From: Paragordius varius
Taxonomy: Eukaryota > Animalia > Nematomorpha
Length of the DNA: 64,000 nt
Reading direction: 5' to 3'
NCBI GenBank assembly: GCA_964247055.1
Contig: OZ176057.1
Location: 5,518,001 to 5,582,000, forward strand
Below, in pieces: positions 1-64,000 of the stretch (positions are counted from its first letter, which is position 1; every line of letters begins with the position of its first letter). The notes beneath the pieces were generated by a model, which was not told the origin of the DNA, ran no database searches, and saw only the letters and a program-made list of their open reading frames with translations. Made by a program: the position numbers and the translations under genes.

Positions 1-1996
1 AACCATAATTTTTAATAAGAGATTATATTAGTGTTATCGTTTAGACTGGTTTAAAATTTAAATTTACAAAACCTTAATGCTAAACTCTAACCTATTACCG
101 CTAACACTTGTGAATAAATCTTTCTCAAAGCTGTTATTATAGTTTTTGAGCCAAGTTTATCGATCTAGGTTTAAAGCACCATAAGGTTTTTGAGTTTGTG
201 GGCTAGGGTGAGGGATTGGAGTTGGTTCATTTTCTTACAGAAGTCCGCAAGACTTGCTCGGGCTACGAAGCAGACCCGAGACCCACGCATTTCTTTAAAA
301 CTTTGTCTCTAAATTTTTTAGCTTTTGATTTATTTTAGAAGGATATTCTTTTTTTCATATTTCTGTTTTTTGTTTAATTTTACACCATCTTATCAAAAGA
401 CTTTTAATTATCTCAATTTTATTTGACCGCAAACATTTTAATGCACAGATCATATTTTTATCGCGGTGTTTGGTTGATCGAAATTGAAGGTTTTCGATGG
501 GTTGGCCTTAGCTAAAGTAAAGGAATTTTTAATATATTGCGTATCCCTATTCCGGTTTTAATTACGGAAATATATTTGTTAATACCTGCTTATTTGTGAA
601 GTAACCTAAAAATTTAAATTTGAAAGCGATTTTTTTCTGTATTAGGACGTTTTTTTACGGATTTTCATTAATCTACGTTTAATGGTTTAAGGCGAGTTTG
701 TGGGCTAGGGTTATGTCGGGGTTTTGAGTTTCATGTTTTCACTTTTTAATTGCCGAATTATTAATAAACCGCAAAATAAATTTTATGCTAATAAACTTTG
801 AATCTAATAATATTTTTTATCATTTTTTATATATCAGAACAGAACAAAGTGACTCAACTAGACAAGAAATAAAGCTAACTCACACAAGAATGAATATGAA
901 ACTAATGACTTAACTACATAAGGAACAAAACTTACATAAATAATTTATATAATAAGATTCAATAAATGATGATAATGTTTGATATATGTTTTTTTTAAAA
1001 AAAATTAAAAAATATTCTAAGTCCAAAATTTTATTTTGAGCGACCGGGAGTAAGAGTGCTCAAAATACAATTTTGGACTTGGGGGCCTGCAACAAACTCT
1101 CATTATACTTGTGGAGAGTTTTTGCGCCAACTCTCTAATGGGGGAAATGAGCCCTCCTTCACGCGAGTGGGAAAAAACTCAAACGAGCTCATTTTCCCCA
1201 CCTTTGTAAAGGAGGATTTATTCCTCCCATTAGAGAGTCATTTGGCCCAAAAACTCTCCACAAGTATAATGAGAGTTTGTTGTGCAATCATCCCCAATGA
1301 GATCCTTGAGTGCGTGTTGCCATCCATCAGCTCCAGGCACGATTTGCCTTCTCCCCATCGCCTTGTGTCAGGTATCGTGGACATTCCCAACAGATCTCTC
1401 CTCCCCAATGTGCCAAAGTCCATCAACACCTATAAATTAAGATTACCTCGCAATAAGTAGGTTCCTCTTCCTGTGTCGCTCCATCAATCGTCCAGTCCCA
1501 AATCCCCAGCATTTGATCTGTCCAGGGCTTCTAGATTCCCCAACGTACGCTTTTCCCGCGGAGTTTATCCCAAAACACCTAAATTATACATTTACCTCGA
1601 ATCAGCAGGCTCTTTTCGGTTCGATCCTTCATTCACTCACGAATCCTTGGTTGCTGGTCTTGAATCACGTCCCCATCCCTGGTTGCCATTGGAGAAGAAG
1701 GCCTAAAGCCTTCAAATTAGCTCTTCCAACCAGCCTTCCCATATAATTTTTTTTCTGATTGCAATCATAGGCGCTTATATTTCCCAATACATCCATATAT
1801 GTACTCTGGTTTTCCAAATTGCAAATTACATAAACTAACAATTTTATGGACACCTAAACTTGTCCTTAGATTTTCTTTTTAATTAATTTTGATTTTTTTT
1901 ATTAACTCAATTCTAGGTTATATGCTCTCTTTATCTATTAAATCAGCGGAATTGGTTGGATTATGCTAATATATTTTATATGGGGTGCTATATAAT

Positions 1997-4900
1997 AATA
2001 ATAATTACATTATATGATATCACTCTTTCGAGCGGTCATATCCGTAAACTATTTCGCCATAGAACCCTGTCTAAGGCGTCTTCGCGTTTTAGGTTCAGTT
2101 TTGCCATGTCCCTCTTAACTGTATCTATCCATCGCGTTTTAGGGCGCCCTTTTCCCCTCTTGCCTTTTACAATATAATCGTCAATCTTTTTACCAATGTA
2201 ATTTTTATCTCTTCTTTCAACATGTCCGAACCATCTTAAACGATTTACCATCATCTTTTGGGTTACCGATTTGATTTCCGTACTTCCTCTTATGTAGACA
2301 TTCTTCACCTTGTCTTTCCTCGTTACACCGCACATCAATCTAAGCATTCTCATTTCAGTAACCTCAAAGTGCCTCTCTTCTGATTTCTTTATTGCCCATG
2401 TCTGTGAGTTGTACATCATTGTTGGTTGTACAACAGCACTGTAAATCTTACCCTTTACTTTTAGGTCAATATTTTTGTCGCACAAAACACTTGAGATCTT
2501 TTTGTAATTTGCCCAACTATTTCGAATTCTTAAATTAATATCAAGTGTTAAAGATCCATCAGCTGCTAGTATTGCTCCTAAATATTTGCATTCTTCCTGA
2601 CCTTTTAATACCCACCCTTCTTCTAATTCTATTTCTCGTTTTTTCCCACCAAAATTTATCAGTTCCGTTTTCTTTTTGTTAACTTTTAATCCGCAACGTC
2701 GTAACACATCCATCCATTTACCCACCGATTCTTTTAATTCATGCATCTCGTCGGACAGCACTATTAAGTCGTCTGCATAAAGAAAATACCAGCCATCATG
2801 TTGTCCTACTTCTTTTGAAATTTCGTCCATGCATATTATAAATAGTAACGGGCTGATTGCAGACCCCTGATAGACCCCTTCGTTTATTGTAATAGGACCT
2901 GATATTCCCTGGTGAGTTTTAATTTTGGTTTGGTGTGATTCGTACATGCTTTTTAAAATCTTTATGTAACTTTCAGGGACCTTTTTCCGTCTTAAGCTCC
3001 ACCATATTGTGCTCCGAGGTATTCTGTCAAACGCCTTTTCAATATCAATACAAATACCATGCAACTCCTTTTTCATTTCTATATGCTTCTCGATTAGCCT
3101 TCTTACTGCGTGAATTGGGTCAATGGTGGATTTTCCTGGAATAAAACCAAATTGATTACCCTCAATACTAACCATTTTTCTTATTCTTTTCTCTAGTACT
3201 TTCTCAAATAACTTCATTGTATGCGACATCAATCTTATCCCTCTGTAATTATTACAATCATTAATATCTCCTTTACCCTTGAAAATGGGAACAGTGAAAC
3301 TCTCCTTCCATTCGGTTGGTATCATACCTGTAGTAACTACATTATTAAAAATATCTGCCAAAAATTCAATACCTTTTCCTGACAATATTTTCCAACAGTT
3401 TATGTTAATATCGTCTGGACCTGCAGCCTTATTTATTGACATCTCTTCTAAACCAGCCTGGACTTCTTCCCTTGTTATACTTTCAATATGCGCAGATTTA
3501 TAATCTGGTGTTTCGGGTAAACTTGTTTCACTGACGCCCAATTCAAGTTCCTGGAAATATTCTTTCCACCTTTTCAATATTTTCGCTTCCTCAACGAGTA
3601 ATTTGCCTTTTTTATCTTTAATGGCTGTCGCATAAGGGGGCAAGTCCAGCTTTCTTCTTTGTCTTTGTCGAGCAATTTTAAAAACTTTGTTTAAACCTTG
3701 CTTACTGTTCAACTCTTCATATAATGATGCCGTCTTTTCTTTTTTGACCAATCTTACAAGCCTTTTAAGTTCCTTATTAATCCTTTTATATTTTTCCTTG
3801 TCTTCTGCTTGGTGGGTAAACCTCCACGTTTTAAAAGCTTTTCTTTTCTCTTGCGATTTCAGAATTATTTTTTCGTCTTTCAGCCATGCCTCTCTATAAA
3901 CCTGATTTCTGCCACCTTTCATTCCGCACACCTTAACTCCCGCCTCTCTTATATTTTTTGCCACCTGAGACCAAACACTTTCTGGATCACTGTTCCTCTC
4001 TAGTATGCCTACCGTTTCTACAAATCTTTCTTTACTGTTTCTTAGAGAATCCCATTTAATTACCTTCGGCGCTATAGGCTTAGGCTTTTTGGCATTTATT
4101 GGTATATCTGTCATATATTTACACATAATTAAATTGTGTTGTGTGCTAATCTGCAAGTTAGGTATCACTTTGCAGTCCAAAACAAACTTTAAAGACTTTC
4201 GTGGCACTAGAATATAATCAATTTGTGACTTCTTATTTCCACTTTCGTAGGTAATTAAGTGGCTCTCCCTTTTCGTAAAAAAAGTATTTGTTATAGCAAA
4301 GTTATAAGATTGGGCAAATCTTAATAAACTAGCCCCTTCTTCATTTATAACCCCGTAACCTTTTCCGCCGTGCCAAGGTTCAAAACCTCTCCTATCTTGT
4401 CCCACGTGCCCGTTGAAATCACCACAAAATATAATTTCTCTGTCTTTCGTTAATGAAGTCATTTCTGCGTCTAACAAATCATAAAATTTATCTTTCTCTG
4501 GTTTAGTTAAACCTATCTGGGGGGCATAAACGCTAAAGATAGTAAAAACCCTCTTATTTAACAATACGTCGACACTTATGATTCTACTGTCAGCACGTCT
4601 AACCTCAATTACTTGATTGGCAAATCTTGGGCACACTATTATGGCAACCCCACAGTAACCATCCGTAGAACCTGAATAAAACATTTTATAATTACCCTCT
4701 AACGTCTTAGTACCATTTCCACGGTATCTGGTCTCCTGAATGCACAAAAAATTTACTTTTTTTACCCTCATAGTTTCAACTAAATCATATAACTTACTTT
4801 TTAACGAACCAACATTTATACTGGCAAAACACATTCTACAACCTTCCTTATCCCTATTGGCCCCTACCTCCGTGCAGCGACTGGCCGGGTCTGGCCTGCA

Positions 4901-5347
4901 CGCCTTACAAAAAACACTCATAAAAAACAAAAATACAATAAAGAAGAAGAATAATGTAGATAATAAACACTAAGATATATAGTAACTAATATATAAAGCA
5001 ACTAAAAAAGAATCAAAAGATTTTAACCAAAAATATAATAATAATAATAATAATCTAAAAAAGAATCAAAAATTTTAACCAAAAATATAATAATAATAAT
5101 AATAATAATTAAAAAAGAAATACATAAATATATATCAATTAGTAAAAATGAAATAAAATAGAATACGAATCCTATTGAATTGGAATATTTTTCTAAGGTA
5201 ATTTCGTGCATTTTTTGAAAGAATGAGAAAAACTGATAAAAGATAGAATAAACTTGGAAAATAAATAGATAACAATGATAATTATAATATATGTTATAAG
5301 TAATAAGAATTGTATTTGAAGGTGTCGAGCACGCGGGTGTAAAAAAC
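1997..5347 (-). mobile_element. Full-length RTE-clade non-LTR retrotransposon (LINE)
   Basis: 19-bp direct repeat ATATGGGGTGCTATATAAT at 1978-1996 and 5348-5366 (TSD). Single APE+RT ORF, a ~425-bp AT-rich 5' UTR and a short (TTA)n 3' tail. Confidence 0.95.
2036..4921 (-). CDS. RTE retrotransposon polyprotein (apurinic endonuclease + reverse transcriptase), ~961 aa from ATG 4921
   Basis: Uninterrupted ORF. APE motifs NVGSL, CIQET, SVYAPQ, GDFNGHVG and SQIDYIL; RT motifs YRGIRLMS, QFGF, DIEKAFD, GVYQGSAISPLLF and YADD; RTE-type C-terminus LRWFGHV...GRPKTRW. Confidence 0.97.
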   Translation of the reverse strand: MSVFCKACRPDPASRCTEVGANRDKEGCRMCFASINVGSLKSKLYDLVETMRVKKVNFLCIQETRYRGNGTKTLEGNYKMFYSGSTDGYCGVAIIVCPRFANQVIEVRRADSRIISVDVLLNKRVFTIFSVYAPQIGLTKPEKDKFYDLLDAEMTSLTKDREIIFCGDFNGHVGQDRRGFEPWHGGKGYGVINEEGASLLRFAQSYNFAITNTFFTKRESHLITYESGNKKSQIDYILVPRKSLKFVLDCKVIPNLQISTQHNLIMCKYMTDIPINAKKPKPIAPKVIKWDSLRNSKERFVETVGILERNSDPESVWSQVAKNIREAGVKVCGMKGGRNQVYREAWLKDEKIILKSQEKRKAFKTWRFTHQAEDKEKYKRINKELKRLVRLVKKEKTASLYEELNSKQGLNKVFKIARQRQRRKLDLPPYATAIKDKKGKLLVEEAKILKRWKEYFQELELGVSETSLPETPDYKSAHIESITREEVQAGLEEMSINKAAGPDDININCWKILSGKGIEFLADIFNNVVTTGMIPTEWKESFTVPIFKGKGDINDCNNYRGIRLMSHTMKLFEKVLEKRIRKMVSIEGNQFGFIPGKSTIDPIHAVRRLIEKHIEMKKELHGICIDIEKAFDRIPRSTIWWSLRRKKVPESYIKILKSMYESHQTKIKTHQGISGPITINEGVYQGSAISPLLFIICMDEISKEVGQHDGWYFLYADDLIVLSDEMHELKESVGKWMDVLRRCGLKVNKKKTELINFGGKKREIELEEGWVLKGQEECKYLGAILAADGSLTLDINLRIRNSWANYKKISSVLCDKNIDLKVKGKIYSAVVQPTMMYNSQTWAIKKSEERHFEVTEMRMLRLMCGVTRKDKVKNVYIRGSTEIKSVTQKMMVNRLRWFGHVERRDKNYIGKKIDDYIVKGKRGKGRPKTRWIDTVKRDMAKLNLKREDALDRVLWRNSLRI

Positions 5348-6490
5348 ATATGGGGTGCTATATAATTAATGTATTGCTTGCATAATTATGATATATTAAA
5401 TTTTGCACATGGAACGCACAATTTCATTTAATTTATCTGATTATCACCAGGATTATACCGATAAAGTTATTCCACGTAAATTTTAGCCCTCTTGATAATG
5501 AAAAATTTATGGAAATTCTTTTATCAAATACATAAATATCATGTCATTTTATTTATGACTTCAAAATTTTAAAATATTCCTAAGATGTGGGATATATAAT
5601 TTGCCAGAAACACCAATTACGCTAACTCACAAGATTTTAACTTGCACAGTATATTAAATTATAAATTTTATTTAGGTTGACGTGTGCATAGATGCTGGAA
5701 AACGATACGATCTATCAAGGGAGATATTAACAGTACTACTCTTGTATTAACCAAAGTGTTTCTATACCAAATGATTAGTTATGGATCATCCGATGGTGTA
5801 ATCGGACCTGTTTGAATCACTTGGATGTTTCTTGAATGTTGATCTTCTTTAATTTGAAATTTTCTAATTAACTGTTGTTTATAAAATAAATTTTTAAATA
5901 TTATTTTAGCTATTATTTGTAAAATATTTTACGTTAAATACATTTTCGCTTATATGTAAAAAATATTCTAAAAATTGTATGACCGCAACTAAAGATAAAG
6001 TAAAGGGGTTTGCAAGAATTTATCGTTAAAATGGATATGACAAACATTTTTTTAGATTTCCCACCGGTAAATTTATAGATATATAATTGTTTTATTTAAA
6101 AATCGAATTGTATTATATTATATATATATATATATATATAAAATATGATATCAGTTATTTAAATAATTGGCAAAAAACAACCATACATTTTAAACATTGC
6201 AAAGTAGGAAATATTCATGTAAATTGTTAGCTCATCATATAAGTACATTACAATTTTCATTTTTTTTCACTATATATATTTATTGCGTTAAATAAATTTC
6301 GTGAATTTGTTCGATAAGGGCAAGTTAATTAAACAACTTAAAAAACCAGGATTGTAATAACACAAATTAATAAGCTAAATAATATGAATTTATTTATTTT
6401 CTGTTAAATATTTCACAAATATTTATATCATATAAATAGCTCAGTTTATTTTCAGGTAAAAGACGTGTTTTAAACCAAGATTAGAAAATG

Positions 6491-9400
6491 CTACAAAATA
6501 TCCATGCAAATTATAGCCTTTCGATGACCAGAATATTCTTTAACACCTATAGTTTTAAAGGCGTCTCCAGAATTCAGTAATTTCCAAAGCCTGGCTTTCC
6601 CGTCACTGCAAGCTAAAAAATAGAGAAAAATCACGTAAAAATAGTTATAGGAGAAAAATTAATAAATACTAAGTCTTTATAACTGTGGACGAAAAAAAAG
6701 ATGGTTATAAAGATTATATTTTTAGTGTTTTTATAATAATTACAAGGTTGGTAATAACCTTATTTTATTATATGTTTTCTATTTTATTTGAAATAAAAGT
6801 AAAATATTTATTTATATTCTAACTATAAAAATAAAACCGTTTTGTCCGAAAACTTTTCGATATAAAATCGTTAAAAATCAGAGTAAAAAGGACTTTAGAA
6901 CAAAAAAACTTTTGTTTGACTCTCAATATCTGTAAGCAAATTCTAAAAGGGAAATAAAAATATAATTTAAAACCAACCAGTTAATAAATATCTGTAAGAT
7001 GTAAGAATTTTTCCATGAGCGTTATTCATATTATAATGTTTATTGATTTTGGCATCCAAATTTAAATCAGCAGGCATGGAAAATTCTGAACTTAGGAATC
7101 GCGAACACCAAACCCATTTATTAACAGCTGGGTGTTCTAATTTCCAACATCCTAGTAATATTATTATTATAATGTAAAAATAATTATCATTTTTTAGCAA
7201 TAATAAAAGATTTAGAAAGTACATTTTTTTTCTTACAAATTACCCATTCTTATGAAGAAAAAAAAACAGAATTGAAGAAAAATATATTTATTTTTTAAAA
7301 AATATACATAATAAATATCGTCAACTATAAAAAAAATTAAACACATATCCGTACGAATTATTCTACCACCCGCCTATATATAAATTTTCAATCTAAATAT
7401 ACCATTTAGACATCAAATTTACCATGGAACAATTTAATTCACCCTAAAATAAATTATGTGTTCTTTTAAGATTAAAAATTACCTATTATTTGTTTAAAAA
7501 ATTAAATTTTGTTTGTAAATAAAATAATACGTAAAAATAATAAACTATTCGCCATAAAGATATATTTCATATAAATGATGACTTATATTAGCTACCCAAA
7601 AACACATAATTTATTTTTAGTGTAAATTTAAATTTCAAGGGTGATTTTAAATTGTAAATGGTATATTAAACGATTAATTAACTAAATTATATGTTCTATA
7701 TCAAAAGAACAAGGTTAGAAATTACTTCCATTAGCTTACTATCAAAGCCCAAAAATTAGCTCGTGTAATATTAAAAAATTTCAAATACCAAATTATATAT
7801 ACATAATCTTAGTGGTAATTTATTATTTCTTAAAAGGAAATTTCATGGTTACGTCTTTTCAATTTTGGCAATCAAGTTGTGTAAATTGATAATAAATGGA
7901 TGGTATATCGTAAATTCATTACAGTATAGCCCATTTATTTTGGAAATTTTATGAATATATTTCAATTCCAAATATCGTAAAATATATACGATCAAAACTT
8001 ATATATATATAAATTTAATTTATACGGAGAAAATGTAAAAATAAAACAAATTTTTTTCTTCAAAAGACAACCCCAACTTTTTTAAACCCTAATTTATATT
8101 ATTAAAACCATTTATGTCATTGATTGTGTTACCACAATATACGTCTCTTTTTTATAATTTAAATTTTAAAACAATCAGTTATATTTAAAAAAATAAAGGT
8201 TTAAAAAGTATGGGGTTGTCTTTTAGAAAAGAATATTTGTCTTTATATATTTACATTTTACTCTATATATATATATATATATATATAAATGTTTGTGTAT
8301 ATAATGATTTAAAAAAGAGCATAAAAAGAATTCGACGTAAAAATAAATCAACAAATCTCCTATGAAGGCTAATTTTAACAAAAATTAAAAAAATAATTTT
8401 TTTAAAAAAAACGGTTAATCTAAACTTTAGAATCAAGTTAAAATTATGTAATTATTCAAGAACCATTTTATCATTTCAAATCAAAATATTCTTAAACCTT
8501 ATATTACCCAAATTCAATTTATGGTTAAATTGAACAAATTATTTACTGCCTACATATTTTACCTTGATTTTGAGATAACCTTTCTTTGAAACTTTCATCG
8601 TGAGTGTTTGAATTCTCAAAAGTATTTCTCCATACTAAAGTTTGGCCTTTATCCGTACAAGTTGCTACATATCTAAAAAGTATAATACAGTAAAAATAAA
8701 GACAAAAACGTACGAAAAATCCTTCATTATAAGCTCTCTATCGCTTTGAGTTACAAATTTATAAGAGAGATGTAAATTGTTAATAATATATTATTTTTAT
8801 TTCAAAATCTTAATCGTAGACCAACAAAGTCCTATTGCTATAACGTATTCGCAATGTTGGCTGGGCCATAAAAATGCGTCGACGACAAAAGACAGTTTTC
8901 TAATGACTTTGGGCATGTGTGTTACGTTAAAAATTGCCTCAAATAACCATAAAGTATCAATATTATGAATATAAATTACTTTGTAATTAGAAAATCAAAT
9001 CAAATCAAAAGCCTTACCCTTGATAACAATCTTAATCATAATGGACAGATAAAATTAATCAAATGATCAAATTATAGCTCTTTAAATATATAAATATGTC
9101 GTTTTAATGCACCTTTATAATTTAATTGTTACTTAAATGATAATAATATAAGAAATTTGAAAAAATAAACAAGCTTACAACTTTTTTTCTAGAATTTTAG
9201 ATTTAAAAAAAGCCAAAAAAGTAATTTTCAAAACAAAATAAGATAAAATAACTTTGCATCAGGTGAAAATGTACAATTCAAAACGTATTGGTTCATTTGT
9301 TCCGTCTTGCTTTGGAAACAATGTTGATTCGTATTAAAATTATCAAAGCTTTGTAGTAATAAATTACCATTATCATCATTACAATACAAAACTTCGTCGT

Positions 9401-12400
9401 CCGAAGTTGGCCCATCACTGTTTACAATATCCTTCTTATTTTGACTTATTTGGGCAAAATTTTCGCCGCTCTTTTTATCTAATAAAGCGATTAAACTTTT
9501 TGTTAATATCGTCAACGAGAACAAATATTTTATGTTAAAATAATAGAGTGAATTTTTGTAAAAGATATTATTAAATTAAACTATATCCGAAATTTTCTAA
9601 TGGATGAATCAAAAACAAAAGAAAATAATTATAATAAGATACACATTGTAAAAAGATACCATGTATCAAAAATTTTGGATATAGTTTAATTTAATATCTT
9701 TTACAAGAATTCAAATTATTATTTTAATAAACTTTTTGAGTTTGATTTCGATTCAGATTCAGAGAAACCAACAGTTATTTGATGTTGGGGCGAGCCGATA
9801 CATTTTAGCGGAGTGCAAAATTCATACATACGGAGTTGAAGTGATTTATGAAGTGCCATATATAACACATTGGGAAGACACGTCCTAAGTCCACCATTGT
9901 AGGACAAGGTTGATTTTTTCAACGATCTTATATGATGGCGATTAGTATCTTGGCTAACATTGAAATTTAGGTTAAATATGTTGTTTGCCATGATATTATT
10001 AGTGTTGTTGTAATTAACAGAGTTTGGATGACCTGTTTGATTATCATTTTCTAAGGGAATTTTCAATAATTTAAATTATGAAAACCATAAATTCAAGGAT
10101 TTTTTTTCTATAAAATACAATTACAAAATGTCTATTCATTTTCGCAACCCAATACAAAAATGTTAGATTTTTAAGGAAATCAACGTTTTAAAAATATTTT
10201 CTTTATAAATAATATTGGTTTTATGCATTTTGCTTATATAATTATTTCGATTTTTACTCTTCTGATATGGTAACAAAAAAATAAAATTTTTTTTATACAA
10301 ATTTAATATAGAATTTCATATTCATCTCTTTTCCATTTGTGAATATTAAAAAAATTAAAAGATGGTCAAAAAAATAAATTTAACATATAATTTTAACATA
10401 AACATATAATTCTCTTTTTCCCAATATTAAATATAACTTAGGCAAATTATATAGAAATTAAAAATTACACAAATTTAACGCAAAAAAATAAAGTATATTA
10501 TAAAAAAATTATTATCTCAAAATAAAATTTGTTAATTATATAATTTACGCATTTGTTGTTTTTGTAGCATAATGGCAGTGTGTTTGACAACTTCAAACGT
10601 GCAAAAATTTTGTTCTTTATCGGAATGCGTATTCATATTATTATTCATAGCCCGGGTTATAATAGTTTCCATAGGCCAAATTGAACATAAACCCTTGTTT
10701 TATTATATATATATATATATATATAGCATACAGACATATTGTAAAAATTTAAAAGGCAAAATCATACTTTTTTGATTCTACAAAAAAACTATATATATAA
10801 AACAATTTTGATTTGGGTATCATTGATTGTAAAACTAAAATCTAACACAAAACAATTAAATATATTAAAATTACCCAAAACAAAAAATATAATATAGTTA
10901 ATTTTTATACCCTTAAATAAGTTTTAATACTAAAAATAAAACCGTAGTTATAAAATGAATTATGATATGTTTATTCTTTTTATGAATGCTTTTAATTTTA
11001 AAATAGAGCTGATATTATGTATTTTAGTCTACCATACAGTATAATGAAGTTTTTTTTATATCAAAAACGTAAGAACAACATTTAATCATTTTATTATAAT
11101 TTTTTGGAAGGTTAGTTTATAATTTAGATTTTTAACCATGTGCTTTTTGGGGTCAGTTTTTGAAAAGGGGCTATAAAGATATTTTAATTTTACTTGAATA
11201 CAAAATAAAATTGTTTAATTAAGAGACATAGTTTAAAAATTAATGAAAATTAAAAACTGAAAAAATATTTTAGAAATATATATATATATATTTACCTGGT
11301 CATTTCCAACGGCTATATATTTGCAAGAGGCATCAGTCGCCATACAGCATATTTGACTTTGGGGTTCTGGGATCTAATCAAAAATGAAAAAAAAATTATA
11401 TATTTTTTCAAATAATTACAATAAAAATTATAATTAGAGTAAAAATTGCAACATTATACGGACAAAACACGTAAAAATATAAAGACAATTTTTTTTTTCA
11501 AAAATACAATCATACTTTTTTATACCTTAATTAGTCATCCTATAAAAATGATATGATTAATAATAAGTAACAATGTAATTAATTATGTTACCTATACATT
11601 TTTTATTTTGTACTTAAAAGTTTAAAACAAAGAGTTATATTTAAAAAAAATCAGGTTTTAAAATTATGGTCTTTATAAAAAATTTGTTTTTATATAATTG
11701 CGTTTTATAGACAAAACGTAATAAGTTCTTATATCAAATATCTTTTTTTTTAAAAAAACCATTCATACGAGCTTATAGTTTTGACTGTTAAATTGTATAT
11801 ACATAATAACATATTCTCTATAAAAATTCAAAATACTTCTAATTACTTAAGTAAAAATTGGAATTATACGGACAAAATGTAAAAATATAGAGACAAATCT
11901 TTTTATTTAAAAGAAAACCATACTTTTTTAAACTTCATTTTTTTAAAAAAAATCATTGTTTTAAATTGCAAATTATAAAAATGAAATGTATATTGGTCCC
12001 ACAATTAATTCTATATATAACTATTGTAATATAATGGAAAAATTTAGGTTTAAAAAAGTATGGTGGTATTTTAGAACAGAATATTTGTCTTTATATTTTT
12101 ACGCTTTGTCCGTAAAATTTCTATTTTTACTGTATTTAGAAAACAGTATTGTTTTGCTTGTTTAAAAACCCCAACATTTATAGCTAAAATAAATTGAGGG
12201 GGGGGGTCTTTTAAAATATTATTTGCAGCAATAAAAATAATCTATATATATAATTACAAATGAGTCTATTGCATTATTCCGTATATCCCAAATAAATATT
12301 TTGCCTTCCCGACTTGCACAAACTAAATGCATCTGTATATTAAATATATATATATATACCATTTACAGTTCAAAATAAGCCCTTAACAATTCATATTCAC

Positions 12401-12903
12401 CCTTACTTGAACAATTTGAATTCACCCTAAAAACATTTGTGTTTTTTTAAAATTAGAAATTACCTTTATTTTATAATATGAAATTATCTTTAAAATTAAT
12501 ATAATACTAAAAAAATAATAAACTATGACATACAATTATATTTCTCATTAATAAAGAGTTTATATGAGGCCGAAAACGCATAATTTATTTTTTTGATTTG
12601 AATTGTTCAAGGTTGAATTTGAATTGTTCGAGGGTGAATTTGAATTGTTTAAGGGTGAATTTGAATTGTTTAAGGGTGAATTTAAGGTGTATATGTTATA
12701 TATATTTAACATTATATAAGAACCATTGAAAAGATTTTAAAGTTGTAATAAGTTTTAAACTTAGGTAAGATTGTCAATATATATATATATATATATATAT
12801 GGAAAACTACAAATTAATTACATATTAATAAAATTGTTTAAATAATTATCGATATATACTTGCCCAAAATATGATTTTAAATTAAATCAAATTGTCAATC
12901 GGA

Positions 12904-12953
<50 letters not shown>

Positions 12954-15182
12954 GTATAAATTAATTGATATCTACAATCCTTCGAATTTTACTATGTGAT
13001 TAAAAAAACTTATTTAAGTTAGGTTAATTAATTTTTTAGAAAAAGTTTAGTTGCAGTTCTATGGTTAATAAAATGTAAAAAATTCGGGTGTTTAATTCAC
13101 AAATTTAGATAATATAATAATTATACTATAATATAGCAAAAATTAGCGATGATATATATATTTCAAGGTTTCTTTCGTTGGCATATAATTGTTTTTAATA
13201 ATTGTAATAAAATGGAATATTTTGTAAATTAATAAAAATTTAAGGACTTTTCATAAAATGATTTTAGGTATGATTGTGAAAATGGGAGAAAAAAACCATC
13301 AAGAATTAAATTTTTTAAAGGGCCTACCCATTTTTTGTAAAAAAATTTTGTTGCTAAAACAATTTTGATAAAAAAATTTTTGGCTTTTTTAAAATTTCAC
13401 ATTCCTTGTTGCAAAGTTTCGTGAACAAAAAAACTAAAGAAAAACCGTTCGGTAAAAATATTTGAAATTTTTTTAATATATCCAAATTTGTAAAGAAAAT
13501 TTTATAAGGATTCAGAGATCAGCTGATTTTTGATATATCCAAATTTTAAAAGAAACCTGATCTAGGTGCATAAATGCATTGGTGAGTGTCACATTTGTTA
13601 TAACTTTTTTAAGTTTAGTTTGCATTGAAGTACTAGCTCTATACAACAAAAAATACAGTAAAAACTGAAATTATACGGACAAAACGTAAAAATATAAAGA
13701 CAAATATTGTTTTTCTAAAAGACAACCTAACCATTCTGTTTAAATCTTAATTTTTTTTAATATAACAACTCATGGTTTTAAACTGCAAAGTTGAAATTGA
13801 TTTGTATATCGGTAAAACAATCATTAATTATATATTTTACGGTTGTAGTTATATAAATTATATAAAAAAATAAGGTTTAAAAAAGTATGGTTGTGTTTTG
13901 AAATAAAATACTTGCCTTTATGTTTATATTTTTACGTTTTGCCCGCATAATTTACATTTTCTGTATATTTTCATTAAAATAAATTAAATATCCCTTTTTC
14001 CTTCAAAAAAAATATTATACTATAAAACATAATAGGAAACATTGAATCACAAACCACGCTTATGATAAATCCTGTTTTAGATTTTGAAACGTTAGAAAGT
14101 CAGAAAAAAATAGTTTTAATAAAATAATAATAGTAAAACTAAAGACAAATATTATTTTATGAAGAATCCAAATTTTAAAAATCCTAATTTGTTTGCTCTA
14201 ACCTGTTGATTACGATTGTTGAAATTTATATCTAAAGCAACCCCAGAACATTTTATTAGTCAGAACAAAAAAAGGACATTTCTATATCAAAAAACTTATG
14301 TGTATTTAGATTTTCCAATTTTTTCATACTTATACAGTATGAGTAAGTTTACTTTGCTAGAAAGTTATTAATTATTGCCAAATAGTAAATTCAACAAAGG
14401 GCAGTATTATTGCTTAATAATAGCAAAAAGTGTAAAACTAACTATAAGCCAATAATGATGTGTTTTGTTGTATTTATTAATTGGCAATAATTAATAACTT
14501 TCTAGCAATGTATACTTACTTATACTGTAATTCAATATTATCTGTTTCAACAACCTAAAACTGAATGTCTTTATTAATAAAAATAAAATATTTAAGTTTT
14601 TAGGTGTTGTTTTTATAATTTCAAATATTGATGTGTAATAAAACCTTTGATCTAAAAGCACAAGGGGTCCATCCTCACCCACCCCGTAAAGTAGAGCAGA
14701 ATTTTCAGGTATAAAACCGGCTTTAACGAAATTTTTTTCACTGGAATTATTTAGGCTTATGATGGGATTTACATTGTTTTTGATGTTTGTTATATCATAG
14801 ATTCGTATATATTTGTAACCTATATAGTATTATTTGATGTGGAAAATATAATAAAATAAATTATAATCAAACACAAAATATAAATCTTTGATTTAATTTA
14901 ATCAAAATTCAAATAGCCACTTTAAATAAATGTATTAATAAAAAAAATTAAACAAATACCTGCAGCAGCCAGATATTTTTCGTCCCCAGAAAAAGATATA
15001 TCGTTGACTTGCTAAATAATTTAGATTATTAATTTATAAATATATTTATTAAAAAATAAATATAACTTATATAATATTACTGATTCCGGATGCTGTAAGG
15101 AGCAAAAGGATGAATTGGAATCACCAATTTTCCATAATCTAATTGAATGATCATAACCAGCCGTAGCAAAAAGCTTTACCAT
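6491..15182 (-). CDS. MLST8: Target of rapamycin complex subunit LST8 (WD40), 12 exons, ~552 aa
   Basis: Exons 15182-15081, 15011-14960, 14819-14645, 13638-13557, 12332-12258, 11373-11296, 10693-10549, 10050-9733, 9478-9253, 8672-8563, 7151-6978 and 6612-6491. All GT-AG, phases consistent (1659 nt). Peptides FATAGYDHSIRLW, QHPESQVN, AAAGYKYIRIYD, IPEPQS, GLCSIW, YVLNCTFSPD, WVWCSRF and EYSGHRKAIICM match LST8 in order. Confidence 0.9.
7400..7663. mobile_element. MITE family B (TACCATTT...AAATGGTA ends, subterminal 21-22-bp tandem repeats); representative copy
   Basis: Terminal inverted repeats in TA context with the AATTCACCCTTGAACAATTCA unit. Other copies ~12357-12691, 24935-25156, 26842-27099, 44350-44643, 46390-46641, 47589-48030, 50075-50349, 50929-51265, 52248-53011, 54296-54480 (partial) and 55655-55757 (partial). 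Confidence 0.85.
12908..12946. repeat. (TA)n microsatellite (others ~6115, 8263, 27123, 29375, 37510, 53030)
   Basis: Pure dinucleotide runs read directly. Confidence 0.95.
13656..13963. mobile_element. MITE family A (Tc1/mariner-type, TA|CAGTAAAAATTGAAATTATACGGACAAAACG...ACTG|TA); representative copy
   Basis: ~90-bp TIRs, CAGT/ACTG termini, TA TSD. Other copies ~8020-8260, 11437-11730, 11849-12132, 20560-20790, 24750-25245, 26100-26290, 27845-28136, 28316-28592, 29401-29670, 40317-40592, 40849-41138, 42121-42390, 42532-42821, 45154-45426, 45782-46077, 48263-48510, 48515-48797, 51272-51577 and 53326-53625. Confidence 0.9.
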
Positions 15183-15246
15183 TTCCAAATTTAAATACAC
15201 CCGGTGGTTTTAGTAATTTATGAAAATTCATATTTTGTATCGTGTT

Positions 15247-15797
15247 TGGTTACATCACATTCATTTTAGTCCTTCGATTCGAATTGGGGTAGTTAGATAC
15301 CCCAGACCTGTTTAAAATGAAATTCTTAAAAAACATGAAAGGAATCGAAACCATGGCAAAATTTTGCACTATATAACATTAATAACCGAAATATATAAAA
15401 AAAATTTACTCAAAATTACTTGGTATTACTAATTTTTAGCTAAAAGCAAAATGTAAAAATTTAGTCAACGTAGCATGTGTGCAATGGCAAAATTTAAAAA
15501 TAATACAAAATAAACCGCTTTTCCTCTTTCTATCAATACTAGATGTAATTTAAATACAAAAGCTTTAATTTTACCCTTAAAATTACATGAAGACGATATT
15601 TTGCAAAAATATAGAAAAATAAAAATGGCGTCGAAGTAGTTTGACACGGAACTTTTTTTTCAAAACAAAATATTATTTAGATATTTTGGCATAATTAGGA
15701 TAGAAGCATAAATTTTAATTTGGACCGTTTCCTCCAGTCGTTTTGTAAAAGTCTTAACTTAAATTTAGTCTGGGGTACACCAATTTGAATCAAAGTG
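15247..15797. mobile_element. piggyBac-type MITE (family P), upstream of LST8
   Basis: Ends AAGTG|TTAA at 15793-15801; left end degenerate; colinear with the copies at 38685, 58348 and 59206. Confidence 0.8.
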
Positions 15798-18251
15798 TTA
15801 AAATCTATAAAATTTCTAAGGGTCTGAAATCCTAAACGTTTTTACACCCTAGTATAAATAAGTTGGCAAAAATAAAAATTTTTAATTACTATTTACCACG
15901 CTATATTTGCTACTTAAAGCAAAAAATGAAAATATATAAAACTTAATTATACGCCGAATCAATACTAATTTTAACAGACATTTATCAAAGATGAAATTTT
16001 ATAAGTGAGATAAATGCTAAATGTTAATAAGAGCGGAATTTAAATGTAAGACTCCTATTATGGAGGGGAATACATAACTAAGTTTTAGAGACAAACTTAG
16101 ATATGCGAATGCAGTATATTGACAAGATTCATGAAGGGAAAGATTAATTCAATTGAGAGATAAAGATATGAAAATTATATGGACTTATAAATGTCAAAAA
16201 CATTAAAATTTAAAAGATATATCACTTTTTATTTCAAATTTTTTGAATGATAAAAATGATTTAATTATCAAACGCTGCCAACTGGCATTAATAATAGGCT
16301 CTATATTTAAAATAACACTAGCTTATACCAAAATTCTTTTTATAACATACAAGTTTTATTTTTAACGCATCATTATATCCCTAGAAATTAACACAGCCCA
16401 GCATCCGACTCAACTAAGCGGCTGTGAACCACCATTCGTAGGTATGGAAGGGCAGCAAGGACATCTTTTGTGGTCAGTGGACATGGGTGACTTGATGGAC
16501 GGTTTACATAAATTTCTTGGATTAGATTTTCTGAGAAAGAAAACTATTATCATGGAATATTTAAAAATTTCATTCTGGTAGATGCATCAAAATTGTGGTT
16601 TTACTGTTTCTCACGAATAATTTGAAAAAACATTTATGATGTGGTAATTGCTCTATGACAATCACAATGATGCTGAATACACTATGCACAAATAGTGATA
16701 TATATGTATATATATATTACATATATATGTTGGTGAATCTTTGCGAATAAACAGAATTTATATTTAACAAAAATTTGATAAACAAATATTTTAAGCGAAA
16801 TTTTATGGTGATAAAAAAGTTCTGCAGCCTCGAATTTTATTGAGAGTGTTTTTTTATATTATCTTAAATCATTTTTGTATTGTTTCTTCAGTGCCTCATA
16901 ATACTATCTGCATTTTTTAGAAATATTTTTTGTAAAAAAAATAGGATAAATTAAAATTTTATCCCACAATGTCGGAATTTTTTCGTTTATGTTAAAACTG
17001 GCCCATTTTAGAAGAGCGAAAGCATTTAAAACTTTCGGAGCCCCCATCTTAAAATTAAAATATTTTAAAATATTGTTTTGCCTTTTATAGGTTGTTTCGG
17101 AGGTATTTTAGTGATATTTTTTGGAATGAAGCATTTAACCTTCACCAAAAAAAAAATTTAAAATATGTGTGCGAATTGTGCCCTTTTCTCACATAAAAAC
17201 ACTTAGCACAATGTAAATAACATAATTACATCACTCGTAAGGGCCAAAAAAAGTACCTTAATAATCCTCATACATTTTCCTATCAAAATATATATATTTT
17301 AGCATGATATTTTTTATACCCCCCGATTGACGCAGTGCTTTTACGATATGAGGCTGCTACGAAACCCCAATATTATAATTACTCCTGTCCTAAATGAACC
17401 CCATACGGCTGCATTTTAGCAGTATATATATAGTAAATTAATTAATAATTATCACTAAAAACAAAATATCCAAATAAAAAATGATTATACAGGTTAAAAA
17501 ATGTAACAAACACATATAGGACCTTTGATGAATGCTCTCTGTTGTATCCAAACAAATTTGACATATCTTTTTCATTTTATTTATTTGTTTATTTGAATAT
17601 CATTTATTAATCTTACTGTATGATATATATATATATATAAATATCGGCTAGCCAGTTTTGGGTCGCTTGGCTTAGAAACAATTATTTAGAAATCAGTTTT
17701 ATAAATTCTTTTCTCTTGTAATAATTTGAGATGTAAAATCAAAATAATTTTACATCGAATGAGATTCCAACTGAGAAATATAATGAATATATTACTTAGT
17801 CTCCCTCGGTGCATTTTTTTGTAAAAATATAAAATTTAAACGGGCTAACACGTTTTCAATGTTTAAAAAAAACCTGGTCTGAATTGAAAACTTTAATTTA
17901 AAGGGCTATGTTACCGGCAAAATTGTAAATTATTAAAACAATTTTTTTTATTTTATTTAAATAGCCCAACACGTTTTACGAAAAAGTGCTACACTAATAT
18001 TTGTTGGAAAGCACCATTTTTAGCGAATGATCTAAGGGGCAGAGAGATAGAATTTAATCTTAAAGTTAAGTTTATAAATCAATGCGCCTAATAGGTCATA
18101 TTAAAGTTAAACGAGATATAACATTTTGATTCGCTTGGGGAAAATAAAATAGTGAATTAGGTTTTTATTTGATAATATTAAAAATAATACTTTGGATTTA
18201 TAAATATATAACTTTAATGGTAAATAACTAGCGAAAATTATTAAAATAAAT

Positions 18252-19910
18252 CAGGGCCTCTTAAACTAGGGTCGCGACCCCATTTGGGGTCGCGAGCGAT
18301 AAAAATACGTTTTAACAAAAAATGTTTTTGAACTTGTAAAATTATTGTTATAAAGAAAAATTACAATCATTGTATACAATATTACCTAAAATCTTCGATT
18401 CGGAAAGACTGTTTATACCAGCATTTCTATATCGATCATTATAATCTATATATTATAAAAATGGAAAATGCTGGCTTTGTGATCTGTTTCCGGAAAACCG
18501 GTAGACCCATTCAAATCCAAATGTCAAAAAATATAATCATTAATGAATGCCCCGACAATAGCTTTGCATTTTTTTTGAATTAGGCCCCCAGTTCGGGCCC
18601 ACCCCATGTTAAAACGCGTTTTTTTTCGAACAAGTCCACAAAAATCGTGTCTTGAGACAATTTTCCGGAAAACGTAATGGTCGATTACAAATATGAAATT
18701 TTTCTACCTTTTTTTGATTGCACCGATCATAGTCGGCTTACTTTTTAAATTTAGGCTCTCTTTTTACCCTCTTACCCCGTAAAATGCTATTTTTTTTAAA
18801 AAAACTATATATTTTTTGCCCAGGGTATGAGACCGTTAAAATTCAATGAGGATTCCAGGTATTCCCAAAAGGCAAAAATTTTAGTCTTGCGTTTTTTAAA
18901 TATTTGCTGCTGGGTAAACATATAGCCGCTAAAACTGCACCACTATATAGAAATTGCGTTGTTTTGGAGCTAATTTACAGATATGAAGCCATATGAGCTC
19001 ATTAAAAGCTTGAAATATTACCCGTAATGAGGTAAAAATTAAGGCGGCCTTTTTTATTAGCCGTTAATTTGGGGTCTTTATGCCCTCGTCACCTATAACG
19101 ATCATTTACTGTTGAGGTATTTTTTTGAAAAACCCATGAGACGATGGTATCCAAAATGATTCCAAATATTTGCCCTATAAAGGCAAATAATTTAACTCAG
19201 CGCTTTTTCCATACTATGGGTAGGTGTCTACCGGTTTAAAACTGACACCCCATACAAAATAGGCGTAGTTTTGGAGCTAATTTTCAAAAAACATAAAAAG
19301 CCATACGAGTTCACTTAAACTCATTTCTGGGGAATTTTTATAATATCATTCTTTCCTTTAAAAAGGGATCACAAATGATTTACTTTTTATATCCCTTGAT
19401 CCCAGATGCGTGAACACAATTTCAAAATGGAACTTTTAACCAAGATTTCGTAAAATAAAAATCTTAAAAAAATCCAATGATAGTTGAATATTAACTTGAA
19501 TAAGGGACAGTTTAAATATGGGCAATTTCAAGTAAACAGTATTTGTGCCTAAAATTCGTAAAAGAATAATTAAAGGCATTTTTTATTAAATATGTTTTTT
19601 ATTATTTTTATCTCCATTAACTCTATTGTAAATTATTAAGATTATCGGTGAGACTACGTCACAGCGAAGCGTAACAGGGCCAGCTAGTATCTTGTATAAA
19701 TTTACTATGAATCAATCTTATAGAAATTTATAAAAAATGTACATTTATTTTTGTTAATCTCTTAAAACCGAAATTATCTTGTATAAATATACTATGAATC
19801 AGAAAATGTTATAGAAATTTATAAAAAATGTAGATTCATCTTTGATCTCTTAACACCGAAATTATCTTGTTTAAATTTACTATGAATCAGAAAATATTAT
19901 AAAAATTTAT
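18252..19910 (+). mobile_element. hAT non-autonomous element carrying a Helitron (copy 1; right TIR not found)
   Basis: Starts CAGGGCCTCTTAAAC; reverse-complement match to 32100-33650, including the nested Helitron and a ~90-bp tandem repeat at 19690-19910. Confidence 0.75.
18445..19687 (+). mobile_element. Non-autonomous Helitron
   Basis: 5' A|TCTATATATTATAAAA; 3' GCGAAGC hairpin followed by CTAG|T; inserted in an AT dinucleotide. Confidence 0.8.
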
Positions 19911-20801
19911 AAAATATTTTATTAATATGCCATTTATCTTCTTTTACTCCATAATGTTTTTTCAAAATATTTTGCCAATAAAATTGTCGACTTATTCTTT
20001 ATAATAATCCTTGTTACCGGAATTTTATTTTTCCTTTTTTACTCCTTTAAAGCCTTTTCTCGATAATATTCATCAATCACATTATCAGTAAATAGTTTTT
20101 ATTAGGTGGTGCATTGTAGTATTTAGTTTTTGATATTTCAACCTAATCATATGTGTAAGCTTATAGTAATGAGTTGTCCCATAAGGAGCCAATAAGCCAA
20201 AAGAGAGGGCAAATTGTGATTTGTTTACAATGTGAAGCGGTTCTTCATTGCTAAATATCCCAAGGACACAGTATATTTGATAAGCGATGAATTTTGCATT
20301 GGGACATAACTATATATATATAATATATTACTGGCTCATTAATATTATAGTTGGGCGATTTGGAAAATAATAAAAATATTGTTGAAATTAAACATTTTTT
20401 TCCTATCTTACATTCCTTTGCTAATTTAATTATGGAAAAAAATTGTTTTATAACATACACACACGCTATTGTTCTTAAATTGACCAACAGTAAAGTATTA
20501 ATAAGCCATCCCAACATAAGTGCGCATATTTGTATGTGCAGTTTAAATTGAAATTATAAGAAAACGTAATAATATAAAAACAAATATTTATTTCTAAAGA
20601 CACCACCATACTTTTTAAATTTTGATTTTTTTAATAATAACTCATTGTTTCAACCTCTAAAGTATATAATAGAGATGTATATTGGTAACATATTATTTTA
20701 CGATTATTTTAATAGGATAAATTTATTTGAAAAAGTATGGTTGTTTTTTAAAAAAATGCCTTTATAATTTTCGTCTTATCCGAACAATTTTTACTCTATA
20801 T

Positions 20802-22835
20802 CAGTGGTACTCAAACCGCGGGGCCGCATGCGGCCCTAAGAGAGAAATTGTCCTATGACCATATTGTTACTCAAATTATTTTTTGATGAATTTTAAAATA
20901 GACATAAAAGAATTTTTGCTTAATATTATTTTATTTTATTTAGATTTTGGTAATATTTATTTTTATTCCAATTTGGAATGTAGAAAAATTTCCCTACATT
21001 AAAATAATTTCCAAATTTGGAACACGTTTTCTATTTCTCTGTGCTATTTTCTTTTCTATTTTAAAAATTTTTATTGCATTGCTTTTTTGTATTTAAGTTT
21101 CATTGCTATCCTGCCTCATTCCCATAAAATATTTTTCAAATCAACATCATTCAATTACGACCTGTTTTTAAATAGTTCAAATTTTATTCCTATTTTTTAG
21201 AAAAATTTACATAATATTTAAACACAATTTCAAAGGATGGCATCTAATGCTAAAAAACGTAAATTATCCTATGAAATCGTTCCTCTAAAAATGAATGGGA
21301 AGAAAATTCTTTGTCGTTTTAAAAAATGTGTTGCCTCCCTAATATGTAAGGATAATAAAATAATAAAAAAATACAATATTGAAAGACATTTAACTATCCA
21401 TTCTCATAAATTACCAGAAAATCAAGGTTTGAGAAATGAAAAAAAGATAAAGGATTTATACCAGAAAGAAAAATCTATTGTGTCGATAGCTTTCTCCCAG
21501 GGAAAGGCTGTAACATTAGCTTCGTATGAAATTTTATATAGGGAAAAAAATATGAAACCGTTTACTGATTCCCAACTAAAAAAAGAATGTGTAATAATTG
21601 GTTGCACTTTTTTATTTGATAAATCATAATAAAGAACAAATCATGAACTAAATTAAAAACTTGAACTTTCTGATTCAACATATGCTCGACGCCTTGAAGA
21701 TATGTCTAAATATATTTATGACAATACTTTATTGGCTCTGAAAAACTGTAAATATTTTGGTATTGCTATTAATTCTAGCACTGATAGTAGTTCAACACCT
21801 CAATGTGCGCTCTTCGTGAGATTTTGCAACGACAAAATAATCAACGATGAATATTTAAAATTTTTACCAATGAATAATACCACGAAAAGAAGTGATTTTT
21901 CAATATAATTAGCACTTTTTTCATTAATAACACTAGACAACAAATTTTTCTGCCACTCGAGTTTTTTGCATTTTCTGATTTTTAGTATCATATTAACAGT
22001 AAATCTGAAATAAAAATTATAACTCGATGGAAGAATTTTGTATAATTTGATTTTTTTGATTATGCGCCCTCTTTATCAAAATTTACTAAAAAATGTTTTT
22101 CTTTGAAAATATACAAGTAATGCGCATTTGTAATAAATCATTCGAAAGAGTAATAAAAACTCTATAAAATGCATACTAATATGTATTACATCGACAGTTA
22201 GTATTGGACACAAAGAGCGACAAACGCGCGAAGCGAGAGCATTTTTTTTAATTATTATATTTTTAAAACTAATGGATGAAAATAGCTCAATCTTTGTTTA
22301 GATGGTGATGAATGTCCAAAAAAGATAACACAAGAAAGTTTTTTTGATTAAAACATTTTTTATCGCTTTTATGTCACTCAAAACAGCCATTTTTAATTTT
22401 TTGTTTTTTAAAAATTACCATCTCATCAATATTAATTTATTTATAGAAAATGTGCTCAAGTATTCTAATTGTTTTTCCCACAACTTACACGTGTGAGACG
22501 GCATATTCAAAAATGTATGTCAGCTTAACCGTTGATCATATGGACGACGTATTAAGATTGGCCATGAGGCGAAACCCAATTTGTCAAAAATTATTGGTTA
22601 ATATCAAAATAAATGTTGTTATCAAATTTTTTTAATTTTTTAAACTAAATTGTCAAAACTAGTTTTTAGCTGGATTTACACACGATCCGCAAAAAAATCA
22701 TTGTGCTGATTTTGAGTATAAATATGGGCATATGTGTCAAATAGCTATAGAATATTTGCCATTATAAGGTTTATGGCCCTCGAAAAAAAAATATATTTTA
22801 TTTGGCCCATCAAATTTTTTTGGTGAGTACCACTG
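20802..22835 (+). mobile_element. hAT (Buster/Charlie/SPIN-like) DNA transposon, internally deleted
   Basis: Perfect 12-bp TIR CAGTGGTACTCA/TGAGTACCACTG; perfect 8-bp TSD CTCTATAT (20794-20801, 22836-22843), matching the nnnTAnnn Buster target. Confidence 0.93.
21237..22600 (+). pseudogene. Decayed hAT transposase (GTF2IRD2/SPIN-like)
   Basis: Broken ORFs with LIC...KKYNIERH (BED-like), KPFTDSQLKKEC, LSDSTYARRLEDM, AINSSTD (degenerate LDESTD) and FPTTYTCETAYSKM (dimerisation region). Stops and a large internal deletion. Confidence 0.88.
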
Positions 22836-23423
22836 CTCTATATTATATGAAGAATGCAAATAATATCTAAAATCTACATAATTAAGTGATTTATGTTAAA
22901 AATAACGTTTGGACAAGTTTCGATATCATTCTTTTATTTTAGAAAACAATCTGGGCTTCCTGAAACGATGATGTGCGAATTACCCTAAAATGTTTTCACA
23001 TCATATTTTTTCGACTATTTTTAAAATAATGCATTATTTTGGATACTTTATTTAAAAAAAATCATTAAATCTAATTTTTACTTATTTTTTTTAGTTAGAA
23101 ATCGTATGCCATGCAGATGTATAAGACATGTTATAATGAATTTTAAACATTTCAAACGATTATCGCTAATGATAGTATTTCTATTTATTTATTTAAGCCT
23201 AATTAAATATTTTATATAATTGTTACTATTTGGCGATTATATTTAATTTTGTCGTAAATAAATTTTGATAATAAACTTACATGAAAAGGGAATTCAAGCG
23301 TTTCCATTTCTCGGTTACTCCCAATGATGCGTGTTTGATCTGCAAATTAATAACAACAAATATACAAAGATGGTATTTAATCCATCGGATTGGGGTGAGG
23401 GAGAAAGCTTCTAGTAATTTATA

Positions 23424-23611
23424 TACCATTTTTCACCCTAAAACAACATTTTTTAAGCAAACGCAACATTTTTCAAACAAATGCCACATGCTTTCAAGCC
23501 AATACAACATTTTTTTCAGGAAACAACTATAAAAATGTTGCGTTAGTTTTGCAAAAAATGTTGTGTTTGCTTATTTGGTTATAAAATGTTGCCTTCGCCT
23601 GAAAAATGGTA
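23424..23611. mobile_element. Fold-back MITE with family-B termini but a different internal repeat (CAACATTTTT)
   Basis: TACCATTTTTCA/TGAAAAATGGTA TIR flanked by TA; inverted arrays of a ~21-bp unit. Confidence 0.75.
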
Positions 23612-23845
23612 TACTAATAAAGAAAATTCAATTAATGCCTAAAATTTGAGAGCGTATCATGAACATATCATTAAAATTCCATTTTTAACGTGTAAAGAGA
23701 TTATTTTAAAAACCATTTTTTAGAATAAATCTTCATTCCATTTTAATTAATTGTATATTTATGGTTTCAACTCAATTTGAACAATCGTTATGAGAAAAAA
23801 CTGTTAGATTATATACCAAGACCCTTCACCGTTAAAGCTTTGGAT

Positions 23846-24251
23846 CAGGGGCGTACCGAGGGGGGGGGCAAGGGGGTGCATCATGCCCCGGGCGCCGTTA
23901 TTTAAGGGCGCCTAAGTGATTTTTTAAAATTAAATTTTAATTATTCAAAAATATAAGAACTTTCAAATGAGATTTTTCAGCAATTTAGGTAATAATCCCT
24001 ATATTATATACTCTCTTATTCACCTAATTAGTACCATTGAATAAATTAAGTATCATATAAATAAATATATTTAATAGATTTAAAATTTATATGACTGTGC
24101 TCTCTTATCTATGGTGTTTAGGTTACAACGTTTGTATTTTTTTTACTAAATTGTTTTATTGGCTTTTTAAAACGGAGGAGGGGGGGGGGGGGAGGGGGGG
24201 CACCATAAAAGTTTTATGCCCCGGGCGCCGTAAATGCTCGGTACGCCACTG
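23846..24251. mobile_element. hAT (Ac/Tip100-type) MITE, 406 bp
   Basis: 15-bp TIR CAG(G/T)GGCGTACCGAG with 1 mismatch; perfect 8-bp TSD CTTTGGAT (nTnnnnAn); GC-rich subterminal TGCCCCGGGCGCCG motifs. Confidence 0.92.
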
Positions 24252-27118
24252 CTTTGGATCACAAGTATATAAAAACAATCAATTTTTATATGGTAAAATT
24301 TTTCTGCATTTAAATAAAATATTTTTGGTGAAAGCTAGATAAATATTTCAATTTTTAGATAGGGGCTCCAAAAGTCCTAAATCGGCTACTCCATTTAAAT
24401 TAAACGCAAAAATGCCGGGATTTCGCGATATTATTTTAAATATATGCTAAATTTTGATACCCATAATATTTAAAAAAATGCATAGCATACTTTTTTCAAA
24501 AATTTAATTTTTAGCAAAATTTTGTTGGATTTAATTAACAGGCTGATCTTATGTTTTAGATACATCTGTCAACTGCCATTACGCCTTCACGTTTTGGTTA
24601 AAATTATTATTATTTTTAAAACTTTAAAATAACTTCTGCCAAAAAATAATTTTTCATTTTTAAAGTTCTGAGTTTTATATGTGGGCATATATTAATTAAG
24701 AGAATATGTGGTTATAAAAAAGGAATGCGTTAATTAATCAATTTAATTACAGTAAAAATTGAACTTATACGGATGAAACGTAACATTATAAAAGACAAAA
24801 AAAATTCAAAAAACAACTATACTTTGTGAACCTTAATTTATCACTAATCGTTTGAATACAATCGTTAAACATTATTTGTGTAACCAATTTATATTTCTAT
24901 TTTATACTTTGCAGTTTACAACAACAGTTATATTCACCATTTACAATTCAAATTCACCCTAAAAATAAATTATGTGTTCGGGTTAATATAACTCCACATT
25001 AATAATGTGATATAATCTTATACCATAGTTTATTATTTTTTCATTTAAATTTCATTTTTTAAAAATATTAGAAAATATAGGTTATTTTTTAACTTTAAAA
25101 AAACACATAAGGATGAATTTAAATACATCACGGGTGAACTCGAACTGTAAATGGTACATATAAAAAAACAGTGATTTTAATATGGTTGAAAAATAAATTT
25201 GTCTTTATATTCTTAGGTTTTGTCCGTATATTTCACTTTTTACTGTCTATGTCATAAAATAAAATTAGCTTGACTTACTCATATCATATAAAGTTACAAT
25301 ATTTGTAACAATTTGTAGCCAATCAGTTTCATTCAATCTGTATAAATAAACAGATATAAGTATTTAAGTTATAGTAATAGATCCTTTTTATCTGTAAATA
25401 CCGTTAAAATTTAAAATATAATTATGATGATACTAAAAAAATATATGTTCTAATTCTGGTAAAGAAATATAATGAGTGGGGGATTTTACTATTTACATAT
25501 ATTAATATTTGAAAACCCGTAACCCAAAACAAAGAGGTTTGTCTTTTAAATTAAAATATCATTTTTTTATGTATAATAATCATATATTCTTACTTTCTAA
25601 CATCGGATTCACGACAAAAGGGCCATATTGAATTGCCATTTATGATCTCTGCACAAGCTATTCGAATCTATGTTTAGTTTGATGAAATTTAAAAAGAAGT
25701 TTCTTTGTTTTACCAACAAATTAAGAGAAATTTAAAGTGAAAGTTTAAAATACTAACCTTATAGTTTTGAGCTATAAGCAAAATAATTATAAATTAATGT
25801 ATTACCGGAGTCTCTAGGGGTTTCATCCATAAAAATATATAATATGATTAAATAAATTTAGTATTGTGGAATAGTATAAATATTGTTGGGTATGATTGAT
25901 TGTTGCCAAATATAACCAGTCAAAATTTAAACATATAATATCATTTAATATAAATTTCTAAAGCTGAGTTTTTGTCGTATGTTGTATGTATTCAAAATTA
26001 AGACCATTTAAAAAATAATGGGCTACCGACCAGGTAAGGCGGTATTCCTAGGCAATCAGACCGGCTTATTTTTACCCGGTCCTGGTCAATATAAATAAAA
26101 ATATTCTTACACTAATTACAAAAAATATAAAGACATATATAATTTTTTTAAAGACAGCTCTACTTAACTTGGTTTTTTTGAATATAACTCTTTGTTTTAT
26201 ATAAGGTTTTAGAAAGTATGGTTATCTTTGGAAAAAAATTATTTGTCTTTATAATTTACGTTTTCTCAGTATAATTTCAATTTTAATGTAATAGACTCAC
26301 CTAGGTAGATATTGGGCCAAAGATTGATAATTAACCTTGATTAATGCATTGTTTAATGTAGTGAAATTGTCGTGATCCATATAACAAATGTGATTATTTG
26401 AGGTATTAAACTTGAGAATAGGGCTCATTGGACATAACTTGATTGTGGGCAAAAATATATTTATATTATAAAGACAAAATAAAAATGTTAGTTTTTTGAT
26501 GTAGCTATATATTTTATATGATCTGACTTTACCTGACCAAAAATATAGCAGATTATGACCACATATTGGAATTTAAGAGTAACTAATTATTTAATAAAAA
26601 AAATTTAAATTCTAACGACCACCGTTTTTTTAAAATAATTTTTGCATAATAATCGTAGCGATCGCCAAATAAATGGGTGTTATAAAACAAAAAAAAGTGT
26701 TAATATTTAAATTTTGGCCTTTTTCACATGTTAGAATCCGAAAATCATTAGGTAATCTTGTATACAAATAAAGAAACCACAGTTTTAAGCAGATGTATGT
26801 TAAATTTTTGTAGATTATAGCTAAAAGTATCATTTTATTAATACATTTAGACTTCAAATTCACCCTTAAACAATTCAAATTCATCCCAAAAATAAATTAT
26901 GTGTTTTATAAGATTAATTACCTATATTTTTTCATATTCCTAAAAAATAAATAATTTGTTTTTAATTAAAATATTAAAATAATCTACTAAGTCATAATGA
27001 TATATTTCATAAAAATGAGTTACATTAGTCCGAAAACACATAATTTATTTTTAGGGTGAATTTGAATTGTTCAAGGGTGAATTTGGATTGTAAATGGTAT
27101 ATAATATAGAAAAATTAA

Positions 27119-27154
<36 letters not shown>

Positions 27155-27327
27155 TGCCTTTGATATTTTAATAGCGAGAAACATTGTTGGTTTTTTTTCA
27201 ATTATAAAACCAACACTTTTTAACCTAAACTTATATCTATTATGTAAAAATTAAATATCTAAAAAATTCATGATTCATTGGTTATAAATGATTAATAATC
27301 CTTATTACATTAATTTTTTATAAACAA

Positions 27328-27743
27328 CTAGCGTAAATCTCGTGCTGCTACGCAGCCCGAGGAAGTCCTTCGGACTTCTGGGGGGGGAATGGCATTTTAC
27401 GGGGGGAGCGGGAAAAGTGGGACTAAATCAAAAAAGCGAGACGACTATGTTCGGCGCAATCGAAAATAAGTAAACAAATATCATATTTGAAATTGAATGG
27501 TCCAACACGTTCTCCGGAAAATTGTCTCAAAGAAACGATTTTGGTGGACTTCTGTTTTCAAAAAAACCCGTTTTTCATACGGGGTGGGCCCGAACTGGGG
27601 GCCTCTTTCAAAAAAAGGGCGAAGCTATTGTCTGGGCATTCATTAATGATTATATTTTTTCGATGTTTGGATTTGAATGGGTCTACCGGTTTTCCTGTAC
27701 CAGATCACAAAGCCAACATTTTCCATTTTTATAAATATATAGA
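27328..27743 (-). mobile_element. Short non-autonomous Helitron (416 bp)
   Basis: Same 5' end as the 18445 element; 3' hairpin GCTGC-GTA-GCAGC about 11 nt before CTAG|T. Confidence 0.85.
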
Positions 27744-29042
27744 TTAGAATATTAATTTGTGTTCATTTTTTCAAATGTGAAGTGTTTACGATTAAAATTT
27801 TGAGTTTGATTGGAACAGTTGTTTATAATCAAAATAATTCTATAGAGTAAAAATTGAAATTATACGGAGAAAATGTAAAAATATTAAGAGAAATATTTTC
27901 TAAAAGACAACCATGCTTTTACCTTAATTCTTCTCATATAAGCTATTTAGTTACGATTGTAAAATATAGAATTGATTGTGTTAGTAAAATATATATCTTT
28001 ATTTCACACTTTGCCACTAAAACAATGAGTTATATTGATATAAATTAAGATTTATTAAAAAGTATGGTTGTTTTTTAGAAAAAAATATTTATCTTTATAT
28101 TTTTACGTTTTGTCCGTATAATTTCAGTTTTTATTGTAATTACCCAAAAATGTCTTTTTTCATGAGAATATGTAAACATATGCATGTTCCACGTAATAAA
28201 TATCGGTATGCCTAAAAAATAAATATCCGTATTTATTAATTATTAAAGATAACCAGATGAATAGCAAAATATAATATATTAATTAAAGTTAATAAATAGC
28301 CTTAAAATAAAATTACAGTAAAAACTGATATTATACGGACAAAACGTAAAAATATAAAGACAAATATTTTTTTTTAGAAGACAACCATACTTGTAAATCT
28401 AGATTTCAATATTTTAAATGGCAAAATTTAAAATAGAGATATCTATTACTAACACGATCAACACTTTATTTTACAATTGTAACTAAATAACTTATATGAG
28501 AAAAATCAAGTTTAAAAGTATGATTGTCTTTTAGATATAAGTATTTGTCTTTATATTTTTACGTTTTGTCCGCATAATTTAAATTTTTACTGTAAGTATT
28601 TGATTTCGCAATATTTTATGATAATGACATTTACGGAGTTATAAATAATAATACTCATTTAAAATTTATTTTTTATACAGCACCATATTTTATAAGCGAA
28701 AATTTAAAAAATATTTGGTGGTAAAAAGTTTGAAAAATATTTTTAAAATATTATTCATTTTTTCATTTTAGGATTACAAGGTGCTTTTATACTCAAAAGA
28801 TAGTTATAATTATTAAAGTTTAAAAGTAAGAAATGCTTATTAAAAACGCATAATGCACATTTTAAATAGTCGCATTTCTTAGCTGTAGTGTTTTTTTTAT
28901 TATATGGCGTCGTTTTCCTTATTTTCGGAATCGAAATAATAGTTCAGTCTATCAAAAAATTATATTCTTAAAAATCTGATATTATATCATTTAAAAAATG
29001 AGTAGCACAAATAAAATTTGTAATAACATTATATTATATTAC

Positions 29043-31634
29043 CGTTCGTTGATAATAGGGGATATATGTAGTATTGCATTGTGATATTATCCAAAATTCT
29101 ATGAAGAATAATATTGAATAAAATTAGTTGTAAATTCAAAAATTAGGAAAAAGTTTCACATACATTTCAGGACATGGCGATATGTATATTCTCAATTGAG
29201 ACAAAAAATTCTCACATTTAAGGAAAAGGTAGGTTTCAATATATTTATTTTTAAAATCATTGACTCTGATATTCTCCATACGATTGCCACTGTAGTTTTG
29301 AGATTCATGCTTGATATTTGGTTGTTTATACGATAATGTATTTGGTAAGATAAAATGTTCGCCGCTACCCGAGTCTATATATATATATATATATATATAA
29401 CTACGGACAAAACGTAAAAATATAAAAGCAAGTATTTTCTAAAAGACAAGCCCATACTTTTTAAACCCTTAATTTTTCTCCTATAAGCTATTAAGTTACA
29501 ATTGTAAAATATAGAATTGATTGTATTTGTAATATATGTATATCTATTTCACACTTTGCCATTTAAAACGATCAGTTATATTGAAATAAATCTAGATTTA
29601 AAAAATATGGCTGTCTTTTAGAAAAAAATATTTATCATATTTTTTATCCGTATAATTTCAGTTTTTACTGTGCATTTATAAATTTTATACACTGATAACT
29701 TTGGGACTTTCACCAAAAAAACTTTATTTTATGTGCGATGATAAGGAGCAATGTAACAATTATCTGGGGGTAGTTTTATAACCATAAAAAGTATTTAAGG
29801 TATTAAGCCAAATTTAAAAATATGCTTTCTTTAGCCTTTTAAGGCGCATTATGCGAAATAATTTTTAAAAAAATGTAAAATTGCAAAAAAATCCTTATTT
29901 CAAAATTTTTTGCCACATTTTTTTCTATATTCTTTTTTAATCGCTTATGCAACATGCAAAAAATGTATATTATGGTTAAATAATGTAAATATTTAACTTA
30001 AAAGAATCAACCTACATTTTACCAGCAAAAACTTGATATATTTAGATTATTATATCAGCTGTTCCTTTTAATCATGTTTGGAGCTGTCTTAATTTTAGAC
30101 TCAAGAAGTCACAAAACTGTATAAAATACAAGCTTTTTTATCTAATACATAAATGTTTGATAATTAAATTTTAACTAAAGCATCTTTCAAAACTGTTATT
30201 TACATAGTGGTATATAAAACTACCCCGAGAAGTAAACTAGGAAAAAATGTGAAAATGTAATGAAGTGTTAATAATGTAATCCTTTTCTAAATAACTCTTA
30301 GCAAAACTATAAGCGAGATGATAATTTAGATGTACTAACATAAAGTATACATCATCAAGGCAGTTTATATGTGTGCACTCTACGTATATAAATGTAAATC
30401 AAATTATTTGTTCAATAAATAACACTACGTATTTTGGGAAACACATGTTTCCCAAATATAATTTATGCCTGCAAAAGTGCGAAGCGCTATTGATTCGCTT
30501 AATTGGCCATATGCAGGCGGTCCATTTTAGAGAGGTACAGGGACTATATTATGATTTCTGGAATGGGGTAACTCAAATCCCAAAGCCTAAATTTAATTTT
30601 ATTCTTTTGTTACGTATATTTTAGCAAACTATGCTAAAATCCAGTAGTTTTTACAGTATTAAAACTTCCAATGTCTTTAGAAGCACTAATTAACTCGAAT
30701 AAATAGGTGAGTTAATTTCAACAATATTTTTTATTTATGCACCCGTAAAAGGCCATATAATGCACATTTATAAATTTGGCCTATATCATAGATATAGCTA
30801 AGCATTATTTTGATTTTTTTAGGGTTACCCCAAATTAATGCGGGATATTTTGAAACCCTGATATTGCCCATATAGCGCCCACCTAAATATTATACCGATT
30901 TTAGAAAAAAATGGTAGAGCAGAACACATCTAAAAAAACAAAAAAGTGTAGTGTTTATTTTTATTTTTTTGATGATTTAATTATTATTTTTATAGATATA
31001 TTTAATTTTAAAGGTTGAATGAACAATGTTAAGGAATGTAAAGTATTTTGAATTGCTTGTTAAAACTATTATATTAGTTAAAATTTATAGCAATCTACAT
31101 AATTTAAATAAAAATATCGGAAAGGGTATACATACAATTTGCACATTTTTTGACATTTTTTTTCAAGAATATAAAAATATAACATTATATCTTTTCACAG
31201 ATTACTTTTCTAAGCTTATATAAAATAGCTAACGTGTAATTTTTGATTGTCTTTTATTTTATTGTAATTAAAATGGCTAAAATTGGAAATTAAAATGTCT
31301 GTTGACATGTATGATATCTTTCATTTTTCATTTATAGATATTTAATTAACCGTTTTACATTCCACAAAATCTTAAAATGTGAGTAATAAAAAAACAAAAA
31401 AGATCATGCAACACACAATCACCTTTGCCATTTAAAACGAAATAAAAGCCCCCTCCATCTATTGTATCTAAATTTATATGAAAAAAGCCTAAATTATATT
31501 TAATATTTATTTTGAATTATACCTGTATCAATTGCCGAATTATCGGATGAAATTAGCATTAGCAAGTTTACAATGCCAAAACAGGCAAAAAATATTAGAT
31601 ATATTATAAATATTTCGGAAATCTTCCGGTGCAT
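29043..31634 (-). CDS. 5' exons of an unidentified type II membrane / signal-anchor protein (gene probably continues toward ~16.4 kb)
   Basis: Exons 31634-31523 (MHRKISEIFIIYLIFFACFGIVNLLMLISSDNSAIDT), 29374-29164 and 29098-29043 join GT-AG in frame. No family motif recognised. Confidence 0.45.
29700..30170. repeat. Unclassified interspersed repeat, 3 diverged copies (~29700-30170 +, ~35130-35620 -, ~36060-36470 +)
   Basis: Shared block AAAACTTGATAT...TCAGCTG...TTGGAG...AGACT...AAGCTTTTT ATC in both orientations; ends not resolved. Confidence 0.55.
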
Positions 31635-31988
31635 AATTTTTGAAGTATATGTTAAATTTTATTTTATCATTTTTTGTATTTAAATTTATTCCATCTATTT
31701 TGAAAAATAGAAAATATATCTAAATATATATTTGTATTTACTCTATTTAATCGTTTTGTAATTGAGGTTGAGAAAATTAATTAATTTTATCAAAACATCT
31801 ATCTTATATACCTAAAGAGTTCATCCTCTTATGCGATTTAATGTTTTTTTAAAAATAAAATATTAATACAATTGTTATGTCATCAAGAGAAATAAAAAAA
31901 CAATAAAATTGGTATGTTTAACCATTTTTACACAAATTAATCAATTATATTGAATTAAATGTTAGGGCGCAAACCTAACATACTAAGT

Positions 31989-33650
31989 CAGGGCTTCTTA
32001 AAATTTTGTAGTTCCCTACCCCATTTATGATGGCGTTTTTCTTAACGACGCCAAATATAAAAGAAAAATAATAGGTTCTTCGGAATAACACTTAGAAATT
32101 TTGTTGATAATATTTATCAGGATTATTTCGGTTTTAAGAGATTGACAAAAATAAATCTAAATTTTTTATTAATTTCTATAACATTTTCTGATTCATAGTA
32201 AATTTATACAAGATAATTTCGGTTTTAAGAGATTAACAAAAATAAATGTACATTTTTTATAAATTTCTATAAGATTGATTCATAGTAAATTTATACAAGA
32301 TACTAGCTGGCCCTGTTACGCTTCGCTGTGGCGTAGTCTCACCGATAATCTTAATAATTTGCAATAAATAGTTAATGGAGATAAAAAAATAATAAAAAAC
32401 ATATTTAATAAAAAATGTCTTTAATTATTCTTTTACGAATTTTTGCATAGGCTCAATAATTGTTTCGAAATCGACCATATTTAAACGTCCCTTATTAAAG
32501 TTAATATTCAACTATCATTGGATTTATTTTAAGATTTTTATTTTACGAAATCAGGGTTAAAAGTTTTATTTTGAAATTGTGTTCACACAACTGGGATCAA
32601 GGGATATAAAAAGTAAATCATTTTTGGTCCCTTTTTACAGGAAAGAATGATATATTATCCAGAAATGTGCTTAACTGAACTGTATGCCTGCTTAAATTTT
32701 TTGAAAATTAACTCCAAAACTACGCCATTTTTATATGGCGTCTCATTTTGAAATGGTAGACCCCTACACATGGACCTGTTTGAAAAAGCGTGAGTTAAAT
32801 TCTTTGCCTTTAAAGGGCAAATATTTGGAATCATCTTTGATGCCATTCATGGGTTATTCGAAAAAATACCTTAACACTAAATAATCGTTATATGATGGCG
32901 TATTTTCAACGGCTAATAAAACAAACGCCCGATTTAAATTTTAAGTTGTGGGTAATATTTCAAGCTTATAATGAGATCATATGGCTTCATATCTGTAAAT
33001 TAGCTCCAAAACAACGCAATTTCTATATAGTGGTGCAGTTTTAGCGGCTATCTGTTTACCCAGGATCAAATATTAAAAAACGCAAGACTAAAATTTTTGC
33101 CTTTTAACAGAGAATACCTGGAAACCTCATTGAATTTTAACGGTATCGTACCCTGGGAAAAAAATTATTTAGTTTTTTTGAAAAAATAGCATTTTACGTA
33201 AAAAAGTAACCCGACTATGTTCGGCGCCAATCGATAAAAAGTAAAAAAAACATATTTGAAATCGACCAACACGTTTTCCGGTAAATTGTTTCAAAGAGGA
33301 TTTTTGTGGAATTGTGTTTTCAAAAAAACCTGTTTTTTACACGGGGTGGGCCCGAACCGGGGCATTCCTTTATGATTATATTTTTTTGACATTCGGATTT
33401 GAATGGGTCTACCGGTTTTCCGGAAACAGATCACAAAGCCAGCATTTTCCGTTTTAAATATATAGATTATAATGATCAATATAGAAATGCTGGTATCAAC
33501 AGTCTTTCCACCAGAAGATTTTAGGATATATTTATAGACGATGATTGTTACTTTTCTTTTTAACAATAATTTTACCAGTTTAAATACATTTTTTGTTAAA
33601 TTGTATTTTTATAACTCGCGACCCCGCGGCTCATAGTTTAAGAAGCCCTG
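31989..33650 (-). mobile_element. hAT (Buster-type) non-autonomous element carrying a Helitron (copy 2, complete)
   Basis: Perfect 14-bp TIR CAGGGCTTCTTAAA/TTTAAGAAGCCCTG; perfect 8-bp TSD TACTAAGT (31981-31988, 33651-33658). Confidence 0.93.
32303..33466 (-). mobile_element. Non-autonomous Helitron nested in the hAT element
   Basis: TC 5' end at 33466, CTAG 3' end at 32303; same flanking sequence as the 18445-19687 copy. Confidence 0.82.
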
Positions 33651-33675
33651 TACTAAGTTATAAGCATGATTTTAA

Positions 33676-34540
33676 CACTACGATTCAAAATGGGGTATCT
33701 AGGGTCCCCTGACTAAATTTTAGTTGATATTTTGAAAAAACATCCCGAAAGAAATGGTTTAAAATTAAAATGTGTTTATTCTAATAAAAAATATATAAAT
33801 TAGCCAAAATATCTAAATAAAATTTTGTTTGAAAAGTTCTATTTCAAACACTTCGAAGCCATATTTATTATACTATATTTATGCAATATATCGAGATTAG
33901 AATGATGTGTGGGGTAACAAGAAGAATAGATTTATTCGTGGGAGCACAGATATTAAACCAATAGTGGAAAAATGTCAAAAAATAGGCTCCTTTGGTTTGG
34001 GCACATTGAAGAGATTCTAATTATATTGCAAAAATAATAGATGGTTATATAGTTGAGGGAAAACGAGGACGTGGGCGACCTAAAACAAAATGGATAGATA
34101 CAGTAAAAAGAGAGCTAGCAGAATACGAGCTTAATGCAGAGGACGCCATAGATAGAGTTCTATGGCGAGGCAGGTTGTATAACATGACCGCTCTTACGAG
34201 TGAAAAAATTTAATGTAATAATAATAATCGTGATTTATAGCAAATTATTAATTTCACATCTAATATTGAAATTAACCGAAAAAGTGGTTTGTTTATTTCT
34301 AATTTTTATTTAGCTAATGCACAAATGTCTAGTTGATTAAATTTTTATCTTGAGGTTTATCCATAAAATTAGTAATCTCTATTTTTTAAATAAAACTCTT
34401 TTTATATTTCGGTGTAGCAATGTTATACTAATGCAAACTTTTGAAATTGTTTCAATTTGTTTTATAATTATTTGATTTTAAACAGGCCTAGGGTCTCCAA
34501 AGACCCCAATATGAATCGGAAAAGAATAGGTATTCAAGTG
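33676..34540. mobile_element. piggyBac-type MITE (family P) interrupted by an RTE fragment
   Basis: TTAA|CACT at 33672 and AAGTG|TTAA at 34536-34544; body colinear with the other family-P copies on both sides of the insert. Confidence 0.8.
33896..34228 (+). mobile_element. 5'-truncated RTE copy (3' end), diverged relative of the 1997-5347 element
   Basis: Frameshifted MCGVTR...IRGSTDIK...WFGHIE...KRGRGRPKTKWIDTVKR...DRVLWR, followed by the conserved 3' UTR and a (TAA)n tail. Confidence 0.9.
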
Positions 34541-37507
34541 TTAAGTAATCAAATTAGAACTTTTTCGATTTCCCTTTCTACTAAAACCTATATAAACAAC
34601 AAGTATAGTTTATTTATTTTGGGGGTTTTTCGGCGTTTCTAACTTTTAATTGGTTTTTTAATTTGAATATTCGAATCTAATTAATCGCAGTTGAAGACTT
34701 ATTTTTGGACTTAAGAAATTATGACATTAAAGTGAGCAGTGTTTAAATAACTATTATTTTAATTTGTCCACCAAGAACCCATATTTCAGATCTATTCTTA
34801 TTTAATTAATTGAATTTATGTTTAATAAATGATAGTGTAATAGGCGGAGAGCCGGATTCTTACACTGTGTGTATGGAGTGACAGAAATCGATTTCCATCT
34901 CAGCTCTGGTCATGTGAGCTTACGCAAATCTATCTCCTCACCTTTTAATGTAAAAAAGGCAAAAGATTCTAAGCTAAACTGTATTTGAATAAATCCATAT
35001 AATTTACGTGCATTATAATTGACGACAATTTTATTATAAACTTCGGACAGTTTAAATGGTCCTTAACAATTTTAAGTTAATCTTTTAATATGTCAAATTG
35101 GTTTTTAGATATTTTAAGGGGATTGTATGTTTAATGGTAAATCTTCATGGCATTTTAACTTTTTTATAAGCGATGACATAATGGGGTAGATTTATATCCC
35201 ATTAAATATAATATTCTTTAAGAATTCTTTGAGATAAAATTTAATTGACATTATTCTCTGTATTTGATAAAAAAGCTAGTATTTATACAGTTTTGTCGCT
35301 TCGAGAGACTATTGGTACAGCTTTAAAACACGATTAAATTAAACAACTGATTTATAAAATCAGTAAATATCAAGTTTTTCGCTGGTAAAATGCAATCAAA
35401 AACATTACTCAAGTTATTTTACATTTTTAAATCATAACAATTTTTGTCTACTATATTAGCAATTTAAAAAAAATTCTAAAAAAATGGGGCGAAAACGAAT
35501 ACGATTTCACATTTTTCAAAAATATTTTTTATGCATCTATAGGGCTAGAGAAAGCACATCAAATTCGGGCTAACTTAGATATTTTCTAAAAATATTTAAA
35601 TTTTAAATCGCTTAGAGATATAAAAGTACTTTAACAATTATGTTAAACTTAATTTCTATTTATAATAATTTTAATTTTTCAATTATAAATTTTTCAATAC
35701 AACATTATTTGTTAAGTCTTTGTCAACAGTATTAATTTATAATGCCTTTAACGGATAAAAATATTTTCAGTCATTTTATATATTTTCAGTCATTTTATAA
35801 ATTTTCATCGAATTTGAATTTATATTAATACATTAAAAGATACTGTTAAACGAAAAATAAATTGTACTTAAACGTAAAGGATATAATATAATTACAAATA
35901 ACTTTAAATAGTTAGAAATGAGGACCAAAATGTTCAGGAATCATGAAAGATAATTAAAATGGATTGATTGATGAGATTTATATATGTCTAAATTATTGGA
36001 TATTTTGATTATTAACAACTGATGGTTGATATAATTTGATTGCTAAAAATTGTGGTTCGCCTTATGACTTTTGGGGAAGTTTTATATCCCAGAGGGATTA
36101 TATTTTTATATCTTTAAAATATTTAAGGCAAAAACCGAATTTAAAAGTATGTTTTCTTTAGTTAAGGTGCATGCTTCATGAAAAAACTTTCAAAATATAA
36201 AATTTTATTATCACTAACTCAAACCTTTTCGCCGATTTTTTCTTTTTTAATCGCTAATACAATGGTTAAATAAATGCATTTGATTGTTAAAAATTAAAAA
36301 TATTAAAAATATTTCAGGTTACATTTTCAGCAAAAACTTGATATTTTATGATTTTAGATCAGCTGTTTATTTCAAGCGTTCTTTGGAGTTGTCCCAATTT
36401 CAGACTACAAAAGTTACAGAACTGTAAAATATATAAGCTTTTTATCAAATACAGGATAACAATGTTTGATATTCTAGTCATCAAGGTTTAGGATTCCATT
36501 TTTTGCATTTTCTGTTAAATAATACAATGCAAAAGACAAAAAATTTGAGGGCACCAATAGGATTTTTAAAATTTGATTGTTTATTTTGTATTATCTATTC
36601 GCATACATATTATCAAATATTTAAACGAACAAGTCGATATAAATGAAATTTTAGAGGCAGTTTTTACTATTATTTTAGAACGAAAATGCAAGATTATCCA
36701 TAATTTTTCATGTGTGGTAGTTAATTTATATCTAAGAAAATAATTTACGGAATATCGATGTTAATGCTGGAAAACATTTTACAAGTATTTTGAAACCAAA
36801 ATTGATAATGACACAGCATGGGTCCTAAGATATGCTACGCATGTCGCATTTTTTTGCGCAGTTGGAAAATTCATAAAAATATAATTCCATTTCCTTACCC
36901 ATGATATGGCCCAGCAAATCATAATAAGTTCCTATTACATTTAGAGTGCTATTTTTGCCTTTGTGATTATTTCCAAGCTTTTCAGGCACGAAATAAGAAA
37001 CCAAATGTTTATGTACCTACAAGACCGGTACCAGATTGATATGGCAAGACTATTATTATATATTCGGGCGTCATGTATGTCGCCAGGCGGATAATACATC
37101 TACAGAGGTTGATTTTTCTGAAGCGTCAACAGTTACCTGCACATAATCGTATCTCTTAACATAATCTTGGTATAATTTTTTCGGCTAATATATCCAGATG
37201 TGGGTGCACTAAATTTGCATCTATAAAAGTATTATTGCCTGACGGCTTACATGACGCCAGAATATGTAAAAATAGGTCTTAAACATGGAAAATGCAGCCA
37301 AGTATGGTATCTTATTAAGAGATAAGGGTTATGGGATACAAAAATCATATTACACCTATCAAAGCGCATACTATGGACAACGAGATCCGTTACAATTATC
37401 TAAAAATCAAGGAACGAATGTTGGTAGAACCCCTATATTAGGGTAAGACAGATTTGGTCCCTGATATAATTTAATCATGCGGTGCGCTATTTAACATAGG
37501 TAATATA

Positions 37508-37550
<43 letters not shown>

Positions 37551-38684
37551 AATAATTTCAGAGCTACTATCGATATATATATATATCTTGTATGGTACTT
37601 ACGGGAAGCAAATAAAGGCAATCGGTAATAATCATGAAAATGAATTAGCATACATATATCCGAAGATAACACAGCTGCTATAAACAATAACAGGCAAGCA
37701 GGAATCGATCGAAGATGCGAGAAGACATAATAAATATTAATTTATTTTTACACAAAATATGAATATATATTTATTTAAGTGCCAATACTAAATTTATAAT
37801 ATATATATCTATTATGTAAAATATTTAATTACTTTTTTGGTATGTTATTATATCTTTGAAGTAGTCTCCTCGCAATTCGCGTGAGAATGTCTAAGCTCTC
37901 CCAACACAGGAACCCTATAAATCTATGACACTAGACGACAAATTTTTCTGTCATTCGAGCTTTATACATCTTCTGATAATTATTTTTACAGTAAATCTGA
38001 ATTAAAAATTATTAATTCTACCTAAAGAAAATTTTAATTTAATTTTTTAACAAAATTTTAATAAAAAATGTTAAATTCTTAAAATATACAACAAATGCCC
38101 AATTATATATTAATCGAAAGAGTAGTGAAATTGCATTCTAATATGTTTTACATAGAAAATTTATTTTACTTTGAAATCGGAATGAGCTAATCGGTTTTCC
38201 CAAGCCTTGCTTAAAGCTAACAACTATTTTTTGTTATATATTGATTTGTATGGGTAAATAAAATTTGAAATTATACAGACAAACATAATAAATTTATGCC
38301 AATTAAAATTAATTTGTTTTAATATAATTTATTTTGTTGGTAGCAAAAAATATTAAAGACAATTTTTTTTTGAAAAGTCCACCATGCTAAAACCTAGAAT
38401 TTTTTTTACATTAATTAAATGGTTACAATTGGAAATTGTTTTAATAAGTTTCCATTTTACGTTTTGTTCTTGAAATTTATTTTTTATTGTATTTTGATTG
38501 TTAATAAGTTATGGTGATTGTTGAAAAGAATTATAATATCATAGTTATTTTTACAATATGTAACTTAAATTTCTTTAACATTTGAATTCGTAGTGTGCTG
38601 CTCTAAAAAAATTATTAATAAATATAAAGTACATTAACTATTTTATTAGTTATTTACCTATTTAATATATATATATGTTTTTAA

Positions 38685-39261
38685 CACTTCGATTCGAATT
38701 GGGGTAACTAAATACCCCAGACTAAATTTAAGTTAATATTTTTAAAAAACTATTGAAGGAAACGGTCCCAATTTAAATTTATGCTTCAATCCTGATAAAA
38801 ATTATATAAATATGCCAAAATGTCTTTATAAAATTTTGTTTTGAAAAAAAGTTCAATCTCAAACTACTTCGACGCCATTTTTATTTTACAAATTTTTTGC
38901 AAAATATCGTCTATATTTAATTTTAAGGGTAAAACTAAAGCTAATTTTTAATATAAATTACATCTAACATTGATAGAAATAGAAGAAGCGGTTTATTTTG
39001 TATTATTTTTTAATTTTATCATTTGACACATGTCACGTTGACTAAATATTTACCTTTCGGTTTTAGCTTAAAATAAGTAGTATCAAGTATTTTTTAATAA
39101 TTTTTTTATTTATTTCGGTCTATTAATGTTATCTAACAAAATTTTGCCATGGTTTCGATTCCTTCCCTATTTTTTAAAGTATTTGATTTCAAACAGGCCT
39201 GGGGTGTCCAACTACCCCAATTTGAATCGAAGGACTAAAATGAGTGTGTTGTATCCAAGTG
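38685..39261. mobile_element. piggyBac-type MITE (family P), cleanest copy
   Basis: TTAA TSD on both sides; CACTT/AAGTG termini; internal inverted repeat CTTCGATTCGAATTGGGG abutting one end and set back by a ~25-bp spacer at the other (asymmetric piggyBac architecture). Confidence 0.88.
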
Positions 39262-40015
39262 TTAAATATATTTTTCATTCAAAAAAACATTAAATTATAT
39301 AATTTATTCAACAATAATTTTCTTATTCGTTTTTTGCTAAATAAATTTCAATTAATAACCCATAAAACTTAAATTTTACGTGTTATAAAATTGAACGGAT
39401 AAAATATTATTCCTGAATAAATTTATAGCAAATAATAAAAATCCTATAGGTATATAAAAAATAATTGGAGCACAAATTAAGATTGAAAATGTTTAAAAAT
39501 TTATATACTAAATAATATCCAAAATTATATGTTTAAATGTATAGAATTTAAATTATTTTCGGATATTGCTATAAAAAAGTGGAAAATTAAATCTGTTCGC
39601 GATTGTAATTTAAATAAATTAACTAAAAACAAATTTTCCATTTAACAATTAATTTACCATTTTCACAGTTTATATTATACGGTTATATTTCATAAAATTG
39701 GTCCGTAGAAAAAAAAATCTATGAAATATTTCTTTAAAAAAATTTTTTTTTATTTGAAATTAAACGAAGCTATCTAATATTACCGAATTATATTATGGGG
39801 TCAATCAATTATAGACATATAAGTAAAACTAATTATATTTTCAAACTAAATTTCACCTAAAATTGTCTTTATATATATATATATATTTTCTGGTAAAAAT
39901 ATTTTTTTCATTAATGACAGAAGCTATTAAGTTGTTACAGAGAAAAGATATCAAAAAAATATTTAGTAATTCATTTTGAAAAAATTGTCATTCACATTTT
40001 TATTTGATTAACAAT

Positions 40016-43000
40016 ATGATAATTTCTAGACCAAAATATTCTTTGGCTGATAAAAAGATAATGTTTTTGGAAAAATATCGAAATTACTTAACTTATATTC
40101 TGAAATACACTATCGTGTGGGCTTTCTTGATAATTTCAACTTTTATGCTATTACTTCAAAGCGACACATATGCCATCAATATAAAGTATGAAATAAATTT
40201 TATTTTACTTTTTAGTATTTATACACAATAAATTAAAGTTACATAACATTTTCATTTAATGGCAACTTTTCAATTAGATTAACTTTTCCATTACTAACAA
40301 TATGCGGACAAATATACAGTAAAAATTGAAATTATACGGACAAAATTTAAAAAAACAAAAAAATTTTTCAAAAGACACCCAAACTTTTTTAAACCTTAAA
40401 TTTACCTAAAAAAACATTTAATTATATTCGTAATATACATAATTGATTGTGTTACCAATTTACATTACTATATTATACTGCTATTTAATTATATATTAAA
40501 AAATCAAGATATAAAAAGTATGGTTGTCTGTTAGATAAAAATATTTGCCTTTATATTTTCACATTTTTTCCATATAATTTCAATTTTTACCGTAAATTTT
40601 ATTGATTTCTGAAAGTGTTTGTCGGAAAATATTTTTGTGACGACTATTGATAGGGTTAAGGTGATGTTTTTAGCCGAAATTTTTACGATACCATAGTAAC
40701 CAAATAAAATATCCTAACGCTTATAAAAATAAATGAGTTTTTACTTTTTTAAAAATTTTTATACAAAAGGTAAACCTTATTTTTTAAATTTTTTATTTCA
40801 TTTTAGAAAATGATTCAAATATATTTAAAGAAAAAAACCGCATATATACAGTTGAGATAGATATTATCGGATAAAACGTAATAATGTAAAGGCAAATATT
40901 TTTTTTAAAAGACAACCATACTTTTAAAATCTTGGTTTGAAATGTAAACTATTGTTTGTAATTGCATAGTATTAAATAGAGATGTATATTGCTAACGCAA
41001 CCAATTATATATTTTACAATTGTTATTAAATAGATAAAATAAAGGAAATATTAAGGTCAAAAAAGCATGGTTGTCTTTTGAACAAAATATTTGTCTTTAT
41101 ATTTTTATGTTTTGTCCGTATAATTTCAATTTATACTGTATTAAGGTTAATAAATATTCTTAATGTTTTAAAACAAAAATTTATGATTATAAAAAATAAA
41201 TTTGGATTTTTCCTCTTATAAACATATATTAGAATTTAATTGTGAAGATACCAATATTTAGGCTTAATATCAAAAATGATATGTGTCCTAAGTACCAGAT
41301 AAAGTAATAGGTTTATTTATTATTTTGAAATAGAAAAAAAATATCCACACCCAAATCAAATTTAATTCCCTGGTCTGAAATGACTAGTCAAAAATTTTTG
41401 AGCAATTATACCAGATATTTAGTCCCTAAAACAACCACGACTGGTAAAATGGGGGAAGTTACCACTGTAATTCCTAAAAATGTGGAGACTTTAGAAAATT
41501 CTCAGACAATAGAACCTGAATTACAAAAGGTAATATACCTTCCTCCTAGCCTTCAGGGCTCAAAAAACACTCAATCATTGAGGGGCAAACCAGAATTAAA
41601 CTTAAGCCTGGACCCCAAAATCAAATATTATTCCCAAATTGGTCAAGACAAATTCGTAGAAAAGGTGTTGGGTGGAAAAGTATATTTTTGCGTTACATCT
41701 ACGTCCTATTGGTTTAATTATATTATTTAAACAAAAAAATCCTAAAACGTTAGGCCATTCAAAAAAATCATTTAGTTATATTATCTTCTAAACATACTAA
41801 TATAGAGCATATTTATTATTTGTAAACGCTTTACAAATAATATTTTTGCATTTATAGTGATGGGTGTTTTTGATTTAAATATAATGCTAAATTGATTTTT
41901 AATCAAACATTAATTTATTACAGTTTGTAACTATTCAAGTCCAAAGTTATTAATTTATACTGAAAAACCTAAAAAATTTGACATTAATCGATTTCAGTTT
42001 TTACGATTTAATGAGAAACAAAAAAATTTATTTGGACATATATAAATTTTTTCCAATTTTATCAAATTGAGAATGCGCCTAAGCCTTATAATGTTTAATT
42101 CTAAATATCGCCTAATTTTACAGAAAAAAATGAAATTTTACGGACAAGACGTAAAAATATAAAGATTAATATTGTTTTCTAAATGACAACCATACTTTTT
42201 AAATTTAATATTACTGATTTTTTTACTGAAAAGCATAAAATAGAGTTGTAAATTGGTAAAACAATTAATTATATATTTTATGATCTGTTATACGATAAAT
42301 TAAAATTTGAAAAGGTATGGTTGTCTTTTGATAAAAAAAAATTCGTCTTAATATTTTTATGTTTTGTCCGTATAATTACAATTTTTACTGTAAAAAGATG
42401 AAATAGCCAACCATCTAAAAAGGTAATAAAGTATTTGAATGCTATAATACACTCATTTTAGAATGAAGTGAAATGTGCAACAAGCATATTTAAGCTAAAT
42501 ATATTTGACTACTGTGTTTTCTTTTGATTTACACTAAAAATTGAAATTATACGGAAAAAATGTAATAATATAAAGACAAATATTTTTTTTCAAAAAACAA
42601 CCATACTTTTTAAAACCTTGATTCTGCCCATAAAAATTATTTGATTACAATTGTTAAATAAATAATTAATTGTTTTACCAATATACATCTCTATTTCACA
42701 CTTTACAGTTCACAGCAATGAGCAATATTTAAAATAATTTAGGTTTTAAAAGTATGATTTTGTTTGAAAAATCTTTGTCTTTATTATTTACATTTTGTCC
42801 GTATAATTTCAATTTTTACTGTAATATAATAATTATAATTAAAGTTTTATTAACTGTTTACAGAGAAATGGATTTTTCATAGAGTGTGGAGCTCAGACGG
42901 GGGAACAGTTATCGAATACATTGTATTTCGAAAGATATTTGAATTGGACAGGACTGCTTATTGAGCCATCTCCAACGTATTTCAAAATTCTTAAAGGGAA

Positions 43001-43914
43001 AAGGCGAAATGCATACCTTGCAAACACCTGCCTCAGTCCCCTACCATATCCGATAATGGTAAACTTTATCCAATTTTACATACTGTAATAGAATCAAAAA
43101 TTTTTAACATAGATATTCTCATAAACAAATTGGGTTCTCTATTTTCACATTTTATTAAGTGTAACCGCCAAATACGGAACGATTTTAAGGAAACAGAATC
43201 ATTTAGATTGCATCTTGTTTCAATAAATAGGAGTGTTATTTCCGATTTCAATAGCAACTAATATGATGTTCTAAATTTTACGGGGTAGGAAGTTGGAATA
43301 AAAGATATTGTTAGCTCTTAACTTTGATTTTATGTCGATTTTTCCATCAAATTCTCAGTACTTTCTTTTTAAGCCGTTTTCCAAAACATAATCTAAAATT
43401 AATTTTAATGTTGTTTTTAGTTTTGTAGCTTACGTGTCAGTTTAGAAAGTTATATCATTTGCATATATTTTTTCAAACACAGGTTAATTTTAATGGACAC
43501 CAAATTATGCCCATTGCGAGTAGCGGAAAGCCGGATATAAAAAATGCTAAAAGCGTCGTCCAAAAAAACATGGAAGAAACTAATTATTTCGCAATCAACT
43601 TGACATCAGATGCCATTTTACAATCGTTTATGAAATGTTATCCATTGATTGATATACTGCATGCAATTGAGGCACCTTTAAACACCATAGATTATTTTAG
43701 TTTAGATGTGGATGGCCCTGAATTCGATATTCTAAGATCCATACCATGGTCATTGCTTAATATAAAGGTATTAAGTGTTGAGTATAGACATTATCCATTC
43801 TCAACAAACGATGCAGTTAAGGGAGAAATGATTGAATATATGCGCGAACTAGGATACAAATACAATGAGCTTGGTTTTGATTTAATTTTTGTTAAAAAAG
43901 ATGATGCGTTGTAA
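40016..43914 (+). CDS. Star-like FkbM-family (Methyltransf_21) type II membrane protein, 4 exons, ~380 aa
   Basis: Exons 40016-40185, 41334-41679, 42864-43058 and 43483-43914, GT-AG and in phase. N-terminal TM; motifs YSQIGQD, NGFFIECGA..G..SNTLYFE...WTGLLIEP, IDYFSLDVDGPEFDILRSIPW and IKVLSVEY. Confidence 0.9.
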
Positions 43915-44194
43915 TAGATAGATTTAGAAAAATATATCATTGTTTAATAAAATATTGTATGTCAAAACGGCTTGGTATAAACACAGTGTGATTGTAAAAA
44001 ATATAATGTTAAAAAGGGATGATATAACTAAAAATTAAATTATTAAAATACATATTAATGAAATTAATATTATTAGATGAAATGCTAAAATGAAGAATAA
44101 ATTAAAAAAAAACATTTCTAAAATAAGCGTGATTAGATATTGCATTGGTTAAGAAATTATTAATAAAAAATATAATGATCCATTTTGGAATCTC

Positions 44195-47100
44195 TCAAAC
44201 CAGTCCGAATCCCTTGCTATGCTTTAGGGCTAAAAATAATCGTTCTTGAAGTTGTTCTAGGCTTTCATATTCCGGTAACATTAGATAATTAAAACAGGTA
44301 TGCGCTGATGGCAATCTAAATCATATTTATATGCATAAGTTATAAAAATAAAATTCACCCTTGAACAATCAAATTCCCCCTCGAAGAATTCGAATTCACC
44401 CTTGAACAATTCAAACTAATCCTAAAAATAAATTATGTGTTTTTTAGCTAATATAACTCATCATTAATATGAAATATATTTTTATGGCATAGTTTATTAT
44501 TTTTTCAGTATTATATTAATTTAAAACAAAATTTGATTTTTTCAGAATATAAAAAATATAAGTAATTTTTAAGTTTAAAAAACACATAATATATTTTAGG
44601 GTGAACTTAATTGTTCATGGGTGAATATGAACTGTACATGGTATATATGAGTTATAAAAAATATTATTTTGGGATGTTTTACAAAAACATCCAATTCGCA
44701 AACATTTTTTTTGAAAGATGCAAGTTTTAAAAGCAAAAACTTCGACCCAACTTTTCCCCATCAGGTTTTCAATAAATGTTTTGCTTCTATTTTAAGTCTA
44801 AGCTTTGCCACCATTTTTTTAGCATATATTAAACATTTAAGGATTATTATTAGGAACAAAACAATATTTTTCAAAACATATTTTTATGGCAAATATTAAA
44901 TTTTAAGGCCATAAACACACACACACACACACACACCTATTGATATCACCAGTCTGTTTTGAGATATGGAATTTGAGTTTAGCCAGTCCGCCCAAGGGAA
45001 CTCGATCGCTACCGGTCGTAAATTTAAGGAGAGTTTTTCGTTCCTCCATATTCATGTAATTGTGAACCGTGTCCCAAAAATATCTACAAAAAACCAATGA
45101 TATAAAGAGAACAAAAAGATATTTTTTTTAAATTAACCTTGATTTTTTTATTACAGTAAAAATTAAAATTATACGGATAAAACGTATCTAGAGGACAATT
45201 ATAGGTTTAAAACCTTAATTTTTCTCTAAAAGAAACCATATTAGTTACAATTGTAAAATCTGGAATCGATTGTGTTAGTAATATATATCTCTATTTCACG
45301 TTTTGCCATTTAAAACAATGAATTATATTGAAATAAATCAAAATTCAAATAGTATGGATGTCTTTTAGAAAAAAATATTTGTCTCTATATTTTTACATTT
45401 TATCTGTATAATTTTAAATTTTACTGTATAAATAATTACAGTTTTGGATAAATGATTAGCTATGTGATTAGATTAATAAAACTCTCGATTTAACTTTACG
45501 TTTACCAAAACTGTATATAAAAAAATTAATCAAAATGTATGTATGTTCCATCTATAAGTCTTGACCTTTTAAATTTTTCAAATAATTTTATTTCTATAAA
45601 TAATTTTCCAACAAGCAAATTGTAAAATTAAATCTTTTGCCAAAAATAAAAAATATGGATACTTTATAACATCCGTGTTGGGATCATAACCACCTTCATA
45701 TGCGGTCGAATGTTCTAGGTCATGAAAATCATAATCCTAATTAAATAAATTAACAAAAAATAATTAAGCGCCAAAAAATTACAGTAAAAAATTGGAATTA
45801 TACGGACGGACAAAACGTAAAAACATAAAGACAACCATATTTTTTTGCAACAAAAGGCAACCTTATACTTTTTTAAACCGTGATTTTTGCCAGATAAATT
45901 ACTTAATTACAATGATATTGTAAAATATTTAATTGGTGATTGCGTTATAGACCAATTTACATCCCTAAATTATATTTTCTTGAAAACAATAAATTATTTA
46001 AAGAAAATCCAATTGCGGGCTTTTTGAAAAAATAAATTTTTTTAACATTTTGTCCGTATGATTCCAATTTTTACTTGTCAAAAAACTTGTAAGTTTTAAA
46101 CTTAAAAAAAAAGTTTGTTCATTATATACAATATAATAACTAAAAATTAACTGGATTTCCACAAATCAAAAGTTCCAATTCCCGTGGGTTAAAGAGTCGA
46201 TAAAGTGGTGATTTTTCATTGATAACCAAATCGAAACCGCGTTTAAATGCTTCAAATTGAGTAGCGATAGAAAGATTGAGCAAATAATCGGCATACATAT
46301 TAACATAATCCTAAAATTCAATTACATTGCATTTTTATGTAAAATATTTTTTTGCACACACAAAAGCGTAAAAAATAAAAAGACAAATATACCATTTAAA
46401 ATTTAAATTCACCCTATAAATGAATTATGTGTTTTCGGGCTAATATAACTCATCATTAATATAAAATATATTCTTATGGTATAGTATATTATTTTTTCAG
46501 TATTATATTAATTTTAAACAAAACTTCATTTATTAAATATATATATAAAAAAATATAGGTAATATTTAATTTTAAAAAACACATAATTTATTTTAGGGTG
46601 AAATTGAATTGTTCAAGGGTCAATTTGAACTTTAAATGGTATATTTGTTTGGTATAAAAAAATTAACCATACTTATTTTAAACCTAAATTTTATAATTAA
46701 AAAATGAAAAATTACCATTTATATTTCATATTTTGCTACAACACATACAATAAGTTATATTAAAGAAAATCAAGGTCAATTAGGGTAATCAATTTAAAAA
46801 AAAATAGGATTGTCATTTAGTTTTAAATTTCAAATTTCGATTACTGTAATATAATTAAACCAACCTGACGATTAAGCAAAGTAACTGGTATATGTGAACC
46901 ATTTGGTAATAATTCGTATTCGCTAACATTGCCTAAAACATATATGTAAGAAAAAAAATTAAAATTTCTTTTATCTGAAAAATGAAAAACGAGGGATGGT
47001 TAAATTATAAATTACGATTCTGGAATATATAAATAAATATATTTTATTTCCCGAAAATCTAAAAAATATGTTATTGGCCCACATACATAACATCGGAAAA

Positions 47101-50100
47101 ATATTAATAATTTAAAATAAAAAAATAATTCCTCCAAATTAAATCTAACTGTATCTTTTTAGCATATTTATAAAAAAATTATTATTGTAAATTATTTTAG
47201 AAAGTATATTGAAAAACTGTACATATCATTGATTTTAAACATCAATGAAACATTATTTTAAACTAGTAAAGAAATATCATATGTTTTAATTCGTGGAAAA
47301 TCGCAAATTATTTCACAAGATATATTTTTATCTTTTTTTGATAAAATTTTTTAAAAAAATATATTTTATAAATGCGAGTTTATAATTTTTCCAAATAATG
47401 TATTCTAGATGTAAAGATATTTTAACATAAAAAATTATTTAAAAAATAATTATATATTACCATATGGATCAGTAACATTAATGCTAAATGTTAAAGTAGA
47501 TTGTCCTGTAAATTGTTCAAATTCATCAGAGTCCATAGTAAGTAATTTAGATAAACCATTGTACAATGACTATTGAATAATCAAAATATACCATTAACAA
47601 TTCAAATTTTACCCTTTAACATTTCAAATTCACCCTTGAACAATTAAAATCTCACCCTTGAACATTTCAAATCCACCCTTGAACAATTCAAATTTCACCC
47701 TTGAACAATTCAAATCCACCTTAAACAATTAAAATTCCCCCACAAATAATTTAAATTCATCCTCGAACAATTCAAATTTCACCCTTGAACAATTTAAATT
47801 TCACCCTTGAACAATTCAAATTTACCCTAAAAATAAATTGTGTTTTTGGGCTAATATAACTAACTTATTATTAATATGAAATATATCTTTATGGCGTATA
47901 GTTTATTATTTTGTGAGTATTATTTAATTTTAAACAAACATTTATATTTTCAAATATAAAAAAATATAAGTAATTAACGTCAAAAAACACTTTATATTAA
48001 TTTTAGGATAAATTTGAAGTATAAATGGCATATATAATGGAATATATCATTACTTTTTAAAAAAAATAAAAAAATTAAAATATTTACCTAATAGTTATAA
48101 ATTAATTTGGATCAACTTTAATGATTAAACATTTTGCGTGATTTTGTTTTATGTTTTACAAAAGTCAAAAAGTATAGTAATGAATAATGTTTCAAATAAT
48201 GTGGATTATTTTAAATTTAAACATTCAATTTTATAAAATTTGGAAGAAATAAAAAAAACTTACAGTAAAAATTAAAACCTAACGTTAAGACAAATATTTT
48301 TTTCAAAAGACAACAAGCATACTTTTTACACCTGAAAATTTCTTATATGATCTAATTAATTACAATTTCAATTGTAATATAATTTCCTGTAAACGATTTC
48401 CATCTCTGTATTTCCTACTTTGCAAGTAATTTCAAACAACAATGTGTTAGGGTTTATTTTCAACATTCATATTTAAAAAGTATGGCTGTGGTTTTTTTAA
48501 AGAATGATCTTTTACAGTAAAAATTGAAATTATACGGACAAAACGTAAAAATATAAAGATAAATATTTTTTTCTAAAATATAACCATATTTTTTAAATTT
48601 TTATTTTTTTAAATATAACTACTGATTATTTTAAACTGAAAAGTATAAAATAGCGATGTAAATTGGTAAAAAAAACAATTATATATTTTATGATTGTATT
48701 TAAATGATTATTACATGATAAACTAAGGTTTAAATTTTGGAAAAAAAATTTGTCTTTATATTTTTATGTTTTGTCCGTATAATTACAATTTTTACTGTAG
48801 TTTTTGCATAATATTAGGTTAAAAAAACCTTGTACATAATGTATGCAAAAATTGTTGATTTTTTTACATAAAAAATTTCTTAAATAATTAATTACAGTCA
48901 TGTATGTTTATAAATGTCAAACATATAGTTTTAATTGATTTTACTTTGTTTTTAATTGTTTACAATAAATAGGCTATTATTATTACTATTATTTTAAGGC
49001 CTGCTAAAAATGCGCATGTTGAATGTTGACATATCAAAAACATTATAACAATTAAAAACAAAGTAAAATCAATCAAAAACAACATATTTGTTCTCAAAAT
49101 TTAATCTATTACAGTCATGTATGTTTATAAATGTCAAACATATAGTTTTAATTGATTTTACTTTGTTTTTAATTGTTTACAATAAATAGGCTATTATTAT
49201 TATTATTATTTTAAGGCCTGCTAAAAATGCGCATGTTGAACTATTGACATATCAAAAACATTATAACAATTAAAAACAAAGTAAAATCAATTAAAAACAA
49301 CATATTTGTTCTCAAAATTAATTAATAAATTGTTAAATGTCAAACATACGTTTTTAATTGATTTTACTTTGTTTTTAATTGTTTACAATAAATAAAGCCT
49401 GCTAAAAATGCGCATGTTGAATTATTGACATGTCAAAAACATTAAAACAATTAAAAACAAAGTAAAATCAATCAAAAACAACTCATTTGTTCTCAAAAAT
49501 ACAATAAATTTTAATAAAATACCGGATTAATTTGGTTTAAATCGGTAAAACTTGCAGGTCGACCATACAGTTTGTAGTACAAGAATTGTGGAAAGTTAAT
49601 ATCCAAGATTATGCTATTGTAAATAGCTAATCCTATTATAGTTCCAACTAAATAGTATTCACACCATTGTTCATTACAGCCTTGTTGACTTATTGTTGTT
49701 GAAGTAGTTAAAGTATTAAACCAAAATATACGCACATCATCCATATATTTAAACATGCCTGAAAAGAAAATTTATTTTATCATAAAAAAATTGATTTGAT
49801 TGTTTTTTTATCAACTTTTAAAAGAATTAAAACACCTATTTGTAAAAATGCATATAATAGCCAACAGGTAGATCGGATTATATCAAATGTTTGATTTAAA
49901 ATAGAATAGCAAAATAATATTTTTTCTAGTAAAAGACGATTGATAATATGAAAAATGTGCTTTTTTGATAGTCCGTTTTTGTTGAAAAGTAATTAAATTA
50001 TAAAAATACCGTAGTATAATGTTTAAGTTAAATAATAATTATTTTTTACATATACTCTAATATTCCATTAAATATACCATTTACTGTTTAAATTTACCCT

Positions 50101-53100
50101 TCAACAATTCAAATTCACCCCCTAAAATAAATTATGTGTTTTTTAAGATTTAAAATCGCCTATATTTTTTAAATTTATAAAAAAATATACGTTTAAAATT
50201 AATATAATACTGTTATAATAATAAACTATGCCATAAGAATATATTTCTTGTTAAATATGATAAGTTATATTAGCAGCCCGAAAACGCAAAATTTATCTTT
50301 AGGGTGTTGAATTTGAATTGTTCAAGGGTAAATTAGAATTATAATCGTATAATGATAGGAACAAATTAAAGAGATGTTAAAGAACATATATTTCTGTTGT
50401 TCAAAGAAAATAAATGCAAAAAAAAGAAAAATACCATAATCAGGATTAAAAATTTGTTGAATGACAAGTTGAAAAAATTCTTTGCTCAGTCCACCCTGGT
50501 CATGACCAGTTTCGCCCTCAAATTCAACCAGCAGTTGACGTCTAAGGTATTCTGGATTTTCTTCAACAATCATTTCCAACTAAGCAACCAACAATCAAAA
50601 GCATTACATTAGATAAAACATTTAAACTTAATAACAGTTGTTAAAATCCGTAAGATAACGATAAAATAGAATTAAATGAAAATATAAATAGAAATAATTA
50701 TAATGTGAAAACACCAAGTCAAATGGTAATCGCAGACTAGTTTCGTGCTTGTTAGCACTCATCAGTACGTACGAAACAACTATTTGACTTGACTTGGGGT
50801 TGGTTTCACATATCGATTTCGTATATATTCTATTTATACTTTGATTTAATTCCATTTAATATTCCTCTATGTTATCCTTCCTACGGATTTTAACAACTGT
50901 TATTACAAAACATAACCAATCCGTTATTTACCATTTAAACTTAACCCCCATATATTCTACCATTTACAATTCAACATCACCCTTAAACAACTCAAATTCA
51001 CCCTTAAACAACTCAAATTCACCCTTGAACAATTCAAATTCACCCCCTAAAATAAATTATGTGTTTTTTAATATTAAAAATTAGTTATATTTTTTTATAT
51101 TTTTAAAAACAGAAATATTGTTTAAAATTAAAATAATACTGAAAAATCAATAAACTATGCCATAAAAATATATTTAATTTTAATGATATATTAGACTGAA
51201 ATTTCATAATTTATTTTTAGGGTGAATTTGAATTGTTCAAGGGTGAATTCGAATTGTAAATGGTATATTTACAGTGAAAATTGAAATTATACGGACAAAG
51301 CGTGTAAAAATATAAAGACAATTCTTTTCTAAAAGACAATAACCATACTTTTTCACACCTTAATTTTTCCTTTATAAGCTATTTTTTAATTACGAATGTA
51401 AGATATAAAATTGATTGTGTAAGTTATAAATATATATATCTGTATTTCATACTTTTCAATAATTAAATAATAAGTTATAATTAAAAAAATCAAGAATTAA
51501 AACGCATGATTGTCTTTAAAAAAAAATCCGTCTTTATATTTTTTTACGTTTTCTCGGTATAATTTTAATTTTTACTATATATTAATTAACCTGAATTATA
51601 TTTTAATGCATAAATATTTAAGATGCCATAAAAATTTAGGGCAAACAAAACACTTAAAAAGTGAAAGTTTTATTTTTACTTTTAATTTTGTATAATACCT
51701 ATAAAATTGATTTTTCCAATTTACATCGAAAACGATAGGTTAAATTTATAGAAAAAAAAACAATAATAATATTTACAAATCTGGTCTTTGAAACAATTAT
51801 TTGTATTATTGACAACTAGAAATCACAATAAGTTTTCCTAATCCAATTATTTTTAGATACAAATATATAAAACTCTCTTTTTCATTGTTAAACCATGTAA
51901 AGCTTGAATTAAAATTTCAAATAATTTTGTTTTTTAAGTTTAGTTAATAAAAAATTTCATTTTTTTCCTACATTTGCTAAACAATCAGCTATAAGGTGAG
52001 AACGCCTAACATGGAATCGTAAATAAGCTTCAAATTCTTGTGGATGATTTTCATTTGGATTTTCATTTGGATTTAAAGGATTTCGGTTTTGATTTAAAGG
52101 ATTTCGGTTTTGTTGAACATTTATACCATTTATATTATTTTCGTGAGAATTATTAAGTAAACTTTGAATAAATAGTACGCGTCTTTCATCATACATACGT
52201 ATACGATTATCTAAATGTAACCCTAAAATGTATAATATATATATATATACCATTTAATATTCACCTTGAACAATTCAAATTTACCCCCTTGAACAATTCA
52301 AATTCACCCCCCTTGAACAATTCAAATTGACTGCCCTAAACATTCAAATTCACCCTTGAACAATTCAAATTCACCCCCCCCCCCCCCTTGAACAATTCAA
52401 ATTCACCCCCTTTTAGACAATTCTAATTCACTTATATGTCTTTTAAGATTAAAAATTAACTATATTTTTATATTGGATTCGTATTAACGTCGTGAATAAT
52501 GAAAGAAAATAAAAATAAATTTATTATAGTTTCGCCCAATGGCATCATCAGGAGTTGTTAAAAGAAAAAACTTAAAATAAAGTACAGCAAAGAAAAAAAT
52601 ATAAAATGAAATTAAATGTGAGACAAATCAATACATATAAATTGATACAATGGACAAAGGAAAGTAACATGCCATTGGGCGAAAATTTGAGTCTATAATA
52701 AATTTATTTTTATTTTCTTTCTTTATTCACGACGTTAACACGAACCTTATTTAAACAACCCATCGTCGTCCACTCAATTTATATTTTTATATATTTTTTA
52801 AAAAATAAAATTTTGTTTTAAAATAAAATAATACTGAAAAAATAATAAACTATGTCATCTATAAAGATATATTTCATATTAATATGGAGTCATATTAGTT
52901 CAAAAACACATAATTTATTTTTAGGATGATTTTGAATTGTTCAAGGGTGAATTTAAATTGTTCGAGGATGTATTTGAATTGTTAAAGGGTGAATTTGAAC
53001 TGTAAATGGTATGTATATGTATGTATGTATATATATATATATATATATTTTATACTACACCGAGCAAAATTAATTAAAATTTGGTAAATTTTTATTTAAG

Positions 53101-56100
53101 CAAATGGTAGGATATTTTATTGTAATAAATGCCTTTTTCGAGAAAAATGATACATGTAGGTGGGTGTCGATTGAAATGAATAAATAAGGTAATTTACTTT
53201 TTTTGGCCTTAAAATACTGGAAAAGTTAGAAATTTTAAAATTTAATATCTGACAAAACTATATAATACGATAATTATCTTTAAATAAATCCTATGAAATA
53301 CATATTTTAGCAAAATGTCATAATACAGTAAAAACTAAAATTATACGGACAAAACGTAAAAATATATGGATAAATATTTTTTTTTCTAAAAGACAACCAT
53401 ACTAAATAAATCTTTATTAATTTACTTATAACTCATAGTTTTAATTTCTAAAGTATAAAATAGAAATGTATAATTGGTAACACAATCAATTACCTATATT
53501 ACGATTGGTAATGAAAGGTTTTAATAGGATAAATTAAGGTTTGAAAAAGTAGGGGGTTGTCTTTAGAAAAAAAAATTGTCTTTTATTTTTTCGTTTTGTC
53601 CATAGTATAATTTCAATTTTTACTGTATATGCATTTTTTCATAAATATCTCAATTTCAGGTTATATGTGTGACTTTAAAAGGTATTGACTTTCAGTTTAG
53701 ATTAATCTAATCAAAATTACAAAGTTAACAGTATTTTTAACTCAAAATTTATTAATTATTGATTGGTATCATATCCTACTATTAAAGTTAAAATGCACAG
53801 ATATCATCAAAAAATTTACCGTATTGTTTCGTAGGCGTAGATAATACAAACGGATGCCCCAAAAACGAAAATTGTTGATAAATGCTATTTTTATCACTAG
53901 AAATAATATGTTTGTTCATTTAAAGACCATGGGGTTAATGCATAAAATGCTTTTTAAAAATTAATCAAAAATAAAAAAAATAAGAAACCTATTCATAATG
54001 TATTGCCCACATGAGGATGTAACTGTTGAACCTGATGAAGATTTTGGAAATCTAAAAGAAAAATTAATATTACAGTAAAATTAAATAAAAAAATTGAGTA
54101 AACAGATTACTCAAGTATAAAAGAAAGGTAATCTCATTAAATAATAAAAATGTAAGCAACCAAGTCAAAGGGAGAACATTTAGTAAGCAAGTGTGCTAAA
54201 AATAAAATGAAATTTGCGTGCATGTTTTATTGTTACAAAATCTTTGTTTAGAAATTTTTTTTAACATTCATTTTTATGTGAAATACATTCTAGTATACCA
54301 TTTATAATTCAAATTCACCCTTGAACAATTCAAATTCACCCTTCAACAATTCAAATTCACCCTAAAAATAAATCATGTGTTTTCGGGGTAATAAAACTCA
54401 GCATTAATAAGAATATTCTTATAGTATTATTTTTCTGTATTATATTAATTTTAAAAGCATTTTTATTTTATAAAATTTAAAAAATTACACTAGTCGACAA
54501 ATTTGGACATTTTTAAGCACCACCACTCAAACTTTTTAAATTATGACTAATTTTAGTTTTTTAAAACCGAATTTAAAAAAATTTTTGATCCCGCCAATCA
54601 GAATTTTGAAATTTTATAGTTTTTTCAATTTTTCAAAAACAAGAGAAAATCGAGAGAAAATTAAATATAACTTTATAATAAAATGTTATTATATTATAAA
54701 CTTAATATCATTTAATAGAGCGTTTTAAACTCCATCTTTTGATTATAAATATGTCATTTAAATATCAGAGAGAAAAAAATAGTACGGACTTAAACGTCAA
54801 AATTTAGTCTTTTTTTTTCAAGAGAATTTTTAACACATATAAATTTTTTTTAATAAATACTAAAAAAGGCATTCTATGGTTTAAACCTTCGGCTTTCAGA
54901 TAGGCTATATTTTCTTTGTTATTTTTCGTTCTTTTGAGTACTTATTAGACTTTTTCTCTTGAGTTGGTTCTTAATAAAAATCCTTTATTTATACCTAGTG
55001 GATATACCTTATTTTTTAAAAATTATTGGTTGTTTTGTATTTTGAATTTCAGATGGATGTTGTGTAGCCACTTTTAGTAGAATTTACTGTTATGGGATTG
55101 GACCATTTGTATTTACCTAATTTATATTCAATTTAATTGTAGAATTTATCTAACTTTATTCTGTGAATTGGTTAATTTTACATGTCAATTTGCCTGGATT
55201 TTGCTTGCAAGTCTCTCTTATCGGACTTTACGATTACTTATGTTATCTTTGCCACATCTGGCATAATTATAGGATCGCTTGGGGGATATGCAGAGCTTGT
55301 GCAGCCGCCCGGATCTATCACACTATACATAAGCCTCTTTTAGATTTTTAATACTTTGGCTCTTAGCTTGTTTAGTATCTTATTTAATGCCTAGAATTTT
55401 GTTATTCATACATGGAATATTACTTGTATCGACTTGCCTGTTTGAATATTTAAACATATGTGCACGAGGAATGATTGTTTTTTTGAATTAAATACAAATT
55501 TAAAAATTAAATTTTGGAAAAATCCTATTGGTGGCCTCAATTTTCTTTTTTGTTTTGGCTTTTCCATGCCATTAGGTATTAGAAAATGCAAAAATAATGG
55601 GGTGGTGCAAAACCTTGTTGATCAGTGTTATAGGTAATTTTTAATCTAATAAAACATAATTTATGTTTAGGGTAAATTTAAATTTTTCAAGGGTGAATTA
55701 GAATTGTTCGAGGATGAATTTAAATTGTTCAATGGTGAATGTGAATTGTAAATGGTATATATCCATCAAATTTCGTTTAATAATAGTACTTATGTGCCTG
55801 TTTAATTTTTAAATACGAAATTTGCAATTTTTTAGAAAATTGTTTAATGTTTAAAATACAGAAAAGGCCCTCATAATGACCTTGGTAATTAATTTATATT
55901 ATTTTTTTAAAAATTATATAATTATTAAAGAAAATTACTGGCTTGTCAATATTTTAAATTATTTTACATGTTCACTAAAAGCTTAAAAAGCTGTATTTAT
56001 TTAAAAAATTATATATGATAAAAAAATCCTTGAGTTTTGACTTGATTAATGAATCTAAAAACGAATGTGCCCACCTAAAATCTAAATAATCCCTTTCTAG

Positions 56101-58269
56101 TATAAGGACACTCTCGATGGCATCATTAACAAATTCTCGGTCTGCCAGCACGGGTTTAGGACAAGCATGTGGTAAATATGAGCTAATAAGATTTTCAGAT
56201 GCAAATATTTTCCACATTTCTGCTGCATTATTCATAACGCCTGTTTTATTGGCATCATAATCAAGATTGTGATATGTGAATTTAATATTATTATTATTAT
56301 TATTATTATGGTTGTTAAATTTATTTGAGTTATTTGGGATTAGGGCCTTATCGATATTATAAAATGGGGTAAGACGTATCTCTAAAGCCGATTTCCTAGG
56401 ACTTATAGGACAGGCTAAATCTCTCCATATAACACCTAATAAAATTATGTAAAAGTTTAAAAAGTAAATAATTATTCAGCATTAAATAAAGAAAATAAAC
56501 TTATATATTCCGAGGTTGTGGACTTTGCTATTCTTGCTATATCTTCTTTTTTATCATACAGATAAGATTTTTGTGGTGGCATAACTGTATTATTATCATT
56601 GCTTTTAGAAAATGGAATGTTATCATTGGGTGATATGCAAGTGTTTGGGTTAAAAAAGGACAAATTTTCCAAATATGTTTCTCGGGTAGGGTATAATTTA
56701 GATCTTATAACATTATAAACGTTTTGATATGAAGTTGTAGAGTTAAAATTGGTTTCCATAATATATGGATTAGGATTATACAAATTGTTATTTGTAATTT
56801 CATCAACCTTGATAAATTTGGTAAGGTCAAATTCTCTGATCTCTCCAGCAAGTAAATTAGCGTAATACAAAATTTCCAAACTCTTTACGCATTCAATAAT
56901 GAGCTTATCATCGTTAACGGTACGTTTAGGGTCTTGATTATAAGGTTCTATATTATAAAGCGAAAAAACTTTATAATATCTAAAAATACCATATCAATAT
57001 TACAGAAAAAATAATTAGTGTGATTAAAATTATTCAAATCTAAAAAAATTATTTCATCGGGATAAAAGCAAATAAATACATATTTATATTCTTAACCTTA
57101 TACGTTAACTTATAATCATCATTATCGTCTGCCGTTTACCAATTCATATTTTTTGGCAATCTTAACAAAAGATATTTTAATATTTTGGTATTCTTTTTGT
57201 GTTATTACTGTAATACCCTTATCTATCCTCCGTGTAATAATGTATTGTATGGCGTGAACGGCATTAGAAAGTTTTTTCACATTAAATGCCACTGAGAGAT
57301 ATTTTATAAGCCGTGCCTTCATACCCAAAGGTGTTAACGCTAAAAGTCGACAAATGTGAGGACCAGCTTTCACAAGAAAATCATTGTCTTGAACATTGTT
57401 AAGCAAAAGCTTGTTTGGAACCGGTGGTTGATCCTTAACTGTAATAATGTTTTTCGGACTAGGGTCAGAGTTTTCTGAACTATTTAAAGTTTGTTGACAA
57501 TCCTTCATTTTGTCCGTGGGAGATGTATAACTATCAAAAATGGCTAAAAGGCTTACAAGTGCTACAAGTATACATAAAGAGTCTCGGGCCGTATTTAATC
57601 CATTTTCAATCTGGGATAATGAGGCGTTTGTGGTATATCCAGAAACAGAAGAAACGTTTGACAGGATAGATGTTTTGAAACTTTGAGAATGTTTTAGATT
57701 GGTATTTTTATTAATATCCATGCTAAATTTTACAGACATTCACATTAATAACAAAATAATTACTAACGCTTAACAAGTAAAAAAGATATACAACCTTGGT
57801 GCTTTTGTATCATATTTAAATTCAAAATCGATTCTGTAACACAATCCAATGATAGCTTCGGTCAATGAAGATGCTAAAAGCCTTGGAATACTATATTTCT
57901 TTGAATTTTCCGCACCAAACATTAAATTAAATGCTTCAAACATTTCATCAAATTCAAGATCAGGAGGCTTTTTGAAAAAGGCATCGGTTGAGCCATAAAC
58001 GAATTTCAGGATTTTTTCTAATTCACCTAAAAATAAATTATTCCTTTCAACATCTATATATTTATTATTAATAAACTGTTAGATCGACGAAAACTTTTCC
58101 CAATAAATTTATTTGAACTAAAACATCGAATTATTAGTAAAACAATATCGTTATATGAATTGTCTGTAAGCGCTTCATCAAATATGTCCAAAATTATGGG
58201 CAAATTGATAAATTTTAAATCTATAATAACAATAAATATACCTCGAATGTTTATTTTTTCGGATTTCAT
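44195..58269 (-). CDS. UBE3A: UBE3A/E6AP-like HECT E3 ubiquitin ligase, 16 coding exons, ~1058 aa
   Basis: Exons 58269-58077, 58026-57795, 57722-57217, 56947-56501, 56435-56075, 54051-53989, 53884-53820, 52222-51972, 50579-50435, 49758-49523, 47569-47461, 46932-46865, 46310-46152, 45736-45663, 45083-44937 and 44315-44195 (3177 nt, phases consistent). Motifs [50 protein letters not shown] and catalytic LPSAHTCFN...KGFGLV*. Confidence 0.92.
47600..47830. repeat. Expanded tandem array (~11 units of 21-23 bp) inside a family-B MITE
   Basis: Head-to-tail AATT(T)CACCCTTGAACAATTCA units with no spacers. Confidence 0.9.
48893..49500. repeat. Three tandem ~217-bp units, each internally palindromic
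   Basis: Units start at 48893, 49110 and ~49325; each has the 26-bp inverted repeat TTGATTTTACTTTGTTTTTAATTGTT around a GCCTGCTAAAAATGCGCATGTTGAA core. Confidence 0.88.
50629..50905. mobile_element. ~277-bp fold-back element containing the hammerhead
   Basis: Perfect 24-bp terminal inverted repeat (50629-50652 / 50882-50905); imperfect complementarity continues inward to the ribozyme. Confidence 0.8.
50715..50791 (-). ncRNA. Type I hammerhead ribozyme with a minimal palindromic helix III
   Basis: Minus strand reads CAAGUCAAAU AGUUGUUUCGUA CGUA CUGAUGA GUGCU-AACA-AGCAC GAAA CUAG UC^UGCG AUUACC AUUUGACUUG. Complete core, 5-bp helix II closed by G-C, GUC cleavage triplet, helix I CGUA/UGCG extended by a 10-bp distal stem. 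Confidence 0.88.
52475..52746. mobile_element. Unclassified MITE (GG..CC ends, ~80-bp imperfect TIR) nested in a family-B MITE
   Basis: TTCGTATTAACGTCGTGAATAA / TTATTCACGACGTTAACACGAA arms; host MITE 52248-53011 resumes afterwards. Confidence 0.75.
54880..55600 (-). mobile_element. Possible highly decayed retroelement fragment in a UBE3A intron
   Basis: Raised GC. Broken frames give [16 protein letters not shown] (weakly like non-LTR RT) and KNKVYPLGI (weakly Penelope-like). No intact motif. Confidence 0.25.
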
Positions 58270-58347
58270 TCTAAAAATTAAAAATCCAATTTAAGACATC
58301 TGTGTAAATATTGATGTGCTTACTTTTAGTCAACGGTTGAAACTTAA

Positions 58348-58915
58348 CACTTGGATACAACACATTCATTTTAGTCCTTCGAATTGGGGTAGTTAAATAC
58401 CCAAGGCCTGTTTAAAATTAAATTATTTAAAAAATATGGAAGGAATTAAAACCATGGCAAAAACGTGCACTTATATAACATTAATAAACCGAAATATATA
58501 ATTTTTATCAAAAATACTTAATATTACTTATATTGAGCTAAGATCGAAAGGTAAAAATTTAGTCAACGTGACATGCGTGCAATGGTAAGAAAAATAATAA
58601 AAAAAACAGCTTTTTCTATTTCCATCAATGTTAGATATAATTTAAATAAAAAATTAGCTTTACATTTACCCTTAAAATTAAATGAAGACGATATTTTGCA
58701 AAAATTTTGTAAAATAAAAATGGTGTCCAAGTAGTTTGACATGGAACTTTTTTTTTCAAAACAAAATTTTATTTAGATATTTTGCTGTATTTATATAATT
58801 TTTATTAGGATAGAAGCATAAATTAAAATTGGGACCGTTTCCTTCAGTACTTTTATAAAAATCCTAAATTATATTTAGTATGGGGTATTTAGATACCCCA
58901 ATTTGAATCGAAGTC
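58348..58915. mobile_element. piggyBac-type MITE (family P) adjacent to the UBE3A start
   Basis: TTAA at 58344-58347 and 58916-58919; CACTT...AAGTC ends. Confidence 0.88.
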
Positions 58916-59205
58916 TTAAATACCCATAAGTATATCTTTTAATACATGATTTATAATTTTCAAAAATTTTGTTACCATTTATATTTATTTTAATTTGATA
59001 CTAAAATTATTTAAAATATAATGAAAAAACTTATATTTACCAATTATACAAAAAAATTAAGTCATATACTCCTTTAATTATACCCAATGAAACGTTTCTA
59101 ATATTAATCCAATTATTTGGTTAAAATATGATAATTATCATAAAATAATTTTCCTTAGTTTTTATGATTATAATAACAGCTAAAGTATGATATTTACCAT
59201 GTTAA

Positions 59206-59773
59206 CATTTGGATACAACACATTCGTTTTAGTCCTTCGATTCAAATTGGAGTAGTTTAATACCCCAGGCCTGTTTGTATATAATTCTTTAAAAAATATG
59301 GAAGGAATCGAAACTATGAAAAAATTCTGAACTATAACATTAATAAACCGAAATATATTAAAAATTTCAATTAAAAAGACTTGATATTACTTATTTTAAG
59401 TAAAAACCGAAAGGTAAAAATTTAGTCAATGTGACATAGGTGCAATGGTAAAATTGAAATATAATACAAAATAAACCGCTTTTTCTATTTTTATCAATGT
59501 TAGATGTAATATAAATAGCAAATTAGCTTTAATTTTACACTTATAAATTGAAGACGATATTTTGCAAAAATTTTGTAAAAAAATGGCATCGAATTAGTTT
59601 GACATGAAGTTTTTTTTCAAAACGAAATTTAATTGAGATATTTTGGTATATTTATATAATTTTTATTAGGATAGAAGGATAAATTTAAATTCGGACCGTT
59701 TTCAGTAATTTTTTAAAAGTCCTAACTCAAATTTAATCTGGGGTATTTAGATAACCCAATTTAAATGGAAGTG
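59206..59773. mobile_element. piggyBac-type MITE (family P), second copy in the same orientation
   Basis: TTAA at 59202-59205 and 59774-59777. Confidence 0.88.
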
Positions 59774-61682
59774 TTAATAATAGATCATATAAGGCATATT
59801 TCAATATTATTACAGTATCAAATGTGATGACGTTTTAATAGGGTTTTATCTTGACCTCTCTCTATAAATGTAAATTCACAAATCGTTTAAAATTGATTAA
59901 TTAAAAATACACCTCTATGTTGGAGCGTGGAATCAGTTAATCTAATGGTATGTATTATAGTTAAAAAATTTCCCTCCGAATATTTTACATTTTCAGTTAA
60001 ACAGGTAATACAACTATGAATCAAATTGGGGTTTGGCTAAGGCCAACTTTGCTTAAATTCTAATAATATGAAGTGTGCTCTTTACAATTATGCCTCTATA
60101 TTAATATACATTAGTTAAATAGTAAATATTAGTTTTGACAAAAAAATTTTCATCACAAACTTTTTCGACCCTATTTTTATTTCAAAAAGGTTTGGAAAAA
60201 AATCAAAGTTTTTGAATTTACTACCAAAATATAAGTCTTTTTTAAATGCATTGCATTAAGCAATAATAGGGAGTTGAGCTTGACGAATTGAATGTTGAGT
60301 ATGTTATATTAATAAGTGTTCAGTTAAATACATAATATTTATTGAAAATGTTGGGGCAATATATTGTCGAAATTCACAAAATCGGGGGAAAATCTTTATC
60401 AATAATATTTGTTGAAAAAAATATTTAGTTTATCTGGTGCCTAAACTAGAACTTTATACAAAGTTAAATCAAATTTTTAGGCAACCCCTTCGAATCAAAA
60501 TAGCAATTTAAGCGCACATTGTGTTATTAACATAAGCTAGACCAAATTTACCATATATAAAAAATTATTGTGGCAAAATCTTGTAATTTTTGGGTTTATT
60601 TTCCTATTTTGCAAGATACCAAATGTGCACTGCGTTAAAATAAATTTTTTATTTTAAAATTAAACTTTTTAACGAATTGAAAAAATACTGAGTTTGTAGT
60701 CTTGATTTAAACTTAAAAGAGACCATTTAAATATACCAGATTCAAAAATAATGTTCATCCCAAGCCCCAAAATTTGACACAATGATTATAATTATTTAGA
60801 TTTAATAGTAATTTTTAGGTTTGAAAGGAGGTCCAATATTTATGGCTTTTTTTGAATAAAAAGAAAAAAATATTTAACAATACTAAATTTTAACTTTAAA
60901 ATAGGTTTAAATATATATATGTTAATATATATAATTGTGGTGATATTTAATCTAAACCGCGATAATTTAACATGATGGATTAATTGTTTTAAAACCATTA
61001 TAATGTATTGAGTTTTGATCCATGAAAATGAATATCTATATTGGTAGATATAATTTTCAAAAAATACAGATTAAACAATTACGTATTTCATTTTAACGAT
61101 TAGGATCAGAGCCGCGGCTCATGTGCTTATTTAGAGTATAAATGAGTGCGTAAACAGCTAGGAATTCATGGGTTTTAATTTCCTTGAGACCAAAGATTAT
61201 TTTATGGCCCTTTAATATTTTTTGTTAAGTCTCACTGTTTTAAGTTTTACAATTGTTACCACACTTTTTAAAAAACTTTGAATATTATTTATAAATATCT
61301 ATTTTGTAAAATTGGGTTTATATATAAACTAACATAATATTTACAAAGATAACTATGACATAAATGAAAATGTATAAGTGATTCAATCTGATCGCATACA
61401 TATTGAGGGCGATAAATAAAGTCGCACTTGACTTACAATTCAAGTGTAGCAAGTTGAGCAAGTTTACTTAAGCCAGCAAACGTACACTTGAAGATCGGTG
61501 TTAAAAAAACACTTAAGTGAAGTCTATGAATGTAGGTAGAATTTTTTTGCCACCTAATTCAAAATTTACGGAAATTATTTTGATCGTTTCAACCAAAATA
61601 TATGAAATGAGGTATTAAAAAGCACAACCACTATAAAATATACATTTATTGTCTAACAAACTCAATGATACGTATGTTGGAA

Positions 61683-64000
61683 TCTATATTTATAAATAGA
61701 AACTGACTTTGTGATCTGTTTCCGGAAAACCGGTAGACCCATTCAAATTCTAATGTCAAAAAAATATAATCATTACGCCCTTTTTGGCTCCCAGTTCGGG
61801 ACCACCTCGTGTAGAAACGGGTTTTTTGAAAACAAAAGTCCACAAAAATCGTGTCTTTGAGACAATTTTCCGGAAAATGTGTTGGACCATTGATTTTCGA
61901 TTGCGTCGAACATAGTCGGCTCGCTTTTTTAATTTAGGCCCTCTTTTTACCAGCTCCCCGTAAAATGCCATTTTTTTCAAAAAAAACTCAGTCCGCAAAA
62001 ATTATTTTTTGAATCTTATTTTCCGCCAAGGTGTGAGACCGTAAAAATTCAATGAGGATTCCAGGTATTCCCTGTTAAAAGGCAAAAATTTTAGTCGTTC
62101 TTATATATTGGCTGCTGGCTAAGGAGATACCCGCTAAAAACTGTCCCGTCATATCGAAATAGCGTCCTTTAGGGGCTAAATTTCAGAAAACCTATCAGGT
62201 CATATGAGTTTAATAGGTGATTAGAATATTACCTGTAACAAGGCTTGAATTTAGGCCGTACGGTTTTTTAAAATTAGCCGTTAGTTAGGTCCTTCACCCT
62301 GAAAAATGCGCTACCATAGAATAATTTTTTAGTTTTGAGGAAATTTTTCTTAAATAATGAGAGCATATGGAATCAATAATGCCATGTTTTCTCCGTAAAA
62401 AGGCAAAATTTTTAATCAAGCGCTTTTTTGTATCAGTCTCTGGATAGGGAGCTACCCGCCTAAAACTGCGCCCCCATATCGAGATTGTGTTGTTTAGGAG
62501 TTATTTTTCAGAAAAATTATCAGGCCCATATGTTAAATAAGGGCCTGAAATATTACCCGTAAAATGCAAATTTAGGTCGAGCGGTTTTTTTAAATTAGCC
62601 GTTAACTAGGCCCTTTACGCCCTAGAAAATGCGCTATCATTGAACTATTATTTGGTTTAGAAGCAATTGTTCCAAAAACTAAAAGGAACATAATGAATGA
62701 TTCCAGGTATTCCCCTATAATGGCAAAATTTTTATCGAACGTCTTTTTATATTGCCCTCTGGATAGAGACTACCCGCCTACAACTGCGTCACCATATCGA
62801 TACAGCGTGTTGGAGGCAAATTTTAGAAATCTTATCAGGCCATATGATTTAAATTAGGGCTTGAAATATTACCGTAAAAAGGCAAAAATTTAAGTAAAGC
62901 GGTTTTATTAAATTACCTTTTAATTAGGCCTTGCCCTGAAAAATGCGCCATTATACAATGATTTTTTGGTTTTGAGGCAAGTTTTCGAATCCCACGAGAG
63001 CATATGGAATTAATCATGATTCCATGTATAATCCGAATCAAGGCAAACATTTTAATCGAGCGTTTTTTGTTTCGCCCCTGGTTTAGGGGCTACCCGTATA
63101 AAACTGCGAAACCATATCGATACAGCATGCCTTTGGAGCCAAATTTCAGAAACCTTTGAGTTTAATAGAATATGGATTTCCTGATAATTCCAGATATTCC
63201 CCATATAAAGGCAAATTTGCCCAGAGCTTTTTTATACCTGTACCTGGGTTAGGAGTTACCCGCCAAAAACTGCGCCACTATAAGGAAATTGCGTTGTTCT
63301 AGAGATAATTTACAGAAAATTTATGAAGCCATATGAGCTAAAAGCTTGAAATATTACCCGTAACTAGGTAAAGGTCATGTGTTTTTTATTAGCTGTTAAT
63401 TTGGGGCCTTTATGCCCTAAAAATACATGCCATCATATAACAATCATTTACAGTCATGTATCTTTTATTTTATTAAAAATTTATTTTTTTTTGTTAAATG
63501 GGTATAAATATTTGGTAAAGAATGGAAAAAACAAGAGCTCTATGGTAATTCTTATACTTTTTTGATGAATATGATATTAATACCATAGAGCTCTTGTTTG
63601 TTCCATTCTTTACTAAATATTTATACCCATTTAACGACAAAAAATAAATTTTTGAAAATTAAATTATACATGACTGTAGCATTGAGGTATTTTTTTGAAT
63701 GACCCATGAGACGATGGTATCAAAGATGATTCCAAATGTTTGCCCTATAGAGGCAAAGAATTTAACTCAGCGCTTTTTTCATATAGGACTATGGATAGGG
63801 ATCCGGTTTAAAACTGAACGCCATACAAAAATAGCTTGGTTTTAGAGCTAATTTTCAAAAAACTTAAGCCATAGAGTTCAGTTAAACACATTTCTGGGGA
63901 ATTTGTATAATATCATTCTTTTCTTTAAAAAGGGACCCTAAAAGATTTACTTTTCATATCCCTTGATCCCAGCTTTGTGAACTCAAAATAAAACTTTAAA
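61683..64000 (+). mobile_element. Long non-autonomous Helitron with an expanded ~320-bp internal repeat (runs off the window)
   Basis: Same A|TC 5' end and first ~450 bp as the 18445 element; the block starting GATTCCAGGTATTCCC recurs at ~62057, 62380, 62699, 63018, 63187 and 63709. Confidence 0.8.
63451..63676. mobile_element. Tc1/mariner-type fold-back MITE nested in the Helitron
   Basis: TA|CAGTCATGTAT...ATACATGACTG|TA; ~100-bp near-perfect arms; absent at the equivalent site (~19108) of the other Helitron copy. Confidence 0.88.

Follow-up and report, generated by a model that had tools for sequence, protein, structure and literature searches.

A hammerhead-bearing rod-like repeat in an intron of a UBE3A-like gene of Paragordius varius and its probable relation to Penelope-like elements and retrozymes

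A 64,000-nucleotide stretch of Paragordius varius DNA (the window; contig OZ176057.1, positions 5,518,001 to 5,582,000) carries a hammerhead ribozyme motif in an intron of a UBE3A-like gene. The question raised by this locus was what kind of element the motif belongs to, and whether the ribozyme could cut the transcript of its host gene. Hammerhead-bearing repeats are common in invertebrate genomes; their template, the start site of their reverse transcription and the purpose of their ribozymes are unsettled in the field.

Hammerhead core and host gene

Direct reading of the minus strand from 50765 to 50735 showed that all conserved positions of the hammerhead core were present.

50735-50765, minus strand: hammerhead catalytic core with helices II and III (from reading, uniqueness in the window, alignment to the HH9 model and contig depth)
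50765-50759, minus strand: CUGAUGA (direct reading)
50758-50754 and 50749-50745, minus strand: helix II, 5 bp, GUGCU paired with AGCAC, with the 4-nt loop AACA (direct reading)
50744-50741, minus strand: GAAA (direct reading)
50740-50735, minus strand: C-UA-GUC, containing the palindrome ACUAGU (direct reading)

The residues of a type I core (C3, U4, G5, A6, N7, G8 and A9; G12, A13 and A14; the A15.1-U16.1 pair; and C17 followed by helix I) were all found. The predicted scissile bond lies between 50735 and 50734, directly 3' of C17 (C50735). Helix I was open, with 4 bp beside the core in the window copy versus 6 bp in the family-majority variant, and was followed by a loop and a long extension. 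Helix III amounted to 2 bp under a palindromic loop of 2 nt; it can close only when two ribozymes pair with each other via ACUAGU. This type I architecture matches that reported in PMC4209133. The sequence-only reading had named a complete type I core, helix II, GAAA, GUC and a palindromic helix III at these positions, all of which were read in the sequence, and its assignment to the minimal, dimer-dependent type of metazoan hammerhead was supported.

In the Rfam comparison that it had proposed, no match reached the gathering score, and an alignment to Hammerhead_HH9 (Rfam RF02275) was obtained below threshold (25.3 bits against a gathering score of 52; E-value 4.6e-4; 501 nt searched). Such scores are expected for variants with a minimal helix III. 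The core motif was exact and unique in the 64-kb window. With a lenient descriptor, a "complete" motif was present in 15 of 300 Markov-simulated windows, so the motif by itself is only moderately improbable. The weight for a hammerhead rests on the position of the motif and on its repetition in the genome. Judged from its sequence, the hammerhead motif is considered real.

The host gene was found on the minus strand, with the ribozyme in sense. Its HECT exons matched Pfam HECT, and its best solved relative was UBE3A/E6AP, which bears out the earlier description of the motif as sense to a UBE3A pre-mRNA.

50430-50579, minus strand: exon of the HECT/UBE3A-like host gene (neighbouring exons match Pfam HECT and UBE3A structures)

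The acceptor AG lies at 50581-50580, and the element ends 49 nt upstream of it. A CTAAT branch-like site and a pyrimidine tract were intact between element and exon; most likely the intron tolerates the insertion because branch site and acceptor were spared. A homologue search with a 205-aa exon ORF was empty, and exact look-ups returned neither this ORF nor that of the LINE in the window. Comparison of the upstream exon's Asn-rich repeat with the neighbouring MITE of 21-nt repeats showed that the former does not derive from the latter.

Fold-back, mobile unit and target-site duplication

The hammerhead sits at the apex of a fold-back of 277 nt (50629-50905), and its helix I is prolonged by both arms. 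The predicted free energy of the fold-back was -94.7 kcal/mol, against -45.0 +/- 4.5 kcal/mol for shuffled sequences (z -11.1).

50766-50905, minus strand: 5' arm of the rod, 140 nt (from arm alignment and fold), its inner end being the 5' strand of helix I
50629-50734, minus strand: 3' arm of the rod, 106 nt, starting at the first base past the cleavage site with the 3' strand of helix I
50629-50655: low-coordinate terminal inverted repeat, complementary to 50879-50905 (depth about 2.1e5, no variant above 10%)
50879-50905: high-coordinate terminal inverted repeat, pairing with 50629-50655
50906-50931, minus strand: one-sided 26-nt extension, GUAAAUAACGGAUUGGUUAUGUUUUG on the ribozyme strand (from contig depth and fold)
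50619-50631: copy 1 of the duplication, CATTTAAACTTAA on the plus strand (direct-repeat search), its last 3 nt overlapping the fold-back end
50932-50944: copy 2 of the duplication (direct-repeat search)

The outer arms were complementary at 26 of 27 positions. Helix I had been described as continuing into the arms as far as a perfect 24-bp inverted repeat; the outermost 24 positions were indeed perfect (24/24), and the inner arms were far poorer, with 96 of 141 aligned columns identical (about 68%) and many indels. The arm terminus reads ...ACGGATTTTAACAACTGTTATTA, followed on one side by the tail. The 5' arm holds the small duplications CGUACGUA and CAAGUCAAGUC; about 34 nt of it have no counterpart in the 3' arm, and its segment 50837-50878 had near-unique contig depth. 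G-U pairs were not in excess on the ribozyme strand (6 versus 7), and thus in this one copy the rod gave no strand-specific sign of selection at the RNA level.

The 26-nt extension is AC-rich on the opposite strand and was predicted to form a small hairpin. It is a candidate equivalent of the "tail" of Penelope-like elements (PLEs); alternatively, it may be the loop at the distal end of a unit that is circular or tandem. Likeness to the element's own terminus was rejected as an explanation of its contig depth; the likeness was weak (score 15-16), and no variant above 10% was listed across the extension. Together with the extension, the fold-back makes up a mobile unit of 303 nt (50629-50931) with a GC content of 0.29. 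The 277-bp rod of the sequence-only reading therefore holds as a fold-back and not as the mobile unit. In length, GC content, lack of coding, type I hammerhead and fold (z -11), the unit was of the retrozyme type; metazoan retrozymes are 170-400 nt long, low in GC and highly self-paired (PMC7229834). An internal 75-aa ORF had no relatives, and its translation gave no candidate ORF from other copies. A non-coding, non-autonomous, ribozyme-bearing mobile element with a rod-like RNA fold, as had been proposed, was supported.

An exact direct repeat of 13 nt flanks the 303-nt unit on both sides; among 20000 simulated pairs of flanks, 3 reached that length (p about 1.5e-4). Because 3 nt of the repeat overlap the fold-back end, the target-site duplication is 10-13 bp. 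The family boundaries derived from contig depth (about 50628 and about 50927-50931) match the inner edges of the direct repeat. The repeat encloses extension and fold-back together and is offset by 26 nt from one inverted repeat. The pre-insertion site is predicted to read a single TTAAGTTTAAATG.

The termini raise the alternative of a class II MITE or fold-back DNA transposon that carries, or has captured, a central hammerhead, with a DDE transposase recognising the 24-bp termini. Perfect 24-bp termini beside diverged inner arms, their high uniformity across copies, element ends reading TA...TA with CAGT 7 nt inside, and a window full of other MITEs are in line with it. However, the repeated family runs 26 nt past one inverted repeat and stops at the other, the significant 10-13-nt direct repeat does not bracket the inverted repeats, and TA at both ends is automatic given the palindrome. 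Such a transposon also offers no reason for a ribozyme core as conserved and abundant as the termini. Terminal inverted repeats were found, as a MITE should have; a fixed duplication abutting both of them, with the family ending there, was not. A MITE is thus an unlikely source of the element. The one-sided extension and the 10-13-bp duplication fit retro-insertion of the PLE/retrozyme type and not cut-and-paste transposition, and so speak against the earlier label "MITE-like".

Copies in the genome and state of the window copy

Copies elsewhere were gauged by the summed, binned depth of genomic contigs in four public runs from three organisms, a measure that does not give copy numbers. In each of the four runs, contig depth over termini and core was about 1000 times that of the flanks. 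Summed depth was 2e5-4.4e5 over ends, extension and core, with 2.4e5-3.6e5 in the core against about 170-330 in unique flank. The bin 50900-50920 reached 4.4e5 and the bin 50921-50941 dropped to 0.28-0.39 of that in three runs, which places the family boundary at about 50927-50931. Depth was unique below about 50627 and at 50950/50951 (about 265). In one run, position 50725 was crossed by at least 45 distinct contigs. Binned depth is also the basis for the family boundaries, the duplication length and the arm conservation given here.

The window element is one member of a family that occurs hundreds to thousands of times in the genome. The ends and the core of the family were shown to be conserved and its inner arms variable, and most copies seem to carry the extension, apparently as a constant rather than an optional part. 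Within the 64-kb window no second copy was found: queries with the core and with the inverted repeat, as well as sensitive blastn, returned only AT-rich noise; one ribozyme and one unit, without tandem arrangement, were present there. The description of a lone copy hence applies to the window and not to the genome, since ends and core were repeated about a thousand-fold in contigs of three organisms. In metagenome contigs, an exact 31-mer search found 0 matches. The adjoining MITE was hugely abundant in the contigs and dominated the contig comparison, which accounts for the lack of rows for the ribozyme element in the joint and loose-end tables.

This repetition bears on the idea of an integrated rod-shaped circular RNA, in other words of an exogenous RNA, viroid-like or deltavirus-like, that was copied into DNA. 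The rod-like fold with a hammerhead is what such an RNA would have. Nevertheless, only one ribozyme polarity was present, the sequence is AT-rich like the host, no coding capacity with relatives was found, and genomic contigs of several organisms contain the family at about thousand-fold repetition, together with the extension and target duplications. An exogenous origin is accordingly considered extremely improbable.

At 50725 and 50775 the window copy has letters that were in the minority in each of the four runs. With the majority letters, one A-U and one G-U pair of helix I are regained and the predicted fold shifts from -26.4 to -32.1 kcal/mol; both private changes in helix I are thus predicted to weaken the ribozyme of the window copy. 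Minority letters in helix I are expected of a decaying copy in a family whose ribozyme is under selection elsewhere. Helix III depends on a partner ribozyme, of which the 64 kb contain none, and a copy with a single ribozyme cannot release its unit alone. The window copy is most likely a neutral, slowly decaying insertion.

The same observations bear on a ribozyme that serves the host by cleaving the UBE3A-like pre-mRNA as regulation. Amniotes have conserved intronic hammerheads (HH9 family), which, with the sense orientation in the intron and the location 49 nt upstream of the acceptor, counts for such a role. Against it stand the helix III that cannot form in a monomer, the lack of a partner within 64 kb, the two private substitutions that weaken helix I relative to the family, and the membership of the element in a very large set of dispersed copies; in addition, PLE-type minimal hammerheads cleave poorly in vitro even as dimers (PMC4209133). 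A regulatory role is therefore considered very unlikely, and the earlier suggestion that the element could cut the E3-ligase pre-mRNA was unsupported. For the host gene the finding is probably without consequence, the element being an ordinary intronic transposon copy.

Origin of the element and comparison with known systems

The locus was best explained as a solo, probably dead copy of a non-autonomous retroelement of about 303 nt, of the hammerhead-bearing Penelope-like/non-LTR-retrozyme kind, a reading that we consider reasonably probable. This kind of element is already known. PLEs are recognised by an extension at one end only, by arms in inverted orientation and by a long target duplication that varies in length (PMC8557442; PMC11167929), and the insertion anatomy of Penelope-like elements and retrozymes has been described (PMC8557442; PMC11167929; PMC7229834). 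Solo monomers are recognised and common among animal retrozymes (bioRxiv 10.64898/2026.07.22.740005).

According to the proposed mechanism, family RNAs with two ribozymes, either from tandem or dimeric loci or as two RNAs paired via ACUAGU, would cleave to unit length. The rod would hold both RNA ends together for ligation into a circle, and a Penelope-type RT/GIY-YIG enzyme would be supplied in trans. Reverse transcription would start at a fixed internal site at the distal rod end (the junction of arm end and extension), and staggered nicks would yield a unit-length insertion with a variable duplication. No Penelope RT/GIY-YIG ORF was found in the element or in the 64-kb window, where the only RT was that of an APE-type LINE. 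The perfect 24-bp termini beside poorer inner arms resemble a DNA-transposon MITE and were counted against the retroelement reading. To our knowledge, a perfect 24-bp terminal inverted repeat is not a described feature of retrozymes.

The fold-back could instead be the direct product of a Penelope-type two-strand insertion, in which case the rod would be a by-product of integration and its shape would have no function in the RNA. The 3' region of a longer hammerhead-bearing element would have given rise to two 5'-truncated cDNAs, one with the tail and one lacking it, and these would have been joined head to head, either at the window locus or in a master copy. Both strands of the target are nicked and extended by the PLE enzyme, whose two RT start sites account for a tail that is optional and one-sided (PMC11167929); next to PLEs, 5'-truncated copies in inverted orientation are common (PMC8557442). 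Both arms, each in its own sense, share their 3' end, and only one bears the extension. However, arms from a single event should be near-identical, and only the outer 24-27 bp are, the remainder being about 68% identical with many indels. The pattern of core plus termini is common to many copies, so such an event could have happened at most once, in a master copy, and the extension is apparently present in most copies, not optional. Two-strand insertion is judged improbable, to the same degree as the MITE.

Within the retroelement reading, a more specific possibility is held only tentatively: a family of about a thousand "hairpin retrozymes" that spreads as single rod units and not as arrays, with a lone dimer-type hammerhead completed by inverted arms and with DNA ends at the distal rod tip. 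If so, a Penelope-type RT would begin synthesis at one fixed position inside a rod RNA that is uncleaved or circular, and identical 3' ends on both strands might let either serve as template. Sharp conserved ends opposite the ribozyme, the one-sided extension and clean duplications would then read out the RT start site. The family would further reveal which RNA form, cleaved, uncleaved or circular, serves as template; in vitro experiments with the anole element did not settle this point (PMC11167929).

Four known systems were compared with the element. Stowaway/Tc1-mariner-type MITEs are likewise short, AT-rich and non-coding, with terminal inverted repeats and a hairpin-forming transcript. 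They differ from the window element in its 10-13-bp duplication with a 26-nt offset at one end, in its family extending past one inverted repeat, and in its conserved central ribozyme. Satellite 2 of newts and salamanders forms long tandem satellites of about 330 bp, whereas the window element is a dispersed single unit. The two share a helix III too short for monomer cleavage, and satellite hammerheads are active as dimers (PMC7229834).

Metazoan non-LTR retrozymes (Cervera and de la Pena 2020, PMC7229834; Li et al. 2026, preprint) resemble the window element in the type I hammerhead, the unit of about 300 nt, the low GC, the highly self-paired RNA, the duplications above 4 bp and the dispersed solo monomers, which in their case occur beside arrays. 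The window element, in contrast, has no tandem copy in 64 kb, carries a perfect 24-bp terminal stem and a conserved one-sided 26-nt extension, and, in the window copy, terminates at the distal rod end.

Penelope-like elements and their pLTR hammerheads (PMC4209133; PMC8557442; PMC11167929) share with it the minimal dimer-dependent hammerhead with a palindromic helix III, and the inverted-repeat insertion architecture, the one-sided extension being a candidate tail. Their duplication is long and variable, compared with 10-13 bp in the single copy read here, and their tail of 30-40 bp is optional, while the 26 nt of the window element are seemingly constant. Unlike them, the window element has no RT/GIY-YIG ORF, and where PLEs have a ribozyme inside each of their direct or inverted pLTRs, its single ribozyme straddles the junction of the arms.

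The hammerhead motif and its fold-back

Direct reading of the minus strand at 50765-50735 gave CUGAUGA-GUGCU-AACA-AGCAC-GAAA-C-UA-G-U-C, and all conserved hammerhead positions were present.

Hammerhead positions at 50765-50735
C3-A9, minus strand: hammerhead core, present
G10.1-C11.1 pair, minus strand: closes the 5-bp helix II, present
G12-A14 and A15.1-U16.1, minus strand: hammerhead core, present
C17 (50735), minus strand: predicted scissile bond between 50735 and 50734

Helix III consisted only of a C-G and an A-U pair around a 2-nt loop and cannot close within one molecule; its palindrome, ACUAGU, can pair with a second ribozyme. This minimal palindromic helix III, shared by the element, is the typical architecture of metazoan type I and Penelope-associated hammerheads (PMC4209133), and the same architecture is given for salamander repeats (PMC7229834). 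The Rfam check proposed in the sequence-only reading produced no match at the gathering score, but the Hammerhead_HH9 model aligned end to end on a 501-nt slice at 25.3 bits (gathering score 52; E 4.6e-4), with the deficit located, as expected, at helix III. A lenient hammerhead descriptor of our own making was run on the window and on 300 simulated windows. The motif was its sole match in the window, and a "complete" motif occurred in 15 of the simulated windows; the motif by itself is therefore only moderately improbable, and the argument must rest on where it lies and what surrounds it.

The fold-back at 50629-50905 had a folding energy of -94.7 kcal/mol, compared with -45.0 +/- 4.5 in shuffled sequences (z -11.1), and the opposite strand folded at -85.0. 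The outer 27 bp were complementary at 26 of 27 positions, the outermost 24 being perfect. The inner arms were unequal (140 and 106 nt), with identity in 96 of 141 alignment columns and many indels, and the innermost part of the rod was helix I of the ribozyme. The sequence-only description of core, helices, rod and 24-bp ends was thus correct in every particular.

The repeated family, its boundaries and the window copy

The hammerhead had been described as a lone copy, which holds within the 64-kb window, where no second copy of the element was found, but not genome-wide. Logan contigs from four public runs of three organisms were placed on 50585-51200 at 80% likeness. Genomic DNA is the probable source of these contigs, since depth in the unique intronic flank (about 170-330) equalled that of ordinary contigs.

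Summed contig depth across the element (run X1 / run X3)
50606-50626, low flank: 172 / 335
Terminal 40 nt, low-coordinate side: 2.1e5 / 3.1e5
Ribozyme core: 3.6e5 / 4.5e5
50879-50899, terminal 21 nt, high-coordinate side: 2.0e5 / 2.6e5
Inner arms: 6e4 falling to 4e2 (X1)

Summed depth is not copy number, and therefore the ends and core are said only to be repeated hundreds to a few thousand times. The inner arms are variable between copies or private to the window copy. Organism C showed a matching profile on a smaller scale and organism B a faint one, and position 50725 was crossed by at least 45 distinct contigs in one run.

Depth stayed high past the high-coordinate end of the fold-back (50905). 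Bin 50900-50920 had the highest depth of all (4.4e5 / 5.7e5 in X1 / X3), bin 50921-50941 had 0.31, 0.28 and 0.39 of that depth in three runs, and the single positions 50950/50951 were back to about 265, which places the family boundary at about 50927-50931 if a flat profile is assumed. The contig alignments contained no variant above 10% at any position between 50798 and 50949; the match is therefore to genuine members of the family, not to a sequence similar by chance. On the low-coordinate side, bin 50627-50647 had full depth, and depth below it was unique. The repeated unit was therefore about 50628-50931, consisting of the fold-back and a one-sided 26-nt extension.

An exact 13-nt direct repeat, CATTTAAACTTAA, was located right at both family boundaries (50619-50631 and 50932-50944), with the last 3 nt of its first copy inside the fold-back. 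Among 20000 simulated flank pairs, a 13-nt repeat so placed occurred in 3 and a 10-nt repeat in 62. The depth boundaries and the direct repeat, two independent lines, both point to an insertion of 303 nt flanked by a target-site duplication of 10-13 bp. The unit has no coding capacity. The proposal of a non-autonomous ribozyme-bearing element was supported.

At 50725 and 50775 the window copy carried the minority letter in all four runs. The family-majority RNA letters, U and G, convert an A.C mismatch of helix I to A-U and a U.U to G-U, and the ribozyme region then folded at -32.1 kcal/mol (window copy, -26.4). By depth, roughly one quarter of the family did not have the CGUA duplication beside the core; helix I of this variant is 6 bp followed by an internal loop, the canonical form in type I ribozymes of metazoans (PMC4209133). 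The window copy is thus a slightly decayed member, and the predicted ribozyme is better in other copies.

The host intron and neighbouring repeats

Stop-free minus-strand stretches at 50579-50430, 49771-49514, 46310-46143 and beyond were HECT-domain exons (Pfam HECT, E 2e-13 and 1.6e-12), with UBE3A/E6AP as the closest solved-structure relative (4e-13; TOM1 only 1e-4). The ribozyme is therefore sense to the UBE3A-like pre-mRNA, as had been proposed. The element lies upstream of the acceptor AG (50581-50580), ending 49 nt from it; it stops directly upstream of a CTAAT branch-like site (window 50580-50628), which is intact together with the pyrimidine tract. The suggestion that the ribozyme could cut this pre-mRNA found no support: helix III cannot form in the monomer, the 64 kb hold no partner, the window copy carries weakening changes, and in vitro even dimers of minimal Penelope-type ribozymes show poor cleavage (PMC4209133).

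A separate MITE-like element adjoins at 50958-51265; its 51-nt terminal inverted repeats consist of a tandemly repeated 21-nt unit, GGGTGAATTTGAATTGTTCAA. A search of the window with 30 nt of this terminal repeat gave 21 matches, which clustered at about a dozen places. The element was by far the most abundant repeat seen, with summed depth up to 1e7 in the same runs, about 5e4 times the unique flank. Inverted copies of this terminus (50303-50344 and 50964-51049) occupy both introns flanking HECT exon 50430-50579; in the pre-mRNA these copies could base-pair with the exon between them, an arrangement that would promote exon skipping or back-splicing. The upstream exon at 51957-52253 (minus) encodes an Asn/Pro-rich repeat (NRNPLNQ twice, then NPNENPNEN) in a short tandem DNA repeat, which on comparison was not derived from the 21-nt unit.

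On the opposite strand, just past the last HECT exons (which reach about 44900), a stop-free stretch at 43459-43914 (plus) had a weak FkbM-type methyltransferase domain (PF05050, E 6.5e-8) and is probably an exon of an unannotated gene. At 2036-4930 (minus), an intact 964-aa ORF with higher and strongly skewed GC relative to its surroundings had an APE-type endonuclease and an RVT_1 reverse transcriptase; it belongs to a non-LTR retrotransposon and not to a Penelope-like element.

Element class and proposed propagation

A cut-and-paste MITE is expected to end at both inverted repeats, with a short fixed duplication abutting them. The ribozyme element, taken for MITE-like from sequence, was checked and differed: the family ran 26 nt past one inverted repeat, and the 10-13-bp duplication did not abut both. 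Its long duplication, inverted arms and one-sided extension resemble the recognised anatomy of Penelope-like insertions, for which PMC8557442 lists partially tandem copies, copies that are both inverted and 5'-truncated, a tail on one side only, and duplications of variable length. The Penelope enzyme nicks and extends both strands, and the tail is the interval between two internal reverse-transcriptase start sites (PMC11167929). The fold-back may alternatively have originated a single time, in a master copy, through such a two-strand insertion; that it formed at the window locus is made unlikely by the strong inequality of the arms.

The monomer that two cleavages would release folded at -99.7, and the circular MFE was -94.6. 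In a circular or tandem unit, the 26-nt extension would be the loop closing the 27-bp terminal stem, and the closed RNA would be rod-shaped throughout, with the ribozyme at the opposite end. Transcripts with two ribozymes would, by cleavage as dimers, yield unit-length RNA, the rod would bring the ends together for ligation, and a Penelope-type enzyme acting in trans might start cDNA at the junction of arm end and extension before the unit is inserted. A copy with one ribozyme would be a dead end. The sharp ends opposite the ribozyme are the most interesting aspect, as they could show both the start site of the reverse transcriptase and the template it uses. Read on the plus strand, the AC-rich extension folds into a small hairpin, recalling, only as a lead, the AC-rich stem-loop at which the anole Penelope enzyme initiates (PMC11167929).

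The element matched metazoan non-LTR retrozymes (PMC7229834) in size, low GC, absence of coding sequence, type I ribozyme and highly self-paired RNA. According to a 2026 preprint (10.64898/2026.07.22.740005), these retrozymes derive from Penelope terminal repeats (pLTRs), and solo monomers are common. The element is not the lone novelty first supposed; it belongs to a repeated family and is a variant of an already known kind of element.
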